Source: an uncultured Gammaproteobacteria bacterium (GTDB lineage: Bacteria > Patescibacteriota > Microgenomatia > CAYQLK01). From it: a DNA stretch of 64,000 bases. A program made the position numbers and the translations under genes. The stretch spans positions 595,396 through 659,395 of the forward strand of contig CAYOLO010000001.1 of assembly GCA_964404855.1 (NCBI GenBank), given 5' to 3'. The notes below the pieces were generated by a model that ran no database searches, had not been told where the DNA came from, and worked only from the letters and a program-made list of their open reading frames with translations. Shown piece by piece: positions 1 through 64,000 of this stretch; the first letter of the stretch is position 1; every line of letters begins with the position of its first letter.

Positions 1-321
1 ACCATTGCAAGAGCTGTAATTTTTGATGACGCGGCTCTGACACCTATGAGAAATAAGCCGTTTGTCGAAGTAATTACCGTCGCTAAAATAGACCTTAAAA
101 AAGGTGATAAACTAGACGGAATTGGATTTTATATGACATACGGATTGTGTGAAAATACAGAGACGGCTAGAAAAGAAAACCTTTTGCCAATAGGGCTTAG
201 TGAGGATTGTGTTTTGACGAGAGATATCAAAAAAGATGAGGTTTTAACATTTGATGATGTTACTCTTCCCGAAGGTAGGTTGTGCGACGAGTTATGGAGA
301 GAACAGTTTGAATTATTATAA
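1..321 (+). CDS. C-terminal fragment of SAF-domain oxidoreductase-like protein (gene starts upstream of window)
   Basis: Frame is open from base 1 with no stop before the listed ORF at 46..321. The C-terminal motif LTRDIKKDEVLTFDDVTL is typical of SAF domains. Confidence 0.4.
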   Translation, partial: TIARAVIFDDAALTPMRNKPFVEVITVAKIDLKKGDKLDGIGFYMTYGLCENTETARKENLLPIGLSEDCVLTRDIKKDEVLTFDDVTLPEGRLCDELWREQFELL

Positions 322-429
322 ACTTGGTTTGATCTTATCCAAACCCTACCTTAAGTAGGTAATCAAAATACTTATTGGGACTTAGACGGGAAACATACTT
401 AAGATCCTTGTATTTAATTATTAGACATT

Positions 430-1455
430 ATGTTTACAAAACAATTTTATACATTGCTTGTTTGGTTTTTTTGTTTGTCATTGATGATTTTTTCTTTAAT
501 TCTGTTTTTCTCTCCTTCTGGATTTAACTCTAATATATTAAAGGATAATTCCCTTGTAAGAAACCCTATTAATATTTGGAATTTTCGATCAATTGATACG
601 ATGAAATACTCGAGAGATTTGGCTCGAGAAAAATTAACCGATCAGGCTTTTTTAAGCGAAATTAACACTCAGGTTGCTAATATTGCCGCGACTGGTGCTA
701 ATTATGTGGGAATTGCTACCCCCTATGATGAAGAGTTTGTACCATATTTGACTGCATGGGTAGAAGCGGCTAGAAAAAACAATCTCAATGTTTGGTTCAG
801 GGGAAACTGGTCGAGCTGGGAAGGATGGTTTGGGTATCCTCACGAGATGACTTTCGACGAACATATTGCAAAATCTGCACGATTTGTTGATGAGCATAAA
901 GATTTATTTCAAGACGGAGATAAGTTCTCAGCTTGCCCTGAATGCGAGAATGGTATTCAAGGAGATCCTCGACAAACAGGTCGAATCGTAGAGTATCGTG
1001 ATTTTTTAATCAAAGAAACAACAATATTGAAAGACAAATTCAAATCTAAAGGGTTAGACGTAGATACAAATCTGCTGTCGATGAATATGGACGTAGCACG
1101 GCTTATTATGGACAAGGATACTGCTCGCGCAATTGGCGGAGTAATTACAGTTGACCATTATGTTGCTAACCCTGAAGATCTAGCAGAGGATGCAAAAGAG
1201 TTGGCAAGAGAAACAGAATCCCTAATAATTTATGGAGAGTTTGGTACCCCAATACCTGATATTAATGGAGATATGACAGATAAAGAACAGGTTGAGTGGT
1301 TAGAAAAGGCTTTAGCTAAGGTCAGTAATACTCCTGAGGTTGTCGGGATGAGTTATTGGGTGAATAAGGACGGATCAACTGAGCTTTGGGAGTCAGATAA
1401 TACACCCAAATCGGCCGTAGACGTAATAACTAAGTATTTCAAATTAAAGAGATAG
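430..1455 (+). CDS. secreted or membrane-anchored TIM-barrel glycoside hydrolase-like protein (GH5/GH113-like)
   Basis: N-terminal hydrophobic anchor; motifs WFRGNWSSWEGW and IIYGEFGTP resemble clan GH-A acid/base and nucleophile regions. Confidence 0.4.
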   Translation: MFTKQFYTLLVWFFCLSLMIFSLILFFSPSGFNSNILKDNSLVRNPINIWNFRSIDTMKYSRDLAREKLTDQAFLSEINTQVANIAATGANYVGIATPYDEEFVPYLTAWVEAARKNNLNVWFRGNWSSWEGWFGYPHEMTFDEHIAKSARFVDEHKDLFQDGDKFSACPECENGIQGDPRQTGRIVEYRDFLIKETTILKDKFKSKGLDVDTNLLSMNMDVARLIMDKDTARAIGGVITVDHYVANPEDLAEDAKELARETESLIIYGEFGTPIPDINGDMTDKEQVEWLEKALAKVSNTPEVVGMSYWVNKDGSTELWESDNTPKSAVDVITKYFKLKR

Positions 1456-1551
1456 TTTTTGAGATAAGTTAGATTTATAAAATATTGTTATAGGATACCT
1501 TGATGCCTATAGTGATGGTGGCGATTTTTTTCAGAAATTTTTTTTGACTTA

Positions 1552-2799
1552 TTAATTTCGATGTGAGTTGTTGTGTGATGTTTTTTCCCAGGTATATTGA
1601 TTTTTTAACATTCTAAATATTGCCCTTAATGAGGAAAAACTTAACATTAGTTGAAATGGGTAGTATGTCAATAAAATATGTAATATTAATTTCGGTGAAT
1701 ATTTATATTCATAATCCTTGGTAAACTCATATGCACCAAAGACGTAGAAAATTAATTGCGAGGCAAGAATGATTATTGGTATTAGTGAAAATATAATTAA
1801 CTCGATTGGGGCAGAAATAAATAATAGCGTGAAACTAATTAAAGGAAAATAAATTACCCATGCTGTTTGTAATAGTGGAACCACTAAGACATAGGCGGTT
1901 AATACTTTTCTTTTAATTCCTTTGATTTTTATCCATTTGAACTGAAAAAATATTTGTAAAAATCCCTGATTCCATCTAGTTCTTTGTTTTATAAATTGTG
2001 ATACTGAAGAAGGTGTTTCTTCCTTGGTTACATGTTTTTCATCATAAACAACAATTATTTTTGCATCTAGGACTGATAAGCGAATACCGATATCGGCGTC
2101 CTCAGTTAACATTGTCTCGTTCCAGCCGCCTATTGAGATTAGCTGTTTTTTTTTAAAAAAAACTGTATTTCCACCTAGTGGTACTACTCCAATTTTTGCA
2201 AAAAATGGCATCGATGACTTGAACCAAAAATAATATTCCAACACATTAAACAATGAAAACCATTTTGATTTGTAATTCATTAATTGCACTCCTGCCTGCA
2301 CAACGTCGGATTTAGTTCGCATAATAATTGTATTAATAATATTTAAGATATCCTGATGGGGTTCATCCTCGGCGTCAAAAATACCAATTATCGTTTTGTT
2401 TGATTTCTTTAAACCAATGTTTAATGATTTTGGCTTGTTGTCAATATTATTTTCTACAATAACTAGTCTGAAATTTTTAGATTGGATATTGCTTATTGCA
2501 CTTCTTATTGCATTAAGTGTTAATAAATCGTCCTTACGGCATAAGACAATAATTTCAAAAAGATTTGTTGGGTAGTTTATTTTCGACATTGCGATTAATG
2601 TGTCAAATATGACCTTTGACTCATTTCGTACAGGAAGAAGTAGTGAGAATGAATTGTTTGGTTTAGAAAAGCGTTTTGGAGACTTGCGGAGCTTAAGTGT
2701 ATCCGTGTTTTTCCAGGAATAAAACATTGAAAAGAAATCTAAAAGCGAATGAAGAATTAATATTAACGTTAAGGAAAAAATTATTCCTGTAAATATCAT
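1552..2799 (-). CDS. membrane glycosyltransferase family 2, processive type (QxxRW motif)
   Basis: DAED motif (GIFDAEDEPHQDIL), Q-R-T-R-W motif, N- and C-terminal transmembrane segments. Homologous to the GT2 at 41096..42613. Confidence 0.8.
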   Translation of the reverse strand: MIFTGIIFSLTLILILHSLLDFFSMFYSWKNTDTLKLRKSPKRFSKPNNSFSLLLPVRNESKVIFDTLIAMSKINYPTNLFEIIVLCRKDDLLTLNAIRSAISNIQSKNFRLVIVENNIDNKPKSLNIGLKKSNKTIIGIFDAEDEPHQDILNIINTIIMRTKSDVVQAGVQLMNYKSKWFSLFNVLEYYFWFKSSMPFFAKIGVVPLGGNTVFFKKKQLISIGGWNETMLTEDADIGIRLSVLDAKIIVVYDEKHVTKEETPSSVSQFIKQRTRWNQGFLQIFFQFKWIKIKGIKRKVLTAYVLVVPLLQTAWVIYFPLISFTLLFISAPIELIIFSLIPIIILASQLIFYVFGAYEFTKDYEYKYSPKLILHILLTYYPFQLMLSFSSLRAIFRMLKNQYTWEKTSHNNSHRN

Positions 2800-2801
2800 T
2801 T

Positions 2802-3335
2802 TTAAATAATAGAACCTGTGTAGTTTGCGGTTACTATAATTCGTTTACTGTCTAAAAATCCAGAACAAGTATAGAGAGTCATGACTTTTTGGTCTGATTC
2901 TAAGGACACTTTTGCGTATTTGGCTGGCGATTCTGTAATAAGGTCAACTGTAAAGACTTTGGCTTCGCCATTTGCGTATTTGAGCTCGATTGTATCCCCT
3001 CTCTTGACGTTTTTAAGGTTACCAAGGAGATTGGACCAGTTATGACCATAAAACACGCTATTACCTGTTTGAGCTGGTATTGCGCTATCTGTAAGATAAG
3101 TGACGCCGTTTTTGGTAGTTTCGAATTTGCCGTTGTTTCTAGTCGCAGGAATAATAGGTAAATTCACATTTATTGAACTAATTGTAATAGTGTTTGGTTG
3201 AACTGAATTAGATGTTTCTTTAGCAATTAATGGATCAACTGAGGTAGGAATAAAGGTTTGAATATAAAGTCCAGTTCCAAAGAGAATTAAAATTACACCT
3301 GACGCAATCAAACATTTGGAAAGAATGTTTTTCAT
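2802..3335 (-). CDS. sortase family transpeptidase
   Basis: N-terminal TM anchor and the TLYTC active-site cysteine motif characteristic of sortases. Confidence 0.8.
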   Translation of the reverse strand: MKNILSKCLIASGVILILFGTGLYIQTFIPTSVDPLIAKETSNSVQPNTITISSINVNLPIIPATRNNGKFETTKNGVTYLTDSAIPAQTGNSVFYGHNWSNLLGNLKNVKRGDTIELKYANGEAKVFTVDLITESPAKYAKVSLESDQKVMTLYTCSGFLDSKRIIVTANYTGSII

Positions 3336-3356
3336 TGTTGCCGTTTTTTGGCGAAC

Positions 3357-3944
3357 TTATTTGTTTCGGGATTTTTTGATACTCAATCCACCAAGAACTA
3401 GTCCAAGACCAAGGGTCATGAAAGCTAATATATTTGACATATTACCTGTTGTGGCAACGCCTAATATTTCACCACCGCCAATTCCACTACCGAAGTCATT
3501 AGATTTGGAGATCTCTGTGTTGCTAGTTGTACTTGCTCCTCCGACTGAGTGACAGGTGTAACCTTTATTCATAGCTAAATATGGAGCCTTTTCTAGTCCC
3601 CAAATAGAGCCATCCAAAACTAAAATCCAACCTTGATTGACGAATGACTGTACTTCATTCTGAGTTAGATCTGAAACTTTGAACCAATTGGTTTGTATTC
3701 CATTGCCTTCTGGAGGACAAAAACACTGAGTGTATGATTTATCAGATATTGTATATACAGCATCAGAACCGCTAAAGATTCGATTGTCGCCCACTATTCC
3801 ATGAATACCTGTGTCATATTTGACTTTAAGTCCAGCATTTGGAGCAAAACAGTCAGTAAATGGAGGAAGTGTCGCAAAAGCTGAGGTCGCAAGAGGAACC
3901 GATAATGTAATGTTAGCTGCCAGAGCTAAAAATGTTTTTTTCAT
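3357..3944 (-). CDS. secreted surface protein with C-terminal sortase-type sorting signal
   Basis: N-terminal signal peptide. C-terminal LGVATTG-like motif followed by a hydrophobic stretch and KKSRNK basic tail. Immediately upstream of the sortase gene. Confidence 0.6.
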   Translation of the reverse strand: MKKTFLALAANITLSVPLATSAFATLPPFTDCFAPNAGLKVKYDTGIHGIVGDNRIFSGSDAVYTISDKSYTQCFCPPEGNGIQTNWFKVSDLTQNEVQSFVNQGWILVLDGSIWGLEKAPYLAMNKGYTCHSVGGASTTSNTEISKSNDFGSGIGGGEILGVATTGNMSNILAFMTLGLGLVLGGLSIKKSRNK

Positions 3945-4153
3945 TTTTTTTATTTTTACTCGGGCAGTAGAAATATGTTATAGGGTGAAATTATACCCAA
4001 AAATTTGAATATGTCAACCCTGTAGTATTTAATTAGATGTTATAGTTTGTAGCTAATTGATATGCATAATCAGAGTTAACCAAATACTATAATTAAATTT
4101 AGTTAATAATCCTATAATTAAAGCTATTTTCGTAAAGGTGTAAAATAGAATAT

Positions 4154-4762
4154 ATGTTGAGTAATAAAGTGATTGGCCATGATGATGTTCACCTGTTAGT
4201 GCCTGATCAGGAGTATCGTTTATGTTCAATGAACAATTTGGACCTAAAAGGTGTTGAATTAACAGGTTCAAAATTTACGGATTGTAATTTTTCTCACTCT
4301 GATTTGACGGATGCTAAGCTTAACGATTGTGAACTTGAGCGCTGTGATTTGTCGAACATTAAGATTGCGGGTGCTAATTTATTTTCTACGGCGTTTCGGG
4401 AATGTAAATTACTGGGGGTGAGTTTTACAGTTCACACCAATATTACTTCTTGTGTCTTTGAAAAATGCCATATGGAATACACCTCATGGAGAGGAATGAA
4501 CTTAACTGGAATGGATTTGTCTCATAGCTTGCTTAAAGGATCTGACTTCGGTGCCGCAAACTTGGCTCGAGTTAATTTTACAAATAGTGATTTATTGGAG
4601 TGTGAATGGGATTATGCTAAGTTTAACCATACTGACGTTAGAGGCGCTAAGATTGACACTTTGAGTCTTAAAAAAGATGTTCATGGTTTGATAGTTACTC
4701 TTACACAGTTAAGAGGAATGGCTGAAAATGTCGGAATTATTGTTCTTGATGCTCATCCTTAA
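4154..4762 (+). CDS. pentapeptide-repeat protein (Qnr/MfpA-like fold)
   Basis: Tandem A(D/N)LxX pentapeptide repeats throughout (DLTDAKLNDCELERCDLSNIKIAGANL...). Confidence 0.8.
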   Translation: MLSNKVIGHDDVHLLVPDQEYRLCSMNNLDLKGVELTGSKFTDCNFSHSDLTDAKLNDCELERCDLSNIKIAGANLFSTAFRECKLLGVSFTVHTNITSCVFEKCHMEYTSWRGMNLTGMDLSHSLLKGSDFGAANLARVNFTNSDLLECEWDYAKFNHTDVRGAKIDTLSLKKDVHGLIVTLTQLRGMAENVGIIVLDAHP

Positions 4763-4772
4763 TATCTAATCT

Positions 4773-5303
4773 TTAGGTTTGTTCAAATAAAACTCCATTA
4801 TTTGAAACATAAGGATCTGTACACATAGACCTATTAAAACAACAAGGTCTGCGCATTCCTGATTTGAGCTTGGAGCAGGCAGTGTCTATTCTTTTTTCGC
4901 GTGTTTCTGGGTTTTTGGTTGAATTAATCCAGCGTATCCAGTCCCAACGAGCCATTGGTGTGGTATCTATCCACACAGCTCGAGCTTGGGGATTGCTTGT
5001 CAGTGCTGACTTTAAATCCTCAGGTAATTCTGGTTCTGGCCATTCTTTAATTGGCTCCAACGTAAGAGTAACAGTATCCCCTGCTTCAGCTTTAATGGTT
5101 TTGCGTGTGGTTTGGTCAACTCTAAACCAATGACTACCTTTGCCATCTGGTTCTAATGGGGCTTGAATTGGGCGACTATTTATTGTGCCACCAACCATCA
5201 CCATGCCTCGGGATGGAAGCTTAGCACTTTCGCTAATAGGTAATCTTATAAGTGTCCACTTACCAATTTTGAATAATTTGGTCTCGAAGTTAATTGAAAG
5301 CAT
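4773..5303 (-). CDS. DUF1905 / YdeI-OmpD-associated family protein
   Basis: N-terminal DUF1905-like beta region and C-terminal YdeI/OmdA-like basic helical tail. Confidence 0.6.
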   Translation of the reverse strand: MLSINFETKLFKIGKWTLIRLPISESAKLPSRGMVMVGGTINSRPIQAPLEPDGKGSHWFRVDQTTRKTIKAEAGDTVTLTLEPIKEWPEPELPEDLKSALTSNPQARAVWIDTTPMARWDWIRWINSTKNPETREKRIDTACSKLKSGMRRPCCFNRSMCTDPYVSNNGVLFEQT

Positions 5304-5329
5304 GTTTATATATAAATATTTTAGCTTAT

Positions 5330-5860
5330 TTAGTCACGAAGTGAAGTATTACCCTTAACATCGGCCGAAACAAAATATCCTTGATATTTTTCCAGTTGAG
5401 GAACATCTTTTCCTTCTAGAAGTGAAAAATACACTTTTGTAGTAAATGTCTTGGACAATAGTTGATTTTTTGAGACGAATTTGTCAATTTCACCAGAAAC
5501 TATAAGGTTGTGAAGATCTTTTACTGCTACAAATAAGTTGTTATCAAATAATTCTATGTTTTTAACAATTACAATGGTTTCATTCGTAACATCTTTTAAT
5601 TCTTCGATGAATTCTTTGAGCTTATCTTGTGTAAAAAATTGAGCACTTGTGTGTTTATGCCCCACTTGATGTTCAAATTCTTGTTCAGCCATAGGATAAC
5701 CACATAGAAATATGACCTTGTTTCTTTGAGTGAACCATTTTGCAGCTAGGCAGATTGTATATAATGATGCGCCCGAACCTTCTTTGCCGTGTATGAGCAT
5801 TGGGAGACTTTCAAGAATCAACGATTCCACTTCTGTGCCATCAACGAGGATTTTTTTCAT
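5330..5860 (-). CDS. hypothetical protein
   Basis: ORF trimmed to the MKKILVDG start at 5860, because the longer ORF to 5932 runs into tRNA-His. No recognisable domain. Confidence 0.4.
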   Translation of the reverse strand: MKKILVDGTEVESLILESLPMLIHGKEGSGASLYTICLAAKWFTQRNKVIFLCGYPMAEQEFEHQVGHKHTSAQFFTQDKLKEFIEELKDVTNETIVIVKNIELFDNNLFVAVKDLHNLIVSGEIDKFVSKNQLLSKTFTTKVYFSLLEGKDVPQLEKYQGYFVSADVKGNTSLRD

Positions 5861-5889
5861 AATTGTGTAATAGATCACACATAATCTAT

Positions 5890-5965
5890 GGGTGGCTGAG
5901 CGGGCTCGAACCGCCGACCTCCAGGTCCACAACCTAGCGCTCTAACCAACTGAGCTACAGCCACC
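5890..5965 (-). tRNA. tRNA-His (anticodon GTG)
   Basis: Reverse complement is GGTGGCTGTAGCTCAGTTGG...TTGTGGA...GGTTCGAGCCCGC...CAGCCACC. Cloverleaf with encoded G-1 and GTG anticodon; closely resembles E. coli tRNA-His. Confidence 0.9.
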
Positions 5966-6014
5966 ATTCTGACTTGGTTTTGCTATTTCTAACAAAAGCG
6001 AGACGTATTGTACC

Positions 6015-6347
6015 CTAATCTTGGTGTTTCTTCAAAATTAAGTCTTGGTATCTTTTTTTGTTGTTGCGAAGGTAAATAAACGGCAAAATACCTGCTGTGT
6101 TAAAGATAAATAAAGAAATAAACCAACCTTTGTCAGAAAGCCTTGCAGCCCTCCACATAGCTTTTACTTTAAGAACAACATCAATAATCGTAATTGCAAT
6201 AATAACGACATAAATGACGCCGAATACGGCCATAAATGTGCCTGTATCTAGTCCTGAGTATGGGTTAATAGAATCATAATCGTTGACTACTGGCATATTA
6301 GTGTTTAACTCCTTTGAGTTAAGCGTGTTTTGTGTAAGATAATTCAA
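6015..6347 (-). CDS. small membrane protein (PLD-nuclease N-terminal-like / DUF)
   Basis: Two TM helices and a WRAARLSDKGWFISLFIFNTAGILPFIYL motif. Confidence 0.4.
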   Translation of the reverse strand: MNYLTQNTLNSKELNTNMPVVNDYDSINPYSGLDTGTFMAVFGVIYVVIIAITIIDVVLKVKAMWRAARLSDKGWFISLFIFNTAGILPFIYLRNNKKRYQDLILKKHQD

Positions 6348-6385
6348 TTATATTCACCTCCTTTGTGAAATCTTTGATGATTCTA

Positions 6386-6391
6386 TTATAA
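6386..6391 (+). promoter_or_regulatory. TATAAT -10 element upstream of tRNA-Arg
   Basis: Exact TATAAT about 18 nt upstream of the tRNA 5' end. The -35 element is weak. Confidence 0.35.
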
Positions 6392-6409
6392 TAGTTGCGC
6401 TCGGATAAT

Positions 6410-6483
6410 GTCTCCATAGCTCAGTGGATTAGAGCGAACGCCTTCTAAGCGTTAGGTCGCAGGTTCGAATCCTGCTGGAGGCA
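6410..6483 (+). tRNA. tRNA-Arg (anticodon TCT)
   Basis: GTCTCCATAGCTCAGTGGATTAGAGCG...CTTCTAA loop...GGTTCGAATCCTGCTGGAGGCA. Canonical D and T arms. Confidence 0.9.
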
Positions 6484-6533
6484 CACAAATTAAAGTTGGT
6501 TTATTCGCCCTATAGTAATATAATTGCTGCCCG

Positions 6534-7991
6534 ATGAAATTAAAGAGGTATATTTTTTTCTTATTATTAATTTTAATTGTTCTTTTTCCTCTGCCTGTGT
6601 TGGCGCGTGAAGATTTGGAACCTAAGAACATTAATACTGTAATTCCCTCACCTAATAACCGATTTGGAATACATCTCAATGAGCCAGAATCAGATATTGA
6701 ACATGCCAAGCTATTAGTTAATAGTAATGGTGATTGGGGTTGGGTGGTAATGGTGATTAGGTCGAACGATCGAGATAAGGAAAAATGGCAAAGGATTTTT
6801 AATAAATTACGAGAAGATCATTTGATTCCTGTAGTTAGAATTGCTAGCAAACCAAACGCGGCGGGATATTGGGAAAGACCTACTGAAGAAGATGCCAAAA
6901 ACTGGGCGGATTTTCTCGACTCATTGATTTGGCCTACAAAAACTAGATTTGTAACTTTGTACAATGAGCCTAATCATTCTGGTGAATGGGGTGGTGAGGT
7001 AGATCCTGTTGATTACGCCAATAGGTTTGTTGAACAAGCAAAACGTCTTAAGGAAAAATCTAATGACTTTTTTATTCTAAATGGCGCAATCGATGCTGCG
7101 CCTCCAAACGAAATGCCAAAGTTTGCGAGTTTTGAATATTTTGTCGGTCATGCTGTAGCGGGTAATAGTGAGTTTCTTCAATATATTGATGGGTGGGCAT
7201 CTCATAGTTATCCAAATCCTGATTTTGCTGCGCCTGTTACAAACACTGGTAAAGCATCGGTCAAATCATATGTGTATGAGAAGACATTTGTTGAAAATTT
7301 GGGTAAAAAAATTGATTATGTTTTTGTTACCGAAACCGGCTGGAAACATAGCGAAGGTGTAGATGTGGACGGTAATCGTATTAGCGCTGAGGAAGCTGCA
7401 GATCGATATAAAACTGCGTATCAGACAGTTTGGACTGAGGATTATCTCGTAATGGTAGCCCCTTTTATTATTGATTATCCAGACAAGCCTTTTGATAACT
7501 TTAGTTTTCTTAATCCTAGAGTTTTAGGTGAAAGAACGGCGAAATATTTGCCTAATTTTGAAATCATTCGTGATTTACCTAAAAATGTTGGTAGGGCATT
7601 TCAGGAGACAAGAGCAAAATTTGTAAATATTGGTCTTAAGAATTTTTATCGCAAAGGGTCGAATTTTGAAGCTCTAGTTACATTTAAAAATATTGGACAA
7701 AGTTTGTGGGGTGACAATGCTGAGGTTACACCGAGAATAACAGGTGCGGAAAACATTACTGATTTAAAAGTTGAAAAAATAACAGATACAGAACTTACGA
7801 ATGTTAATGAAAATGAAACTTGGAAAATTAGTGGTAATTTGGCAGAAAAAGGTGTGATTACTCTGGGTTTTACTCCGATTGACCAAAACCAAAACTCTTT
7901 GTCAAAACCCGTTAATATGCCAATTTATGTTTCTGACGGATGGGAATATGTTTATCTTTCGGCAAGGGATATACTTTCTGGGATATTGTAA
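6534..7991 (+). CDS. secreted glycoside hydrolase, GH5-like (clan GH-A), with C-terminal extension
   Basis: Signal peptide. YNEPNHSGEW (NEP acid/base motif) and FVTETGWK (nucleophile motif) are typical of GH5. Confidence 0.6.
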   Translation: MKLKRYIFFLLLILIVLFPLPVLAREDLEPKNINTVIPSPNNRFGIHLNEPESDIEHAKLLVNSNGDWGWVVMVIRSNDRDKEKWQRIFNKLREDHLIPVVRIASKPNAAGYWERPTEEDAKNWADFLDSLIWPTKTRFVTLYNEPNHSGEWGGEVDPVDYANRFVEQAKRLKEKSNDFFILNGAIDAAPPNEMPKFASFEYFVGHAVAGNSEFLQYIDGWASHSYPNPDFAAPVTNTGKASVKSYVYEKTFVENLGKKIDYVFVTETGWKHSEGVDVDGNRISAEEAADRYKTAYQTVWTEDYLVMVAPFIIDYPDKPFDNFSFLNPRVLGERTAKYLPNFEIIRDLPKNVGRAFQETRAKFVNIGLKNFYRKGSNFEALVTFKNIGQSLWGDNAEVTPRITGAENITDLKVEKITDTELTNVNENETWKISGNLAEKGVITLGFTPIDQNQNSLSKPVNMPIYVSDGWEYVYLSARDILSGIL

Positions 7992-8015
7992 GTAAAATAT
8001 GGCAGGGTTTTTTTT

Positions 8016-8088
8016 GGGAACGTAGCTCAGCGGTAGAGCAGTCGCCTCTTAAGCGATTGGTCCAGGGTTCGAATCCCTGCGTTCCCAC
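8016..8088 (+). tRNA. tRNA-Lys (anticodon CTT)
   Basis: GGGAACGTAGCTCAGCGGTAGAGCAGTCGCCTCTTAAGCGAT...GGTTCGAATCCCTGCGTTCCCA. Confidence 0.9.
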
Positions 8089-8096
8089 ATTAGATC

Positions 8097-9500
8097 TTAA
8101 CGAACTAGGAAATTACTATTACTTAATATCTCTTCAAGGTCGGAAAAGTGTTTTTTGATTGCACTAATTTGTTTGTCGGGAAAATATAGAAAAACAGCTG
8201 GAGCTTCATCGACTAAATATTTTTGAAACTCATTGTATTGTTGCTGCCTAGCTGATTGAGCAATTGTTTGCCTGCCATCTTCAAGAAGCTTGTCTATTCG
8301 GACGTTACTTAGTTGAGTTAAATTAGTTTTGACTTGGGTTGAATGCCAAAGTGAGTATTGGTCAGGATCTGACGAAATAGTTTGTGCTCCAACTAGAACC
8401 TGAAAACTATCCGGAACACCGCGAACATTTTTAATTTCAACACTAAATCCACCTGCTGTCCAATCTTCAGCGATTTGTTTGGCAATATCTTCGTAGTCTC
8501 TGGTTGTACTAATTGTTATTTTTTTCTCGATGCTTTTATCTAAATCTTTTAGTAATTCCTCTGCTTTTTTAACATCATATTCGTATTTTTTGACATGCTC
8601 GGAATATGCCCAAGAAGTTGATGGAATAGGTCCAGTGGCTAAAATTCCAGCGCTGATAAAGTCTTTTTGTATTAGATGATTAAGGGCTTGTCTAACTTTT
8701 TTGTCCCCAAGTAATACATCCTTGGTGTTGAAAAAGGCAGCAACCAACCTTGTAGGTCTTTTGTAATTAATATTATTAACGTTGGGCCAAGTGATAAAAG
8801 GATTTGGATTGAAAATCTCTGTTGATTTAACTCTGCCTTGTTTGTAGGCAAGATAGGCAGATTCGCGATTTGGAAAAAACTCTACAATCAATAGCTTAAA
8901 TCTATTGTCAGCTTTTGTGAAATGAAGTTCTTTTACAATTTGTTCGACTTCTTTGATTTCTGTTAGTTTGTACGCTCCCGTACCTGCATAAGTACCTTTT
9001 CTGAATATTGGAGCCGAGGCAACGGTCGGAAAAGATGCTAGCGGATCATCGAGCTGGTATTCAATTGTATCCTCACTTATGACCTTGCTCTTGACCTTGG
9101 GAAAAATATCAACGAAATCATCAATTATTACTTTTTGACCATCTTGCCAATAGGTGTTTTTGTCGATTTGGAAGGTAAAGGTTTTTTTGTCATCGCTAAC
9201 TTTCCAAAAAATGGCAATATCTGGTTTAACTTGTCCATTTTCGTCGATTTGAGTCAAACCTCTAGTAGCTAAGCCTAAGATTTCTGGCGGAACCTCTGAA
9301 ATTTTATAGTTACCAACGACAGCGTGAGTATAAATATCTCGTCCAATAATTAGTGGTAGTCCTTTGAATAGTAGAGCGAATATTCCTGAAATTAAAATAA
9401 TTATTACTGCTATTAGTGCGGCCTTTTTGACAATGTATGCTTTGGTTATCCAAAACCAAAATCTAATCCGGCGGGAAAAAGCTTTAGTGTTAACTTTCAC
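8097..9500 (-). CDS. ABC transporter substrate-binding protein, family 5 (oligopeptide/dipeptide-binding, OppA/DppA-like), membrane anchored
   Basis: N-terminal TM anchor. Overall SBP_bac_5-like architecture (~470 aa). Confidence 0.65.
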   Translation of the reverse strand: MKVNTKAFSRRIRFWFWITKAYIVKKAALIAVIIILISGIFALLFKGLPLIIGRDIYTHAVVGNYKISEVPPEILGLATRGLTQIDENGQVKPDIAIFWKVSDDKKTFTFQIDKNTYWQDGQKVIIDDFVDIFPKVKSKVISEDTIEYQLDDPLASFPTVASAPIFRKGTYAGTGAYKLTEIKEVEQIVKELHFTKADNRFKLLIVEFFPNRESAYLAYKQGRVKSTEIFNPNPFITWPNVNNINYKRPTRLVAAFFNTKDVLLGDKKVRQALNHLIQKDFISAGILATGPIPSTSWAYSEHVKKYEYDVKKAEELLKDLDKSIEKKITISTTRDYEDIAKQIAEDWTAGGFSVEIKNVRGVPDSFQVLVGAQTISSDPDQYSLWHSTQVKTNLTQLSNVRIDKLLEDGRQTIAQSARQQQYNEFQKYLVDEAPAVFLYFPDKQISAIKKHFSDLEEILSNSNFLVR

Positions 9501-9521
9501 AAGATTGTAGGCTAATTAAAA

Positions 9522-9746
9522 CTAATTAAGGATAACAAGCGCAATTGAGATAGCGAAAAAGACAGCGGCCAGTCCGATGGTCATGTAATAGAGAATTTTT
9601 TCTACTCCCCTTCTGGACCTGTAAAAATCACCGCCTCCTCCAAAGGTCGACGAAAGCCCAACGCCTTTACTTTGTAACAGAATTGAGACTGTTAAAAGAA
9701 TCGAAATGATAATTAGAAAAATGCTAAGTATTTGATTGATACCCAT
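9522..9746 (-). CDS. secG: preprotein translocase subunit SecG
   Basis: 74 aa, two TM helices, LLQSKGVGLSSTFGGGG motif typical of SecG. Confidence 0.75.
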   Translation of the reverse strand: MGINQILSIFLIIISILLTVSILLQSKGVGLSSTFGGGGDFYRSRRGVEKILYYMTIGLAAVFFAISIALVILN

Positions 9747-9780
9747 AGTGGAGATTATAACAAAAGGATTATGTTTATTG

Positions 9781-10773
9781 TTATTTTGATAGATGAATTA
9801 TGGCTTCGGCTAGTTTGTCGGGGTCATGATGAATTGCATAATCGGTTTTAACAATATCTGAAAATTTGAATCTTTTATTTTTTGTTTTGGTTGTAACGTA
9901 ATGATAATTAAGGTTATCGGGTATTGGAGCAACTGTATTGTTGTTAATTAAATAATAGTCGAACGGGTCAAATCCTAAATGGCGAATAATTGCTTTTTGA
10001 TAATCCTCCGCAAAATAATTAGGGGTTTCAAACGGCTTGTTTGTGACATTGACTACAAAAATCTTCTTTGCCTTAGATTTTTTGAGTGCTTTAACAACAT
10101 CCTTAATTATTAGTACTGGCAAAATTGATGTATATAAATCGCCTGGGCCTGCAATAATTGTATTTGCGTCTATAATTGCTTGAGTGGATTTTTCAAAAGC
10201 TATGGCGTTTTTTGGCAGTAAGTGAACTGATTCTAATTCTCTTTTTCCATTATATTTTCCTAAATCAATATTTTCTTCGCCGGTTACTTTTTTACCTTCA
10301 ACTGTTTTGGCCCAAATCGATACCATATTTTTTGTGGCAGGCAAAACAACACCACGAGGAGAAAGAATTTCGGAAAGTTTTTCAAATGCAAGGTTAAAAT
10401 CGCCAGTAATATCGCGTAGAGCTACTATGGCAAGATTGCCTAGTTTTTGACCTTCTATCGAGGTATCGTGGCCATATCTGTCGCCTTTAAAGCGATACAA
10501 TAGCATGTCTTTGACCACTGATTCGTCTGCAGAAAGTGCTGCAAGGCACGTAATTAAATCGCCTGGAGGTTGAATATCAAAGGCGCGTCTAACTCGGCCG
10601 GCGGATCCGCCGTCATCAGCCATAGAAATAATTGCTGTAAGATCAAGATTTGGATAGTTTTTTAGCCCTCGTAATAATTGAGCGGTACCAATTCCGCCAC
10701 CTATTGCTACGACCTTTTGCTTTGTTGGAGCAATTTCAAAAAAATCACCCAAAAAACGATTTATGAATTTCAT
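9781..10773 (-). CDS. gluconeogenesis factor YvcK / CofD-like (UPF0052) family protein
   Basis: MADDGGSAGRVRR...PPGDL motifs characteristic of the YvcK/CofD family. Confidence 0.8.
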   Translation of the reverse strand: MKFINRFLGDFFEIAPTKQKVVAIGGGIGTAQLLRGLKNYPNLDLTAIISMADDGGSAGRVRRAFDIQPPGDLITCLAALSADESVVKDMLLYRFKGDRYGHDTSIEGQKLGNLAIVALRDITGDFNLAFEKLSEILSPRGVVLPATKNMVSIWAKTVEGKKVTGEENIDLGKYNGKRELESVHLLPKNAIAFEKSTQAIIDANTIIAGPGDLYTSILPVLIIKDVVKALKKSKAKKIFVVNVTNKPFETPNYFAEDYQKAIIRHLGFDPFDYYLINNNTVAPIPDNLNYHYVTTKTKNKRFKFSDIVKTDYAIHHDPDKLAEAIIHLSK

Positions 10774-10775
10774 AT

Positions 10776-11177
10776 TTAGTGCAAAATCCAGCGAACCAGA
10801 CTTGCGGTGAAAGAGTATACCAAAGCTGCAGCCAAAATGGTAAGAAAAACGCTGAGACTTATCTCCGGAATGATATAGCCGTTGATGTTAGTAATTGGAG
10901 AATAAAATGGGCTGACTCTAAAAGCAGGATATAGCATTACTAGGAAATAGAAATATATCGAGGTAAGAATAAAGCTAAGTAGTCCAAAAAAAATAAAATT
11001 AACGGGTAATAGAATCGTTTTAGCAATAGGTCTGACAAAATAATGAACCACAAATAATCCAATACAGGCAATAGTAAAACTACGCTGACCATCGACTAGT
11101 TCAATTGAGTTAATAATTGCAATAGTGACCCAAAACGATAACGCGACCGTAATTAAACTTCTGATGATTTTTTTCAT
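10776..11177 (-). CDS. DUF360 / phage holin family 4_2-like membrane protein
   Basis: About 133 aa with 4 TM segments; VRPIAKTILLPVNFIFFGLLSF resembles the DUF360 core. Confidence 0.5.
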   Translation of the reverse strand: MKKIIRSLITVALSFWVTIAIINSIELVDGQRSFTIACIGLFVVHYFVRPIAKTILLPVNFIFFGLLSFILTSIYFYFLVMLYPAFRVSPFYSPITNINGYIIPEISLSVFLTILAAALVYSFTASLVRWILH

Positions 11178-11188
11178 TGTTATAAATA

Positions 11189-12490
11189 CTATGACACAAT
11201 ACTTCTTATGCGTTCAAATTGTTTTTTTTGCCTTAGATTTCTGTGATAAGTGATAGCAAATCTGTGTGATTCGTCTCGGATTTGTTGAAGAAGCAGTAGT
11301 GCGGGAGAATTTCTCTCTAAGAGTATTGGCCTTGGTTCGTTTGGTATAAATATTTCTTCAAGTCGTTTGGCAAGGCCAATTATAGGAATATTAATATTGT
11401 TATCCTGCAGTACAGAATAAGCTGTAGAAACTTGTCCTTTGCCTCCATCGATTACAAATAAGTCAGGAAGTGGCCAAGCGTTTTTTAGTCTTCTCTTTAA
11501 CATTTCTCTATGCATTGCAAAATCGTCTGGAGTATCCTTGGTTTTAATGCGAAATCTTCGATATTGACTCTTATCGGGGGCGCCATTAGTTAAAACAACC
11601 ATTGACCCTGTGGCATTTGTTCCTTGGAAATTACTAATGTCGTAACATTCGATTCTTTTTGGTGTTGTTGATAAGTTAAGGATTTTTTTTAGGGTTTTAA
11701 TCTTTTGTAAATTAAGATCGGATAATAGATTAGGAGATTTAAGATACTCTTCAGGATATCGGACTTTTTGAGTTACATAAGTTAGACCTTCAATCTGTTT
11801 TTTAATACTTAACGCATCCTCAAATCTATGATCTTTTGAGGCTTCTAACATTTGTTTGTTTAAGTCAGTAATAATTTTGCGATATTTTCCAGACAAAAAT
11901 TTGATTAAAATCTTAAGATTTTTTTTATATTGTAGACGATTAGTTTCTGATCTATATGGATCTGGGCACAGCCCAAGATGTACATACAAACAAGGTCTTT
12001 TGTCGGCGTTATGTGTACAAAATGGAATTACTCTTCTAATGTTTTTAAGAAAATATGTAACTGTTTTTGATGATGGATATGGGCCAAAAACATAATCCCC
12101 CCTTTTGATTTTGTATTTTGGTTTTCTGATTGCCAGAACTTTTGGAACCTCAGAACTAAAGTCAATTTTTATATATATAGGGCTTTTATCGTCTTTGACA
12201 ACGATATTGTATTTTGGGAGATATTTTTTGATTAAATTAGCCTCCAAAAGCAAGGACTCTACCTCTGTTTCAACTTCGATATATTCAATCTTTCGGATTT
12301 CTTCAACTAGTTTGGCTGTTTTGGGTAATAATTTTTCGGGCGGTTTGAAATAACTACTAACTCTTGACCTGAGATTAACTGATTTACCAACATAAACAAC
12401 TCTCCCTGAGTCATCTCGATAGATGTATACGCCTGGAGTTTGTGGTAGAGTTAGAAATTTTTTCCGGTCAATTATTTTACCGCCGATCAT
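11189..12490 (-). CDS. uvrC: excinuclease ABC subunit C (short form lacking C-terminal HhH region)
   Basis: N-terminal GIY-YIG (YIYRDDSGRVVYVGKSVNLRSRVSSYF), UvrBC-interaction region, C-terminal RNaseH-like IIGLAKRLEEIF. Only 433 aa. Confidence 0.85.
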   Translation of the reverse strand: MIGGKIIDRKKFLTLPQTPGVYIYRDDSGRVVYVGKSVNLRSRVSSYFKPPEKLLPKTAKLVEEIRKIEYIEVETEVESLLLEANLIKKYLPKYNIVVKDDKSPIYIKIDFSSEVPKVLAIRKPKYKIKRGDYVFGPYPSSKTVTYFLKNIRRVIPFCTHNADKRPCLYVHLGLCPDPYRSETNRLQYKKNLKILIKFLSGKYRKIITDLNKQMLEASKDHRFEDALSIKKQIEGLTYVTQKVRYPEEYLKSPNLLSDLNLQKIKTLKKILNLSTTPKRIECYDISNFQGTNATGSMVVLTNGAPDKSQYRRFRIKTKDTPDDFAMHREMLKRRLKNAWPLPDLFVIDGGKGQVSTAYSVLQDNNINIPIIGLAKRLEEIFIPNEPRPILLERNSPALLLLQQIRDESHRFAITYHRNLRQKKQFERIRSIVS

Positions 12491-12495
12491 AAATT

Positions 12496-14373
12496 TTAGC
12501 TTTGCGGAAGTGGTTCAGAGTGTTTTTGTTTTATTTTTTTGAGGCTAAGTACTGTGACACCAATTCCGAATAGCAATATTAACAAATATATAATTATTTG
12601 CGAAAAAAATACTGGCCTAATAGTAATTACGCCTTGAATAACTTGATCTTGATAGATGATTTTGATTGGGTATTTTTCGTTAGTAAAGAAATTATTGTTA
12701 GTTAGATCAAATTTATAGGAGTTGACCGAATAGGCTGGAAGGGATAAAACTTCGATTGATTTACCGCCTGATATTGGCGCATCAGTCTCGATTGTAATTT
12801 TTTGATCAATTACTGATTTTTGTCCAAGGTTAGAAAGTGTAATTGTCCCTGTACCTCCGGTTCCGCCAATAAAATGATTAGGAAGGTCGAGTTTAAGATT
12901 AACTTTGAGATCCTGAGTTGGAACCTCGCTGGCAAACTCAACTTTTACATCTTTTTGATCAGAAGCAGTTTTGTAGCTACCAGCAGGAAGCGGATATTCA
13001 GATGAATAACCTTTTTGTGTAAATGTGATGTGATTAAAATCGAGTTTGGTAAAAAAATCTAATCCCCCTGTTGTTGAACCCCAAGTTGGGTCAATTTGAA
13101 TCCAGCCGCGCTCGTTGTCGTAATATTCCGGCCAAGCGTGCAAAATATCGGTTGTGCTTGAAGCTAACGATAATGGACGAAGTCTTGAGTTTTGAGTGTT
13201 GGCATAACCGTTAACTTCGCGAGCAGGAATACCTGCCATGCGAGCGAATGTAATAAATAGATCGGTAAATTCCATACATACACTATTTGCAGGATTATCA
13301 AATGCGACTCTTGAACCCTGCCTGGTAATCGTTGCATCATCTAGTCTTTTTTCATTGTAAGTAAGGTAGGTGGTGACAAAGTCATAAATATCCTTCGGGG
13401 TTTTTAGTGTTGAGGCTTTTTCTCTCAAAATCGGGTCAGTTACATCCCAATATTTGTCGCTTTGGGTATATTTTTGCATCTGCTCATCAGTAAGTGGGAT
13501 GACAGGAAAATCTTTGGGTTGATGTGTTACTTCAGCGAACCCTTGGTATGTCACGACAACTTCCTTTGCGGCCGGAAGTTTGAATCTAGCAATATAGTTA
13601 CCATCAGAATCGACCGTTATAGCTTCTGGCTGTGGGTCGATTTTCGTAGTGTATATTTTTTGATATGCATTGTCAGGAGGGAGTGCAATTTCGGAATATA
13701 CCCCTCTTAAATTGTCATTTTTGAGGTGGTAGGTTAAGTTAAGTTTGTAAATTTGTTTCTCTCCAAAAGAACTTGAGACGCCTTTTTGGGATATCTTGGT
13801 AACATCGAATGAATAAACGGTTTTGGATGTTCCGTTAATTGTAGTTTTTTCGGTTTTTACAGGTTCTGGATTAATAAAAGCAACAGGACCAAACGAATCA
13901 GGTACAGCCATGTGTACATTGTAGGAGCGTACTTCGTCAGTTTTGCTTAGTTTGGGAATAGAAATTTCCCAGATAATTCCATTTTTGACAGTTAACTCGT
14001 TGGCGTCGTAATTAAGTTTCCAATTAAGTTTTTTACCAAGCCCAACAACTCTTTGGTTAAAGGTGACAGCTAGTTGGGTTTTGTTATTTTCAAATGTTTG
14101 TTCGACGTCCAAAGGTCCTGATAAATCAGAAGCTGAAATGTTTTCTGGCTTAGTTTGGCCAAGTGAAAGGTTAAACTTAGTTGCATAAAAACGACTTGTG
14201 TTGTTTTCAAGGGAAATATTTTGGCTAACTTTTGTTTTACCGTTTAAGTCGACATCGTATGTGACGTCATAATCGGCAGCGAACTCGCCTTCAGCTGAAA
14301 CGTTTGTGTTAACGATAAGTGTTAGGGCAAAAAATGATAAAAATAAAAAAAAAGTTCGATGAATTAATTTCAC
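12496..14373 (-). CDS. secreted transglutaminase-like domain protein with C-terminal TM anchor
   Basis: Signal peptide. Cys core motif SVCMEFTDLFITFARMAGIPAREVNGY, His (HAWPEYY) and Asp (IDPT) of the transglutaminase-like catalytic triad. C-terminal TM plus basic tail. Confidence 0.75.
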   Translation of the reverse strand: MKLIHRTFFLFLSFFALTLIVNTNVSAEGEFAADYDVTYDVDLNGKTKVSQNISLENNTSRFYATKFNLSLGQTKPENISASDLSGPLDVEQTFENNKTQLAVTFNQRVVGLGKKLNWKLNYDANELTVKNGIIWEISIPKLSKTDEVRSYNVHMAVPDSFGPVAFINPEPVKTEKTTINGTSKTVYSFDVTKISQKGVSSSFGEKQIYKLNLTYHLKNDNLRGVYSEIALPPDNAYQKIYTTKIDPQPEAITVDSDGNYIARFKLPAAKEVVVTYQGFAEVTHQPKDFPVIPLTDEQMQKYTQSDKYWDVTDPILREKASTLKTPKDIYDFVTTYLTYNEKRLDDATITRQGSRVAFDNPANSVCMEFTDLFITFARMAGIPAREVNGYANTQNSRLRPLSLASSTTDILHAWPEYYDNERGWIQIDPTWGSTTGGLDFFTKLDFNHITFTQKGYSSEYPLPAGSYKTASDQKDVKVEFASEVPTQDLKVNLKLDLPNHFIGGTGGTGTITLSNLGQKSVIDQKITIETDAPISGGKSIEVLSLPAYSVNSYKFDLTNNNFFTNEKYPIKIIYQDQVIQGVITIRPVFFSQIIIYLLILLFGIGVTVLSLKKIKQKHSEPLPQS

Positions 14374-14429
14374 GGCAGGTGTTTAGATATTAATAATAGC
14401 TAAAAACTGAACAAAATAATAATTTTTAC

Positions 14430-17351
14430 CTAAATTAGTTTGGAAAGAAATTTTGCAGTATGAGATTTGGACACTTTGGAGACTTCAATTGGTGTACCTT
14501 CAGCAACAACAGTTCCACCACCATCGCCTCCTTCGGGACCAAGATCAATAATCCAGTCTGCGTTTTTGATGACATCTAGATTGTGTTCAATAACAACAAT
14601 CGTATTTCCCTGCTCGACAAGTCTCATTAAAATATTAAGAAGTTTTTCGATATCAGCAAAATGAAGACCGGTTGTTGGTTCGTCAAGAATGTATAAGGTT
14701 TTGCCTGTTGAGCGTTTAGATAATTCGGAAGCAAGCTTAACGCGCTGAGCTTCTCCCCCAGAAAGGGTTGGGGCGGGTTGGCCAAGTTTGATGTATCCTA
14801 AGCCAACATCGACAACGGTAGCTAGTTTGTTCTTAATCGAAGGTATGTTGTTAAAAAACTCTAAGGCTTCTTCTACTGTCATATCTAATACCTCAAAAAT
14901 ATTTTTGTCTTTGAAATGAACCTCTAGAGCTTCATCGTTGTAACGTTTGCCAGTACAAACTTCACAATCGACATAAACATCTGGAAGAAATTGCATTTCA
15001 ATCTTAACCTGACCTTCACCCTCACAAGCTTCACATCGACCGCCTTTAACATTGAATGAGAATCGTCCTGATTTGTATCCACGAATTTTGGCTTCGGTTG
15101 TTGAAGCAAAAAGCTCGCGAATTGGTGTAAAAATACCCGTGTAAGTGGCAGGATTGGAGCGTGGAGTTCTACCGATTGGTGATTGGTCTATCATTATGAC
15201 CTTGTCTAGGCTCTCCGTGCCCATTATTGTGGTGTGACTACCTGGGCGCTCTTTAGCGTGATAAAACTGCTGAGCAAGACTTTTATAAAGAATGTCGTGT
15301 ACAAGGGTTGATTTACCTGAACCAGAAACACCTGTAAAGCAGACAAATTTGCCCAAAGGAATGGTTACATCAATACCTTTAAGGTTGTGTTCGGTAGCGC
15401 CAATTATCGTTAACTCTTTGCCGTCGTGCGGATTAATAAATGATCCAGATTTGGTGGTAATTTTTTTCTTATCAGATAAATATTTTCCAGTTAGCGATTT
15501 AGGGTCTTTTATAATTTGTTGAGGAGTGCCTTGAGAAACAATTACCCCTCCGTGTTCGCCAGCACCTGGTCCAAAATCAAAAATATAGTCTGATTCCAAC
15601 ATCATGTCGCGGTCGTGTTCAACAACTAGAACAGAGTTGCCTAAATCACGCAGTTTCTGAAGTGTTCCAATTAGCCTTACATTATCTCTTTGGTGAAGAC
15701 CAATTGATGGCTCGTCCAAAACATAAAGCACACCAGAAAGACCTGAGCCGATTTGTGAGGCTAAACGGATTCTTTGCGCTTCTCCACCTGCTAAAGTTGT
15801 GGCGGTACGTGATAGGGATAAATAGTCTAGGCCAACATCGATTAAGAACTGTAATCTGGCAGTTATTTCTTTAAGGATTGGTTCAGACACTTGATTATCT
15901 CGCGCATTACCGGCAAATGAAGTTTTAATACTTTTAACCCATTCCAGTGAGTTACGGATTGATTTTTTGGAGACTTGTTCAATATTTAACCCATCGACCG
16001 TGATAGATAACGCTTCCGGCTTGAGCCTTGTGCCTTTACAAGTTGGACAAGTAAGGATACGCATAAATTTTTCGATTTCACCGCGAATGTAGCCTGATTC
16101 TGTTTCCCGATATCTACGCTCAAGATTAGGAATCACACCTTCAAAGGTTGTTTGCCACTCCGCACTTTTACCAAATCGGTTCTCGCCTTGAACTTTAAAT
16201 ACTTTCTCTGAACCGTAGAGTAAAAATTTACGATCAGCATCAGTTAGGTCCTTAATTGGTGTATTAATGGAAAAATGAATTTGTTTGGATGCCTCCTCTA
16301 GAAGCCTAGAAAACCATGTTTCGTGTGTAGAAAGCCTAGACCAAGGTAAAATTCCACCTTGGGCAATTGTTAAATTAGGGTTAAATACCAACTCTGGTTC
16401 AACTTCTAGTTTTGTACCAATACCTGTACAGGTTGGACAAGCTCCGTGGGGCGAGTTAAAGGAAAAAGTTCTGGGTTCAATTTCTGGCAGTGAAATATTA
16501 TCAAATGGACAGGCAAACTTTTCACTAAAAAGATGATCTTCTAGTTCGGTGGGAAAATCAGGAATTTCAAACGAGGCGTCTTGAATTTTGGCAATGATTA
16601 GATTGCCTTCAGCCAGCTTAAGTGCTGTTTCTACAGACTCAGAAAGCCTTTGTTTGTCGGCAACAGGCAAAACAAGCCTATCGATCACGGCATCAATTGA
16701 ATGTTTATTGGTTTTGATTAAGGTAAATTCATCCTCGATGTCATGGATTTGGTCATCAACCCTAACTCTAGTAATACCTCGTTTTCTTAAATCTGTGAAA
16801 AGTTGTGAAAATTCGCCTTTTCTGTCTCTAACAATTGGCGCCAAAACTAGCACACGCACTGGAGGTTTAGCTTTAATATCCCCTAGTTTTTGGATTTCAT
16901 CTACGATTTGAGCAGCAGATTGATGTTTGACCTCGCGGCCACAAACAGGGCAATGCGGATGGCCGACTCTAGCAAAAAGTAACCTTAAATAGTCATAAAT
17001 CTCTGTAATTGTACCGACGGTCGAGCGAGGATTGCGTGAAGTGGATTTTTGGTCGATAGAAATCGCTGGAGAAAGACCGTCTATCTGGTCTACATCAGGC
17101 TTATCCATAACACCTAAGAACTGTCTAGCATAACTAGATAGCGATTCTACATAACGTCTTTGTCCTTCAGCGTAGATAGTATCAAAGGCAAGTGATGATT
17201 TGCCTGAGCCAGATAGACCTGTAAAAACAACAAGCTGATTGCGTGGAATTTGTAATGTTAGGTTTTTGAGATTATGTTCACGGGCGCCAAAAACAGAAAT
17301 GAACTCTTGATTTTTGCTGGTTTTTTTCGGGTTATCTTTGGTGCTAGCCAT
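14430..17351 (-). CDS. uvrA: excinuclease ABC subunit A
   Basis: 973 aa with two ABC ATPase modules ([20 protein letters not shown]), LSGGE signature motifs and zinc-finger cysteines. Confidence 0.95.
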
Positions 17352-17436
17352 GAAGAGATATTTTAGTACAAGACGCTTGTTATTTCAAGGCTATTGTAGT
17401 TGATATGCTTAAGCCTGTAACCTATAATATTCCGCT

Positions 17437-19350
17437 ATGGCAAACAAAGTTGAAATAACTGATTCAAAGATTGCGGCTTTGGAGTTTGAAAGAGAAAATG
17501 GAAATCTATTTGGCCTTACTGAACAGGAAAGAGTCAATCTGCTTAAATACGAAGGAGAACTACTAGATTTTCGACCTCAGCTTGTAACTTCTTTTACGGC
17601 TCTCGACCGATTAAACGGAATTACGAAAGAAAGAGACTTAAAAATTAAAGCGGTTCTGGATGACTTAAGAGAACAGTCTGATCAGATAAAAATTGCACAA
17701 AACGTTAGCGTTCTATATCTGACGATTCTGGAAATTGGCGAGCGAGAAGGCTGGACACAGACACAAATTGCTGAGGTATTTGATAAACAACTTGATTTTA
17801 ATAATGAAGTTTCAGTTGTTACCAAAGATTTAGCTAAAAAAAGGTTAAGAGGTGGTGAACTGCCAAGTAATAGAATAATTGGAGCTGCATATAATAAATT
17901 AGCAAAACGTATTCCTAGTTGGTACAAGCTGGACATAACAGCTTGGCAAAATTTTATTTTTTCCTCGTTTGGTGCTCAACTTGATATTGAAAAAGAGCAA
18001 CTATCTGGAATTTGTTCTACCAGCATTGGGAGACTTGAGGGAACGTATAGGATTACGAACGAGGATATTTTGCCAGATTGGATGAATAATGGTGGGGTTG
18101 AGACTGGTAACCCAGATAAAGTTGTCGTAACAGAGGACTTAAAAGAGGATGAACAAGGCAAACAAAGACTGATTGAACAGTTTGAATATCATTCATCTAA
18201 AAGAAGTTATTTGGTAGAATCGGCAAGAAATAAAGGCAGAAAAACAATTTCACGAAATGTTGGTAAATATCGAAGACTTTTTCCATATGATGAGCTTGAT
18301 GTTGCACAATTAGTCATGTTTTTGGCGAATACCGATGGAATGACTTATTACGATGTTGACCAACAAACAATTGACCAGCTTAGTCCTGCACAAATTAACG
18401 AAAAGGCTTTGATTGCTGAAAAAAAAGAAGATTGGTTTATAAGGCGATTTGCAGAAACTGCGGATTTGTCTGAGGAGATGGTTAGAATTTTTTTAAAAAA
18501 ACGATTAGAAGACATGAGGTTTTTCGAAGGAACTGAAGAGGAAAAAGAAAGAAAAATTGCAGCTCTATTTTCTGATTTTGGACAGAGCGAGGAGATCGCT
18601 ACATTAAGAACGGTGGACAAAAAAACCGCACAAAGATTAACTTTTGATGTTCGACCAATGCTAGCGGAAATGGATCAAGAGGCACTAGAAACACTACAGT
18701 TAAAATTTGAAAACAATCCATTTGCCTCAAGAGCTGAATTTGTTACCGAGCTTGCTTGTGAGATTGTGAATTCTTTTTGGTCTGGATCAAATGATAAAGA
18801 TATAGCACGTTTTAAGGCTGAATATAAAAAATTCGTAATAAATTGGCTTAAGAATAACTGGAGAGTGGCGTACGCATCGCTTTATCACAGACTTCATAAC
18901 TCAGGTATTTTTGATTCTCCTACTCTAAATCCAACCAAGGAAGAAATTGTGAGTGAAGATTCTGAAGATATTGAATTTGCAATCACTGAGATCAAAATGG
19001 GTAGTTTGCTTGATTGGAAAGTGTTTTTTGATGTCAATAAAAATGGAGATGTGCGCATGGAAGCGTTAGAGGGAGACAGTCTAGATGCGTTGGAAGAACG
19101 ACTAGAAGAGTTATTAATTAAACATAGAATAAGCTGTTCTATTAAATTATCGAGCGTAATTCATACATTAGAGTGGGCTGCAGGACTGCCACAAGAAGTA
19201 TTACAGCTTATGATTCGTGAAACTGTAAACGGACAAGAATATTTAAAAATTAAGAGGGGTAATATTCGACTATTTTTTCAAATTAACCAAAGTCAGAAAC
19301 AATTGGTCTTTTTTGTATATCAAAAACAAGACAAAAGCTATCATTTTTAG
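17437..19350 (+). CDS. large acidic hypothetical protein with RelE/ParE-like C-terminal region
   Basis: 637 aa, helical and acidic. The last ~40 aa (KIKRGNIRLFFQINQSQKQLVFFVYQKQDKSY) match the RelE/ParE toxin-fold signature. Confidence 0.5.
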   Translation: MANKVEITDSKIAALEFERENGNLFGLTEQERVNLLKYEGELLDFRPQLVTSFTALDRLNGITKERDLKIKAVLDDLREQSDQIKIAQNVSVLYLTILEIGEREGWTQTQIAEVFDKQLDFNNEVSVVTKDLAKKRLRGGELPSNRIIGAAYNKLAKRIPSWYKLDITAWQNFIFSSFGAQLDIEKEQLSGICSTSIGRLEGTYRITNEDILPDWMNNGGVETGNPDKVVVTEDLKEDEQGKQRLIEQFEYHSSKRSYLVESARNKGRKTISRNVGKYRRLFPYDELDVAQLVMFLANTDGMTYYDVDQQTIDQLSPAQINEKALIAEKKEDWFIRRFAETADLSEEMVRIFLKKRLEDMRFFEGTEEEKERKIAALFSDFGQSEEIATLRTVDKKTAQRLTFDVRPMLAEMDQEALETLQLKFENNPFASRAEFVTELACEIVNSFWSGSNDKDIARFKAEYKKFVINWLKNNWRVAYASLYHRLHNSGIFDSPTLNPTKEEIVSEDSEDIEFAITEIKMGSLLDWKVFFDVNKNGDVRMEALEGDSLDALEERLEELLIKHRISCSIKLSSVIHTLEWAAGLPQEVLQLMIRETVNGQEYLKIKRGNIRLFFQINQSQKQLVFFVYQKQDKSYHF

Positions 19351-19421
19351 TTTTTTACTTGCTGTACTCAACCTATAGTTTATTATTTTGACAAATAGGA
19401 GTAAAATATCCGTGGTGCAAA

Positions 19422-19721
19422 GTGCAAAATTCAGTTCAGACATGCCACGTCTGGAATGAAAATTGTACAAACCCCGTTGCACCCATACGAGGCGTAGAGA
19501 AAGTGGCAAAGAAAATGTCCAAACCAGGACGGGCTGGGCTCAATGCTGTCGATGACAGATTTGAGATCACCCACATCAATGACGCAGGATGTGAGTATGA
19601 TCCTCAGATTCCAACTGGGACATACTACACGGTCCACGGTAGCGATGGGCGGCCTCTTGAGTTGTTCGTCGGCCAAGGTGTTGGACACCTGAACTCTGGG
19701 AAGGCTGGTTTTTACGACTAG
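19422..19721 (+). CDS. hypothetical protein in anomalously GC-rich segment (GTG start; may instead be non-coding)
   Basis: 99-aa ORF with no SD and no recognisable domain. Local GC is far above the flanks. Followed by an intrinsic terminator. Confidence 0.25.
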   Translation: MQNSVQTCHVWNENCTNPVAPIRGVEKVAKKMSKPGRAGLNAVDDRFEITHINDAGCEYDPQIPTGTYYTVHGSDGRPLELFVGQGVGHLNSGKAGFYD

Positions 19722-19736
19722 CTGACCACCCTCAAA

Positions 19737-19772
19737 GCGAGGCGGAAATAATAACTCCGCCTCTTTTTTTTT
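19737..19772 (+). terminator. rho-independent terminator
   Basis: gaggcgga-aataataac-tccgcctc hairpin followed by a run of 9-10 T. Confidence 0.8.
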
Positions 19773-19790
19773 GTTTACAAATATTAATTT

Positions 19791-21782
19791 TTATTTAAGA
19801 ATATCTATTTGATTACGAATTTCTATTGCCTTTTCAAAATCTAGATCGTTTGCGGCTTCGTGCATCTGACGCATCAAAAATTTAATAATTTTGGTTTTTT
19901 CATCAGGCAAAATTACTCCTGTTTTGGCTTTTTCAATGGCATTTATAATTACATCGTCAAGTTTAGGTACTTCGGGTGCATCTAGATCTCTGTCGGAAAG
20001 TTTGTCTCTGACTCTTTTAGTAATTCCAATGGGAGTGATTTTATGTTTGAGATTGTATTGGAGTTGGATTTTGCGCCTGCGAGTTACCTCGTCTATCGCA
20101 GCCTGCATCGAGTCGGTGGTCTTGTCGGCATACATAATGACGCGTCCATCGAGATGACGGGCTGCTCTACCCATTGTCTGAATAAGCGAAGTTCTGGACC
20201 GCAAAAACCCTTCTTTGTCGGCGTCGAGAATAGCCACAAGCGAGACTTCTGGTAGATCTAAACCCTCTCTAAGAAGGTTGATTCCGACAATGCAATCGTA
20301 TTTCCCAAGACGCAGGTCATCTAAAATATCTGTTCTGTCGAGTGTGGTGATATCAGAGTGTAAATATTGAACATTGATACTTTTTTCTTCTAGATATTTT
20401 GATAAGTCTTCAGCCATTCTTTTGGTTAATGTAGTAACCAAAACCCTTTGACCTTTTTCAACTCTGTTTTTGACCTCAACTATTAAATCATCAATTTGTC
20501 CTTCGGTTGGTCTGATATCAATTTCTGGATCAACAAGCCCCGTTGGTCTGATAATTTGCTCAATAACCTTGCCGTTTGAAAGCGAAACTTCATATTCATT
20601 AGGGGTGGCTGAGACATAAACGGCTTGATTAATCTTACGACTGAACTCGTCAAATTTTAAAGGCCTGTTGTCTAGTGCTGAAGGTAAGCGAAAACCAAAA
20701 TCGATTAAGGTTTGTTTGCGTGCCTGGTCTCCGTTATACATACCTCTGATTTGAGGCAAGGTAATATGTGATTCATCGACCATTAATAAATAATCATCTG
20801 CAAAATAATCGAGTAATGAATATGGTGGTTCGCCTGGTTTTCGTCCGTCAAAATATCGAGAGTAGTTTTCGATACCGTTGCAGTAACCTAACTCTTGAAT
20901 AATTTCCATATCGTAATTGGTTTTTTGGCTGATTCGGTGAGCCTCAAGATCTTTACCAAGACGTTTGAGCTCTTTGACGCGCAAATCAAGGTCAGCCAAA
21001 ATTTGTTTTCGGCCTGCTTCAAACGTATCTCTGGAGGCCTGATAGTGTTTGGCTGGATAAAGAATCGCTTTTTGTAGTTCTCGAACCGTTGTGGCGTTAA
21101 TTGGGTCAGTTACCGTGATTTTGGTAATAGTATCGCCACTAAAATACAACCTTAATGGATTTTCTTCATAAGCAGGAAAGATTTCGATTATCTCTCCCCT
21201 TACTCTATAAACACCTCTACGAAAATCAATCTCATTGCGTTCGTATTGGATTCTGTCAAAGGATTTGAGTAGCTCGGATCTGGTAATTGTCTGCCCGACT
21301 GACATTTCGGCAATATAGCGATTGTATTCAACTGGTGAACCAAGGTTGTAGATACACGAGACCGAGGAAACTACAATTACGTCCTTACGTGTCATTAAAT
21401 TCATAGTTGCAGAAAGTCTAAGTTTGTCAATCTCTTGATTGATATCAGTTTCCTTCTCTATGTAGGTGTCTGTTTGCGGAATATAGGCTTCTGGACGGTA
21501 GTAATCGTAATAACTAACAAAATAACTAACGGCGTTATCGGGGAAAAATTCCCTAAACTCTTGATAAAGTTGGGCGGCTAAAGTTTTGTTGTGAGAAATA
21601 ATTAATGTTGGCCTTTGGGTGTTGGCGATGACGTTGGCCATGGTAAAAGTTTTACCTGAACCAGTGACACCAAGTAATGTTTGGTGCTTTTCTTTCGATT
21701 CGACGCCTTTAGTCAGGGTCTCAATCGCCTGTGGCTGATCGCCTGAAGGTTTATAGTCTGATTTGAGTACAAAGCCTGACAT
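19791..21782 (-). CDS. uvrB: excinuclease ABC subunit B
   Basis: 663 aa with helicase motifs (GVTGSGKT), beta-hairpin region and C-terminal UvrB/UvrC interaction helix. Confidence 0.95.
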   Translation of the reverse strand: MSGFVLKSDYKPSGDQPQAIETLTKGVESKEKHQTLLGVTGSGKTFTMANVIANTQRPTLIISHNKTLAAQLYQEFREFFPDNAVSYFVSYYDYYRPEAYIPQTDTYIEKETDINQEIDKLRLSATMNLMTRKDVIVVSSVSCIYNLGSPVEYNRYIAEMSVGQTITRSELLKSFDRIQYERNEIDFRRGVYRVRGEIIEIFPAYEENPLRLYFSGDTITKITVTDPINATTVRELQKAILYPAKHYQASRDTFEAGRKQILADLDLRVKELKRLGKDLEAHRISQKTNYDMEIIQELGYCNGIENYSRYFDGRKPGEPPYSLLDYFADDYLLMVDESHITLPQIRGMYNGDQARKQTLIDFGFRLPSALDNRPLKFDEFSRKINQAVYVSATPNEYEVSLSNGKVIEQIIRPTGLVDPEIDIRPTEGQIDDLIVEVKNRVEKGQRVLVTTLTKRMAEDLSKYLEEKSINVQYLHSDITTLDRTDILDDLRLGKYDCIVGINLLREGLDLPEVSLVAILDADKEGFLRSRTSLIQTMGRAARHLDGRVIMYADKTTDSMQAAIDEVTRRRKIQLQYNLKHKITPIGITKRVRDKLSDRDLDAPEVPKLDDVIINAIEKAKTGVILPDEKTKIIKFLMRQMHEAANDLDFEKAIEIRNQIDILK

Positions 21783-22342
21783 TAGTCGATGGGGATTTCT
21801 AGCACTACTTCGCCTTCAATTTGACCTCTATCTTGAGTAATTAAATTCTTTTCAGCTTTAGTGAATTCTTTATTAAGGCTTTTGGCTAATTTTGTAAAAA
21901 TTTTACTCTTAGCAAAATCGCCATTTTTTTGTAAATCTGAAATTAAACCAACCAGCTGCTCTCTAATTAAATTGACTTCCCTGCGGGACAATTGTGTTTT
22001 ACCAGGAAACCTGCCAAATAATTGATTAAGTGTGGCAAATTTTTCAGACAAAGTTGCACTAGCGTTTTCCAGTGGAGCAAGTGGACTAAAACTTTCTATG
22101 TCGATGTTTGTCCTACTAGTATCCTGGTCGACAATGCGTTGTTCGACAAAGACTGAGGAAAGAAATTCCAACATTTCAGCTGAAAGATCAACATCAAGAA
22201 CTTGTGAGTCGCCTCTGGAGGTGCCAATTATTTCACTTGCAGCGTCAATAACCGCTTCGGCATTAAAAAGTCTATCCTCCTGAAGAATTCTTTCTGCGGC
22301 CGCTACAGCATCATGTTCGTGTTCTGATTCTAGATGAAACAT
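21782..22342 (-). CDS. acidic hypothetical protein, translationally coupled to uvrB
   Basis: Its stop overlaps the uvrB start (ATGA). 186 aa, pI acidic, no known domain. Confidence 0.45.
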   Translation of the reverse strand: MFHLESEHEHDAVAAAERILQEDRLFNAEAVIDAASEIIGTSRGDSQVLDVDLSAEMLEFLSSVFVEQRIVDQDTSRTNIDIESFSPLAPLENASATLSEKFATLNQLFGRFPGKTQLSRREVNLIREQLVGLISDLQKNGDFAKSKIFTKLAKSLNKEFTKAEKNLITQDRGQIEGEVVLEIPID

Positions 22343-22403
22343 AGTTATTTGGCTTTAATTTGAGCCTCATTTTACCATATTTTGCCCGAAGCTTCTAAAG
22401 AGC

Positions 22404-23459
22404 TTGTTAAATAGTGTAATAATAAATACAGGTATGAATGATTTAGAACAAAGAGTTCCGGTTGGTGTAGCAAATATTGCAAAAATAATGCCTAATCCTG
22501 AGGCGCTACTTACAATTCCGCAAACGGAAAGAAACCCTGGAGGCCTAGTTGATGCAAGAATTGAAAATTTACGCAAACAACTGAGAGAAAAATACAAAGA
22601 TATGCCACCAGAACGAATTGAATTCGTTTTAGATGTCTTTTTCGGACCTTTTAACTTCAAGGAGTTTGACCGTGAAAAGAGATATTCAAGGGATGAGGCT
22701 AGAGAGATTAAAACTCGATCAGCTAGTATTCAACACTTAATGACACATATGGCACTACATGCTGGAAGCGAAAATGCTGATCCTCAATTTCAATTAAAAA
22801 TAGCAAACCAACTACAAAAATATCAAGAAATTGCCTCAAGTCGATTCGGACGAGATATGGAGCTTAACAAGTTTTTGAAAGGTGTTATGGCGGAAATTGG
22901 TGTGGTCAAAGCACTATTATCCGCTGGATGTGAAGTTGTTCTTCCAGATTATCAACCGCAAAAATCATTCGAGGACAGTCCAGTTTGTCAGATGGATGTT
23001 GATCGTGGAATTGATTTAATTGCCGTAAAGGGTGCGGATATTTTCTTAGTCGATGCTAAAGGCACTAGATACTTCGAGGAACCGACTACAAAAAAAACTA
23101 AAGTTGATGCTAATGGAAACCCACTGGTAAGAAATGCGGTAGATATCGTAGAACAACAAAAATATGAATGGAATTTACCTAGTTTGCGGGGAGTTTCGGG
23201 GGTTGAGGATGTTTTTAGACAACATCCAAGCGCTACTGTGCATAAACTTATGATAAAAGTTCCAACCAGTGAGGAATTTTTGCCACCTATTAATTTACAA
23301 GATGGTAGGCCTGTTGGAAATTCCATTAGATCATTCGCTAGGTTGAACTCTGGTCTTACTAATGATATAATTATGGGTCTAGATAGATCTCGATTGTCCC
23401 GTATGGGATATCAACTATCAACATCAAACGAGGAGGCTGTCAATGCAAAGTCAGCATAG
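22404..23459 (+). CDS. hypothetical protein with C-terminal PD-(D/E)xK (restriction-endonuclease-like) nuclease motif
   Basis: Motif GIDLIAVKGADIFLVDAKG follows the D...(D/E)xK pattern of Hjc/NucS-like nucleases. Confidence 0.5.
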   Translation: MLNSVIINTGMNDLEQRVPVGVANIAKIMPNPEALLTIPQTERNPGGLVDARIENLRKQLREKYKDMPPERIEFVLDVFFGPFNFKEFDREKRYSRDEAREIKTRSASIQHLMTHMALHAGSENADPQFQLKIANQLQKYQEIASSRFGRDMELNKFLKGVMAEIGVVKALLSAGCEVVLPDYQPQKSFEDSPVCQMDVDRGIDLIAVKGADIFLVDAKGTRYFEEPTTKKTKVDANGNPLVRNAVDIVEQQKYEWNLPSLRGVSGVEDVFRQHPSATVHKLMIKVPTSEEFLPPINLQDGRPVGNSIRSFARLNSGLTNDIIMGLDRSRLSRMGYQLSTSNEEAVNAKSA

Positions 23460-23652
23460 ACACACGCCCGTTCGTATTACTGGCGAAAACAATGTACCAG
23501 CTCCACTTATTGACGAGCGCGAGCTTGAGATAATTGGCGAAATCGCGGAACAGATCGAAAAGGAATTTCCTGAAGATCCAGACCAAGATGGCATTGTGCC
23601 AACGATTGCGGACGAACCAGCTGGAAACAGCGACACGACCGACCATGAGTGA
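23443..23652 (+). CDS. small highly acidic protein overlapping the upstream gene
   Basis: 69 aa with a D/E-rich C-terminus. Start overlaps the stop of the preceding gene by 17 nt. Followed directly by a terminator. Confidence 0.45.
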   Translation: MQSQHRHTPVRITGENNVPAPLIDERELEIIGEIAEQIEKEFPEDPDQDGIVPTIADEPAGNSDTTDHE

Positions 23653-23675
23653 AACATCTCATGGTCTTTTTTTTA
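23641..23675 (+). terminator. rho-independent terminator
   Basis: gaccatgag-tgaaacat-ctcatggtc perfect 9-bp stem followed by TTTTTTTT. Confidence 0.85.
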
Positions 23676-23801
23676 TAGGATACTATTGAATAATAAACAT
23701 TAGTCTTGATTTTCGGGTTTTCTTTGTTATAATTATTTTAGACTGAATGAACTTGTGGAAGCAGTACAAGGTCAAAATTACAAAATAAAAAAACAAAAAA
23801 T

Positions 23802-24416
23802 ATGCCAGTTACTTTATACAAAAGACAAAAACAAATTTTAGATTTTATTAATCAGTATGTTTCTGTAAACGGACACTCACCGACATTGCAGGAAATTGCT
23901 GATGCTCTATCACTAAGATCACTTGCAACTGTTCACGAACATCTGCAGGCACTAAGTCGAAAAGGAATAATCAGACGTTTTGAGGGTTCTGTTAGAGGAA
24001 TCGAAGTTTTAGATAAAAAAATTGGTGATTCTTTACAGGGTATTGAACTCCCTTTGTTGGGGTTTATTGCTGCCGGCGCACCGATTGAACCGTACACTGA
24101 CCCAAATGCAACTTTTTCTGTCTCCCCTGCTTTGGTTTCGTCAAAAAAAAGAAGTTATGTTTTGCAAGTAAAAGGCGATTCGATGATCGAAGACGGAATT
24201 CTAGATGGGGACTTTGTTGTAATTGAGGAGCAAAATGTGGCGAATAATGGCGATATTATTGTTGCCTTACTTGAAAACGGAGTTGCGACTTTAAAACGAT
24301 TTTTTAAAGAAAAAGACCGTATCAGATTACAGCCAGCTAATAGCACCATGAAGCCTATTTATGCCAAAAAGGTGACTGTTCAAGGTAAGGTTGTGGGAGT
24401 TATTAGGAAATTTTAA
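23802..24416 (+). CDS. lexA: LexA repressor (S24 peptidase)
   Basis: N-terminal winged HTH (TLQEIADALSLRSLATVHEHLQALSRKG). Cleavage-site region and S24 catalytic VKGDSMIEDGI...K. Confidence 0.9.
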   Translation: MPVTLYKRQKQILDFINQYVSVNGHSPTLQEIADALSLRSLATVHEHLQALSRKGIIRRFEGSVRGIEVLDKKIGDSLQGIELPLLGFIAAGAPIEPYTDPNATFSVSPALVSSKKRSYVLQVKGDSMIEDGILDGDFVVIEEQNVANNGDIIVALLENGVATLKRFFKEKDRIRLQPANSTMKPIYAKKVTVQGKVVGVIRKF

Positions 24417-24493
24417 GATAATAGTTTTGGTTACTGTAGTTGTATAAATTGTAAAAATTGTTTTGCTATATTTGCCTGTGATAGAGTTAAGGT

Positions 24494-24979
24494 ATGGATA
24501 CAAACAACAATAACAACCCCTTGGACCCGGGATTGGGTTCTACTCCTCCTACAAGTGATGCTAGCTCAGATGCTCCAGTTGTTGCACCTGATATGGGTGT
24601 ACCTGTTGCACCGGCTCCAGACCCACTCGATGTTCCAGTAGTGGATGTACCTGTTGCACCAACAACTGATGCACCTGCTCCTGAGATGGAAATGCCAGCT
24701 CCAGTTGCAGATGTTCCTGCACCAGCAGCTGTAGTTGATGTGCCACCAGTTGCACCAGTAAACGATGCGCCTGTTGGGTTTGACCCTGCAATTCCTGCAG
24801 CCGAAGCCCCAGTTGGTGACTCTCAATACAACGCTGACGTTGATGCTGCAAAAGCTGACTTTCATACTGGTATGGATAATATTGAAAAAAAGTATGATGC
24901 TCCAGAAACAACACCTGTTTCAACTGACTCAGCAGTTCCAACTCCAACAACTGACGCTCCAGCCGAAGGTCAGAGTTAA
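24494..24979 (+). CDS. Pro/Ala/Val/Asp-rich low-complexity protein
   Basis: 161 aa with repetitive PVAP/DVPV motifs and an acidic pI. Confidence 0.4.
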   Translation: MDTNNNNNPLDPGLGSTPPTSDASSDAPVVAPDMGVPVAPAPDPLDVPVVDVPVAPTTDAPAPEMEMPAPVADVPAPAAVVDVPPVAPVNDAPVGFDPAIPAAEAPVGDSQYNADVDAAKADFHTGMDNIEKKYDAPETTPVSTDSAVPTPTTDAPAEGQS

Positions 24980-25041
24980 TAAACAAAGAAAATAATTAAA
25001 TCCCCTTCGATTTATTCAGTTTTGAATATTTAGGAGGGTTT

Positions 25042-25911
25042 TTATGTGGCGTTAGTGTTGCCGGTTGAAAGATTATCCAGTAAGTTGTGTGGGGTCGTAA
25101 CTGGCTTGGTAACTAAAGCGCCTTTATCAAGCTGTCTTAGTTCTGACTCGTAAGTTGATTTAAGCGTTTTATAGATTATTCCTGTGGCAATTGGATCATC
25201 CTGCATCGCAATCTTTATAGCTTCTTGGACGTTTTCAAAATCATGGCCAAGATCCTGAAGTTTAACTATTTTTTCTCTATACCATTGATAAGTGTTAATT
25301 TTATTGAAGGTAACACAAGGTTGTAATGCATCTACTAGTGAAAAACCTTTGTGGTTTATACCCTCAACAATTAAATCTGTGAGCTGAGTAATATCTCCTG
25401 CAAATCCTCTCGAAACGAATGTTGCTCCTGAGATAACCGCAAGAGCAAGCGGATTGAGTGCGGTTTCGATTACACCTTCAGGTGTAGATTTTGACTGATA
25501 TCCTTTGGTTGCAGTTGGAGAACTTTGCCCAGTTGTAAGCCCATAGACGCCGTTATTGTGAATAATAACAGTAATATCATGATTGCCTCGCATAGCTGCA
25601 AGTAAATGATTGAGCCCTTCTCCATAGGTATCGCCATCACCAGCTACGACAACGACATGTTGAGTATGGTTGGCAATTTTTGCCCCTACGGCAACAGGAA
25701 CAGGTCTTCCATGAAGCCCTTCAAACCCATAAGCGTGCATAAAATTGACCATATGCCCATGACAGCCCACTCCATAAACAAGCGTAACTTCGTGGGGTGC
25801 AATATTGAGTTTAACTAAAGCTGATTTGATTGCGGCCCAAATTCCAAAGTCACCACATCCAGCACACCAGTTTGGGAAACAGCCTGAATCAAAATCTTGT
25901 GTAATGCTCAT
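25042..25911 (-). CDS. 2-oxoacid:ferredoxin oxidoreductase subunit beta (TPP-binding)
   Basis: CxGCGDFGI motif and GDG TPP-binding region typical of KorB/PorB. Confidence 0.85.
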   Translation of the reverse strand: MSITQDFDSGCFPNWCAGCGDFGIWAAIKSALVKLNIAPHEVTLVYGVGCHGHMVNFMHAYGFEGLHGRPVPVAVGAKIANHTQHVVVVAGDGDTYGEGLNHLLAAMRGNHDITVIIHNNGVYGLTTGQSSPTATKGYQSKSTPEGVIETALNPLALAVISGATFVSRGFAGDITQLTDLIVEGINHKGFSLVDALQPCVTFNKINTYQWYREKIVKLQDLGHDFENVQEAIKIAMQDDPIATGIIYKTLKSTYESELRQLDKGALVTKPVTTPHNLLDNLSTGNTNAT

Positions 25912-27635
25912 ATTTTTTGAATTGTTTTTTCAAATACTTTAGCTAGATCATACGCCATAAATGGCCTTCCATCGTACCGTCTGACGCGGTGGCCAATTGT
26001 GACACCAGTTAGTTTTTTGAGGTAGCCTTCTAGTTGACCGGTAAAATTATTTTCAACGACAATCACATTTGAACCATCTTTAAGATAATTGACTAATGAT
26101 TTTGTATTGATTGGGTTAAGTCTGTCAATCGAAAGAAACGAATAATCATTTTTATTGGTAACCATGTCTAGTGCATCTAGAATAACTCCTTTGTTTGAAC
26201 CGAAAGAAATAATTTTAAGCTTGCCTTTTTGAGGGTTGATTGGTCTAAATGGTGGTGTTTTGGTGGTTAAAAGTGCAAGTTTTCTGAATCTTTTTTGTGT
26301 CATTTGAATCCTTGTTTTGTCACTTTCAGTAGATTGACCTGATTCTTCGTGTTCGTCAGAATTGGCGGCGAAAACAAAACCTCGCATACCTGGAATAGCG
26401 CGTGGTGAAATTCCATTTGCTGTGACTTGGTACCTACTGTAGTTTTTAGGCTTGTCTCGCTGAGTTATCAAACGACCCCTGTCAATCATGATTTTGGATA
26501 GGTCGAATAAATCAACAGTTGCGTGAGATTCCAGTACCATTTTGTCAGTGAGAATAATTACAGGAGTTTGATAAATATCGGCAAGATTAAAGGCTTCAAT
26601 TGTTGCCCAGAAACACTCAGAAATATCGCCTGGAGACAGAACAATACGAGGAAATTCTCCATGACCAGCTGAAAGCACAAAATCTAAATCTTCTTGGGCA
26701 GTCCAAGTTGGCATTCCCGTAGCGGGACCTGGTCTTTGACCTTCGACAATTACGATTGGGGTTTCGGTAATACCAGCAAGCGACACGCCTTCAGACATCA
26801 AAGCGAATCCTCCTCCGCTGGTTGCCGTCATGGCTCTAACACCTGTAAATGAGGCACCGATAGCCATATTAACGGCCGATATTTCATCTTCGGTATGTTT
26901 GACCACCATGTCATGTTTTGGCCCGTTTTTAGCCAAAAAATGCATCAGTGCTGAGGTAGGAGTCATTGGGTACCCAGCAAAAAACTTACAGCCTGCTGCA
27001 AGAGCACCAAGGGCTATTGCTTCGTTTCCACTAATTAACAATTGATCCTTACGGGGAGTTTTTATAAGAGGCAAAATATCAGGATATTTGGTATTTACAT
27101 AATCAAATCCGTCTTTTGCGACTTTGACATTCTGAACAACGACTTGTGTACCTTTGGCGGCAAATGATCTAGTAAGAACATTTTCTAGTTCAACAAATGG
27201 AATACCAAGAACCGCAACTGCTGCTCCTAACGAGGCGTTGTTAGCCATCAACGGGTCAGCATTATTATCTAGTGCTATTTTGTGTGCCGGAAGATCTATT
27301 TTTCTGACTTTGGTTGGTATGTTCAAATCGTCAGTATTAAATGCGTGTGAATCATAAATAACAGTTGATTTTGATGTAAGTTCATTAAGGTGGAGTTTGA
27401 TGCCGTTTGGATTAAGAGCTACTAAAACTTCAGTTGTGTGTTTGGGAGATCTAACTTGTGATCTGGAAAAAGTAACTTGATATGTGTTATGTCCACCGCG
27501 AATTAATGATGGATATTCTGAGTACCCAAATACATTAAATCCTAAGCTGCTCACAAGGGTCGCAAGTGATTGACCGGTAGTCATAACTCCGGCACCGGCT
27601 TCTCCAGCAACTTTAAAGCTAATTGATTCCAACAT
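25908..27635 (-). CDS. 2-oxoacid:ferredoxin oxidoreductase subunit alpha (KorA-like)
   Basis: 575 aa with N-terminal gamma-like domain and POR pyrimidine-binding domain. 4-nt overlap with the beta subunit gene. Confidence 0.8.
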   Translation of the reverse strand: MLESISFKVAGEAGAGVMTTGQSLATLVSSLGFNVFGYSEYPSLIRGGHNTYQVTFSRSQVRSPKHTTEVLVALNPNGIKLHLNELTSKSTVIYDSHAFNTDDLNIPTKVRKIDLPAHKIALDNNADPLMANNASLGAAVAVLGIPFVELENVLTRSFAAKGTQVVVQNVKVAKDGFDYVNTKYPDILPLIKTPRKDQLLISGNEAIALGALAAGCKFFAGYPMTPTSALMHFLAKNGPKHDMVVKHTEDEISAVNMAIGASFTGVRAMTATSGGGFALMSEGVSLAGITETPIVIVEGQRPGPATGMPTWTAQEDLDFVLSAGHGEFPRIVLSPGDISECFWATIEAFNLADIYQTPVIILTDKMVLESHATVDLFDLSKIMIDRGRLITQRDKPKNYSRYQVTANGISPRAIPGMRGFVFAANSDEHEESGQSTESDKTRIQMTQKRFRKLALLTTKTPPFRPINPQKGKLKIISFGSNKGVILDALDMVTNKNDYSFLSIDRLNPINTKSLVNYLKDGSNVIVVENNFTGQLEGYLKKLTGVTIGHRVRRYDGRPFMAYDLAKVFEKTIQKI

Positions 27636-27683
27636 AATTTTTAAAAATTAAGGCTATAAGGCAACTATGATAACATCATTTGT

Positions 27684-28376
27684 ATGAGTGAGAGTCAAGC
27701 TACATCTTTATATGTTATTTCAACTCCAATTGGCAACCTAGCCGATATGACCAACAGAGGACTAATGGCTCTAAAAACTGTCGATACCTTGTTGTGTGAA
27801 GATACCAGACGAACCGCCAAACTATTAAATCACTACGAGATTAAAGCCTCAATGCTGACGTTTGCGGATTTTAATGAAAATAAAATATTCGACCAAATTG
27901 TCGCCAGAATGGAAGATGGCGAAGTTTTTGGCTTAGTCTCTGACGCTGGCACTCCACTAGTTTCAGATCCAGGCTACAAACTATTGCGGGCAGTGATTGA
28001 TAAAGGACTAAAGGTTGAAGTTATGCCTGGAGCTTCGGCGGTGCTTACAGCTTTGGTTGGTTCGGGAATGACGCCTGACAAATTTTTGTTTTTGGGGTTT
28101 TTGTCTAGAAAACTTTCTAAACGAACGAAGGTTTTGGAAGCAGCTAAGTTATTTAAAAACGAAACAGATACTACAATAATTTTTTATGAGGCGCCAACTA
28201 GAATTATTAAGTTTTTGACAGAACTTACGACTTACTTTTCCGATAGAGAGGTTGTTGTGGCTCGGGAATTAACTAAAGAACACGAAGAGTTTATTAGAGG
28301 TAGTTTTGATGACGTAATTGCAAAACTGCAACTTAAAAAAGGTAAAATTAAAGGCGAATTTACAGTTCTGGTTTAA
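27684..28376 (+). CDS. rsmI: 16S rRNA (cytidine1402-2'-O)-methyltransferase RsmI (tetrapyrrole-methylase fold)
   Basis: LYVISTPIGNLADMTNRGLMALKTVDTLLCEDTRRTAKLL is the typical RsmI N-terminus. Confidence 0.8.
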   Translation: MSESQATSLYVISTPIGNLADMTNRGLMALKTVDTLLCEDTRRTAKLLNHYEIKASMLTFADFNENKIFDQIVARMEDGEVFGLVSDAGTPLVSDPGYKLLRAVIDKGLKVEVMPGASAVLTALVGSGMTPDKFLFLGFLSRKLSKRTKVLEAAKLFKNETDTTIIFYEAPTRIIKFLTELTTYFSDREVVVARELTKEHEEFIRGSFDDVIAKLQLKKGKIKGEFTVLV

Positions 28377-28378
28377 AT

Positions 28379-30037
28379 TTAAGAATGCAAATGGGTCAGA
28401 AGTGACTGGCCAGTCATATCGCTTGGTACTGGTATGCCCATAATCTGCAAAGCCGTAGGGGCAATATCAGCTAATTTGCCACTTGGTAGCTCTCTAACTA
28501 CCCCCTGAAATTCTGGAACAACAAAGACTGCTGGAACTGGCGAAGTATTATGTTCCGTGTCGACTTGTTTAGTTTGCGGATCAATCATTATCTCAGCATT
28601 ACCATGATCACTTGTAATAATTACTGCACCATTAAGACTGGATACGGTTTGAACAATTGTTTTAACGCACTCATCCACAAGCATAATACTTTCAACGGTT
28701 TTTTCGATATTGCCAGTGTGCCCAAGCATGTCTGGATTAGCAAAATTAATTACTGCAAAATGATATCTAGCCTGAGAAAGTGTGCGAATAAATGTTTTTG
28801 TAATTGTAACGGCTGACATGGCTGGAGCCATATCGTAGGTCGGCACCTTAACAGAAGGAACCATGACTCGATCTTCACCAGTAAAAGCCTGTTCTCTTCC
28901 ACCATTAAAAAAATAAGTAACGTGAGCATATTTTTCAGTTTCGGCAATATGAACCTGTCTTAGCTCTCGTTCAGAGATGACTCTGGCCATTGGGTTTTTG
29001 ATGTTATTTTCTTCAAATGCAATACCTGATACTGTTAGTTTTTTTTCATAATCTGTCATCGTTACAAAACAAATATTTTTGGCAAAATATGATCTATCAA
29101 ATCCGCTGACGGTTTTTTTTATGACTTCGGCGGTTCCGGCTTTGTGCTCATCTAAAGATTCATCGTTTATCTGTTTAACAAAAGGCACTTTGGCAAGGTC
29201 TTTTAATACGAAGCTTTTGGTAATTTGTCTTACTCTGTCAGGACGAAAATTAAACGAAATAATTGAATCATTATCTTTGACTTGACCAATTGGCGTCCCG
29301 CCAGAGTCAGTTATGACTGTTGGAATAATAAATTCATCTGTAATTTTGTTTTGGTATGAAGATTCAAGCACAACTACAGGATCAGTAGATTTTGGACCGA
29401 CTCCAGAAGCGATTGCTTCGTAGGCTTTTTCGGTTCTTTCCCAACGATTATCTCTGTCCATTGCATAATACCTACCGCTAACTGAGGCGATAGTTCCGAG
29501 ATTTTCAGATCTTAATTTGATCTGCATCTGTTGAACAACTGGCAAGCAACCCATTTGTGGTGAATCCCTTCCGTCAGTAAAAATATGAATTTTGATTTTG
29601 TCTGGTGTAATTCCAAACTGCTTTGCTAAATAAACTAGCGCAAACAAGTGATTAACTGAACTATGTACCTCACCCTGCCCAATTAGCCCCATAAGGTGCA
29701 GATTGCTTTTGTTTTTTTTAGTGTGATTAAGTGCAAGGTGAAAAGCATCGTTGTTAAAAAACATGCCATTTTCAATAGCTAAATTAATTCTAAGCAAATC
29801 TTGATAAACAATTCTGCCCGCACCTAAATTAATATGGCCGACTTCAGAATTACCTGCTTGGCCAGACGGTAAGCCAACGGATTCTCCAGAGGCCAAAAGT
29901 TGTGTGTGAGGATAGGTCGCATAAAGGGCTTTTAAGTAAGGTGTACCAGCTAAAGTTACAGCATTTCCTTCACTTGGCGAAGCGATTCCAAACCCATCCA
30001 GAACGATTAATACTACTGGGCCGTCAAGTCTGCGCAT
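28379..30037 (-). CDS. gpmI: 2,3-bisphosphoglycerate-independent phosphoglycerate mutase
   Basis: 552 aa; PVVLIVLDGFGI N-terminus and metalloenzyme domain. Confidence 0.9.
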   Translation of the reverse strand: MRRLDGPVVLIVLDGFGIASPSEGNAVTLAGTPYLKALYATYPHTQLLASGESVGLPSGQAGNSEVGHINLGAGRIVYQDLLRINLAIENGMFFNNDAFHLALNHTKKNKSNLHLMGLIGQGEVHSSVNHLFALVYLAKQFGITPDKIKIHIFTDGRDSPQMGCLPVVQQMQIKLRSENLGTIASVSGRYYAMDRDNRWERTEKAYEAIASGVGPKSTDPVVVLESSYQNKITDEFIIPTVITDSGGTPIGQVKDNDSIISFNFRPDRVRQITKSFVLKDLAKVPFVKQINDESLDEHKAGTAEVIKKTVSGFDRSYFAKNICFVTMTDYEKKLTVSGIAFEENNIKNPMARVISERELRQVHIAETEKYAHVTYFFNGGREQAFTGEDRVMVPSVKVPTYDMAPAMSAVTITKTFIRTLSQARYHFAVINFANPDMLGHTGNIEKTVESIMLVDECVKTIVQTVSSLNGAVIITSDHGNAEIMIDPQTKQVDTEHNTSPVPAVFVVPEFQGVVRELPSGKLADIAPTALQIMGIPVPSDMTGQSLLTHLHS

Positions 30038-30063
30038 AAAATTTGGTCTTAATTTTTGGCTTT

Positions 30064-31329
30064 TTAGTGATGCGAATATAGTTCGTATTCAATTGATAAA
30101 AGACGGTTGTATTTTGCTACACGTTCACCTCTAGCTGGTGCACCAAGTTTGGCATAATCGGCTCCAAGACCAACGGCAAGGTCGGCAATAAATGAATCAT
30201 TAGTTTCTCCTGACCTGTGTGAAAAAACTGTTTTCCAATTGTTAGTCTTGGCAAGATTGACGACTTCTATTGTCTCGGTTAATGTGCCAACTTGATTGGG
30301 TTTGATCAAAATTGAATTAGCAGCCTTTTTTTCGATTGCGATTTTGAGTTTTTTGGGATTGGTAGATAGCAAATCGTCACCGACTAAGAAAACCTGCGAA
30401 CCAACCTTCTCAGTTAAGGTTACCCACCCATCCCAATCGTCTTCTTCGAGAGGATCTTCCAACGATAAAAGTCTGTACTGACTGACCAAATCAGCATAAT
30501 ATTCTACAAACTCATCGGCAGAAATATTTACCGGCTTGTCTTTAATTTTGTATTGACCATTGCCTCGGTAAAAACTAGTGGCCGCTGCATCCAGACTTAA
30601 AAAGACGTCGGTACCTAGCTGATAATTTGTCTGGCGGATGGCCTCAATTATTACATCGAATGCTTCGGCGTTTACATAGAGATCGGGTGCAAAACCACCT
30701 TCATCGCCGAGGGAATGAATATAGTTTTTGGCAATTAATATTTTTTTGAGCGCATAATATATTTCAACTCCGATTTGAAGCGATTGAGAATAAGTTTTGT
30801 TTTTGGAAGGTACGACCATATATTCCTGAAAGTCCAAATTTCCAGCGCCGTGCTTACCACCATTTAAAATATTAAACATTGGTGTGGGAATAAATAACCC
30901 TGAGGTGTCGTTTTTGTGAAGTTTGGCAATGTAAGCATACAAAGGAAGCTTGGCCTCGATTGAACCCGCTCTGGCAACTGCTAGTGACACAGCAAGAATA
31001 GTATTACCACCGAGATTTTTCTTGTCTTCGGTGCCATCCATTTGTAGCATCAACTTATCAATCTCTTCTTGGTTAAATACACTTTTGCTGACAATTTTTG
31101 GCGCAATTATTTGTGTAACATTGGAGACGGCTTTTAGTACACCTAGGCCATTAAATCTTTTAGGGTCTCCGTCGCGCATTTCAAAAGCTTCGTATTTGCT
31201 ACGAGAAGATCCTGATGGTACCGAGGCGGTTCCCCAAACCCCTGAATCTAATCCTACACTGACCTCTATCGTTGGAACGCCTCGAGAGTCTAGAATTTCA
31301 CGGGCAAATATTTGATTAATTATGGCCAT
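30064..31329 (-). CDS. eno: enolase
   Basis: 421 aa; IFAREILDSRGVPTIEV N-terminus and enolase signature regions. Confidence 0.95.
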   Translation of the reverse strand: MAIINQIFAREILDSRGVPTIEVSVGLDSGVWGTASVPSGSSRSKYEAFEMRDGDPKRFNGLGVLKAVSNVTQIIAPKIVSKSVFNQEEIDKLMLQMDGTEDKKNLGGNTILAVSLAVARAGSIEAKLPLYAYIAKLHKNDTSGLFIPTPMFNILNGGKHGAGNLDFQEYMVVPSKNKTYSQSLQIGVEIYYALKKILIAKNYIHSLGDEGGFAPDLYVNAEAFDVIIEAIRQTNYQLGTDVFLSLDAAATSFYRGNGQYKIKDKPVNISADEFVEYYADLVSQYRLLSLEDPLEEDDWDGWVTLTEKVGSQVFLVGDDLLSTNPKKLKIAIEKKAANSILIKPNQVGTLTETIEVVNLAKTNNWKTVFSHRSGETNDSFIADLAVGLGADYAKLGAPARGERVAKYNRLLSIEYELYSHH

Positions 31330-33616
31330 ATTTTTTCTTTAATTTTGAGTTAATAAAACTTTTTTCTGCATCAGATACGACTTGCCTAGTTAAATCAATT
31401 ACGTCGGGAGTGACTGAAACAGAACTTACTCCCCACTCAACTAACATTTTGGTCAACTCTGGATAAAACGAAGGCGCTTGCCCACAAATACCAGCAGTAA
31501 TTTTATGTTTATTGGCGGTTTTTATTAGTTTTTCTAATGCCCAGAGAACGGCAGGATCAAGCTCAGAGTAGTCTTTGGCGACAGTTTCGTTATCGCGATC
31601 GGTACCAAGAATCAACATAGTTAAATCGTTACTGCCAATACTAATTCCATCTATACCGACCTTAATAAACTCTTCTAGCATTATTACATTCGAGGGAATT
31701 TCGGCCATCATAAAAAACTTAAAACTTGAGTCCCGAAACAGTCCTGCTTTTGAAACAATTCTTCGAACTTGGACTAATTCAGGCACATTGCGCACAAATG
31801 GCACCATTAGATGTAGATTGTTAAGCCCAAATTTTCGAACTTTTTTAATTGCATCTAACTCAAGATTAAACACCGCTGGATCGCTAATATAACGAAAACT
31901 TCCACGGTAACCTAGCATAGGATTGCTCTCTTGCGGTTCGTACGCGTCCCCACCAATAAGATTGCGATACTCGTTGGTTTTGAAATCGCTTGCTCTATAA
32001 ATAACTGGTCTTGGATAAAAAGCTTTGGCAAAACTAAACATACCGTCAGCTAGACTATTGGTGTACTCAATGCTTTTTTTGTCATGAATGGCTTTTTTGG
32101 GATGTACTCCGATTCCACTCATCATAAATTCTGCCCTTAATAGGCCAACTCCGTCGCAATTTTTAACCGCAACTTGAGAAGCTAACTCTGGCTCGGCGAG
32201 ATTGACATAAACCTTGGTGGCAGTCACTAACTCTTCGGGTTTTTTGTAAACCTTAGGATTAACATTAATATGCGTGATATGGGGTGCGCCTTTGTAGACG
32301 ACACCTGCAGAACCATCGACAGTAACAACATGGCCAGTTTTAAGCAGTTTAGTTGCTTTTTCTGTACCAACAACGGCAGGAATTCCAAGTTCTCTGGATA
32401 CAATTGCTGCATGGCTGGTTCGCCCGCCTTTATCTGTAATAACCGCCACCGCTTTTTTCATCCCAGGAACAAAATCTGGATTAGTCATCGAGGTAACCAA
32501 CACATCACCTGGGAGGATTTTATTAATTTCTTTGGGAGAAGAAATAATTTTGACAGGTCCGTAAGCAATACCTGGGGAAGCTGGAGCCCCTTCAAGGATT
32601 AGAGCAAGTTTGGTACTGTGGATATCACTACTGGTTGCTGCCGAAGATTTTTCTGCCCTTTGATTAATCGTGGTAATCGGTCTGGTTTGTGTGATAAAAA
32701 CTTTACCTTTGGAGTATGCCCACTCAATGTCTTGAGGAAAGAAATAATGATTTTCCAAGCCTCTGCCGATTTTGGCGATTTCGACAATAACCTTGTCTGG
32801 TATTTTTTGAGCTGATTGTTTTTGAGAACTAACAGGAATTTTGGATGTGACTGAACCGTGTTTGGAAAGCTGGTTCTTTTGTGTTGAGATAACTTTGTCT
32901 AAGATTTTGTAATCAGACTTCGACACTTCGTAATGATCAGGAGTGGCTTGGCCTTGAACAATCATTTCTCCCAAACCCCAAACGGCCTCTATAATAATTT
33001 TGGTCTTATCGCCAAGGACTGGATCGACCGTAAACATGACACCAGAAACTTCTGATTCGACCATTATCTGAACCGGTACAGCGATACCAACTTTTAACTG
33101 GTCAAATTTTTGCTCTCTACGATAAAAAATAGCTCGAGTTTCGAAAAGAGACGCCCAACATTTTTTGACGTGGTCAACAACCTCATCGGCACCTTTAATA
33201 TTAAGATATGTTGCTTGCTGGCCCGCAAATGATGCTTCTGGTAGATCTTCGGCTGTAGCAGAGGACCTAATTGCAACGTATTTATCTCTTAATCCTGATA
33301 GTTTGCCGTAATAACTGCGAATTTGATGTGCAAGATCATCAGGCATTTTGGCTTGAATAATCAGTTTTTTGATTTGAAGGGACACTTGTTGGATTATTTC
33401 AACATTACTTAAATCAGCATCGTCGAGAATGTTTTTAATTTGTTTCTTGAGGCCAGATGATTCTAAAAAATCAAAGTAGGCTTGAGCCGTGACAATATAA
33501 CCGTTAGGAACGGGCGCTTTGGCTCTTTGCATTTCACCGAGATTTGCACCTTTGCCACCAACAAGACCAATGTCAGATTTGGATACTTCTTTAAACCAAA
33601 CTATGTCGCGATTCAT
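31316..33616 (-). CDS. ppsA: phosphoenolpyruvate synthase (pyruvate, water dikinase)
   Basis: 766 aa. N-terminal GGKGANLGEM, phosphohistidine domain GGRTSHAAIVSRELGIPAVVG, C-terminal PEP-utilizing TIM barrel. Length fits PpsA rather than PPDK. Confidence 0.8.
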   Translation of the reverse strand: MNRDIVWFKEVSKSDIGLVGGKGANLGEMQRAKAPVPNGYIVTAQAYFDFLESSGLKKQIKNILDDADLSNVEIIQQVSLQIKKLIIQAKMPDDLAHQIRSYYGKLSGLRDKYVAIRSSATAEDLPEASFAGQQATYLNIKGADEVVDHVKKCWASLFETRAIFYRREQKFDQLKVGIAVPVQIMVESEVSGVMFTVDPVLGDKTKIIIEAVWGLGEMIVQGQATPDHYEVSKSDYKILDKVISTQKNQLSKHGSVTSKIPVSSQKQSAQKIPDKVIVEIAKIGRGLENHYFFPQDIEWAYSKGKVFITQTRPITTINQRAEKSSAATSSDIHSTKLALILEGAPASPGIAYGPVKIISSPKEINKILPGDVLVTSMTNPDFVPGMKKAVAVITDKGGRTSHAAIVSRELGIPAVVGTEKATKLLKTGHVVTVDGSAGVVYKGAPHITHINVNPKVYKKPEELVTATKVYVNLAEPELASQVAVKNCDGVGLLRAEFMMSGIGVHPKKAIHDKKSIEYTNSLADGMFSFAKAFYPRPVIYRASDFKTNEYRNLIGGDAYEPQESNPMLGYRGSFRYISDPAVFNLELDAIKKVRKFGLNNLHLMVPFVRNVPELVQVRRIVSKAGLFRDSSFKFFMMAEIPSNVIMLEEFIKVGIDGISIGSNDLTMLILGTDRDNETVAKDYSELDPAVLWALEKLIKTANKHKITAGICGQAPSFYPELTKMLVEWGVSSVSVTPDVIDLTRQVVSDAEKSFINSKLKKKYGHN

Positions 33617-33671
33617 ATGGGCAGTTAGCTTTATCTTACAACATATTCGGGGGATGTTTTAAGCGTCAAAT

Positions 33672-34346
33672 TTAGATTGAAACAAGTTCGACCATAAAAT
33701 GCTGACTATAGAGGTCGGGATTGGATGAACTTTTTTCCCTAATTTCAATACTTAACAGTTTCCTATAAAGCCTAATTAGTTGTGAAAGTGTAAATGTTTT
33801 GGCTTGTGACACAAGCTGGTTTTTTTGCCAAGGCTGACCATTAAAACTATCTGGTGAGGTCGTGATAACAATTAAGTCGCGAATACGATTTTGAATCATA
33901 GTCATGACTATTGGTTCAGCCGTATCTGCAAGGTTGAGTTCAAGAAGGTTAATAAAAGTCGAGGCTTTTTGCGGAGTAAGACTGTTGAGTAAATTAAATA
34001 TTTCTGTTCGAGCATCGACATTAAATATTTGCATTTTTTTCTTTAAGGTTGGTGGAATACGGCCAATGTTTTTGCCAACAGCCTCAAAAATTGCAGGGCT
34101 GTCTCCGAGGTTTTTTTCGATTGTTTGCCAAGTTTGTGCGTTGGTTAAAGAAAAATTTACAAAAATAAATACAGTTTGAGAAAACATATCTGTCAGCTGT
34201 AGTTTTTCAGCTAGCTCGCTATTTGTAATTGAAGACAAGTCTATTTCAAGAAAATTAGCACCTGTAAAGGATTTTTTGAGTTCGATAAACTTTTTTCTTG
34301 CTGTGACAGTATCACTGCCAGTAATAAGATAAATATTACTTGCCAT
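33672..34346 (-). CDS. DNA polymerase III delta subunit-like (short)
   Basis: N-terminal IYLITGSD...KKF pattern resembles HolA, but the protein is only 224 aa. Confidence 0.35.
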   Translation of the reverse strand: MASNIYLITGSDTVTARKKFIELKKSFTGANFLEIDLSSITNSELAEKLQLTDMFSQTVFIFVNFSLTNAQTWQTIEKNLGDSPAIFEAVGKNIGRIPPTLKKKMQIFNVDARTEIFNLLNSLTPQKASTFINLLELNLADTAEPIVMTMIQNRIRDLIVITTSPDSFNGQPWQKNQLVSQAKTFTLSQLIRLYRKLLSIEIREKSSSNPDLYSQHFMVELVSI

Positions 34347-34910
34347 TTATTTAAAAGTTAGTGTTTCAAGTAGGTGAGTAATCTGAGTCAAGGTTTGAGC
34401 ACGATCGTTAGTGGTGAACCAAATTGTAATTTGGGGTTTTTTGCCTTGGGCTGGTAGATTCATTGTTAATAGCATTCCACCTCCATCTAATTCAGTTAGA
34501 TTAGCGGAAATCTGCCGACCATCGACTTTAATAATTTTGTTTTGAGTTGGACTAGCTTTTGCTTTTTGTTCATCGGTCAATAAGTAGGGCAGGTTTTGGT
34601 TATAAAAAATCTGCGTGGTTGTTTGATTAAAACTAATTTCAACATAATTTTTGTTTGCAAAGCTGTCGTAATAAACCTGCCAATCAGCTGGAGCAAAGAA
34701 AGTAAGGTTTAGATTATCGATGTTGTTTAAGATAAATCCTTGCTCATCGACTGTTGGAGTAACTTGTTTATTTATTACAACTGGAGTTGGAGCAGTTTGT
34801 GTTGGGGTTGGATTAGGCGAGCTTGTTTGAGCTTTGGTGCAGGACGAAACAACCATTAAACAAGTAATTGTTAAGGTGAGAAACGAAACAATTTTTACTT
34901 TTGATGTCAT
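34347..34910 (-). CDS. lipoprotein of unknown function
   Basis: Signal peptide with lipobox-like VVSSC, followed by a Thr/Pro-rich linker. Confidence 0.5.
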   Translation of the reverse strand: MTSKVKIVSFLTLTITCLMVVSSCTKAQTSSPNPTPTQTAPTPVVINKQVTPTVDEQGFILNNIDNLNLTFFAPADWQVYYDSFANKNYVEISFNQTTTQIFYNQNLPYLLTDEQKAKASPTQNKIIKVDGRQISANLTELDGGGMLLTMNLPAQGKKPQITIWFTTNDRAQTLTQITHLLETLTFK

Positions 34911-34935
34911 TTAAATAAATGTGTTTAGCACTATT

Positions 34936-35604
34936 CTAAACCATTTTTGACTGGGCATAATTGAAATCTTTATGCATCTGCCTAATCATATCTTTTTCAT
35001 TACCCATAATTGAGGTTCGACCATGACCAGGGAATACTTGGGTGCCGTCGGGCAAATCAATTAATTTCATTAGACTATCGAACATTTTTTCTGGTGTAGA
35101 GGTTGGTAAATCTATTCTGCCAATTAAACCTTGAAAAAGAGTGTCGCCAGTAAAAACGCTTTTAAGTTCTGGAGAGTAATAACAAACCGAGCCAGGAGTG
35201 TGTCCAGGTACAGTGATGCATTTGATTTGTATTCCTCCGATGTCAAATGTTTGACCGTCCTCGATTGGTATATCTGCCTTGCCTGCAATAATTGGATAAT
35301 CGAATTTTTTGGCAAAATTACTAAAATCAGTTTCTAATAGACGAACATCATCCTTACCAATAGCAATCTGGACTGTTGAAACAATGTCTTTTATTATGCC
35401 ATTATGCGCCACATGATCAGGGTGATAGTGAGTGTTAAAAATATATTTCAAATGAGCTTGTTCTTTGGCAAATTCATCCAAGATTAAATCAGAGTCCCCA
35501 CCTGGATCGATAACACAGCCAACTTTGGCTTCTCTATCAATAATGATGTAAGGATGAACCCTAATTGGTCCAGAAGTAAACGACTTAACATAAAATTTTT
35601 CCAT
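34936..35604 (-). CDS. MBL-fold metallo-hydrolase (glyoxalase II-like)
   Basis: HTHYHPDH zinc-binding motif and further downstream His/Asp ligands. Confidence 0.85.
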   Translation of the reverse strand: MEKFYVKSFTSGPIRVHPYIIIDREAKVGCVIDPGGDSDLILDEFAKEQAHLKYIFNTHYHPDHVAHNGIIKDIVSTVQIAIGKDDVRLLETDFSNFAKKFDYPIIAGKADIPIEDGQTFDIGGIQIKCITVPGHTPGSVCYYSPELKSVFTGDTLFQGLIGRIDLPTSTPEKMFDSLMKLIDLPDGTQVFPGHGRTSIMGNEKDMIRQMHKDFNYAQSKMV

Positions 35605-35635
35605 ATTTTGATATTTTACGATAAAAAGGATGAAC

Positions 35636-38600
35636 TTAGTTCAGAACGGAAACCGAGTCGAAAGTTGCAGTCGATATTTGTGAGCCGTTGTGTGAGGTGA
35701 CAAATAAACCAATATAAATATTTTCATCCAAACTCACCGTCTTTGCGTCATATAAAACCCAATCTATTCCCGTACTCGAGGTGTAAGCAGAAATTGTATT
35801 GCCGATTCTAACTAATTTAAGGTAAGTATCGGGGAAATTATAAGACAGGCCGTTAGTATTGCTGTTAAAACTATTTTGAAAAGACACACCATTATTTGGA
35901 GTTACCGAAAGCAGTGCATAATCGGATCCAGAAGTAAGCGAGTTTTTGATTATGACTCCTGCCTTGGCCCAATCATTAGTATTGGTTTGAGAGGTAATTC
36001 TGGTTGATATTTCACCATCACCAATAAGTGGCTGATAAACAAATTGGAATTGATCAGCATCAGCCCAAATATCATTACCTGCTCCATTTAATGTAAATAT
36101 TGAACTGTCAAAACCTGCACTTCCTCCAAGTGTTGGATTACCAATATCGGTATTTAGCCAAGGACTTGGCAATGAAGCTATTGGGGTGGTTGAGACAGAT
36201 ACATTATCGAAAGTAACGGTACTAATATTTGAACCGTTATGTGATGTTACAAATAGTCCAATTTTGACATCTTGGTTAAGAGTTACAGTTCTGGTGCCAA
36301 TTAATATCCAACTGACTCCATCAATTGAACTGTAACTCGCAATATTATTTCCATCTCTTTTGAGCTTAAGCCATGCGTTTGGGAATATATAACTAGGTCC
36401 TGCAACTTCACTGTTAAAACCATATTGCATAACGATGCCGTGCGCTGGAGTCACAGCCAATAAAGCATAGCCAGACAGGCTTTGAGTTGAATCTTTAATA
36501 ATTATCCCAGCTTTGGCCCAGTCATTAGTATTGGTCTGAGTTGTAACACGAGTAATAATTTCGCCATTTCCAGATAAGTCTTGACTAACAAAATACATTT
36601 GATCAGCGCTTCCCCATATATCATCCCCCGCGCCTTTAACGGTATAAGTCCCATTAGAATAAGTAGCTGAGCCTAGTAGTTTTGGATTTCCAATATCAGT
36701 ACCAGTAAAAGGTGCAGGCACACCGCTTGGAAGTCCAGTTGAAACTAAACTGACATTATCAAAAGTTGCGGTCGATATTTGTGAGCCGTTGTGTGAGGTG
36801 ACAAACATACCGACAGTAATTGGACCTGAAAAGTTAATAGTTGTTGTGCCAGCAGATGCCCAATTAACCCCATCAGATGAGAGAAAAGAAGTAATTATGT
36901 TGCCTTCTCTAACTAGCCTTACCCAAGCGTTTGGAGAATTGAAACTTCCCCACTCAGATCCTGTATTAAAGTTGGTTTGAAAGGTGTACCCGTGTTGAGG
37001 GGTAACTGCAAAAATTGCATAAGGTGATTGCGGGGTTATGTTTTGTTTAATCATTACCCCTGCTTTTGCCCACCCATTAGTATTAATTGTTTGCGAGGTA
37101 ATTCTGGCGGTTATCTGGCCATTACCGGTAATATTTTGATAAACATACTGAAACTGATCGGATTCTCCCCAAATGTCATCGCCTGCTCCACTTACTGTGA
37201 ATGTTCCTTGATTAAATGTGGAACTACCTACCGTAAGAGGATTACCAACATCAGTATTTTGCCAGAGTCCAGTTAAACCCTGTTTAACAGTTACATTGTC
37301 AAAAACCGAGGTATTAAGTTCATTATATTTATGAGAAGTGACAAACATGCCGATCGTCACATTTTCATTCATAACTATCTCAGTCGAACCAAGCATTACC
37401 CAGTTAATTCCATCTACTGAAGTGTAAGAGGTGAATGTATTGTTAAATCTGACTAACTTAAGCCAAGCGTTGGGGAAGGCGTAACTAGTGCTCCCGTTTT
37501 CTGTATTAAAGCTGTGTTGAAAAGTCACTCCGTTTGCTGGAGTTACAGCGACTAATGCATATTTTGAACCGGAAGTAGCTGTTTCCTTTATCATTATTCC
37601 TGATTTTGCCCAATCGTCTGTATATTCTTGTGAAGTAACACGAGTAATGATTTCCCCGTTACCTGAGAGTGGTTGATAGACATATTGGAATTCATCGGTT
37701 GGCCCCCAAATATCTCCACCAGCTCCATTAATTGAAAATGTTCCGCCAGTATATGAAGCATTGCCAGATATTAGCGGTGTTCCAATATCTATACTAATCC
37801 ATGGAGCAGGTGGAATTTGAAACTCGCTAAAGTTAGCAACGTAAGAAGTATTAACAGATGGAGTAGTAATTGTGTGAGATTGAGTTAGCCCATCAGACCA
37901 ATTAAGAAATTGATAATAATAGTTTAAATAATACTGAGGAGACGGAGCACTCAAAACTCGCTCAACACCAACCACAGCAGATTCTGTATGAACCCCAAAG
38001 TAAGGAATTCCGTCAATTGTATAAGAAACGTTTGGGAAATTTGCGTTAAAGGTTAATGTCACTAAATTAGGATAAATATGTGTTGATGTTTTAGTACTTA
38101 GACCTTGAGAATCTGTAGTTGTCAGTTGGATTTCATACCAAGTGTTAGCCAAGTTGTCTGCTGATTTAGGAATCGTAAATTGTCCTGATCTTTGACCTAA
38201 AACAGGATGCCAAAATGGGTGAATGTGATCACCGTGATGGAAAACAAAATTCCATGAGAAAGCAGAATCAGGAAGTTCTAGATCTTCTGGGTCGCTGCCT
38301 GCTGCAGAATAACTAATTATGTCCCCAGCGTTGTAGTGACTATCAGTAACGGGAGCAATTATAGTCCCTTGAGGCAAACTGTTTCCTACAGTAATTATCA
38401 CTGTTTCAATATCACTCTTGTCGCCATCGGAGATGGTAAGGCTTACATTATGTGTACCATTAACTGTAAAAATATGAGCTGGATTACTATCAGTTGAAGA
38501 ATTGCCGTCACCAAAATCCCAAAGATAACTTAATTCATCACCGTCTGGATCAGATGATTCCGAGGAATCAAAATTAACAGTCAAAGGACCGAGCCCAGCA

Positions 38601-39769
38601 ATAGTTGATGGATTAATATCTGCAATCGGAGATCTGTTACCGCCTGATGGTGCAATAACTGAAAGTGTACCTGGGTAAAATGTCAGTTTGTAGATATTGC
38701 CATCAGGACCTTGTGAAAGCTGAACCGTCGTGCCTGCTTCTGTGTCAAAAGAATTATCTGAAATAACTGACTCAAAATTTGAATCAAATTTTAGATATCT
38801 AATAAAACCCAAAGTATAGTCGGCGTAAAAAAAGGCATTTTGGTATTCACTTGGAAAAGTTGACCCTCCATAAACTAAAGTGGATGTAATCGATCCCGCC
38901 TTGGCTGGGGGATCGGTGTGAGGATAAACAAAAACAGGATTAACATATGGACAACTAGAACAAATTCCTTCAACATTCGGCCAACCATAGTTGCCCCCTT
39001 TGTTAATAATATTAAGCTCTTCCCAAGCGTCACCACCCACATCTCCAACAACGGCCCTACCGTCTGGAAGGAAAGTAAACCTAAAAGGATTCCTTAACCC
39101 GTAAGCCCAAATGGATTTAAGAGCATTTGGTGTTGAATAAAATGGATTATCGGTAGGGATTGTGCCGTCTTTGTTAATTCGGTGTATTTTGCCGTGCACG
39201 TTACTTAGGTTTTGTGAATTAAGATTGTGGGTATTCATACCCATAGCCCAATAAAGCTTGCCGTCGGGACCAAACCTAATTTCCCCTCCATGATGATAGA
39301 TATCACCTTGTTGGTTTGACTCGAGAAGAATTAGTTCAGAATCGGCACTAGCAGTGTCGCCTATTACGGTTATGCGAGAAAGTCTGTCAAAATTCTGTGC
39401 GGTGGTATATGCAACATATAAATATCCATTATTTGCAAAATCAGGATCTGGTTCAATTCCTAGCAATCCCCTTTCGTCAGCGTTGTCTGTTTGCAGAGTA
39501 ACGATTGTAATTACTGGTTCTGTCTGAATTTGGCCATTTGCAAAAATTTTAATTGCTCCGGTTTTTTCGGAAATAAAAATTCTTCCATCTGGCATAAATC
39601 GAAATGCAGTTGGTTCATTAAGATTAGAAACAAGCTCAGTAATATCGAACTCAGTTGGTGGCGCGGCATTAATTTGACCTGGAGTAATGATTAACGCCAC
39701 TAAAAAAACAACAACCGAGATTGTTGTAAAAGCAAAAAGATTTCTAAGTAAATTTTTCAGATATTTCAA
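35636..39769 (-). CDS. giant secreted multidomain protein: PQQ-dependent sugar dehydrogenase-like beta-propeller + PKD domain + 4 tandem ~184-aa jelly-roll-like repeats
   Basis: Signal peptide. GLLGIEPDPDFANNGYLYVAYT (soluble quinoprotein glucose/sorbosone dehydrogenase-like). PKD motif in ...LSYLWDFGDGNSS.... Four repeats carry GAGDDIWG...DQFQYVYQ...WAKAG(V/I)(M/I)IK...FVTSHNGS. Confidence 0.75.
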   Translation of the reverse strand: MKYLKNLLRNLFAFTTISVVVFLVALIITPGQINAAPPTEFDITELVSNLNEPTAFRFMPDGRIFISEKTGAIKIFANGQIQTEPVITIVTLQTDNADERGLLGIEPDPDFANNGYLYVAYTTAQNFDRLSRITVIGDTASADSELILLESNQQGDIYHHGGEIRFGPDGKLYWAMGMNTHNLNSQNLSNVHGKIHRINKDGTIPTDNPFYSTPNALKSIWAYGLRNPFRFTFLPDGRAVVGDVGGDAWEELNIINKGGNYGWPNVEGICSSCPYVNPVFVYPHTDPPAKAGSITSTLVYGGSTFPSEYQNAFFYADYTLGFIRYLKFDSNFESVISDNSFDTEAGTTVQLSQGPDGNIYKLTFYPGTLSVIAPSGGNRSPIADINPSTIAGLGPLTVNFDSSESSDPDGDELSYLWDFGDGNSSTDSNPAHIFTVNGTHNVSLTISDGDKSDIETVIITVGNSLPQGTIIAPVTDSHYNAGDIISYSAAGSDPEDLELPDSAFSWNFVFHHGDHIHPFWHPVLGQRSGQFTIPKSADNLANTWYEIQLTTTDSQGLSTKTSTHIYPNLVTLTFNANFPNVSYTIDGIPYFGVHTESAVVGVERVLSAPSPQYYLNYYYQFLNWSDGLTQSHTITTPSVNTSYVANFSEFQIPPAPWISIDIGTPLISGNASYTGGTFSINGAGGDIWGPTDEFQYVYQPLSGNGEIITRVTSQEYTDDWAKSGIMIKETATSGSKYALVAVTPANGVTFQHSFNTENGSTSYAFPNAWLKLVRFNNTFTSYTSVDGINWVMLGSTEIVMNENVTIGMFVTSHKYNELNTSVFDNVTVKQGLTGLWQNTDVGNPLTVGSSTFNQGTFTVSGAGDDIWGESDQFQYVYQNITGNGQITARITSQTINTNGWAKAGVMIKQNITPQSPYAIFAVTPQHGYTFQTNFNTGSEWGSFNSPNAWVRLVREGNIITSFLSSDGVNWASAGTTTINFSGPITVGMFVTSHNGSQISTATFDNVSLVSTGLPSGVPAPFTGTDIGNPKLLGSATYSNGTYTVKGAGDDIWGSADQMYFVSQDLSGNGEIITRVTTQTNTNDWAKAGIIIKDSTQSLSGYALLAVTPAHGIVMQYGFNSEVAGPSYIFPNAWLKLKRDGNNIASYSSIDGVSWILIGTRTVTLNQDVKIGLFVTSHNGSNISTVTFDNVSVSTTPIASLPSPWLNTDIGNPTLGGSAGFDSSIFTLNGAGNDIWADADQFQFVYQPLIGDGEISTRITSQTNTNDWAKAGVIIKNSLTSGSDYALLSVTPNNGVSFQNSFNSNTNGLSYNFPDTYLKLVRIGNTISAYTSSTGIDWVLYDAKTVSLDENIYIGLFVTSHNGSQISTATFDSVSVLN

Positions 39770-39884
39770 AGGAATTAAATGTCAATAGTTGTAGAACTAT
39801 ATACTTATATAATTTTAAAATCAAGTCTATTTTTATTGCTATAAGATAATATTTTGTTTTTATTTAATCAAAAATCAATTTTAT

Positions 39885-39929
39885 ATGAAAAAGGGACGGA
39901 GGCTTGCTATATTAGCAAACTTCCGTCCC
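39885..39929 (-). terminator. rho-independent terminator for the gene at 39967..41148
   Basis: GGGACGGA...TTCCGTCCC long hairpin with an inner TTGCTA/TAGCAA stem, followed on the minus strand by TTTTTC. Confidence 0.75.
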
Positions 39930-39966
39930 ATGAATGTGGTCGAATGAACGACTCGAGAATTGGGAA

Positions 39967-41148
39967 TCACCGGTGACACTGCGCGAGTGCAGCCTCAGCT
40001 GGTTTACCCATTGGACTAAACCCCAAATCAGGCTTGTTTGGGTCCGGCAGAGTGAGATCCACTTGCCACCAATACAAACCATTGATAAGGGGAACGAAGA
40101 CTTGGCAGGTCGCTTGATAATAACGAAGCTGGGCTTCGTAATCAGCCGGCGACTCAGATAGGTAGTTCCACGGCTTTTGGTACGCTCCCTGTCTGGGGAG
40201 AATTCCTATTTCCGTAAAAACTACAGTCTTGGGGTCATACCCCTTACTGGTAATGTCGGCTATCCAACGCTGCCAGCCAGCAACAAGCGAATCAACGCTT
40301 GCACCAGTTGGTACATCGAGCGGATAGTAGGCATCGATTGAAGGAAAGTTCAGATCGCTGGCAAAGCCGGGGGCTTTGACGTCCCAGTTAGCCGAATATG
40401 TGATTTGGCCATCGTACTGGGTACGAACTACAGCGATTAGCGCTTTCCAAAGAGCGACCTCTGGCTCAAGCGAGACAAACTCGGTGCCGACATTGAGAAC
40501 GGCAACTTTTTCTTCTTGAGCAAGTTTGGCGTAGCCAACCAGAAGTGAGGAGTAGCTGTTAAACCACTGTCCTTTATCTGTTGGACTGAGCTGGCCTCGC
40601 CATTTTCCGTCGGCAACCAAAGAGGACTCATCCAGAATCGGCCTAAGCATAACAGTGAAGTTACGCTTGTGTGCCTCTCGGATAAATATCCTGATGTTGT
40701 CGTCGGTCGGAGTCTTTTTGGGGTCCTTGTAAACCTCCACTGATTGCCAGTTCGACTGGAAAACAGGAAAGACTAGGCTGACAGAATTGATGTTCAGCTC
40801 TGCCAGCCTATTGAGAAGTTTGGGTGCCTTTTCAGCAAAATCTCCTCCGTCGCTGTACACCAAAACCGAAACGCCTGCATGATATGCCAGCGAATCAGTT
40901 CGAGGACTTACCACTCGGTTGATTTTGGGAGTTGGTGTAGCGGTCGGAGTCGATTCTTGAGTTGGCGCGACTGTCTCACTTTCGGAAATTGGAGTTCCGA
41001 TTGTGGTAGTAGCATCTGCAACTTGAGTGCTATCAGATTGCTCCTTAGCACCAGTTTGCCCACAAGACACGACACAGAAAACTGCTACAGCCAGGCTAAC
41101 GAATAGTCCCGCCGACAGCAGAAGGTCGTTTTGGCGCTTCGTGATCAA
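39967..41148 (-). CDS. lipoprotein, glycoside hydrolase-like TIM barrel (GH-A clan-like)
   Basis: Lipobox VVSCGQ. NVGTEF and VVFTEIGI candidate catalytic glutamates. GC-rich. Confidence 0.45.
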   Translation of the reverse strand: MITKRQNDLLLSAGLFVSLAVAVFCVVSCGQTGAKEQSDSTQVADATTTIGTPISESETVAPTQESTPTATPTPKINRVVSPRTDSLAYHAGVSVLVYSDGGDFAEKAPKLLNRLAELNINSVSLVFPVFQSNWQSVEVYKDPKKTPTDDNIRIFIREAHKRNFTVMLRPILDESSLVADGKWRGQLSPTDKGQWFNSYSSLLVGYAKLAQEEKVAVLNVGTEFVSLEPEVALWKALIAVVRTQYDGQITYSANWDVKAPGFASDLNFPSIDAYYPLDVPTGASVDSLVAGWQRWIADITSKGYDPKTVVFTEIGILPRQGAYQKPWNYLSESPADYEAQLRYYQATCQVFVPLINGLYWWQVDLTLPDPNKPDLGFSPMGKPAEAALAQCHR

Positions 41149-42613
41149 GATAGTCCTTCTCCGTAACCAACCCGTGGTTGGTCTTCTCCCAGAAGTGCGG
41201 ACGGGTAGCCAGCTGGTATAGGGCTTTCCAAGTCGCGAAACTTAGTATTGCCCAGTACAGCGGAGCAAGAACCATCCACTTGATGTTGCCATGCAATCCT
41301 CTGACCTTGCAGCCCATCATCACGTAAAGGACGAACAAAACGTTGCCCAACGCGATAGAAAAGATGCCGAGATAGAAGATCGGAAGCGGATACAACTCTT
41401 GGATGAAGGTTGCATTCGTCGCCTGATAGGCAAGCGTCATGAACCAGAAGATCGGATTGACCAGCAGTGTAAGAGGCGTGGTCATTACGATCACCATGAA
41501 GGAGACGAAGTTGACGAAACCCAGATCCCTGTAGAGGCTGACTGGGTTGCGTGAGTGGACGAGGAAAGTAATCATCCCACCCTTCTTCCAGCGCGAACGC
41601 TGGCGAACCAGGTTGCCGAGATGACTGTTGGCTTCTTCCCATGTCACACTGTCCATCAACTTGACCTGAAGACGGCGACGGGCGATACGAATGCCCATAT
41701 CAATATCTTCGGTCACGTTGTACATGTCCCAGCCTCCCAACCCAAGTAGGGTTTGGGTACGGAAGTGATTGGATGTGCCTCCCAAAGGGACAGGCATTCC
41801 TAATCGTCCGAGCCCTGGAAGGATCAGATTGAAGTAGGTCGCATACTCAGCGCTGAAGAACTTCGTAATCCAGTTGGTCTGGGGGTTGAAGTACTCCAGT
41901 TTGGCTTGAATACACGCTACTCGCCTACTGACTTTGCGGAAACAGACGACAGCTTTTTTGAGCTGATCTGGTTCTGGTCGGTCTTCGGCGTCGTAGATAA
42001 CGACAAATTCTCCTGTTGCCCTTTTCAGACCCTCATTACAAGCCTTGGGCTTGGTTTTGAGGTTAGAGTCAGGCATGATCAACACCTCAAAATGAGGCGG
42101 AAGCGCTTGCGAGTTAATCTCGCCAAGAGTCTGGGAGTCCTTTTCTTCCAGAAGCAGAATAATCTGCAGTCGGTTGGTAGGATAATCCAGATTGGTGAGA
42201 TTCACGATTAGCTTGGAAGCTATTTCGTGCTCGTCAAAGAGTGGAACGAGGATTGTGTACCTCGGCAACTCAGGTCCATTAGCAAGAGCATCTAGCTCTG
42301 CCATCGAAACCTTGATGAGTGCCGATTCCAGTGACTTGACTGTCAGCAGGCTCTTGAAGATGATGACGGTGACATAGATCAGAGTGATCGTCCCCGCGAA
42401 CCCCAAAAGAACCGGCATATAGCCAAACATGATGATGCTAGCAACCACACAAGCAACAATTGCGAGTGCGGTAATGCTTTGCGGTATGGTCAGAATAACC
42501 TCAGCGGTCTCTGACTTGGTGCGCGGAGCGAATTTATTTACTACCCCGCGTCCATTTTTGACATGTTCTGGTCCGATCAAAGCTTCCTCCTGTGGGAAGA
42601 AAGAACTGACCAA
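41096..42613 (-). CDS. membrane glycosyltransferase family 2, processive type (QxxRW)
   Basis: IYDAEDRPEPDQL, VRQRSRWKKG and multiple TM segments. GC-rich homolog of the GT2 at 1552..2799. Confidence 0.8.
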   Translation of the reverse strand: MVSSFFPQEEALIGPEHVKNGRGVVNKFAPRTKSETAEVILTIPQSITALAIVACVVASIIMFGYMPVLLGFAGTITLIYVTVIIFKSLLTVKSLESALIKVSMAELDALANGPELPRYTILVPLFDEHEIASKLIVNLTNLDYPTNRLQIILLLEEKDSQTLGEINSQALPPHFEVLIMPDSNLKTKPKACNEGLKRATGEFVVIYDAEDRPEPDQLKKAVVCFRKVSRRVACIQAKLEYFNPQTNWITKFFSAEYATYFNLILPGLGRLGMPVPLGGTSNHFRTQTLLGLGGWDMYNVTEDIDMGIRIARRRLQVKLMDSVTWEEANSHLGNLVRQRSRWKKGGMITFLVHSRNPVSLYRDLGFVNFVSFMVIVMTTPLTLLVNPIFWFMTLAYQATNATFIQELYPLPIFYLGIFSIALGNVLFVLYVMMGCKVRGLHGNIKWMVLAPLYWAILSFATWKALYQLATRPHFWEKTNHGLVTEKDYLDHEAPKRPSAVGGTIR

Positions 42614-42647
42614 GGGTGGAGGCGAAGATGTGACTCCTCACTCCCAC

Positions 42648-44348
42648 TCACTCGATCAATTCCTTACGCTGGTAAATCTGAATCTGCTCATTTTCGAATA
42701 CGAGCAGATAGTGTTGATCCAAAGCTTCAGTGTTATTGAGGCTCCTGTAAACCTTGTCCTGATTGGCTTGCGAGTTGCGCATCACAACCCAGTCGACGAA
42801 TTCGGCCGGGCTATTTAGCGCCGGCTCCCACATTCGGTAGCTTCCCTCATAGAGAATCTCACGAATAGGAAGTTTTGAGCTGACTTGCAAGTCTTCGTTG
42901 CCGTAACTTTCCATCAAGACAAGTCCTGATGTGTAGTTTTGGCTTAGCCAGTAGGCTGCATCACGCTGGGTAACTGAAAGTGGTTTTTCCATGTCCGCCT
43001 TGGGCTCGTTTAGGGTGATAATCTCACCCTGATAAGCCACAAATGCGGAAAAAGCACAAACACCACCTACAATTACCGCACGACTGATGACGAAGTTCTT
43101 GGTCAGGTAGCCTGCAAAGATCGCCAAAGGCAAAATCATAGGCAGAGAAAACCTGACGTTGTACAGATCCCCCGTAACCTGTTCAACATAAAGCGGCCTT
43201 TGACCGAAGTAAAGGGCCGCGACGAAGAACGGGAAAGGAAACAGCAGAGCGTAAACGGGAGCTTTGCGGATATTTTTAGAGTCGCTGACAATGAAGTAAG
43301 CGAGACCGATTAGTCCGAAAAACAGCGTAACGGCGCCTGCAGTTTCGTAGGTTGCGATTGAGTAGGTCTTGAGCGCGATCCAGAAGTTTCCAACGGCTTT
43401 TTCAGACTCTCCAACCCAAAGGGAAGGTTTGGCATACTCACCGTACTGGAAATACAAGGGGTTGCCAAAGATTTGATAGTTCCAGATCAGCCATCCGACA
43501 ATGCCGAGGCTGGCTAGAAATGTCAAAAAGAAGACTTCTCCCTCAACACGCTCTTTCGGCATTTTTTTGTTGATGCAGACTACGCCCCAAAGCGGAACGA
43601 AAAGGGCCAGAAGAATCCAGCCTTCGTACCGCGTCATGGTTGCGCAGATTAGCATCAGCGCGGTCGCCAACCCATAAACGATGTTGGAAACAGGCTCGTC
43701 GATTTTTTGCGTCCACCTTATGAAAAAGTAGACACTGCCCGACAAGAACATACACAAAGGCAGTTCTGTCATAGCTGTCGACTGCATATAACCAACGTTG
43801 GGGTTGGCCACGAAAACCAGACTAGCTACGACACCAGCCCAGCGTGAACCGGAGATTGTTTCGGTTATCTTGTACAGAAAAACGGAAGTCCCCACAAAAC
43901 AGAGCATCGAAGGAATACTTCCTGCAATACCTGTCTTGTAGAGATAATCATTCCAGATCAGTGGCTGCATGAGCAGATGCGGTAGCGGTGGCCAAACTCC
44001 GCCGAGCTGAGCCAATCCCGGTGTGGGGCTGTCAACAACTCTTTTGGCGATGAGTAGATGCGATTGTGCGTCTTTGTAGACCAGAACTAGGTCGTTGGTG
44101 TAGTAGTAGACGAAGTTGACTACAGACACCAGAAGTGTGATGGTGATGATGACCAAAAGCAGGTTGTCCCGCTTGTGGCTATCTTCGCTAGTAACGACTG
44201 CCGGACGCCTTACGGCTACGGTCTGGCGAACGTTCGTTTTGGTTGCAACTTGCTTGGTTGCGACTGACTGAGACCGAACTTCGGACGTAACCAGTTTGTA
44301 ACCGGTTCGCCCGCAGTAATAAGCCACAGCAAAAATTGAGCGCAGCAT
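42648..44348 (-). CDS. GT-C superfamily polytopic membrane glycosyltransferase (ArnT/PMT-like)
   Basis: 566 aa with more than 10 TM segments. Conserved acidic motif in the first periplasmic loop (YKDAQSHLLIAKR). GC-rich. Confidence 0.55.
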   Translation of the reverse strand: MLRSIFAVAYYCGRTGYKLVTSEVRSQSVATKQVATKTNVRQTVAVRRPAVVTSEDSHKRDNLLLVIITITLLVSVVNFVYYYTNDLVLVYKDAQSHLLIAKRVVDSPTPGLAQLGGVWPPLPHLLMQPLIWNDYLYKTGIAGSIPSMLCFVGTSVFLYKITETISGSRWAGVVASLVFVANPNVGYMQSTAMTELPLCMFLSGSVYFFIRWTQKIDEPVSNIVYGLATALMLICATMTRYEGWILLALFVPLWGVVCINKKMPKERVEGEVFFLTFLASLGIVGWLIWNYQIFGNPLYFQYGEYAKPSLWVGESEKAVGNFWIALKTYSIATYETAGAVTLFFGLIGLAYFIVSDSKNIRKAPVYALLFPFPFFVAALYFGQRPLYVEQVTGDLYNVRFSLPMILPLAIFAGYLTKNFVISRAVIVGGVCAFSAFVAYQGEIITLNEPKADMEKPLSVTQRDAAYWLSQNYTSGLVLMESYGNEDLQVSSKLPIREILYEGSYRMWEPALNSPAEFVDWVVMRNSQANQDKVYRSLNNTEALDQHYLLVFENEQIQIYQRKELIE

Positions 44349-44861
44349 TTAGGCTTTACCCTCCGAAGAAGTCTTCTGATGGATGACGACAGGGACTTGG
44401 GGTTCGTGGTGCTTTATTGCGAACACGAACCTGTGACTGGCGATGTACGACAGCACAAGTCCAGCGACCGTGCCGAAAACAAGTGACGGGAGGTGGTTGA
44501 AAACCAGAATCGACAAACCAAACACAAAAGTGTTGGTAATCAAGCTGGTAAGAGCCATGATATTGAACTTCACGAGTGAAGCAATCCCACCTAGGAAACC
44601 ATGAGCTGGTTTCTTTCTGTCACTCCATGTGAAGTGAAAACTCAGGAGGTAGTTGGTTTGGGTTGAGACAATGAAGGCAAAGGCGTTAACCGCCGTTATC
44701 TGCCACCAAAGTTCAAACCAAGTGGTTGAGAGAATACCGAAGAAGAGCGCGTACTGGAGGCTCGTGCAAACGAGGCCGACAGTCAAAAACTTGATGACGC
44801 GCTGGAGGTTAATCCGCTCGCCAAAGGTCTGAAGGACAGGACCGGATACGATTGGAACCAC
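44349..44861 (-). CDS. GtrA-family polysaccharide synthesis membrane protein
   Basis: 4 TM segments; KFLTVGLVCTSLQYALFFGIL is typical of GtrA. Start codon uncertain. Confidence 0.6.
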   Translation of the reverse strand: MVPIVSGPVLQTFGERINLQRVIKFLTVGLVCTSLQYALFFGILSTTWFELWWQITAVNAFAFIVSTQTNYLLSFHFTWSDRKKPAHGFLGGIASLVKFNIMALTSLITNTFVFGLSILVFNHLPSLVFGTVAGLVLSYIASHRFVFAIKHHEPQVPVVIHQKTSSEGKA

Positions 44862-45109
44862 GGAAGAAACTCTCCATTTCTCGAATACGTTTTTAAGGTA
44901 CTCCGCTCTGGTGTTGCGACGCCCTATAGTTCTGTCGTCAAGATGACGGAAAAACTTTTGGGATTACGCAATTAATGTTTTCATAAGCTCGATTATTTAG
45001 TCCGATAACACTGATGTGTTTTACGGTCTATTTCGACCTATAGTTGCGGAGCTTGGATTATAGGTAAAAACTATCAATAGGTCAAGCGCGAAGTTTATAA
45101 ATGAAGAGA

Positions 45110-45760
45110 TTAATTATTAGCAAAAACGAAGGCGGCGTAGAATCCGGCAATTCCTCCGCAGCCGATTTGCCAGCTCGGGTTCTGTAAAGCTTCCCTATGT
45201 CCTGTTAGTGATCTATCCCAACCAAACTCAACGATATGTACTCCAGATAGAGCTTGACCGCCGTACAAAACTTCGCCGAGGTGGATGAATTCGTTCTGAC
45301 TTTCGCCGTATTTATTAAAACCTGCATGATTGTCTAATCCGCCATTGGCAACTTGTTCCTCTGCGCGTTTTTGAGCAATATCACAGATTGTGGAATTAGA
45401 AGTCAAAGTATTAAGCCCGTGGGCTTTGCGGTAGTCATTGACGGCTGCAAATAACTCATCGCGCGTGGACATATTTTCGGAAATTGGAACAGAAAATTCG
45501 GTTAGATGCTCATCGACTTTGCGAACTGACCAATCTGGAGTTGGAGTGGGAAGCTTTTTATTTTGAGTTTGAAGATTGTTTTTGATTGAGCCTGTTTCAA
45601 CAGCACTTGTTTCGATTTTGGCTTCAGATGTGGCAGTATTAGTCCTTAATAGACTACGGCCAATTTTTTCAATATTTGTAAGCTGAGAAGGCAGATTGAC
45701 AGCGTAGGTAAGAAAAACAATACCAACAAAAACAGTGATAATTACCAATATTTTGACCAT
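45110..45760 (-). CDS. CAP/SCP/PR-1-like domain protein with N-terminal signal anchor
   Basis: ORF trimmed to the MVKILVII start at 45760. C-terminal GHREALQNPSWQIGCG matches the CAP-domain GHYTQ...GC signature. Confidence 0.6.
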   Translation of the reverse strand: MVKILVIITVFVGIVFLTYAVNLPSQLTNIEKIGRSLLRTNTATSEAKIETSAVETGSIKNNLQTQNKKLPTPTPDWSVRKVDEHLTEFSVPISENMSTRDELFAAVNDYRKAHGLNTLTSNSTICDIAQKRAEEQVANGGLDNHAGFNKYGESQNEFIHLGEVLYGGQALSGVHIVEFGWDRSLTGHREALQNPSWQIGCGGIAGFYAAFVFANN

Positions 45761-45800
45761 TTGGCTAAATATCCTATCATAGGATAAGGATTTTTTAATT

Positions 45801-46835
45801 ATGAAGGTATTAATTACAGGTATTTCGGGGTTTCTGGGTATTAATTTAACGAGATATTTCTTATCTAAAAATGTTGAGGTTAGAGGTATTGACTTGGTTG
45901 ATTTTGAGTATCCAGAAAAAAATAAGATTGAAATGATTGTGGGCGATATTCGCAATAAGTCTAATGTCAAAAAAGCTATTTTAGATGTGGATTATGTGGT
46001 CCATTGTGCCGCAGCACTACCTTTGTACCCTGATGATGATATTTTTTCGACCGATATATTAGGTACAAAAATACTACTTGAAGAGTCGTGGAAACAAAAT
46101 GTGAAAAGATTTGTTTATATTTCATCGACTGCTGTTTACGGGATTCCTGACCATCACCCAATCTCAGAATCTGACAAATTAATCGGAGTTGGTGCGTATG
46201 GAGTTAGTAAAGTAAAGGCGGAAAAAATTTGTGAAAACTATCGTGAAAAAGGAATGATATTACCAATACTTAGACCAAAGAGTTTTGTCGGCCCTGAACG
46301 TTTAGGAGTGTTTGCCCTTTTTTATGACTGGGCAAAATCTGGCAAAAATTTCCCGATGATTGGCAGTGGTAAAAACAAGTATCAGTTGCTTGATGTTGAA
46401 GATTTGTGTCAAGCAATTTGGCTTAGTTTGACTAAGCCAAAAGCAGTGGTTAATGACACATTTAACATTGGTGCTAAAGAATTTTTGAGTATGCAAGAAG
46501 ATTATCAGGCGGTATTAACTGAAGCTGGATTTGGTAAAAAAATCATTCCACTGCCTGCAAAACCGACCATATTGGCGCTGATTCTTTTAGAAAAACTAAA
46601 ACTATCCCCTCTTTATAGGTGGGTCTATGAAACAGCTGGCAAAGATAGTTTTGTCTCAATCGAAAAAGCGGAGAAAAAGCTGGGATTTAAACCAAAATTT
46701 AGTAACAGTGAGGCACTAGTTAGAAATTATAGGTGGTTTTTGAAAAACTATGACTATTTTAATGGCTTATCTGGTGTTACTCACCGAGTGCCATGGAAAC
46801 AGGGAGCTTTAAGTCTAGCGAAGATATTTTTCTGA
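45801..46835 (+). CDS. NAD-dependent epimerase/dehydratase (SDR family)
   Basis: ITGISGFLG Rossmann motif and YxxxK region; 344 aa. Confidence 0.85.
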   Translation: MKVLITGISGFLGINLTRYFLSKNVEVRGIDLVDFEYPEKNKIEMIVGDIRNKSNVKKAILDVDYVVHCAAALPLYPDDDIFSTDILGTKILLEESWKQNVKRFVYISSTAVYGIPDHHPISESDKLIGVGAYGVSKVKAEKICENYREKGMILPILRPKSFVGPERLGVFALFYDWAKSGKNFPMIGSGKNKYQLLDVEDLCQAIWLSLTKPKAVVNDTFNIGAKEFLSMQEDYQAVLTEAGFGKKIIPLPAKPTILALILLEKLKLSPLYRWVYETAGKDSFVSIEKAEKKLGFKPKFSNSEALVRNYRWFLKNYDYFNGLSGVTHRVPWKQGALSLAKIFF

Positions 46836-46842
46836 AGAAAAT

Positions 46843-46866
46843 GCCGCCCTTTTTACGGGGCGGCAA
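46843..46866 (-). terminator. GC-rich hairpin, likely terminator for the minus-strand small-gene pair (weak for the + strand)
   Basis: tgccgccc-loop-ggggcggca stem with a U-rich tract on the minus-strand side. Confidence 0.5.
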
Positions 46867-47116
46867 CTGATGAACTCATGCTTGTCAGGCTCATCCTTGC
46901 GGGACAAACTGAGGCGGCGCGAGCAGGTAGTTCGGCACATGGAGCGTGAAGGTTCTGGACGTCCAGACACACTTGTCGCCGTCGTGACCTTGAGAAAATG
47001 CGCTTCGGGCGATCCGAACCCGCTCCTCCGCAATCACCCGTCGATGAGTGTTGCCGTTGGGAACAGCACCACCAACTAAATCGACTTCGCCGCAGATGCA
47101 GGCGAAAGACGTAAAC

Positions 47117-47332
47117 TCAATGTCCACTTCTGATACTCCCTTCCGAAAGCAACCTGTCGTAAGCCTCCGTGACCATTTCGCGAGTGATGGCAGGGTTTTC
47201 GATGTAAGTGTTGCCAAAGACAAAACTTATCATCTGTGCCCTGCGGTCAGCGGGAGTCACTATGACTCCTCGAGTTTTGACCAAAAGATCGTCGAGGTCT
47301 GGTGTGTTGGAACGCTGTGATGTCATGCACAC
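47117..47332 (-). CDS. small hypothetical protein (GC-rich island)
   Basis: 71 aa, 8 bp downstream of the preceding ORF. An overlapping alternative-frame ORF at 46891..47223 suggests a possible frameshift or degeneration. Confidence 0.3.
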   Translation of the reverse strand: MCMTSQRSNTPDLDDLLVKTRGVIVTPADRRAQMISFVFGNTYIENPAITREMVTEAYDRLLSEGSIRSGH

Positions 47333-47340
47333 TTTACTTC

Positions 47341-47667
47341 TTATTCACCTCCAGTAAGATGTTGGATGTTCGGAAGCGCTTCCGCGAGTGAATTCCAGCC
47401 TCTTGGACGCAGAACTTCGATGCTGCGGAGTTCGGCGACTTCGAGCATGAACCCGATATGGTGGATGACTTCGTCTCTGGCTGCACCATTGAAGATGTGC
47501 AGATAAAGTGAAGCCGCGAAGGCTTCTCTGTTGGTGAGGGCTTCGGCTTCGTCGGCGCTGTAGATGAAATTCACAGCTGTTTCGGCAAGTTTCTGCCCAT
47601 AGCGTTTAGCTAGAACATCGAGAGCTTGTTGGGCTTGTGGGGACAGGACTGCTACTTGAGCACTCAT
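47341..47667 (-). CDS. hypothetical protein (GC-rich island)
   Basis: 108 aa with no known domain. Confidence 0.4.
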   Translation of the reverse strand: MSAQVAVLSPQAQQALDVLAKRYGQKLAETAVNFIYSADEAEALTNREAFAASLYLHIFNGAARDEVIHHIGFMLEVAELRSIEVLRPRGWNSLAEALPNIQHLTGGE

Positions 47668-47730
47668 CTTTACTTAGATAAACCGCCTTTTTTAATGAGC
47701 TAACAGATAGTCTACTCTAATAGGATTTTT

Positions 47731-47767
47731 TTGCAAGAAAAAGGCGGCCATATGGTTAATGGCCGCC
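47731..47767 (-). terminator. rho-independent terminator for the gene at 47814..48845
   Basis: ggcggccat-atggtta-atggccgcc perfect 9-bp stem, with a T-run on the minus strand. Confidence 0.8.
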
Positions 47768-47813
47768 AAAGAGGACTAGTTGACGGAATGTTCTTTAGCT
47801 CGCGAAAACAGGC

Positions 47814-48845
47814 TTAGAACCTGCGGCTCGAACCTTTAGATTTGCCGCCTGGGCCGGATCGGAAACCTCTAGTGTCCGTAAACGACTTCATTTTGCCGTT
47901 ACGTCCGGTCGTAAAGGTACCGATGCCCGGAACGTGCTGTGATGTGCCGGTAAGGTTGCCTCGGTTGTCGTGGTGGAAGGTCAGGCCGAGGCCTGGCACC
48001 TGCTGGGAAGAACCTCGGGTATTACCCCGACGGTCTTGGTTGAAGCTCAGGCCTGGTAGGCCCGAACGGGTCGAGGAACCGGTATGGTTGCCGCGGCTGT
48101 CGCTGCGGAATGTCAGGCCGAGTCCGTCGTTGCGAGGGCCTTGATAGCCACCGCCACGAGGTGCTCGTGGTCTTGGATGCTCGCGGCAATAGAAATCCCT
48201 GCTCGCATCGGGTTCAAACGGCAGATTCATCACGGAGTGCTGACCACCGACGCAGTAGGCAGCGTACTTCGGTTGAGGATGTTCCTTGCAGTGGAACGGT
48301 CGGTCGCCATTTGGCTGGAATGGAACTTTGACTGTGTGTAACCCGCCGGTGCAGAATGCGTCGAACATCGGCTTGGGGTGATCGCGACAGTAGAAGTCAC
48401 GCTTGGGGTCTGGAGCTCGGTTGAGCCCCTGAACTGTGTGACTACCGCCGACGCAGTACCCAGAGAATTTTGGTTGCGGATGGTCGCGACAGAAGAAGTC
48501 GCGCTTGGGGTCGGGTTGGAATGGAATCTTGGTTTGATGGTCCCCGCCAACACAAAACGCATCGTACATGACACGAGGCGCTGATTTGTGGTCTCGGCAG
48601 TTGAACGGTCTGCTACTGTCCGGTTCGAATGGGAGTTCGACCGTGTGCCCGCCGTTTTTGCAGTGGGCGGTGTACATTTCACGCTGAGGGCGTGTTTGCT
48701 GACTGCCACCGCCTTTGCGGGCAGCACGGCAATTTGGGCACCGCGTGGGTTGTGAGAATCCTTTCTCAGCGAAGAATGTCTGTTCCCGTTCGGAGAAGTC
48801 GAACCTCTGCGAACAGTCTTTGCAGGTGAGGGTTTGGCTGGGCAC
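47814..48845 (-). CDS. zinc-ribbon + tandem Cys/His repeat + RGG/Gly-rich tail protein (putative nucleic-acid binding)
   Basis: N-terminal CKDC...CPNC ribbon. Five ~34-aa repeats F/YCxGGxH(T/S)V...PFxPDxxRDFxC(R/K)(D/E)HPxP. C-terminal GLGLTF(R/H)xDxRGNxTG repeats. Confidence 0.6.
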   Translation of the reverse strand: MPSQTLTCKDCSQRFDFSEREQTFFAEKGFSQPTRCPNCRAARKGGGSQQTRPQREMYTAHCKNGGHTVELPFEPDSSRPFNCRDHKSAPRVMYDAFCVGGDHQTKIPFQPDPKRDFFCRDHPQPKFSGYCVGGSHTVQGLNRAPDPKRDFYCRDHPKPMFDAFCTGGLHTVKVPFQPNGDRPFHCKEHPQPKYAAYCVGGQHSVMNLPFEPDASRDFYCREHPRPRAPRGGGYQGPRNDGLGLTFRSDSRGNHTGSSTRSGLPGLSFNQDRRGNTRGSSQQVPGLGLTFHHDNRGNLTGTSQHVPGIGTFTTGRNGKMKSFTDTRGFRSGPGGKSKGSSRRF

Positions 48846-48997
48846 GAAGAAGAATACCTTTCTCTAACCGTGATAAGCAGGAACTGGTTTGAATCGTACA
48901 ACTAGTTAATGTGCTTAGTCCTTTCTGTTGAGGGTTTGACACTCTCAAGTTGGAAATTGGAGTAATTATATCAAAAAATAACAACTATGGGATTGAA

Positions 48998-49035
48998 TAA
49001 GAAAAAGGAGAAGCCAAATTAATAGTCTTCTCCTT
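48998..49035 (-). terminator. rho-independent terminator for the gene at 49060..49518
   Basis: ggagaag...cttctcc stem followed on the minus strand by TTTTTCTTATT. Confidence 0.75.
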
Positions 49036-49059
49036 ATGTTTGTCTGGTCGAATGCCTTT

Positions 49060-49518
49060 TTAGGTGGCGGTAGTGATCCGCTTGGTGCGCATTTTCGCTT
49101 CTTCAGCGAAACTGCTCTTGTGGCTGTTGACGACAAGGGCGACATCAAAGTTCTTGATGGGGGTTTCGCACCGAGTGAAACGCCACGCGTCGTAAATCAT
49201 CGTGTAGATGGTCCTAATGTGAGGGCCGTCGGAGTCCTGACGAGCGATCAACTTGAGCTCGTCGACCGTAAGGTTAGCGACGACGCTTCGGCCACATTCG
49301 AGCCTGGCTTCGCCAGCCCTGCAGATTACGAGGCGGTCAGTTGGCCCGTTGGGGTTGAACCGAACGATTTCGAGCCTGCCGTGGGCGCGGTGAGCGATGT
49401 TCGCCAGCTTCTGGGTGAAATAAGCCAGCGAGTTTTCGTCGTTTTTGGGGATACGACGAATCTCGGCCGTAAGGCGCCTGACGGAACGCGGCTTCCTATG
49501 AGCTTGCCTGTGCGACAT
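49060..49518 (-). CDS. hypothetical basic protein (GC-rich island)
   Basis: 152 aa, Arg-rich N-terminus. GGAG Shine-Dalgarno 8 nt upstream of the ATG. Confidence 0.5.
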   Translation of the reverse strand: MSHRQAHRKPRSVRRLTAEIRRIPKNDENSLAYFTQKLANIAHRAHGRLEIVRFNPNGPTDRLVICRAGEARLECGRSVVANLTVDELKLIARQDSDGPHIRTIYTMIYDAWRFTRCETPIKNFDVALVVNSHKSSFAEEAKMRTKRITTAT

Positions 49519-49698
49519 TACTACTCCAGATTAAAAGTTCCTTGCCTCAATCGTTCCCACCCACAGGCTGTGGACAGGTCTTTTTGACACAAGAGCGGTA
49601 TTCTAGCTCAATTATTGTAAAAATACAACAATATAAACTAAAATAATTCAATCCTGTAGTAAACTGTATTTTAGTTAAATTGATATAATAATTGCATA

Positions 49699-50355
49699 AT
49701 GGAGAGAGAGCCAATTTTTATTGCCCACAAGGGTGATACAGTAAATTTTCCCGAAAACACCCTCGAAGCGTTTGAGAGTGCTTTTAGTAAAGGTGCAGAT
49801 GGAATTGAAATGGATGTTCACTTAAGTGATACAGGTAAGATAATTGTGGTCCACAATTATCTCTATGACAGGAGGCAAAACTACCCAACGCTCGACGAAG
49901 TACTGGCAAGATTCGCTTCTCGAGGAAGAATTGAGATTGAGGTGAAAGAATTAGAGGAAAATGCCCTTGCAATTATTGAGGGGATTGTAAATAAATACAG
50001 ACCTTTTGATGTCGAAGTAACCACAAGTGTCCAACCACTCATGCCAAAAATTAGTGAAGTTTTTAATACTGACAGGCGCGGACTTATTTTTCGTAACAAT
50101 TTAATTGAAGATTGGATGCCCGAAGAATTTCGTATTAAATGGATTTTGGCACACTTACATTTAACTGGGGCAAATGTTCTGCATCTTGACCTTGACCTCT
50201 ATACACCAGCAATTATTGCTGCTATGCGAAATAAAAAAATTGTGACACATACACACATAAAAGCGGATAACAATGAAGCCATCGACAAAGTTAGACTATT
50301 GAGAATTGATCAATTCACTTTTGATGATATCGAACTACTAAAACAAAAGAAGTAA
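49699..50355 (+). CDS. glycerophosphodiester phosphodiesterase
   Basis: IAHKGDTVNFPENTLEAFESAFSKGADGIEMDVHLSDTGKIIVVHN GDPD catalytic motifs. Confidence 0.85.
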   Translation: MEREPIFIAHKGDTVNFPENTLEAFESAFSKGADGIEMDVHLSDTGKIIVVHNYLYDRRQNYPTLDEVLARFASRGRIEIEVKELEENALAIIEGIVNKYRPFDVEVTTSVQPLMPKISEVFNTDRRGLIFRNNLIEDWMPEEFRIKWILAHLHLTGANVLHLDLDLYTPAIIAAMRNKKIVTHTHIKADNNEAIDKVRLLRIDQFTFDDIELLKQKK

Positions 50356-50371
50356 ATAAGCCCAAAAAACA

Positions 50372-50555
50372 TAAAAAAAGAGGAAGAGACGGTTGTCTCT
50401 TCCCCTGACTCACTGGCCCCTGTTTAGGGCTTGGAGTGGCTGGCCGAGCCAGCAGTTAGGCTCGGCTTCGCCGGCGCCGCCTGGACCTTATGAAAAGAAC
50501 CGCGTGATGCTATTCAAGCATAGGCCTCCAGAACGTTTTTTTTGGTTTTTAACCG
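50372..50555 (-). ncRNA. predicted small RNA (~185 nt), identity unknown (6S-like size)
   Basis: Minus-strand consensus promoter TTGACA (50590-50585) N17 TATAAT (50567-50562). GC-rich body in an AT-rich intergenic region. Intrinsic terminator ggaagagac-aacc-gtctcttcc followed by a U-run (50404-50372). Confidence 0.55.
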
Positions 50556-50626
50556 GGTATAATTATATTATATCTTATAGTAATTGTCAAATACTGCGAA
50601 TAAAAACCTATATAATAAGTACTACA

Positions 50627-51334
50627 ATGAAAATAAGAAATAATGGGTTTATTTATGTTTTTTCAGAGACTAGTGACGGCAACATGTCCTACACTTGGGG
50701 TGGCCAAAATGAAGTCGATATAAACAGAAGTAAATTTTTAAAAAAATATTCACTCGAGCCTACAAAATGCGTTAAGGCATCACTGGTACACGGAACAAGA
50801 ATAAAAATCGTTACTGAAATAAATTGTGACTGCGATAAAGAATATGTTTGTGACAGTTTGATAACTAACTCAAAAAAAGTTGTATTGTGTATGGTGACGG
50901 CCGATTGTTTCCCCTTGGTAATCTTTGACCCAAAAACCAAACTAATATCCCTAACCCACCTTGGACACCGAGGAGTATCGGCAAAACTAACCAAAAAAGT
51001 GATTAAAAAAATGCAAAAACTTGGTTCAGAGCCAACTAATCTAGTCGCGATAATTGGAGCAGGAATCAGAAAAGAGTCGTATGTTTTTGATGATGTCACT
51101 CAGAAAAACGATCCTGAGTGGGGAAATTTTTTGAGGAACACAAAGAATGGCAAAATCTCTGTAGATTTGGTTGGGTTTATAGTTAGACAGTTAACAGAAA
51201 GTGGAATCATGCAGAACAATATTCGTGACCTTGAGATTGATACAGCTCAAGGTAACAAATATTTTTCGCATTACAGAGCGCAGTTATTAAACGAAAAAGA
51301 AGGAAGGTTTTTGTCGGCGGTAAAAATTACTTAA
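50627..51334 (+). CDS. pgeF: peptidoglycan editing factor PgeF / YfiH (DUF152, laccase-domain) family
   Basis: TADCFPLVIFDP and LTHLGHRGVSAKL motifs. ORF trimmed to MKIRNNG because the listed upstream extension crosses the sRNA region. Confidence 0.75.
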   Translation: MKIRNNGFIYVFSETSDGNMSYTWGGQNEVDINRSKFLKKYSLEPTKCVKASLVHGTRIKIVTEINCDCDKEYVCDSLITNSKKVVLCMVTADCFPLVIFDPKTKLISLTHLGHRGVSAKLTKKVIKKMQKLGSEPTNLVAIIGAGIRKESYVFDDVTQKNDPEWGNFLRNTKNGKISVDLVGFIVRQLTESGIMQNNIRDLEIDTAQGNKYFSHYRAQLLNEKEGRFLSAVKIT

Positions 51335-52640
51335 CTTTTTTTAAGGTTTCTAGTATCTGTCTTGCTAATTGATGCGAATTACCTGAACCCATAACTAATA
51401 TTATTTCGTTATTTTCGAGCGATTGGGATAAGCTTTTTGTAATTGTTTCAAAATCAGGAATGTACTCACTATTTTTTATGACATCGGCGATGTTTTGACC
51501 TGAGAAATTTGGATCTTCTTTTTCGCGGCTGGTAAATATTTTGGAAATAATGACCTTGTTAGCTAGTACGAGTGAGTCTGCTAGCTGGTCGAGTGTGAAT
51601 TTTAGCCGGCTAACGGTGTGTGGTTCGATAACTACGGTTATTTTGGCTTCTGGATACCGAGAATTAATGGCTTCAATTGAGGCCTTAAAAGCACTTGGGT
51701 GGTTGGCGTAGTCATCAAAAACCATGACTCCCCTGCTTGTTCCAATCAGCTCCAGACGTCTGTTAAGACCAGTAAAATTTGATAGAGATTTGAGTGCGAT
51801 TTGCTCAGAAATACCAAGTACTCTAGCTAGTTCTAGCACACCCAATGCGTTGTCCTTGTTGTGCTGACCAAGAACAGTGAGAGCAATGTTTTTAGTATTT
51901 TTGCTTGGGTAGTAAGGAGCTAATTGGACTAATGAATTTTTGAAAGATTTAACTAGTCTTTGGTTACCGATATTTTCCGCGTTATAGATAAGCACACTAC
52001 CTGTCGGCATGTTCGAAACTAAGTTTTGATAAGATTCCAACATACGCTCAAATGTCAAAAAATATTCAGGATGGTCCATTTCGATATTATTCAGGATTAG
52101 ATAATCGGGATGATAAGAGGCAAAGTTGTCGTGGAATTCATCGGCCTCCGAAATGAAATATTTACCATCGCCTAATAGAATATTATTTTGCCAACCAATG
52201 TCGGTTGCGCCAATCTCGACCGTTGGATTAAGCTTCGCGTCTTGCAGTAAGTGACCAACCATCGCCGTCGTGGTGCTTTTTCCGTGTGTGCCCGCAATGC
52301 AAATCACTTTTTTATTTTTGTGGAGATATTGACCCAAAAAATCCTGCCATTTAACTAGAATATTTTTATTTTTAGCCTCTAATATTTCTGGGTGGTTTTC
52401 GTTTTGATAAAAAACCGCGGGTGTTACTGCCACCAAATCAGCGTCTTTAATGTGTGATATGTCGTGACCTGTGAATACTTTAATGTCTGATGATTTCACT
52501 TTTTGAATATAAGGGGTGTCACTGGCAACATCACAGCCTGTGACTTGATATCCGTAGTTTTTAGCAATTTGGGCAACAGCTGAAACACCAGAACCGCCAA
52601 TACCAACAAAATGAATATTTTTAATCGGTTTTTGAATCAT
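51327..52640 (-). CDS. murC: UDP-N-acetylmuramate--L-alanine ligase
   Basis: IHFVGIGGSGVSAVAQI N-terminus, Mur ligase central and C-terminal domains. Start trimmed to the MIQKPIKN ATG at 52640. Confidence 0.85.
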   Translation of the reverse strand: MIQKPIKNIHFVGIGGSGVSAVAQIAKNYGYQVTGCDVASDTPYIQKVKSSDIKVFTGHDISHIKDADLVAVTPAVFYQNENHPEILEAKNKNILVKWQDFLGQYLHKNKKVICIAGTHGKSTTTAMVGHLLQDAKLNPTVEIGATDIGWQNNILLGDGKYFISEADEFHDNFASYHPDYLILNNIEMDHPEYFLTFERMLESYQNLVSNMPTGSVLIYNAENIGNQRLVKSFKNSLVQLAPYYPSKNTKNIALTVLGQHNKDNALGVLELARVLGISEQIALKSLSNFTGLNRRLELIGTSRGVMVFDDYANHPSAFKASIEAINSRYPEAKITVVIEPHTVSRLKFTLDQLADSLVLANKVIISKIFTSREKEDPNFSGQNIADVIKNSEYIPDFETITKSLSQSLENNEIILVMGSGNSHQLARQILETLKKVK

Positions 52641-52654
52641 ATGTTGTATTTTAA

Positions 52655-52687
52655 TAAAAAAAGGCGCTCTGTGAATTTTAGAGCGCC
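52655..52687 (-). terminator. rho-independent terminator for the gene at 52723..53340
   Basis: ggcgctct-gtgaatttt-agagcgcc stem followed on the minus strand by TTTTTTT. Confidence 0.8.
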
Positions 52688-52722
52688 AAAGGGCGTAAGG
52701 ACAGAGGTTGGGAGAAAGAATT

Positions 52723-53340
52723 TTAGGCTTGAGAGCCAAGCGACTCGGCTACGAGTTTTGCAAACTCGTCGGCCATTGTATCGCGGTTGTGCCAACCGAC
52801 CTTGAACATCACGACCTCATCGCGATTAGCAAGCTGTTGACCAGCTTCCATAATCATTCTGGCCATGTCTAGGCGCTTGGCAAGCTCTTCAGCTTCCATT
52901 GCCTGTCTCGCGGTCATGTTGTGAGTCAGATACTCTGGCTCTGCTTCGAGCACGAACCAGCGCACAAGACTGACATCTTTGGCCTCTGGCCTTTCAGCAA
53001 GCTCCTGAGGAACTGCTGCCTGATAAACGGGATTAAGCTCGATGATGGCGCCAGTTGCGCCGCCAGCGGCTAAGGCTTGGATGTCCCCAATGCGGTAAGC
53101 ATAGTGGAATCCCTTGTTTTCGTGATGACCGACCAACTCACCACCGTTAAGATGGTTTTCGTAGTCAGCACCAGAGATACAGATTTTGGTTTCGATGCCT
53201 ACGCCCCTATCAGGACGGGTCGTAACCATCTGAGGATTGCTCAGCCCGAGCCGTTCGATGACGACTTGTGTGAGGTAATCCTTACCAGCTCCGGATGGTC
53301 CGGAGATCCCAATTACTGGAATTTGTTTTGTTTTATCCAT
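52723..53340 (-). CDS. gmk: guanylate kinase family protein (GC-elevated)
   Basis: P-loop GISGPSGAGKD, TTRPDR and downstream Gmk-like regions. Noticeably higher GC than the flanks. Confidence 0.65.
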   Translation of the reverse strand: MDKTKQIPVIGISGPSGAGKDYLTQVVIERLGLSNPQMVTTRPDRGVGIETKICISGADYENHLNGGELVGHHENKGFHYAYRIGDIQALAAGGATGAIIELNPVYQAAVPQELAERPEAKDVSLVRWFVLEAEPEYLTHNMTARQAMEAEELAKRLDMARMIMEAGQQLANRDEVVMFKVGWHNRDTMADEFAKLVAESLGSQA

Positions 53341-53380
53341 ATCAAGTGCGTAATTTTACACTAATTTTCCATTAAGTCAA

Positions 53381-53968
53381 TCAGTCAATAATAGTCCTAT
53401 AGTTATTTGCTAATTTATCCAGATTTGGTACTCCAAATTCTTTGGCAAAATTATCGAATTTTTGTGCGTTTTCTTCGCCGAACTTGAGCGCAATTTTCCT
53501 ATAAGATTCGAAACTATTAAATTTGGGATTTTTGGAGTGAAACTTATCTGCATACATGACTAATCTTTCCTCGACTGTCTCAGCCATATAATTATCGACT
53601 GGTAATGGTAGATTTGATTTGGTTATATAGTCTTTTGTAAGACCAAGACCTGTGTGGCACTTGGCTATCCGACATAAGTCTTCACTATAGCCTTTCTCTT
53701 TTAAAATATTATATCCTATAATTCCATGTTTAATATAATTTGGCTCGTCAAAAATTCCTTTCTCATCAATAAGTTTGTAGGCACCAATATCATGTAATAG
53801 AGCACCGCTTTTGACTAAATCGATGTTTAATTCTAAAGCCTTATCGGCGATTATTTGAGAACAAATTTGCCAAATGATTTGGCAGTGAGAAAAAATAATA
53901 TCGAATGCTGTTTGGCTGGGTGCGTAATACAGATGAAGTTTTTTGATTTCGGATTCGTTTGGATACAT
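53381..53968 (-). CDS. HD-domain phosphohydrolase (YqeK-like)
   Basis: LLHDIG and KCHTG His/Asp metal-binding motifs. Confidence 0.65.
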   Translation of the reverse strand: MYPNESEIKKLHLYYAPSQTAFDIIFSHCQIIWQICSQIIADKALELNIDLVKSGALLHDIGAYKLIDEKGIFDEPNYIKHGIIGYNILKEKGYSEDLCRIAKCHTGLGLTKDYITKSNLPLPVDNYMAETVEERLVMYADKFHSKNPKFNSFESYRKIALKFGEENAQKFDNFAKEFGVPNLDKLANNYRTIID

Positions 53969-53994
53969 TTTTTTATTTGTACCGCAACATATTA

Positions 53995-55368
53995 CTAAAA
54001 AATCTCAATTAATTTGAGAACACCGCTTCTTATTTCCGAATATTTAATCTTACTTGCCGTGGTATTAACTGTGGTAGTGAGAATTTCCTGCAGATTGCAA
54101 ATAACTGGGTCGTCAGTTGGCTCTTCTAATAATTTGACCACTTCTAGCCAGTGGTTACTTAAAATTTGAAGGATTTTTTCGGTTTCTGGTGTGAGCGTTT
54201 GAGATTCTTTGGCTGTGACTAGTACAGCTGCAGCCATACTCGCATAAGTACTACTATTGTCGGCTGTGGTTAACTCTGAACTATCAAGTACTATTACAGG
54301 AACACTTGTAGCTACCTCACCACTAGCGGCTGCGTGTCTGGCAAGTAGTTGAATATCAAAAGACATATCAGTGATTTTGTCTGGCATGGCTACAACCGTG
54401 GCAAGATTGGCGGTATTAAAAGCCTTAAATCCTGCTTGAGTGTCGGTTGGCAAATAGTGACCAAGTAATTCGTTGCGAATCGTTCCAAGAAGAATCTTGG
54501 TTCTTTTTTTACCTTCGGAATGTAAGAACTCAGCGTCTTCTGAAACTGACAATTCGTGCCTACGGTTGCCGGTAACTGCCGAAGCGCCGTGGACTATTGG
54601 GTGAATAAGCGTACCCAGTAAGCCTAGGTTATAGGAAAGATCAGCGTCGGTGTAAACAACGATATCGTCACCAGCCGTAATGGAGCTTGCCATTCCAGCA
54701 TAAACAGAACCACCTTTTTTGCTGTCTTTAGCCGATTTGAGCTCAACCACTGCTTCTTTTAGCAAGTCGATTTTTTGGTTCGGTGCATTTTTGATGAAGT
54801 CTTCAAGAAAAATAACCTCGTGGGTTTCGTGAAGTTGGCGGTGATCAATAATTGTTTGAATTGATTTACCTGTATCAGAATCACAACCATCATCAACCCA
54901 AATAAGACGGCATTTAATATTAGGATTGACCTTGTGCAACCACCTAAGCTGACGGTCTTTTTCAACAACAAAATTCTCACCGTGTGGATGAGGGTCCAGA
55001 GCAGATTCGGAATTATTTGTGCCCCAGATAAGACCGTTTATTTCGCGAGGTCTAAGTCTGTGGCTTTCACGGAAAACCGAAACAACAATTCCTACCTGTA
55101 GAGGATTACTAATAAGGCTAAAGGCTGCTTTGGAAATAGCTAATTTGACACCTGCGTGGATAAAAAGTGAGGTTTTGGGATTTTTGTGCAGTTCAAGCTC
55201 GAGTTTTTTGAGTCCGATTAAACTAAAGTCGTATTGAGCAAGCAGATTGTCGGCGTAGCGCCTGAGCTCTTTTTGGACATGCTGATCTTTGAAGTTGTGT
55301 TGACCAACAGGAGCCACAGATGAATCGTTAGCAATTGAAAAAGACAGATTATCTATTATCGTGGTCAT
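53995..55368 (-). CDS. glycosyltransferase family 2 (GT-A fold) with N-terminal extension
   Basis: VYTDADLSY (DxD) and QAGFKAF motifs; 457 aa. Confidence 0.65.
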   Translation of the reverse strand: MTTIIDNLSFSIANDSSVAPVGQHNFKDQHVQKELRRYADNLLAQYDFSLIGLKKLELELHKNPKTSLFIHAGVKLAISKAAFSLISNPLQVGIVVSVFRESHRLRPREINGLIWGTNNSESALDPHPHGENFVVEKDRQLRWLHKVNPNIKCRLIWVDDGCDSDTGKSIQTIIDHRQLHETHEVIFLEDFIKNAPNQKIDLLKEAVVELKSAKDSKKGGSVYAGMASSITAGDDIVVYTDADLSYNLGLLGTLIHPIVHGASAVTGNRRHELSVSEDAEFLHSEGKKRTKILLGTIRNELLGHYLPTDTQAGFKAFNTANLATVVAMPDKITDMSFDIQLLARHAAASGEVATSVPVIVLDSSELTTADNSSTYASMAAAVLVTAKESQTLTPETEKILQILSNHWLEVVKLLEEPTDDPVICNLQEILTTTVNTTASKIKYSEIRSGVLKLIEIF

Positions 55369-55380
55369 GGCAGTTACCGA

Positions 55381-56487
55381 TTAACTAAGTGAGAGTAGTT
55401 TTTTGACTTGGGAAACTGCTCTTGGGAGCTCGTCGTTAACGATATAAACGATTCCCAAATCTGGATTTTGGGTGAATAGTGTTGTTTCGGCTACTTCGGT
55501 GATTTGACCTGGACCCATAGTGGATTCTAGGTATGAATCTTTGACACTGTAACGGTCTTCGACTTCTGGATCTTTGTGCGTTGGGTCACCGTAAGTGCGA
55601 ACAATAACACGTGTAGCTAATTCCAAGATTCCACCACCTGGAGGAAGAATACAAACTGGCTGAAGTGTTAGCTCAGGTAGTAGCTCTGGTGCATTTTTAC
55701 TTATGTTGACAACTTCGCCAGGGCTTTGTTCGATAAACGCGATATTAGACTTGGCAAAAGCTTCTTTGGTTGCTGCAACGGTTGTGCCGTAACGGCCGCG
55801 ACCTGGGCGAAGAAGATCCGCAAGGAATGGACCTTGTGCTAGATATTTGTTTTCGCCACTAGCATCCAAACCTTCCACATCAACGCCATCAATATAGTGA
55901 TAATCAACTCCAGCTTCTTCGCCTGGGCGTCTGGCGCGAGTTGTGGTGTTAACTACACGAGGACCTGAGAGTTTAATAATTGTTCCTTTGCCTGTGCCAC
56001 CAATGCCGAGCATTGGCACGCCGACTTTTTTACCGTTACCTATTGCCTCTTCAACTTTGGCTTGACCTTTGGCTAGTGTATGGTCTTCAAGCGCCGAAGC
56101 GATATCTTCGTCAGCGATACCTTCGGTATTAAGACCGACACCTTCAGCTAGGTTGTGTAGTACTTGGTTGTAGTTGGATTGATATTCAAATAATGTGTCG
56201 GCTTTAAGTGCTAATAGTCCGGCAATAGTTGTTGGGTCACGGCGAAGCTGTTCTCTAAGGGATTTGACTTCATCACTTGCTTCGTCAGAGATTTCGATTG
56301 TAGAAGGATTAGCAACATAACGCATAACAATCTCTGTAACTACGCCAGATTGGCTAGCAAGCCACTTGCCTGCTTCTGATTCGATATCAGCGGTACTTAG
56401 TGCATCTTTTACCTTGGAGGCAATTAGTGACATTTTTTCTTCTTCAGCTTTGTTCATATTTTTATTCACGAGAGGAGATTCTAGCAC
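55381..56487 (-). CDS. guanylate kinase-like domain protein with degenerate P-loop and ~170-aa N-terminal extension
   Basis: C-terminal TTTRARRPGEEAGVDYHYI and following region align to Gmk. P-loop GIGGTGKG is atypical. Start codon uncertain (GTG, or an internal ATG). Confidence 0.5.
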   Translation of the reverse strand: MLESPLVNKNMNKAEEEKMSLIASKVKDALSTADIESEAGKWLASQSGVVTEIVMRYVANPSTIEISDEASDEVKSLREQLRRDPTTIAGLLALKADTLFEYQSNYNQVLHNLAEGVGLNTEGIADEDIASALEDHTLAKGQAKVEEAIGNGKKVGVPMLGIGGTGKGTIIKLSGPRVVNTTTRARRPGEEAGVDYHYIDGVDVEGLDASGENKYLAQGPFLADLLRPGRGRYGTTVAATKEAFAKSNIAFIEQSPGEVVNISKNAPELLPELTLQPVCILPPGGGILELATRVIVRTYGDPTHKDPEVEDRYSVKDSYLESTMGPGQITEVAETTLFTQNPDLGIVYIVNDELPRAVSQVKKLLSLS

Positions 56488-56611
56488 CGAGCTAAAAAAT
56501 ACTCAACGGGTCAATGTGAGAAAGAATAAAATGTAATTAAGCAAATTATTTATTTTTTTTCTCGCTGAAAATATGGGCAAACTGAGCTCAAGAATATGCT
56601 AGAATCCGATA

Positions 56612-58693
56612 ATGGGATTATTTTTAACGCTTGATTTGCACTCTATATATCTGTTTATTTTTTCCATTGGTTTAGGTTTAGGCATCGGCACTGTAATAAT
56701 AAAAAATGTTTTTTATTGGGCGGTAAAGAATGGAAAGCTCACTTGTGATGAGCTAAGGATTATTCGTATTTTACAAAGAGTGGGTTGGGTGGCTATTTTG
56801 ATATATGGTTTGGGAGGGATTGGTCTTTTTTCACTCGCTTACGAAGTAATACTCGGCCTTGGAATTTTTCGAGCGAGCATGACAATTGTAGTGTTACTAA
56901 TTGTTAATGAAATATTAATTTCATTTTATTTTTTATCCCGCATGACCAAAGGTGGTAATAATGGCTTTGTACTCGACGCGATTATTTTAGGTAGCGGTGT
57001 TGTCTCCGCGGTTTCGTGGTTCTTTTTACTACTTCATCATATTTTTTATCAGACTTATATCGGCTACTTTACATTCTTGACACTGTACACGAGTGTGCTC
57101 GCCATATTTGTACTTATAACTTGGTTTGTAAGGAAAAACTCAATGACTTCTCGTGATTTGGGCGTGATAAAACGCTTTTTTCTTATCACATTATTGTTTA
57201 CGGGGATTTTAGTAATCCTATCTTATGTAACAACTAATTACACAATTGGGCTGGGTAGTTTGAAGAGAAAAGAAATAGTTAATGTTGTGCTTAACACATA
57301 TACTGCCGACGATGTAGCACTTCACAATAACTCAGAGGACTGCTGGCTAATTATCGATAAAAAAGTGTTCAATACTTCAGAAGCCTCTCGACTACATCCT
57401 GCAATGTTTAATTGTGGACAAGATGTAAGTGAAAATTATCACAAAAATCACGGAGCAACTATTCGAGATAAAATGATGAAGTTCCATATTGGCGAGCTCG
57501 GCGAGGGCAAAGGTGTGCAGAATGTGGACATTCCGTTCGAAAAACATACAACACTTAGCCCATACCGCGAACTATATGTGGAGGAAAATACCTGGAATCC
57601 CCGTGAGCTCATGATTGTTGTCGAGAAAAATGCAGAAAATCTTCTTATTATTGATGGAACCACTCACAAGCTAGTTGGGCGCGTCCATAATGTCGGATAT
57701 CAACCGCATACTTCGGTTTTTTCATCTGATGCTAGCAATATGTATATTATTTCGCGCGACGGATGGTTAACAAAAATTAATCTAAAAACATTAGAGCCTA
57801 CCCAATCGGTAAATGTTGGTGAAAATTCCCGTGGTACGGCAATTACTGATAACGACAAATATGTAGCGGTTGGAAATTATTCACCTGGGAATCTTGTAAT
57901 ACTTAATGCTGAGTCGATGGAAATACTCAAAACGATTCCTCTTACTGCAAATGTGGATGGAAAGGATGTTGAATCGCGAGCTGGAGCTGTGGTTGAAGAC
58001 GGAAACCGCATTATTGTGGCGCTTAAGGATGCAAATAGCGTGTGGGCGATAGATACAAACAAGCCTGACTTTCCTGTGACTAACAAGTTTGATGGGATTG
58101 GTAAGAATATACCTGCACTGCATGACGCGTTCCTAACTCCAAACGGTAAACATTACATTGTAGCCTCGCAAGGTTCAAAAACTGCTTGGGTTTTGGATTT
58201 GGCGACTATGAAGCCGGTTGCGGAAATTGAGACTGGGGAAACACCACACACCGGCCCAGGTGCGACTTGGGAGAATTATATATATGTTCCTGCGCTTGGA
58301 GAGGGACTAATTACGGTTATTGATACTAAGACATGGAAGCCTGCAAAATATATAAAAACGGGAGGACCGGGACTTTTTGTTCGTAGTTACAGTAAGGATT
58401 CGTCATATCCTTATGTGTGGGCCGATACTGCTTTTGGCGAGCATAAAGATGAGATATATGTGATTGATGCTCGGATTAATGAAATTGTTAAGACAATTAT
58501 CCCTGTAAAAGGAGAAAGCTCCTGGCATCCTGAATTTACTTACAATGGTGATTTTGTATATGTCGTTTCTCAGTCTGCGAATGAAGTAGAAGTCTATGAT
58601 GCTCACACCTTCGAACTGGTTGAGCGTATTAAATCAGATACACCATCAGCAATATCGAATGTCGGCCTTCGTATCGAAGAGCCTGGACTATGA
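56612..58693 (+). CDS. polytopic membrane protein with cytochrome b5-like heme-binding domain and C-terminal YVTN/cd1-type beta-propeller
   Basis: About 6 N-terminal TM segments. HNNSEDCWLIIDKKVF...HPAMFNCGQDVSENY...HGA is a cyt-b5-like pattern. Repeated beta-propeller blades follow. Confidence 0.55.
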   Translation: MGLFLTLDLHSIYLFIFSIGLGLGIGTVIIKNVFYWAVKNGKLTCDELRIIRILQRVGWVAILIYGLGGIGLFSLAYEVILGLGIFRASMTIVVLLIVNEILISFYFLSRMTKGGNNGFVLDAIILGSGVVSAVSWFFLLLHHIFYQTYIGYFTFLTLYTSVLAIFVLITWFVRKNSMTSRDLGVIKRFFLITLLFTGILVILSYVTTNYTIGLGSLKRKEIVNVVLNTYTADDVALHNNSEDCWLIIDKKVFNTSEASRLHPAMFNCGQDVSENYHKNHGATIRDKMMKFHIGELGEGKGVQNVDIPFEKHTTLSPYRELYVEENTWNPRELMIVVEKNAENLLIIDGTTHKLVGRVHNVGYQPHTSVFSSDASNMYIISRDGWLTKINLKTLEPTQSVNVGENSRGTAITDNDKYVAVGNYSPGNLVILNAESMEILKTIPLTANVDGKDVESRAGAVVEDGNRIIVALKDANSVWAIDTNKPDFPVTNKFDGIGKNIPALHDAFLTPNGKHYIVASQGSKTAWVLDLATMKPVAEIETGETPHTGPGATWENYIYVPALGEGLITVIDTKTWKPAKYIKTGGPGLFVRSYSKDSSYPYVWADTAFGEHKDEIYVIDARINEIVKTIIPVKGESSWHPEFTYNGDFVYVVSQSANEVEVYDAHTFELVERIKSDTPSAISNVGLRIEEPGL

Positions 58694-58869
58694 TTTGGAA
58701 TTGAATTAATGAATTATCGCCTTATATCTTAAATGCGATTTTTGGTTTTTTAAAAAAATATTTTTGTGAGCCAGTTAAGTTTAGATTGGAACTCTGTAAT
58801 TGACTTCTTCCAGCGCTTAAACACTACTTTCCAGCAACTTAGAATAGAAGTGCCTAATTATTATACCGT

Positions 58870-59493
58870 ATGAGTAACGACGCTGTTGTAAAAACCAGAG
58901 TAGGATTTGTTGAGGAAATTACCAAGGCTACCGACACTAAAGCTATTAAAACGAGCTTCCATGAGTTAGTTGCTTCTCTCTTGGGTAAGGAGGACAAAAA
59001 ACTAGAGCATATTCAGGAACTTGCAAAGAATTGGATAGGTGGAGACACAGAAGCAAGTAAGGCATTTAATGACGAAATAGAGGCATATTGTGAGCAGTTT
59101 CCCGTAGAAGTGGGTATACAACTCCGTAGCTCCCTCCATGTACTAGACAAAGACGCTAGCCTTGCCCTCCGAAGCAATTTAATTAAAGAGCATGGCATTA
59201 CTAAAATTACCGATAAGTTATTCCTAGACTTAGCACTTAATGCCTATTTTAGAGCGCTTAGGTGTTCTGCTATTTATCATGCACTAATACAAAACAAGGA
59301 TGGAGAAATACAAATATCACAAGTCCGTACCAACTTCTTAAAAGAGCTAAGTAAGCAAATAGAAATGGCAAACGAGCAGTTTTATAGATTTATAAAGCAA
59401 CTTGAGAAAAATGACAGTCCACCCGTGAATGTAAAGATAAATACCAAGTCTACATTTATCGGTCAAAACCAACAATTTAACAAAAACGCCTAA
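58870..59493 (+). CDS. hypothetical protein
   Basis: 207 aa, helical, no known domain. Confidence 0.4.
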   Translation: MSNDAVVKTRVGFVEEITKATDTKAIKTSFHELVASLLGKEDKKLEHIQELAKNWIGGDTEASKAFNDEIEAYCEQFPVEVGIQLRSSLHVLDKDASLALRSNLIKEHGITKITDKLFLDLALNAYFRALRCSAIYHALIQNKDGEIQISQVRTNFLKELSKQIEMANEQFYRFIKQLEKNDSPPVNVKINTKSTFIGQNQQFNKNA

Positions 59494-59512
59494 TGATTTA
59501 GGAAAAAATGCT

Positions 59513-59830
59513 ATGAAAAAAAATCTTGTGGAAAACACACCTAGACTTACAACTAATATAGTTAGCAACTTAGGCTTGGCAGAAATGGAAAGTATTGTTA
59601 TAGAAAATCAAAAGGTAAACTTAACGACTACCAGTTGTAATTTTGGTGGTAAAAGATATTGGTTTACTTGTCCTAGGTGTACTTCCAGAGTTGGTACGCT
59701 TTTTTGTCCCTATGGAGAAGATTTATACGAGTGTAGGGTGTGTAAGGGTCTTAGGTATGAACTATCTATAAATCGGAGGTCAAAAAATGAACACTTTATT
59801 AAACTTTTGCACCAAATTAAGTCTCTATGA
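59513..59830 (+). CDS. small 4-Cys zinc-ribbon protein
   Basis: CNFGGKRYWFTCPRC ... CPYGEDLYECRVC pairs of CxxC. Confidence 0.45.
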   Translation: MKKNLVENTPRLTTNIVSNLGLAEMESIVIENQKVNLTTTSCNFGGKRYWFTCPRCTSRVGTLFCPYGEDLYECRVCKGLRYELSINRRSKNEHFIKLLHQIKSL

Positions 59831-61177
59831 GTTGCTAGGTGGTGGCGGGTTAGTTTGAGGTGGCTCTACTAGCCATCCATTCTGTTTTAAGAAAGCCTTT
59901 AATAAGTCGTCACTTACATCCTCATACCCCAAGCTCCAGTAAATCTCTTTGATAAAACTAATAGTGTGGTCTTGTAGGGATTGGTCGTTATGGAGCAACG
60001 AGGTTTCTATTTCTACTTTCCATAGGTATTTGTTTTTTAATGGTACTTCTTCATCCTCATGCCAGAACATCCCACCTCTATATCCGTTAGGGACGATACG
60101 TTTTAATTGCGCTCCATTTATTCCATCCAATTCTACGTATCCATAAATTGCACCTTGGTAGTTAAATTTTGTGTAGAAATTCTTTAGAGCTTTAAGAAAC
60201 ATAACGTAATAAACCGCTAGCGTCTCAATATAGATATGTTTTCTTCTCTCATCTACACGCAATACGTCATCTGCTAAAAAGAGTAATCCAGTAGAAAATA
60301 CTTGTTGGCAACTCAACCCACCGTCAAAAGAGTGCTGGAAGCGGAATACCCCCTCTTGGATAGGCTTTACGTTTAAGTCTGGAAAATCTGTACTCCCTTT
60401 CCTATACCTAATTTGCTCCATGTTTGTTTTAATATCTAACGGGGTACAAAGTGCTTTTTGAGGATAATAGGGCTGGGCTAATATGGTCAACATTGAAGTC
60501 TCACTTCCGAGGGTCTTTTGGTAGTATTGTGAGTGATATGCTGGTGGTTGTTGTCCTTGTGCCTTAGCATTTTCAATCCGTTCTTGAAATTTTGCTTTTT
60601 CTACAGCGATAAGTTTTAGACGCTTTCTTTCTTCTGCTTTTAGCCCATCGTCGTAGTTTTCTTTGGCTATCCTTATATAATTCTCTCTAGCCAACCGTGC
60701 TTTATCTTTTTTACCAACCAATAGCTCAACTGCTTCTGGACTGGCAAGGCTAATTGGGTCTGTAATGTTTCCACTACGAACATAGATATTAGCCTCATTA
60801 TGGACATAATACGGCGTCCTATCTCCCTCATAAATCCTTACTAATATAAAAACTTTTCCATTTACTTCATTGGTTACATGCAAGTCGTAGAGCGGTCTTT
60901 GGTCTACGGAAGTAGCGTATTGATGTATTTTATCCGCTAGCTTGCTATCAAAAATAATGCCGTCAAAAACAACTGGTTTACCAGATTTGTCTTCTTCTAC
61001 GCCTATTATGATTACGCCACCTCTGCTATTGGAGAATGAGGCAAAATGCTTGGCGAGACCTTTACTCGGAAGTTCTTTTTTGTAATCTAACTGAAATCCC
61101 TCAATGTAACCCTGTTTACAGAACTCAACAACCTCTTCAAATGTGAAAGTGTCTATAGGTTTGCTTAGTATTTGCAT
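59825..61177 (-). CDS. AlbA_2 (Schlafen-like) domain protein
   Basis: N-terminal FEEVVEF...E...FASFSNSRGGVIIIGVEEDKSG matches the AlbA_2 putative DNA-binding domain. C-terminal region unknown. Confidence 0.6.
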   Translation of the reverse strand: MQILSKPIDTFTFEEVVEFCKQGYIEGFQLDYKKELPSKGLAKHFASFSNSRGGVIIIGVEEDKSGKPVVFDGIIFDSKLADKIHQYATSVDQRPLYDLHVTNEVNGKVFILVRIYEGDRTPYYVHNEANIYVRSGNITDPISLASPEAVELLVGKKDKARLARENYIRIAKENYDDGLKAEERKRLKLIAVEKAKFQERIENAKAQGQQPPAYHSQYYQKTLGSETSMLTILAQPYYPQKALCTPLDIKTNMEQIRYRKGSTDFPDLNVKPIQEGVFRFQHSFDGGLSCQQVFSTGLLFLADDVLRVDERRKHIYIETLAVYYVMFLKALKNFYTKFNYQGAIYGYVELDGINGAQLKRIVPNGYRGGMFWHEDEEVPLKNKYLWKVEIETSLLHNDQSLQDHTISFIKEIYWSLGYEDVSDDLLKAFLKQNGWLVEPPQTNPPPPSNS

Positions 61178-61205
61178 AATTTAGTGTCATGTAATTAAGT
61201 TGGAT

Positions 61206-63461
61206 TTAGCTTCTAAACCGTAGCTTAATATAATCCTGTGCTTGTGAGCCTTGCAGTTCAGACGTAGAGTTACCAGCACGGACATAAAAGCGCTGGCTTT
61301 GACCATCCTTGACGTAGATAGGTACTCTAGATGGCAAGCAGTCTATGGCAAGCATACGCTTACCCTCATGGTCTTCAAATCTTGGGTGGAGGTATACCGT
61401 CCAATGAGAGCCTATTCTGTCATTTAGCAGATTTACTAAATGTAAGTGCAACTTATCATCATTTTCAAAGCCATCTACACTTAATCCTAGTGCTTCTTTA
61501 TCATCCGAAACACCAATTAAGAGTGTCCCGCCTTTGCTATTAAGAAAACCCGCAATGGTTTTTAATACACTTAGTTCTATTCTTGGGTCTGGTTGTCCTG
61601 TATGTAAATTAGTTCTTAGAGTGGACTTAAACTCAACCGCTCCTGTCTCTCCTTGCGCAATAATATCGGCAATAGATAGGTGCGATACCTCATCATCTTG
61701 TTTTAAGTCTGATTTTAATTTGTGATAAGCGTCTGCAATTATCTGCGAAATACGCTCTCTTCTCCTCATTAAAAACTCTCTGTACTCCATTTCTTCCCAG
61801 TTATCGGGGAGACCATGCCAGTAATACATCTTTTTAATTTCTTGTGGTGAGAAGCGAGATACTATTTGTGGTACGTACTCTTTAGGGTTTGTATCAGAAA
61901 TTGCGGAGTTATCATTCCATTCCACAATCGCATAGTTAGCAATTTGGTTCGTATCTCTAAGGTCTATTATGCCGTGGGTTTTTAGGTAGGCTTTAGGATA
62001 TAGGTGGTGTCTCTCCAGAGCCGAGCGAGTGGATTTAATTGAAGCGTCTATTAAATCTGAAACTTTTTGCTTTGAAAATAGTGCGTCTGCCTCTAGGAGA
62101 ACTAACGAAGCATAAAAGGCAAAAAGAGATGGACTACGTGGTGATGAAGTTGCAAGGCTATTGGGTAGGTTGATAGACCAATAGTCGTCTGTAAACACCT
62201 CTGCACAAATACGCTCTAACTCACCGATAAACTCATCTGCCTCTGTTACGTTTCTAAACCGTGCTAAGTCAAACTCCATAGCGCTCTCTGGTGAGCCTGT
62301 AAATCGTCCTGTTAAGCTGGACATAAAGAACCAACGGGCGATTACCTGTCTTAACTTAAACTCTTCTACTTTGTATTCTGTACGCCCTATAAGGTAGAGA
62401 GTGTAGGCAAACATTAGGTTAGTTTGGGAGCTTATGTAATCGCTATTACGGTAGCCAGATAGTGCTATGGCTTTGAGGAAATCGTGCCAGTAGGTGAGAT
62501 TTAACACACGGGATTGAGCATTTTTAAGTACCTCAAATTGGTCAATTCTTCTTTGCTCACTAAACTCACCCGTCTCTAAATCCTTACCTCTTAAAATTGA
62601 GTAGACGTAGTGTAATCTCGCTCTCTTAAAACCTAAGCCTACGCTTACTCTTAGTAATTGGTCTGGGTCTGGTTGAGAAACTAAATTATATGGCGATGGC
62701 TGACCAGTTGAGGGAGTTTTAGCCATGCGACAAAAATCTTCTAGCATAGTTCTACCCTCATCCCAGAATACGGACATTAAGGTAAGGATAAAGTCCGATT
62801 GGTTAAGTGGTTTACCCTCGCTATTTATACGGACAAATATCTCTGCTACTTGCTCCTCTGTAATAGCAGAAGATAATTCCAATGCCGTAAAAGGGAAATT
62901 TAGTAGGTTAGATAATCGTGTAATTGACTGTCGTATTTTCTTTACATCTTCTGGAGTAAGGCTTGCCACCTCTTGATTATTTTGGATATACGTATCTACA
63001 AGTTCAAAAATATCTGTAGATTTATTCCAAAGCATGGAGATATTAGGGATGTAAGACCTGTCTTTTTTTATGGCGGCGTCCGATACTGCAAAGCGTTCAG
63101 TAATAGGGTTAAATGATATTTCTATCTTTTCTTTTTGGTAGTTTTCTCTCACTACTTCTACACCTTGGATAACCGCAAAGAGTGAGGTAAGTCTTTGTTG
63201 ACCGTCTACGATAAGCAATCTCGCAGGTTTTTGCTTGGCATCTGCTCCAATTTGTCTTGCTTCCTCAACAAAAGCATTTTGCCAAAAAAGTAAGTATCCA
63301 ATTGGGTAGCCCCGATACATACTGTCAAAAAGGTCTCTAACTTTCGTATCTTTCCAAACAAAAGGGCGCTGTATGTCTGGCAAACCTATCTCGCCCATCT
63401 CTATGTAGTTGACCAGAGTGCCTAAATCGTAGCGTACTTCTTTGAATAATCTATCTGCCAT
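61206..63461 (-). CDS. GmrSD-family Type IV restriction endonuclease (DUF262 + DUF1524) fused to C-terminal AlbA_2 domain
   Basis: N-terminal LPDIQRPFVWKD...YPIGYLLFW (DUF262). HHLYPKAY...NYAIVEWNDN (DUF1524 His-Me finger). C-terminal GETGAVEFKSTL...FLNSKGGTLLIGVSDDKEALG (AlbA_2). Confidence 0.75.
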   Translation of the reverse strand: MADRLFKEVRYDLGTLVNYIEMGEIGLPDIQRPFVWKDTKVRDLFDSMYRGYPIGYLLFWQNAFVEEARQIGADAKQKPARLLIVDGQQRLTSLFAVIQGVEVVRENYQKEKIEISFNPITERFAVSDAAIKKDRSYIPNISMLWNKSTDIFELVDTYIQNNQEVASLTPEDVKKIRQSITRLSNLLNFPFTALELSSAITEEQVAEIFVRINSEGKPLNQSDFILTLMSVFWDEGRTMLEDFCRMAKTPSTGQPSPYNLVSQPDPDQLLRVSVGLGFKRARLHYVYSILRGKDLETGEFSEQRRIDQFEVLKNAQSRVLNLTYWHDFLKAIALSGYRNSDYISSQTNLMFAYTLYLIGRTEYKVEEFKLRQVIARWFFMSSLTGRFTGSPESAMEFDLARFRNVTEADEFIGELERICAEVFTDDYWSINLPNSLATSSPRSPSLFAFYASLVLLEADALFSKQKVSDLIDASIKSTRSALERHHLYPKAYLKTHGIIDLRDTNQIANYAIVEWNDNSAISDTNPKEYVPQIVSRFSPQEIKKMYYWHGLPDNWEEMEYREFLMRRRERISQIIADAYHKLKSDLKQDDEVSHLSIADIIAQGETGAVEFKSTLRTNLHTGQPDPRIELSVLKTIAGFLNSKGGTLLIGVSDDKEALGLSVDGFENDDKLHLHLVNLLNDRIGSHWTVYLHPRFEDHEGKRMLAIDCLPSRVPIYVKDGQSQRFYVRAGNSTSELQGSQAQDYIKLRFRS

Positions 63462-63555
63462 ATTTATATTTATAACTATAGTCCAAAGTCTTTAGCATTT
63501 GTATTTAATCAGTTGATTTTTTGTAACAAATGCTAAATAATGATAAGTAGATTAT

Positions 63556-63723
63556 ATGGCAAAAGATGACCTTTTTTCAATAGAAGAAGTGGCTAAGACG
63601 CTCAAAGTTTCGTATATTACCGTTTACAGGTGGATTAGGGCTAATAAATTACCGTCTTTTAAGGCGGGTAAGCAGTATAGAATAAAAAAAGTAGACCTAG
63701 ATACTTTTCTAAAAGTTAAATAA
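63556..63723 (+). CDS. excisionase-family HTH DNA-binding protein
   Basis: 55 aa; LFSIEEVAKTLKVSYITVYRWIRANKLPSFKAGKQYRIKKVDLDTFL is the typical Xis/AlpA-type HTH. Confidence 0.6.
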   Translation: MAKDDLFSIEEVAKTLKVSYITVYRWIRANKLPSFKAGKQYRIKKVDLDTFLKVK

Positions 63724-63731
63724 AGATAAAT

Positions 63732-64000
63732 ATGAGCGACCAAATCAATAAAATAAACAAAAAAGCCACCGTTAATTTAGAGGAGCTACTAAAAAGCGAC
63801 GCACCCTATCTTGTAGAAGATGGCAAAGTAAACTTAGAGAAACTAAAAGGCTTGCTAACAGGTAAAACTACCGAAAAAGAAGACGACAGATTTTATTTTA
63901 ACTGGGCTGGCAAGGATAAGGTTTTCCAAGCTATCCAAGCACCAGCCTACTCAACACTAGCACCTCGCAAAGATAAATCTATCGGATGGGACGAGACCGA
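63732..64000 (+). CDS. N-terminal fragment of Type III restriction-modification Mod-like DNA methyltransferase (continues beyond window)
   Basis: FYFNWAGKDKVFQAIQAPAYSTLAP resembles the LNWxGK...L motif at the N-terminus of Type III Mod methylases. Confidence 0.45.
   Translation, partial: MSDQINKINKKATVNLEELLKSDAPYLVEDGKVNLEKLKGLLTGKTTEKEDDRFYFNWAGKDKVFQAIQAPAYSTLAPRKDKSIGWDET

Follow-up and report, generated by a model that had tools for sequence, protein, structure and literature searches.

Bacterial RNAs of several kinds come close to the element described here. Stand-alone small RNAs (sRNAs; e.g. Hfq class II, ChiX) are independent intergenic units with a sigma-70 promoter, several hairpins, and a Rho-independent terminator, and terminator-type riboswitch leaders combine invariant junction or loop nucleotides and covarying stems with a following intrinsic terminator. 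Housekeeping RNAs such as 6S RNA and SRP RNA (4.5S) also have strong promoters, and helix 8 of SRP RNA carries the sequence GGUCAGGUCCGGAAGGAAGCAGC. Uncultured bacteria with small genomes have hardly been explored for non-coding RNAs, and annotation pipelines are limited to the content of Rfam. Of 35 complete genomes of the Candidate Phyla Radiation (CPR), 10 had RNase P RNAs that scored below the Rfam thresholds (PMC8172020), and because of this precedent the score alone does not suffice to reject a diverged universal RNA.

In this study, we analyzed a stretch of 64,000 nucleotides (in the following, the window) deposited under an uncultured gammaproteobacterium. As judged from the sequence, the segment 50372-50590 on the minus strand is very probably the gene of a conserved, folded non-coding RNA of ~180 bases that belongs to no Rfam family. 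The features of the gene and its neighborhood are as follows.

50585-50590, minus strand: -35 hexamer TTGACA, identical in L001, L002, L005, L006, and L009
50562-50567, minus strand: -10 hexamer TATAAT (TACAAT in L001 and L006)
50372-50556, minus strand: predicted transcript of ~180-185 nt, from the geometry of promoter and terminator
50544-50554, minus strand: P0, small 5′ hairpin GGUU-AAA-AACC with invariant GG and ACC
50536-50543, minus strand: single-stranded linker AAAAAAAA, A-rich in all lineages
50478-50535, minus strand: P1, long irregular hairpin, from individual folds and helix-by-helix alignment
50466-50491, minus strand: invariant core AUAAGGUCCAGGCG(GCG)CCGGCGAAG, comprising the P1 3′ strand, the junction, and the start of P2
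50438-50472, minus strand: P2, hairpin GGC-GAA-GCCGAGCC / GGCUCGGC-CA-GCC, from folds (helices 4-5)
50408-50437, minus strand: P3, hairpin ACUC..GCCCU-AAACA-GGGGC..GAGU with conserved loop ..ACA
50372-50405, minus strand: P4, intrinsic terminator with stem-loop 50405-50380 and U-run 50379-50373
50488-50517, minus strand: possible 9-codon ORF UUG..UAA (MNSITRFFS*) inside P1, with GGAGG upstream
49699-50355, plus strand: GDPD-family gene, convergent with the RNA gene
50627-51334, plus strand: pgeF (Cu-oxidase_4/YfiH family), true CDS, divergent from the RNA gene
51327-52739, minus strand: murC, overlapping the guanylate-kinase-like gene by 17 nt
52723-53340, minus strand: guanylate-kinase-like gene, upstream of murC

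Predicted transcription unit and neighboring genes

The sigma-70 promoter at 50590-50562 on the minus strand (TTGACA, 17-nt spacer, TATAAT) had been reported as exact in the first-pass annotation, and it reached the full score of 12/12 in the promoter scan. The exact combination occurs only once on both strands of the 64 kb, compared with 0.02 sites expected from dinucleotide-preserving shuffles, and the 17-nt spacer is nearly identical between the group of sequences closest to the window (the window group) and L006. With a start 6-8 nt past the -10 hexamer and an end within the U-run, we infer the transcript limits given above, while matches to the covariance model span 50364-50561. The terminator lies ~150 nt 3′ of the predicted RNA start. 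Its perfect 9-bp hairpin GGAAGAGAC/GTCTCTTCC with the loop AACC and the subsequent U-run are present as noted before; the stem is in fact longer, since the full stem-loop AGGGGAAGAGAC-AACC-GUCUCUUCCUCU (50406-50379) has 11-12 pairs, one of them G-U, followed by seven U. A compensatory change from G-C to C-G was found in the terminator of L001 and L035. Terminator-like sites are not generally enriched in this region (11 versus 10.3 expected); what stands out is how strong this single site is and that it is paired with the promoter.

The RNA body (50405-50545) has a G+C content of 57.4%, compared with 39.9% for the window and only 21% for the 71-base interval that separates the RNA start from the start codon of pgeF. 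The 184-nt transcript folds with -75.5 kcal/mol (z = -4.7), and none of 200 shuffles was as stable. In these respects the first-pass annotation proved right: it had described a G+C-rich body with local stems such as GCCGAGCC-UAACUGCU-GGCUCGGC, which is present, and had proposed the folding of the transcript as a check.

The listed ORF 50393-51334 had been regarded as an artificial extension of pgeF across the element, and indeed it adds 78 codons that run antisense through the RNA gene. The true start of pgeF is at 50627, as follows from the Pfam domain, which covers residues 19-232 of the resulting 235-aa protein, from the lengths of PgeF homologues (225-235 aa), from the homologous Met at which the ORF starts in relatives including L001, and from the structure model of the 235-aa protein with a pLDDT of 93.5. 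The plus-strand extension is absent in L001, L002, L006, and L009. The over-long call of 313 aa is also found in public data (P0033), and the correction thus concerns a recurrent annotation error. On the plus strand, a TATAAT (50611-50616) is located 10 nt before the ATG of pgeF (50627), and the stretch AAAAACCTATATAATA (50606-50629, plus strand) is conserved in L001; the pgeF mRNA may be leaderless or nearly so, with its promoter back-to-back with that of the RNA. The -35 hexamer TTGACA of the RNA reads TTGTCA on the other strand. Downstream of pgeF, the 17-nt overlap of murC with the guanylate-kinase-like gene suggests coupled expression. The listed murC ORF begins ~37 codons before the first residue aligned with solved MurC structures, and the MurC calls of relatives have 429-434 aa; since the ORF is over-long against both, the true start is probably located further downstream.

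Regarding the host, MurC of the window matches E. coli and H. influenzae MurC with ~190 bits in the N-terminal half only, and the best matches of UvrB are entries from Bacillus and Geobacillus. Many proteins of the window are without a family, and more distant relatives are found in compact CPR-like gene contexts. Therefore, the label Gammaproteobacteria, which is also carried by L001, looks doubtful, and we infer from these sequences a small-genome uncultured bacterium, possibly of the CPR type.

Several further features of the window were observed. A block of ~50% G+C in the 38% genome (39967-45085, minus strand) contains co-directional genes for GtrA, two glycosyltransferases (one PMT-type and one of family 2), and GH113; it is preceded by an 11/12 promoter TTGACC-17-TATAAT (45085-45057) and looks like a horizontally acquired glycosylation operon. 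A second G+C-rich block (47000-49600; 52-55%) comprises two genes, which encode a 343-aa protein built from treble-clef zinc-finger repeats (47814-48845, minus strand) and a 152-aa protein without a family (49060-49518, minus strand) that is conserved with 49-51% in L003 and L006. An ORF that overlaps the latter gene on the plus strand (49036-49587) shows less conservation and is probably spurious. Three tRNA genes, His-GTG (minus strand), Arg-TCT (plus strand), and Lys-CTT (plus strand), are interleaved with ORFs within 2.2 kb (5890-8088).

Homologues, fold, and covariation

Relatives were found via PgeF, by a scan of one genome per species and a subsequent nhmmer search of the contigs of distant PgeF homologues. 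The one-genome-per-species scan gave one relative, L001, which was assembled from wastewater reads and has a PgeF identity of 87%. The element is also present in L002-L004 (PgeF identity 88%), L005 (71%), L006/L007 (55%), and L009/L010 (45%). A scan of metagenomes with the core pattern yielded 120 stretches, of which only L035, identical to L001 in this region, was real, while the remaining 119 were G+C-rich coding DNA. None of 26 stretches from a scan of viral contigs was real, BLAST searches of plasmids and phages gave no match, and the loci of more distant homologues of PgeF or of the guanylate-kinase-like protein were without synteny and without the RNA. Within the window, the element occurs in one copy. 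Homologues of the element are contained in the DNA sequencing runs SRR22387770, SRR22387748, SRR27197517, SRR11524814, SRR32555621, and SRR26372210.

In total, six distinct sequences from three lineages were available: the window group (L001/L035, L002-L004, and L005), L006/L007, and L009/L010. The whole unit of -35 hexamer, -10 hexamer, and terminator is kept in L001/L035, L002-4, L005, L006/7, and L009/10. The RNA of L005 is 89% identical to that of the window, compared with 74% for the pgeF DNA; for L006 the values are 72% and 62%, and for L009 65% for the RNA, 59% for the pgeF DNA, and 63% for murC. By these identities, constraint on the RNA equals or exceeds that on the adjoining protein genes. 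Conservation of the element upstream of pgeF in relatives had been suggested as a check, and the element was found beside pgeF in the window group and L006, and beside murC in L009. Membership in a conserved protein-coding gene, which would have spoken against an RNA gene, was not observed, since no conserved ORF crosses the element in relatives. The family is, as far as these sequences go, real but narrow, comprising three lineages of uncultured low-GC bacteria.

The arrangement of the neighboring genes differs between the lineages. In the window group, the RNA gene is located between the GDPD gene and pgeF, divergent from pgeF and with a convergent gene downstream. In L006, it is also divergent from pgeF, and a 146-aa gene with its own promoter-like site follows 140 nt downstream. 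In L009, it is located between the guanylate-kinase-like gene and murC, immediately upstream of murC; its U-run ends ~25 nt short of the murC start, and this gap contains no further promoter. The element always stays within ~2 kb of murC and pgeF. As it keeps its own promoter and terminator while its position changes, it behaves as an independent gene. Three further observations were made in L009: the guanylate-kinase-like gene has a strong terminator of its own (GGCGCCC..GGGCGCC and a U-run; 7300-7390, minus strand), a second TTGACA is located ~70 nt upstream of the RNA promoter, and murC has a GTG start without a visible Shine-Dalgarno sequence 25 nt past the U-run of the RNA.

The folds of the window-group sequences agree in P0, the A-rich linker, P1, P2, P3, and the terminator. 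MAFFT misaligned L006 and L009 in P1 and P2, and for this reason the helices were placed by hand in each sequence; this gave the same architecture in all lineages, with changes that keep pairing. In P0 (helix 1), the two outer pairs are invariant and the inner pairs are not kept; its GG could instead pair with the CCGG of the core. In P1 (helices 2-3), the 5′ strand CGU-CUGGA-GG-CCU-AUG is variable and the 3′ strand CAU-A-AGG-UCCAG-GCG is invariant, and 8 of 20 pairs have changes on both sides. Examples are P1b, which reads CCU/AGG in the window, CUG/CGG in L006, and CCG/CGG in L009, and P1c with AUG/CAU, UU/AA, and UAUU/AAUA, respectively. P2 has changes from C-G to G-C and from C-G to A-U in L006 and L009, and its lower part reads GCC/GGC in the window, GGA/UCC in L006, and GCA/UGC in L009; the loop UAACUGCU contains the conserved A-A/C-Y-U-G-C. 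P3 (helix 7) is paired to 100%, with double changes in two of five pairs (G-C and A-U three times each), and across the sequences G-C, A-U, U-G, and C-G variants occur.

The most conserved part of the RNA is the G+C-rich core of ~25 nt, AUAA(C)GGUC(AC)CAGGCG(N0-3)CCGGCGAAG, which is identical across the three lineages except for insertions of 1-3 nt, while its partner strands vary between lineages. In L009, the core can alternatively form a 9-bp long-range pairing with the 5′ end of the RNA itself. On thin evidence, a loop-loop contact is possible between the P1 apex AGCA (50508-50511) and the P2 loop UGCU (50451-50454; minus strand). Its fourth pair would be A-U in the window and in L002, whereas L001 has G-U and L005 has G-C at this place; for the loop sequence ACUGC of P2 in L009, a perfect partner GCAGU is located right after the core instead.

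For covariation analysis, a covariance model R1 reproduced the MAFFT misalignments of L006 and L009 and was replaced by R2, which was built from four window-group sequences alone. R2 recovered both distant lineages, with scores of 85 bits for L006 and 37 bits for L009. In the R2 alignment, 93.5% of the cells are standard pairs, compared with 86.4% in shuffles, and 14 of 55 pairs have changes on both sides; the shuffle mean was 5.0, none of 500 shuffles reached 14, and slid controls had at most four such pairs. The hand-made helix table agrees with these counts. The support from covariation is real but modest, i.e. good and not overwhelming, because there are six sequences and the alignment was fitted to the structure.

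Alternative explanations for the element

The general features of sRNA genes are present: a promoter and a terminator of its own in an intergenic region, both in all homologues, no conserved protein frame, and a conserved structure with compensatory changes. The call of a stand-alone sRNA gene in the first-pass annotation is therefore supported, with the unit conserved in three lineages, compensating pairs, and no crossing ORF. We regard it as somewhat more probable than not that the gene is independent and that its ~180-nt non-coding RNA is a stable, trans-acting product whose core is read by a partner. The consensus sigma-70 promoter would drive strong, probably constitutive transcription, which the intrinsic terminator would end. 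The RNA would fold into the 5′ hairpin, the A-rich linker, P1, P2 with its AAYUGC loop, P3 with its ..ACA loop, and the terminator stem. The candidate functional site is the invariant ~25-nt core AUAA(C)GGUC..CAGGCG..CCGGCGAAG in the P1 3′ strand and the P1/P2 junction, to be read by a protein or a second RNA; that the core is invariant while its pairing partners vary suggests a reader other than the RNA's own helix. Action in trans is an argument by exclusion. In this reading, the RNA would be neither the leader of the next gene nor an mRNA. In the search for partners, the long duplexes predicted by RNAduplex with 53 start regions were meaningless and no better than those with shuffles, and the 152-aa protein was rejected, being encoded downstream in the window group and L006 and not found in the L009 locus.

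The reading in trans has to be weighed against local action. In L009 and L010, the element immediately precedes murC in the same orientation with a gap of ~25 nt, and the lack of an intervening promoter implies that the RNA is also the murC leader in this lineage. Generalized, the element would be a cis-acting 5′ leader of murC, a riboswitch-like sensor or attenuator with the terminator as expression platform, in which read-through sets murC expression, and the copies in the window and L006 would be displaced leaders retained as orphans. The location of the element, always within ~2 kb of murC and pgeF, agrees with this, as does the resemblance of the invariant core, variable stems, and terminator to an aptamer with expression platform. 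However, a position in the 5′ UTR of a same-strand gene was seen in L009 and L010 alone. The two other lineages have no same-strand gene after the element, as GDPD is convergent in the window group and the next gene in L006 is 140 nt off with its own promoter-like site. In addition, murC in the window overlaps its upstream gene by 17 nt and needs no leader, a perfect promoter and 72-89% identity are not expected of an orphan leader, and inspection, which was non-exhaustive, revealed no conserved anti-terminator pairing. We consider the murC leader unlikely as a general explanation. Still less probable is a new RNA class with a housekeeping or sensor role in a CPR-like clade, tied to the synthesis of peptidoglycan precursors (murC and pgeF), or a radically remodelled SRP or 6S RNA; in the housekeeping or sensor variant, a ligand or protein would bind the core, and the RNA would gate murC via the terminator in L009-type genomes and act in trans elsewhere. 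In the window lineage, local action could also be directed at pgeF, by antisense transcription to GDPD-pgeF read-through or by promoter competition: the RNA gene fills the GDPD-pgeF spacer on the opposite strand, whereas in L009 this spacer has only 66 nt, its hairpin is without a plus-strand U-run, so that GDPD transcripts may run through, and the -35 hexamer is located 36 nt from the pgeF ATG, with the plus-strand TATAAT at 50611-50616 in between. We judge this very improbable, as other lineages are arranged differently (a GDPD gene is missing upstream in L006, and the RNA of L009 is located elsewhere) and the conserved fold and invariant core are left unexplained.

The remaining explanations concern the nature of the RNA itself. 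An mRNA or dual-function RNA for a 9-residue peptide would be encoded by the mini-ORF UUG AAU AGC AUC ACG CGG UUC UUU UCA UAA, which has a GGAGG 8 nt upstream. The first-pass annotation had named AUG-CUU-GAA-stop as the only ORF, which is correct for AUG starts and overlooks this UUG ORF of nine codons (50517-50488). A UUG start, nine codons, UAA, and a purine-rich Shine-Dalgarno-like element are matched in all three lineages, with the peptides MNSITRFFS (window), MQNKIVSFE (L006), and MNSFIAIFE (L009). With regard to a leader-peptide attenuator, these peptides share no codon run. Against a functional peptide, all four differences within the window group are non-synonymous (I/V, R/Q/L), while the same changes keep or improve RNA pairs (U-G to U-A, G-C to G-U). 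The serine switch from AGC to UCG in L009 is a flip of a 2-bp stem from GC to CG that is matched on the opposite strand, the Shine-Dalgarno-like GGAG is buried in P1, and eight open in-frame codons arise by chance with an estimated probability of roughly 0.2. The mini-ORF is probably not functional, and a peptide-encoding RNA is the least probable of the readings considered here. A diverged and shortened universal RNA (SRP, 6S, or RNase P) beyond the reach of the Rfam models is slightly less probable than the new RNA class named above. In its favor, housekeeping RNAs typically have a consensus promoter, a high G+C content, and deep conservation, the L009 core string GGUCCAGG..GGCGAAGCAG resembles the SRP helix 8 sequence, and the host seems CPR-like and not gammaproteobacterial, with RNase P RNAs below the Rfam thresholds being known from CPR genomes (PMC8172020). 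Against it, no SRP, 6S, RNase P, or tmRNA model scored at E≤10, also in relatives, and tests for the features that define each of SRP, 6S, and RNase P RNA showed that these are lacking, as detailed in the following.

Comparison with known RNA families

At gathering scores, Rfam 15 detected only the three tRNAs in the whole window. At E≤10, neither the 401-nt nor the 136-nt segment searched gave a 6S, SRP, RNase P, or tmRNA match, and three relatives likewise had no family match; chance fragments of CrcZ, the CsrC terminator, and the int-alpA hairpin (16.8 bits versus a threshold of 35.8 bits) were dismissed. The suggestion of 6S RNA (RF00013) in the first-pass annotation, made on account of the length, did not hold: even at E≤10 there was no match, and the RNA folds into a row of separate hairpins P0-P4 and not into a rod with a central bubble or an end-to-end closing stem. 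SRP RNA (RF00169/RF01854) was rejected as well. No model matched, and helix 8 of SRP RNA has a GNRA tetraloop as its cap and a conserved symmetric loop (5′ side ..AGG, 3′ side AGCA). In the element, a GNRA loop is missing (the loop is GCC in the L001 type and CCGG in L006 and L009), and instead of an invariant AGCA the 3′ motif varies by lineage between AGCC, AGGA, and AGCA; the helix-8-like stem of the window itself has a G-G mismatch. For RNase P RNA (RF00010/RF00011), no match was found at E≤10, and the 180 nt contain no separated P4 strands: the CR-like strings AAGGUCC.. and CCGGCGAAG are adjacent, and P4 of RNase P consists of the distant CR-I and CR-V strands. ARAGORN found no tmRNA and only the three tRNAs elsewhere in the window, and a tRNA-like domain or tag frame is absent. 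A CsrA/RsmA sponge was rejected because there are only two GGA motifs, neither of them in a loop.

As to its significance, the element illustrates how a conserved, structured RNA that no library names can be revealed by three signals together: a consensus promoter, a terminator, and a G+C spike within an AT-rich spacer. The importance is moderate, as the family is narrow. A functional link to murC and pgeF, if there is one, would be a first hint of RNA control of the first committed amino-acid addition in the synthesis of peptidoglycan in such organisms.

Among the known systems, 6S RNA is similar in length (~185 nt), in its strong promoter, and in being non-coding, but it is processed, whereas the RNA of the window ends in its own terminator. 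SRP RNA (4.5S) shares a conserved G+C-rich stretch CAGG ... GAAGC and a housekeeping-style gene with a strong promoter; in contrast to SRP RNA, the motif is not at the tip of an end-paired hairpin here, and GGUCC pairs with an upstream strand. Terminator-type riboswitch leaders resemble the element in the order of invariant junction and loop nucleotides, covarying stems, and intrinsic terminator, but no known aptamer class matches. With stand-alone sRNAs, it has in common the independent intergenic unit with several hairpins, a single-stranded stretch rich in A close to the 5′ end, and a terminator hairpin with U-tail. It differs from typical base-pairing sRNAs in being longer (~180 nt) and far more G+C-rich and structured, and its most conserved part is in a helix and junction and not in an open seed. 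The element is thus not a new kind of system but a new family of a familiar kind, absent from Rfam.

Follow-up and report, generated by a model that had tools for sequence, protein, structure and literature searches.

We consider it quite likely that the last part of the window (the whole stretch of 64,000 nucleotides analysed here) forms one edge of a defence island that is mobile and has three autonomous modules: a Type III R-M system, a BrxU-like Type IV enzyme fused to a Schlafen domain, and an independent Schlafen protein. Our observations concern the domain content of these genes, the conservation of their catalytic motifs, their modularity and the absence of obligate pairing. The earlier note on this DNA had proposed a defence island, and the Pfam and PADLOC matches to Type IV, Schlafen and Type III genes agree with it; the four open reading frames that it had listed are confirmed, with their coordinates, by the ORF list. 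On the other hand, the fusion and its neighbour are not a new two-gene system, and the class to which the fusion belongs has already been catalogued and experimentally shown to be anti-phage.

The Type III genes and the limits of the island

One of the three modules would be an HTH-Mod-Res operon, of which the window includes the complete HTH gene but no more than 89 codons (63732..63998) from the start of Mod. The HTH gene (63556..63723, forward strand) encodes a 55-aa excisionase-family DNA-binding protein, as had been suggested before (Pfam HTH_17, 1e-15; TIGR01764, 2.5e-16). It stops 8 nt upstream of the 5' end of Mod (63732..64000, forward strand), which is cut by the end of the window and matches PADLOC MTase_III with 7e-14. 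In the locus L004, with 96% DNA identity, Mod has 661 aa (PADLOC MTase_III 3e-145, N6_N4_Mtase) and is followed by a Res of 870 aa (PADLOC REase_III 7e-220, ResIII and RE_endonuc). Res follows Mod directly in L165 and L166 as well, while the window itself ends within Mod. L003, L004, L165 and L166 all have the HTH gene in the interval from the fusion to Mod. By its sequence, the gene at the window end is a genuine Type III Mod, of which the earlier note had seen the start.

The HTH protein also matches PADLOC mad1 (5.5e-9) and NCBIfam MAD1 (52.3 bits), and the HTH-Mod genes could belong to MADS (methylation-associated defence) instead of a Type III R-M system. However, 52.3 bits is below the curated cut-off of 80, and after its canonical Mod and Res genes L004 has small ORFs and a serine recombinase and no further mad genes. 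We have therefore rejected a MADS identity and give it hardly any chance.

The fusion gene is transcribed divergently from the R-M operon. The intergenic region between them (63462..63555) contains a conserved block that looks like a promoter or operator, with promoter-like sites on both strands; in this region, GTTGATTTTTTGTAACAAATGCTAAATAATGATAA is invariant in five loci, one of them with no more than 77% overall identity.

To the left, the segment in common with the twin islands reaches its limit at position 58763, from where blastn finds homology to L004 (95.9%) and to L166 (93.3%). Just past this limit there is a large serine recombinase in L004, and the contig of L166 ends within about 20 nt of it. 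Two further genes belong to this end of the island: a 207-aa protein (58870..59493, forward strand), which is part of the shared segment, and a 105-aa Cys-rich (CxxC...CxxC) protein from the ORF list (59513..59830, forward strand), convergent with the 450-aa Schlafen gene described below and overlapping its end by 6 nt. Neither has a family match in Pfam, PADLOC and NCBIfam-type profile searches. As conserved accessories of the 450-aa protein both were rejected, being confined to the closest relatives of the island. Elsewhere in the window, a GC-rich block at 40-50 kb was considered as an rRNA operon and rejected, as Rfam finds no rRNA in the window.

The fusion protein and its active sites

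The fusion gene (61206..63461, reverse strand) encodes 751 aa, in which Pfam and PADLOC recognise a BrxU-like GmrSD body and a C-terminal Schlafen (AlbA_2) nuclease domain. An exact-sequence look-up of this protein gave no match, and its genomic context was read from near-identical homologues. Its Pfam domains are GmrSD_N/DUF262 (residues 15-226, E 2e-33) and SLFN_AlbA_2 (residues 605-735, E 5e-15), so that the description of a GmrSD-type protein with an extra C-terminal AlbA_2 domain holds. The PADLOC model HEC-05, which is the BrxU family, matches the protein with E 4.8e-34 and covers residues 15-244 at the N-terminus and 332-579 towards the C-terminus, up to the end of the profile. An alpha-helical linker joining two catalytic domains, with a BrxU/SspE-like overall fold, is one mark of GmrSD enzymes, and we see it here at residues ~227-480 (62022..62783, reverse strand).

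The DUF262 or ParB-like NTPase domain (62784..63419, reverse strand; PF03235) contains the motifs QR (31-32), RDLFDS (42-47), DGQQR (86-90) and FxxxN (209-213), as defined in PMC8565348 and the TgvAB preprint. Across 37 fusion homologues (alignment A1) Q31, R32, L44, F45, S47, D86-R90, F209 and N213 are invariant, and all other motif residues are invariant or almost so. The Schlafen domain (61257..61649, reverse strand) has E605-TGAV-E610-F-K612, that is, the Ex4(E/D)xK motif that is catalytic in Schlafen tRNases (PMC13056530), and these residues are invariant in 37 of 37 homologues. Taken with the His-Me residues described below, all three active sites (NTPase, His-Me and Schlafen) are unchanged in the 37 homologues, which come from many phyla. 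The AF2 model of the fusion is moderate (mean pLDDT 71), with poor active-site loops in DUF262.

Between the linker and the Schlafen domain, residues 481-582 (61716..62021, reverse strand) form a putative His-Me (beta-beta-alpha-metal) DNase region, made of an ERHHLYP strand, an N505/N509 loop and an N518 helix. Of the two domains that had been named for the body of this protein, DUF262 stands and DUF1524 does not in the Pfam sense: DUF1524/GmrSD_C (PF07510) has no match at E<=10 to the whole protein or to its fragments 240-600 and 430-600, and it matches 0 of 43 relatives at E<=1e-3. Since this model never matches, the assignment as a DNase draws on motifs, similarity of fold and an HMM specific to the family. 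In HEC-05, positions 353-593 of the 600 in the profile align with residues 332-579 and span HHLYP...N...N (E 5e-7). AF2 predicts a beta-beta-alpha unit with strands 483-486 and 510-513 and a helix 515-521 (block pLDDT ~74-86), in which HHLYP (485-489) is on the first strand and N518 in the helix. H485, H486, N505 and N518 are invariant in the 37 homologues, and in the wider alignment A4 their conservation is 90% or higher.

The comparison with BrxU (PDB 7P9K) supports the same assignment up to a point. BrxU, for which an ATP-driven dimer-to-monomer cycle and the catalytic residues DHIYP/N519 have been described (PMC8565348), resembles the fusion in its DUF262 head, where RLFDS-like and DGQQR motifs occur, in the helical linker that follows and in its C-terminal His-Me region, and both are often embedded next to R-M-type systems. 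The His-Me region of the fusion is collinear with BrxU 502-575, N519 included; likewise its catalytic His lines up with H475 of BrxU and its metal-binding Asn with N519. On the other hand, phmmer similarity to 7p9k (E 9e-10) is significant in the N-terminal domain only, and when a profile built from diverse relatives was run on the PDB sequences, the C-terminal domain of BrxU came up only as a stretch below threshold. The fusion also differs from BrxU in having HHLYP for DHIYP, in the missing Pfam DUF1524 match and in an extra Schlafen domain of 170 residues.

The body of the fusion is also found by itself. Plasmid pKF715A of P. putida encodes a stand-alone DUF262 protein of 598 aa that matches residues 15-582 over its entire length (31% identity, E 2e-90) and terminates at the point where the Schlafen domain of the fusion starts. 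Furthermore, relatives of the His-Me region carry different C-terminal additions: AlbA_2 in 15 of 43, Mrr_N in 5, DUF4268 in 3, RAMA in 2 and HEPN in 1-2.

These data bear on two other explanations of the fusion. Potentially, its C-terminal AlbA_2 could be a non-catalytic module that binds or senses nucleic acids and targets or gates the Type IV DNase, with the His-Me nuclease as the sole effector; the earlier note had likewise taken AlbA_2 for a nucleic-acid-sensing module. AlbA_2 was indeed initially classified as a DNA/RNA-binding domain (PMC5714182), and the additions at its position in sister proteins include those of the DNA-reader type (Mrr_N, RAMA, DUF4268). However, HEPN RNase domains are found at this position too, E605, E610 and K612 never vary, and the SAMD9 domain itself has been deposited as a tRNase (PDB 9o0d). 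Because both AlbA_2 copies in the window keep Ex4(E/D)xK, they are more likely effectors than sensors; a sensing role is probably wrong, and we regard a sensor-only AlbA_2 in the fusion as unlikely. The opposite view is that the GmrSD-like body no longer has a DNase function and only responds to NTP or DNA, as a sensor that serves the Schlafen RNase. It would fit the missing Pfam DUF1524 match in the fusion and its relatives, the replacement of the Asp of BrxU DHIYP by His, and the paper on prokaryotic Schlafens, which reads the fused domains, DUF262 included, as sensors (PMC13056530). Against it we have the invariant His and Asn residues, their collinearity with the catalytic and metal-binding residues of BrxU, and the stand-alone relatives of 580-600 aa, which retain the same His-Me motif while having no other effector. 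We see this second explanation as rather improbable, and prefer a fusion in which both nucleases may be active.

The family of the fusion is large. There are more than 100 full-length homologues with 59-99% identity and the same two Pfam domains, and the identity across phyla is about 60%. The clade of the fusion comes from uncultured, low-GC (~38%) organisms. In IMG/VR (2.9 million contigs) we found two full-length and two body-only relatives, and in INPHARED no full-length relative; with so few, a phage-borne origin is unlikely.

The arrangement had been called not textbook, yet GmrSD proteins with a C-terminal AlbA_2 were listed by Jablonska et al. 2017 (PMC5714182), and of 5,930 prokaryotic Schlafens 1.8% are DUF262-Schlafen fusions (PMC13056530). 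One of them, EcoSlfn7, protects E. coli against phages; it is most active against T7, the plating of which goes down ~540-fold (Perez Taboada et al., Nat Microbiol 2026, PMC13056530). The DUF262-Slfn class is defined by a PF04326 domain of >100 aa and PF03235 in one polypeptide (PMC13056530), and the fusion has both in one chain, together with Ex4(E/D)xK. A defence-gene neighbourhood is likewise common to the fusion and the EcoSlfn7 class. A point of difference is that a His-Me DNase is conserved in the clade of the window, whereas the fused part is not discussed in such terms in the EcoSlfn7 paper. A blastn search with the window gene and a gammaproteobacterial homologue against 5,426 E. coli complete genomes gave no DNA-level match, so that the fusion and EcoSlfn7 probably represent different clades of the class.

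The neighbouring Schlafen gene

The 450-aa gene (59825..61177, reverse strand) starts 28 nt after the end of the fusion gene, in the same orientation. As noted earlier, it encodes a second AlbA_2 protein, here a stand-alone prokaryotic Schlafen with SLFN_AlbA_2 at residues 29-142 (Pfam, E 5e-15), and its C-terminal part has no known family: outside SLFN_AlbA_2, profile searches gave no family match. The Schlafen nuclease domain (residues 26-142; 60752..61102, reverse strand) has the motif E26-x4-D31-x-K33, of which E26 and K33 are invariant in the family and D31 is conserved to at least 90%. PF04326 with Ex4(E/D)xK and a non-Slfn domain is what defines a prokaryotic Schlafen, and all of these are present. 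In the AF2 model (pLDDT 88.5) the nuclease domain is followed by a single helix of 60 residues (147-206; 60560..60739, reverse strand; pLDDT 84-97), which is likely a coiled-coil oligomerisation element, and by a confidently predicted alpha/beta domain (residues 229-432; 59882..60493, reverse strand), which is a candidate sensor. The protein has 174 homologues, conserved over the full length and mostly from CPR/Patescibacteria-type MAGs.

The same order of an N-terminal Schlafen nuclease with its catalytic motif and a C-terminal domain that does not look enzymatic, in a single-gene module, is seen in RorSlfn5, a sensor-gated tRNase (PMC13056530). The C-terminal sensor of RorSlfn5 is Ig-like.

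A pairing of the two genes, also put forward before, can be quantified from their loci. The family of the 450-aa protein occurs in 1 of 80 species-level fusion loci, which is the 98%-identical twin, and any DUF262 gene in at most 2 of 80 loci of the 450-aa family. The pair is present in L003, L004 and L166, and in L004 and L166 it is arranged as in the window. In L165 (fusion 88% identical) the Type III R-M system is present and the 450-aa gene absent, and DNA homology to the window breaks exactly at the stop codon of the fusion, position 61206. The fusion of L164 (87% identical) lies alone among housekeeping genes, without the second gene, and those of L001 and L002 (82%) come after a Type I hsdRSM operon. 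Type I R-M components are neighbours of the fusion in 16 of the 80 species-level loci, and a Type III Mod together with Res in 3. The 450-aa gene is not a conserved partner of the fusion.

Could the two nevertheless work only together as an obligate pair, say as a hetero-oligomer whose 450-aa subunit senses infection while the fusion executes? Their common orientation and short distance would fit, as would the pair in three related loci. Moreover, 7 of 80 fusion loci, but 0 of 80 loci of the 450-aa family, have a second AlbA_2 gene at a distance of up to 10 kb (Fisher p = 0.014); in 4 of the 7 it follows the fusion directly and in the same orientation. However, those second AlbA_2 genes are of a different class (HATPase_c_4 with or without Fic-like_C), the counts above show no conserved co-occurrence, relatives at 87-88% identity do without the 450-aa gene, and EcoSlfn7 has been described as a single gene (PMC13056530). 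An obligate system is therefore very unlikely. The closest precedent, TgvAB from a V. cholerae Type I R-M operon, is similar in that a GmrSD-like protein and an adjacent second gene lie beside an R-M system, but TgvA and TgvB both have DUF262 and depend on each other, whereas here the neighbour has only the Schlafen domain in common with the fusion and the co-occurrence is not conserved. As the gap of 28 nt suggests co-transcription, cooperation of the two genes is possible in this lineage.

A more specific form of such cooperation can be thought of. Among the eukaryotic tRNases SLFN11/12/13/14 and SAMD9, the Schlafens have two lobes per chain as well as helicase or other domains, while prokaryotic Schlafens have a single lobe and need to oligomerise. 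In this clade, and also in 4 of 80 unrelated loci with various classes of partner, a DUF262-Schlafen fusion is followed directly by a second Schlafen gene with a single lobe. Maybe the lobe of the fusion and that of the neighbour come together as a two-lobed clamp on tRNA, as the N- and C-lobes of SLFN11-14 do. We consider such a functional hetero-oligomer highly improbable; if it were true, a sensor in the neighbour could control a protein equipped with a Type IV DNase as well.

Proposed mechanism and meaning

In the three-module reading that we prefer, the enzymatic activities, the triggers and the coupling of DUF262 to the nucleases are inferred. The fusion would be a single-gene system: a BrxU-like GmrSD protein that is complete, with a DUF262 head for NTP hydrolysis and DNA sensing, a helical linker and a His-Me DNase, and to which a Schlafen RNase has been added at the C-terminus. 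By analogy with BrxU, binding of NTP by DUF262 together with foreign (probably modified) DNA would drive an oligomeric switch that licenses the His-Me DNase. The same switch may free or activate the Schlafen domain, leading to tRNA cutting, so that one polypeptide could combine direct restriction with translation arrest as a back-up. Since EcoSlfn7 acts best on T7, the DNA of which is unmodified, it is uncertain whether the trigger of the class is purely modification-dependent. In the 450-aa protein, the N-terminal nuclease and the coiled coil would be joined by a C-terminal alpha/beta domain that, by analogy with RorSlfn5, may act as the sensor gating a tRNase.

The fusion family has, in a single chain, all the catalytic motifs of three enzymes (NTPase, His-Me DNase and Schlafen RNase), and it is a clean candidate for direct restriction and tRNA-cleaving back-up immunity in a single protein. 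The Pfam DUF1524 model misses the whole fusion subfamily, and automated annotation consequently under-calls its DNase. Furthermore, the GmrSD body takes interchangeable C-terminal modules (Schlafen, HEPN, Mrr_N, RAMA and DUF4268), which gives a map of how Type IV enzymes are extended.

The fusion gene and the His-Me nuclease question

The fusion of a DUF262 body with a C-terminal AlbA_2 (Schlafen) domain, 751 aa long, is encoded at 61206-63461 (-), and 28 nt downstream of it, on the same strand, lies the gene of a 450-aa stand-alone Schlafen protein (59825-61177, -). Divergent from the fusion there is a 55-aa HTH gene (63556-63723, +), followed after 8 nt by the start of a Type III Mod gene that runs from 63732 (+) past the window end. 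The ORF calls recovered all of these genes, which had been named in an earlier note, and, DUF1524 apart, their domain assignments agree with it as well. Pfam finds GmrSD_N/DUF262 at residues 15-226 (E 2e-33) and SLFN_AlbA_2 at residues 605-735 (E 5e-15) of the fusion, and SLFN_AlbA_2 at residues 29-142 of the 450-aa protein. The Xis-type HTH is matched by HTH_17 (Pfam) and an excisionase-family DNA-binding domain (NCBIfam), and the partial ORF is a Type III methyltransferase (PADLOC, E 7e-14). In summary, what the note observed is confirmed and its interpretation is partly supported.

That interpretation began with the hallmark of GmrSD enzymes, DUF262 together with DUF1524. We were not able to find any match to PF07510 (DUF1524) at E<=10, either in the whole fusion or in its fragments 240-600 and 430-600; the reading as a His-Me DNase stands on other evidence. 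The PADLOC model HEC-05, which represents the BrxU family (Payne et al.), matches residues 15-244 and again residues 332-579 (profile positions 353-593 of 600, E 5e-7). The AF2 model (pLDDT 71 overall, block means ~74-91 in the 481-582 region) predicts a strand at 483-486 (ERHH), a strand at 510-513 and a helix at 515-521. In a profile of diverse relatives an N...N stretch, sub-threshold when taken alone, is collinear with BrxU 502-575 and places N518 of the fusion on BrxU N519. The functional motifs of BrxU are RLFDS, DGQQR and DHIYP, and its mutagenesis covered D474, H475, N485, N519 and E528 (PMC8565348); the fusion shares DGQQR, but has RDLFDS for RLFDS and HHLYP for DHIYP. Invariant in 37 homologues are Q31, R32, D86-R90, F209, N213, H485, H486, N505 and N518. 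The HEC-05 match, AF2 model, BrxU collinearity and motif conservation support a putative His-Me DNase at residues 481-582, and because of them, despite the silence of PF07510, we regard the body as that of a divergent enzyme of the GmrSD/BrxU type, which lies outside the reach of the Pfam DUF1524 model.

A search with residues 430-600 against 1.84 billion representatives returned 838 relatives. None of the 43 full-length ones matched PF07510, so the whole subfamily is under-annotated. Their C-terminal appendages are AlbA_2 (15), Mrr_N (5), DUF4268 (3), RAMA (2), ankyrin (1), DUF4357 (1) and HEPN (1-2). A 598-aa stand-alone DUF262 protein on the P. putida plasmid pKF715A aligns with fusion residues 15-582 (31% identity, E 2e-90) and terminates exactly at the start of the linker to AlbA_2; judged from such alignments, the Schlafen domain is an addition to an already complete enzyme. 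We also note that in P0246, P0298, P0300, P0310, P0328 and other homologues, which reach ~1,190 aa, a GmrSD-like body carries swappable modules at its C- or N-terminus (Mrr_N, DUF4268, RAMA, ankyrin repeats, DUF4357, HEPN).

Two further features were seen beside these genes. The divergent intergenic region holds at 63513-63547 a block, GTTGATTTTTTGTAACAAATGCTAAATAATGATAA, that is unchanged in five loci, one of them only 77% identical overall. Within it are a promoter-like TTGATT-17-AATAAT and the short inverted repeat TTTGT-A-ACAAA, and the HTH_17 protein may use the block as its operator. A 105-aa ORF (59513-59830, +) with a CxxC...CxxC zinc-ribbon-like pattern runs convergently with the 450-aa gene and overlaps it by 6 nt; it has no family match and is found in the closest island relatives only; in the locus L003 a 52%-identical copy is placed one gene further off.

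Conservation of the fusion and its relation to the second Schlafen gene

Conservation in the fusion family (P0001-P0120; loci L004-L083) is unusually high for a defence protein. Over all 750 aa, its members are 53-64% identical between carriers labelled Planctomycetota, Chloroflexota, Proteobacteria, Spirochaetes, Acidobacteria, Bacillota and methanogenic archaea (Methanomicrobiaceae, Methanospirillum), with a mean column identity of 73% (37 sequences). Since all three catalytic sites are invariant in the 37 homologues and identity stays near 60% from one bacterial phylum to another and in methanogenic archaea, these comparisons argue that each domain is under selection.

We then asked whether the fusion and the 450-aa protein form a two-gene system, as the earlier note had suspected. 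The window's gene arrangement is common to L166, L003 and L004, and a sensitive AlbA_2 HMM detects a second AlbA_2 gene in 7/80 fusion loci, directly downstream and co-oriented in four. The second genes checked belong to the common HATPase_c_4 Schlafen class (with or without Fic-like_C) and not to the 450-aa family: AlbA_2 + HATPase_c_4 in L048 (11166-12803) and L050 (11310-12737), AlbA_2 + HATPase_c_4 + Fic-like_C in L061 (12230-13771) and AlbA_2 + Fic-like_C in L035 (658-2340). A position directly downstream and co-oriented is found in three of these and in the twin locus L004. The 450-aa family itself occurs in only one of the 80 species-representative fusion loci, that of the 98%-identical twin, and conversely the 80 metagenomic loci of the 450-aa family have a DUF262 gene in at most two and a second AlbA_2 gene in none. 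The excess of second Schlafen genes near fusions (7/80 vs 0/80, p = 0.014, Fisher) is modest, and defence-island clustering would give as much. Close relatives of the fusion also do without the partner: one (87% identical) stands alone among recA, recX and rny, and another (88%) has HTH-Mod-Res and no partner, DNA homology to the window ending exactly at the fusion stop codon. In two others (82%) the fusion follows a Type I hsdR-S-M operon. On the 1/80, the at most 2/80 and the partner-less 87-88% relatives we reject the two-gene system; functional pairing of fusions with a second Schlafen is kept as a case of low probability.

The 450-aa family is smaller than the fusion family (174 matches, conserved full-length) and comes mostly from MAGs labelled Moranbacteria, Parcubacteria, WWE3 and Omnitrophota. 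Its motif is Ex4DxK, with E26 and K33 invariant and D31 nearly invariant. The AF2 model is confident (pLDDT 88.5): the Schlafen domain is followed by one helix of 60 residues and then by an alpha/beta domain (residues 229-432). A LexA homologue (the one checked has LexA_DNA_bind + Peptidase_S24; those inspected are on the opposite strand) lies just upstream, as gene -1 or -2, in 13/79 loci of the family, including L090, L099 and L103. The synteny may have been inherited within CPR-type genomes, or it may hint that this Schlafen is under SOS-linked regulation, which, if real, would recall the DNA-damage link of SLFN11.

The surrounding island

The twin locus, L004, is 95.9% identical in DNA to window 58763-64000 and continues beyond the window end with a 661-aa Mod (MTase_III, 3e-145), an 870-aa Res (REase_III, 7e-220; ResIII + RE_endonuc) and small ORFs. 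Large serine recombinase genes bracket this island (L004 1759-3480 and 14659-16188). On the matching side of L004, position 58763 falls within the recombinase gene, ~40 nt from its 3' end; no recombinase ORF is among the listed window ORFs upstream of it (52-58.8 kb). Since the segment common to L004 ends there, just past an unrelated cytochrome-d1-like gene, the defence island is, as far as sequence comparison can tell, a transferable unit. Type I R-M components occur in 16/80 fusion-family loci (in L008 the fusion sits between hsdS and hsdR) and Type III Mod + Res in 3/80, which agrees with published accounts that GmrSD-like genes tend to lie within R-M and BREX loci or next to them (Payne et al.; TgvAB preprint). 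An identity of HTH-Mod as MADS was rejected: the HTH is below the MAD1 cut-off and no further mad genes follow in L004.

Directly outside the limit, 56612-58693 (+) encodes a 693-aa protein that has a hydrophobic region of several helices at its N-terminus, a cytochrome b5-like haem domain and a beta-propeller of the cytochrome d1 (nitrite-reductase) type (E 5e-68). A block at 39967-44861 has 49-51% GC in a genome of ~38% GC and carries envelope-glycan genes (GH113, family-2 glycosyltransferase, PMT-type mannosyltransferase, GtrA). It was probably acquired horizontally; an rRNA operon is ruled out (Rfam, no rRNA in the window). A second GC-rich patch (47814-48845, -; 52-55% GC) encodes a 343-aa protein of repeated treble-clef zinc fingers (zf_Tbcl, zf_Tbcl_2).

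Possible mechanism and standing of the locus

The earlier note had called the GmrSD-AlbA_2 fusion not a textbook arrangement. This does not hold, since the architecture was listed by Jablonska et al. 2017 (PMC5714182), and DUF262 fusions make up 1.8% of 5,930 prokaryotic Schlafens (Perez Taboada et al. 2026, PMC13056530); the arrangement had thus been published before. One such DUF262-Schlafen fusion, EcoSlfn7, reduces the plating of T7 by a factor of about 540 and has a broad phage range, and RorSlfn5, of another Schlafen class, is a sensor-gated tRNase (PMC13056530). According to a 2026 BREX survey, Schlafen RNases serve as back-up effectors next to modification-based systems. BrxU cycles from dimer to monomer when NTP binds its DUF262 domain, and this cycle licenses the cleavage of DNA (PMC8565348).

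By analogy with BrxU, an NTP-driven dimer-to-monomer switch of DUF262 may license DNA cleavage by the fusion, and by analogy with activated Schlafen tRNases its Schlafen domain may cut tRNA. We propose that the fusion would sense invading DNA through its GmrSD body and then fire both nucleases, with DNA as the target of the His-Me DNase and tRNA as that of the Schlafen domain. Most likely the 450-aa protein works independently and its C-terminal domain gates it, and the Type III system would handle unmodified DNA. The locus adds to known kinds within an ordinary modular defence island, and its main residual value lies in a subfamily that the Pfam DUF1524 model misses and in the fusion as a candidate DNase and tRNase on a single polypeptide.
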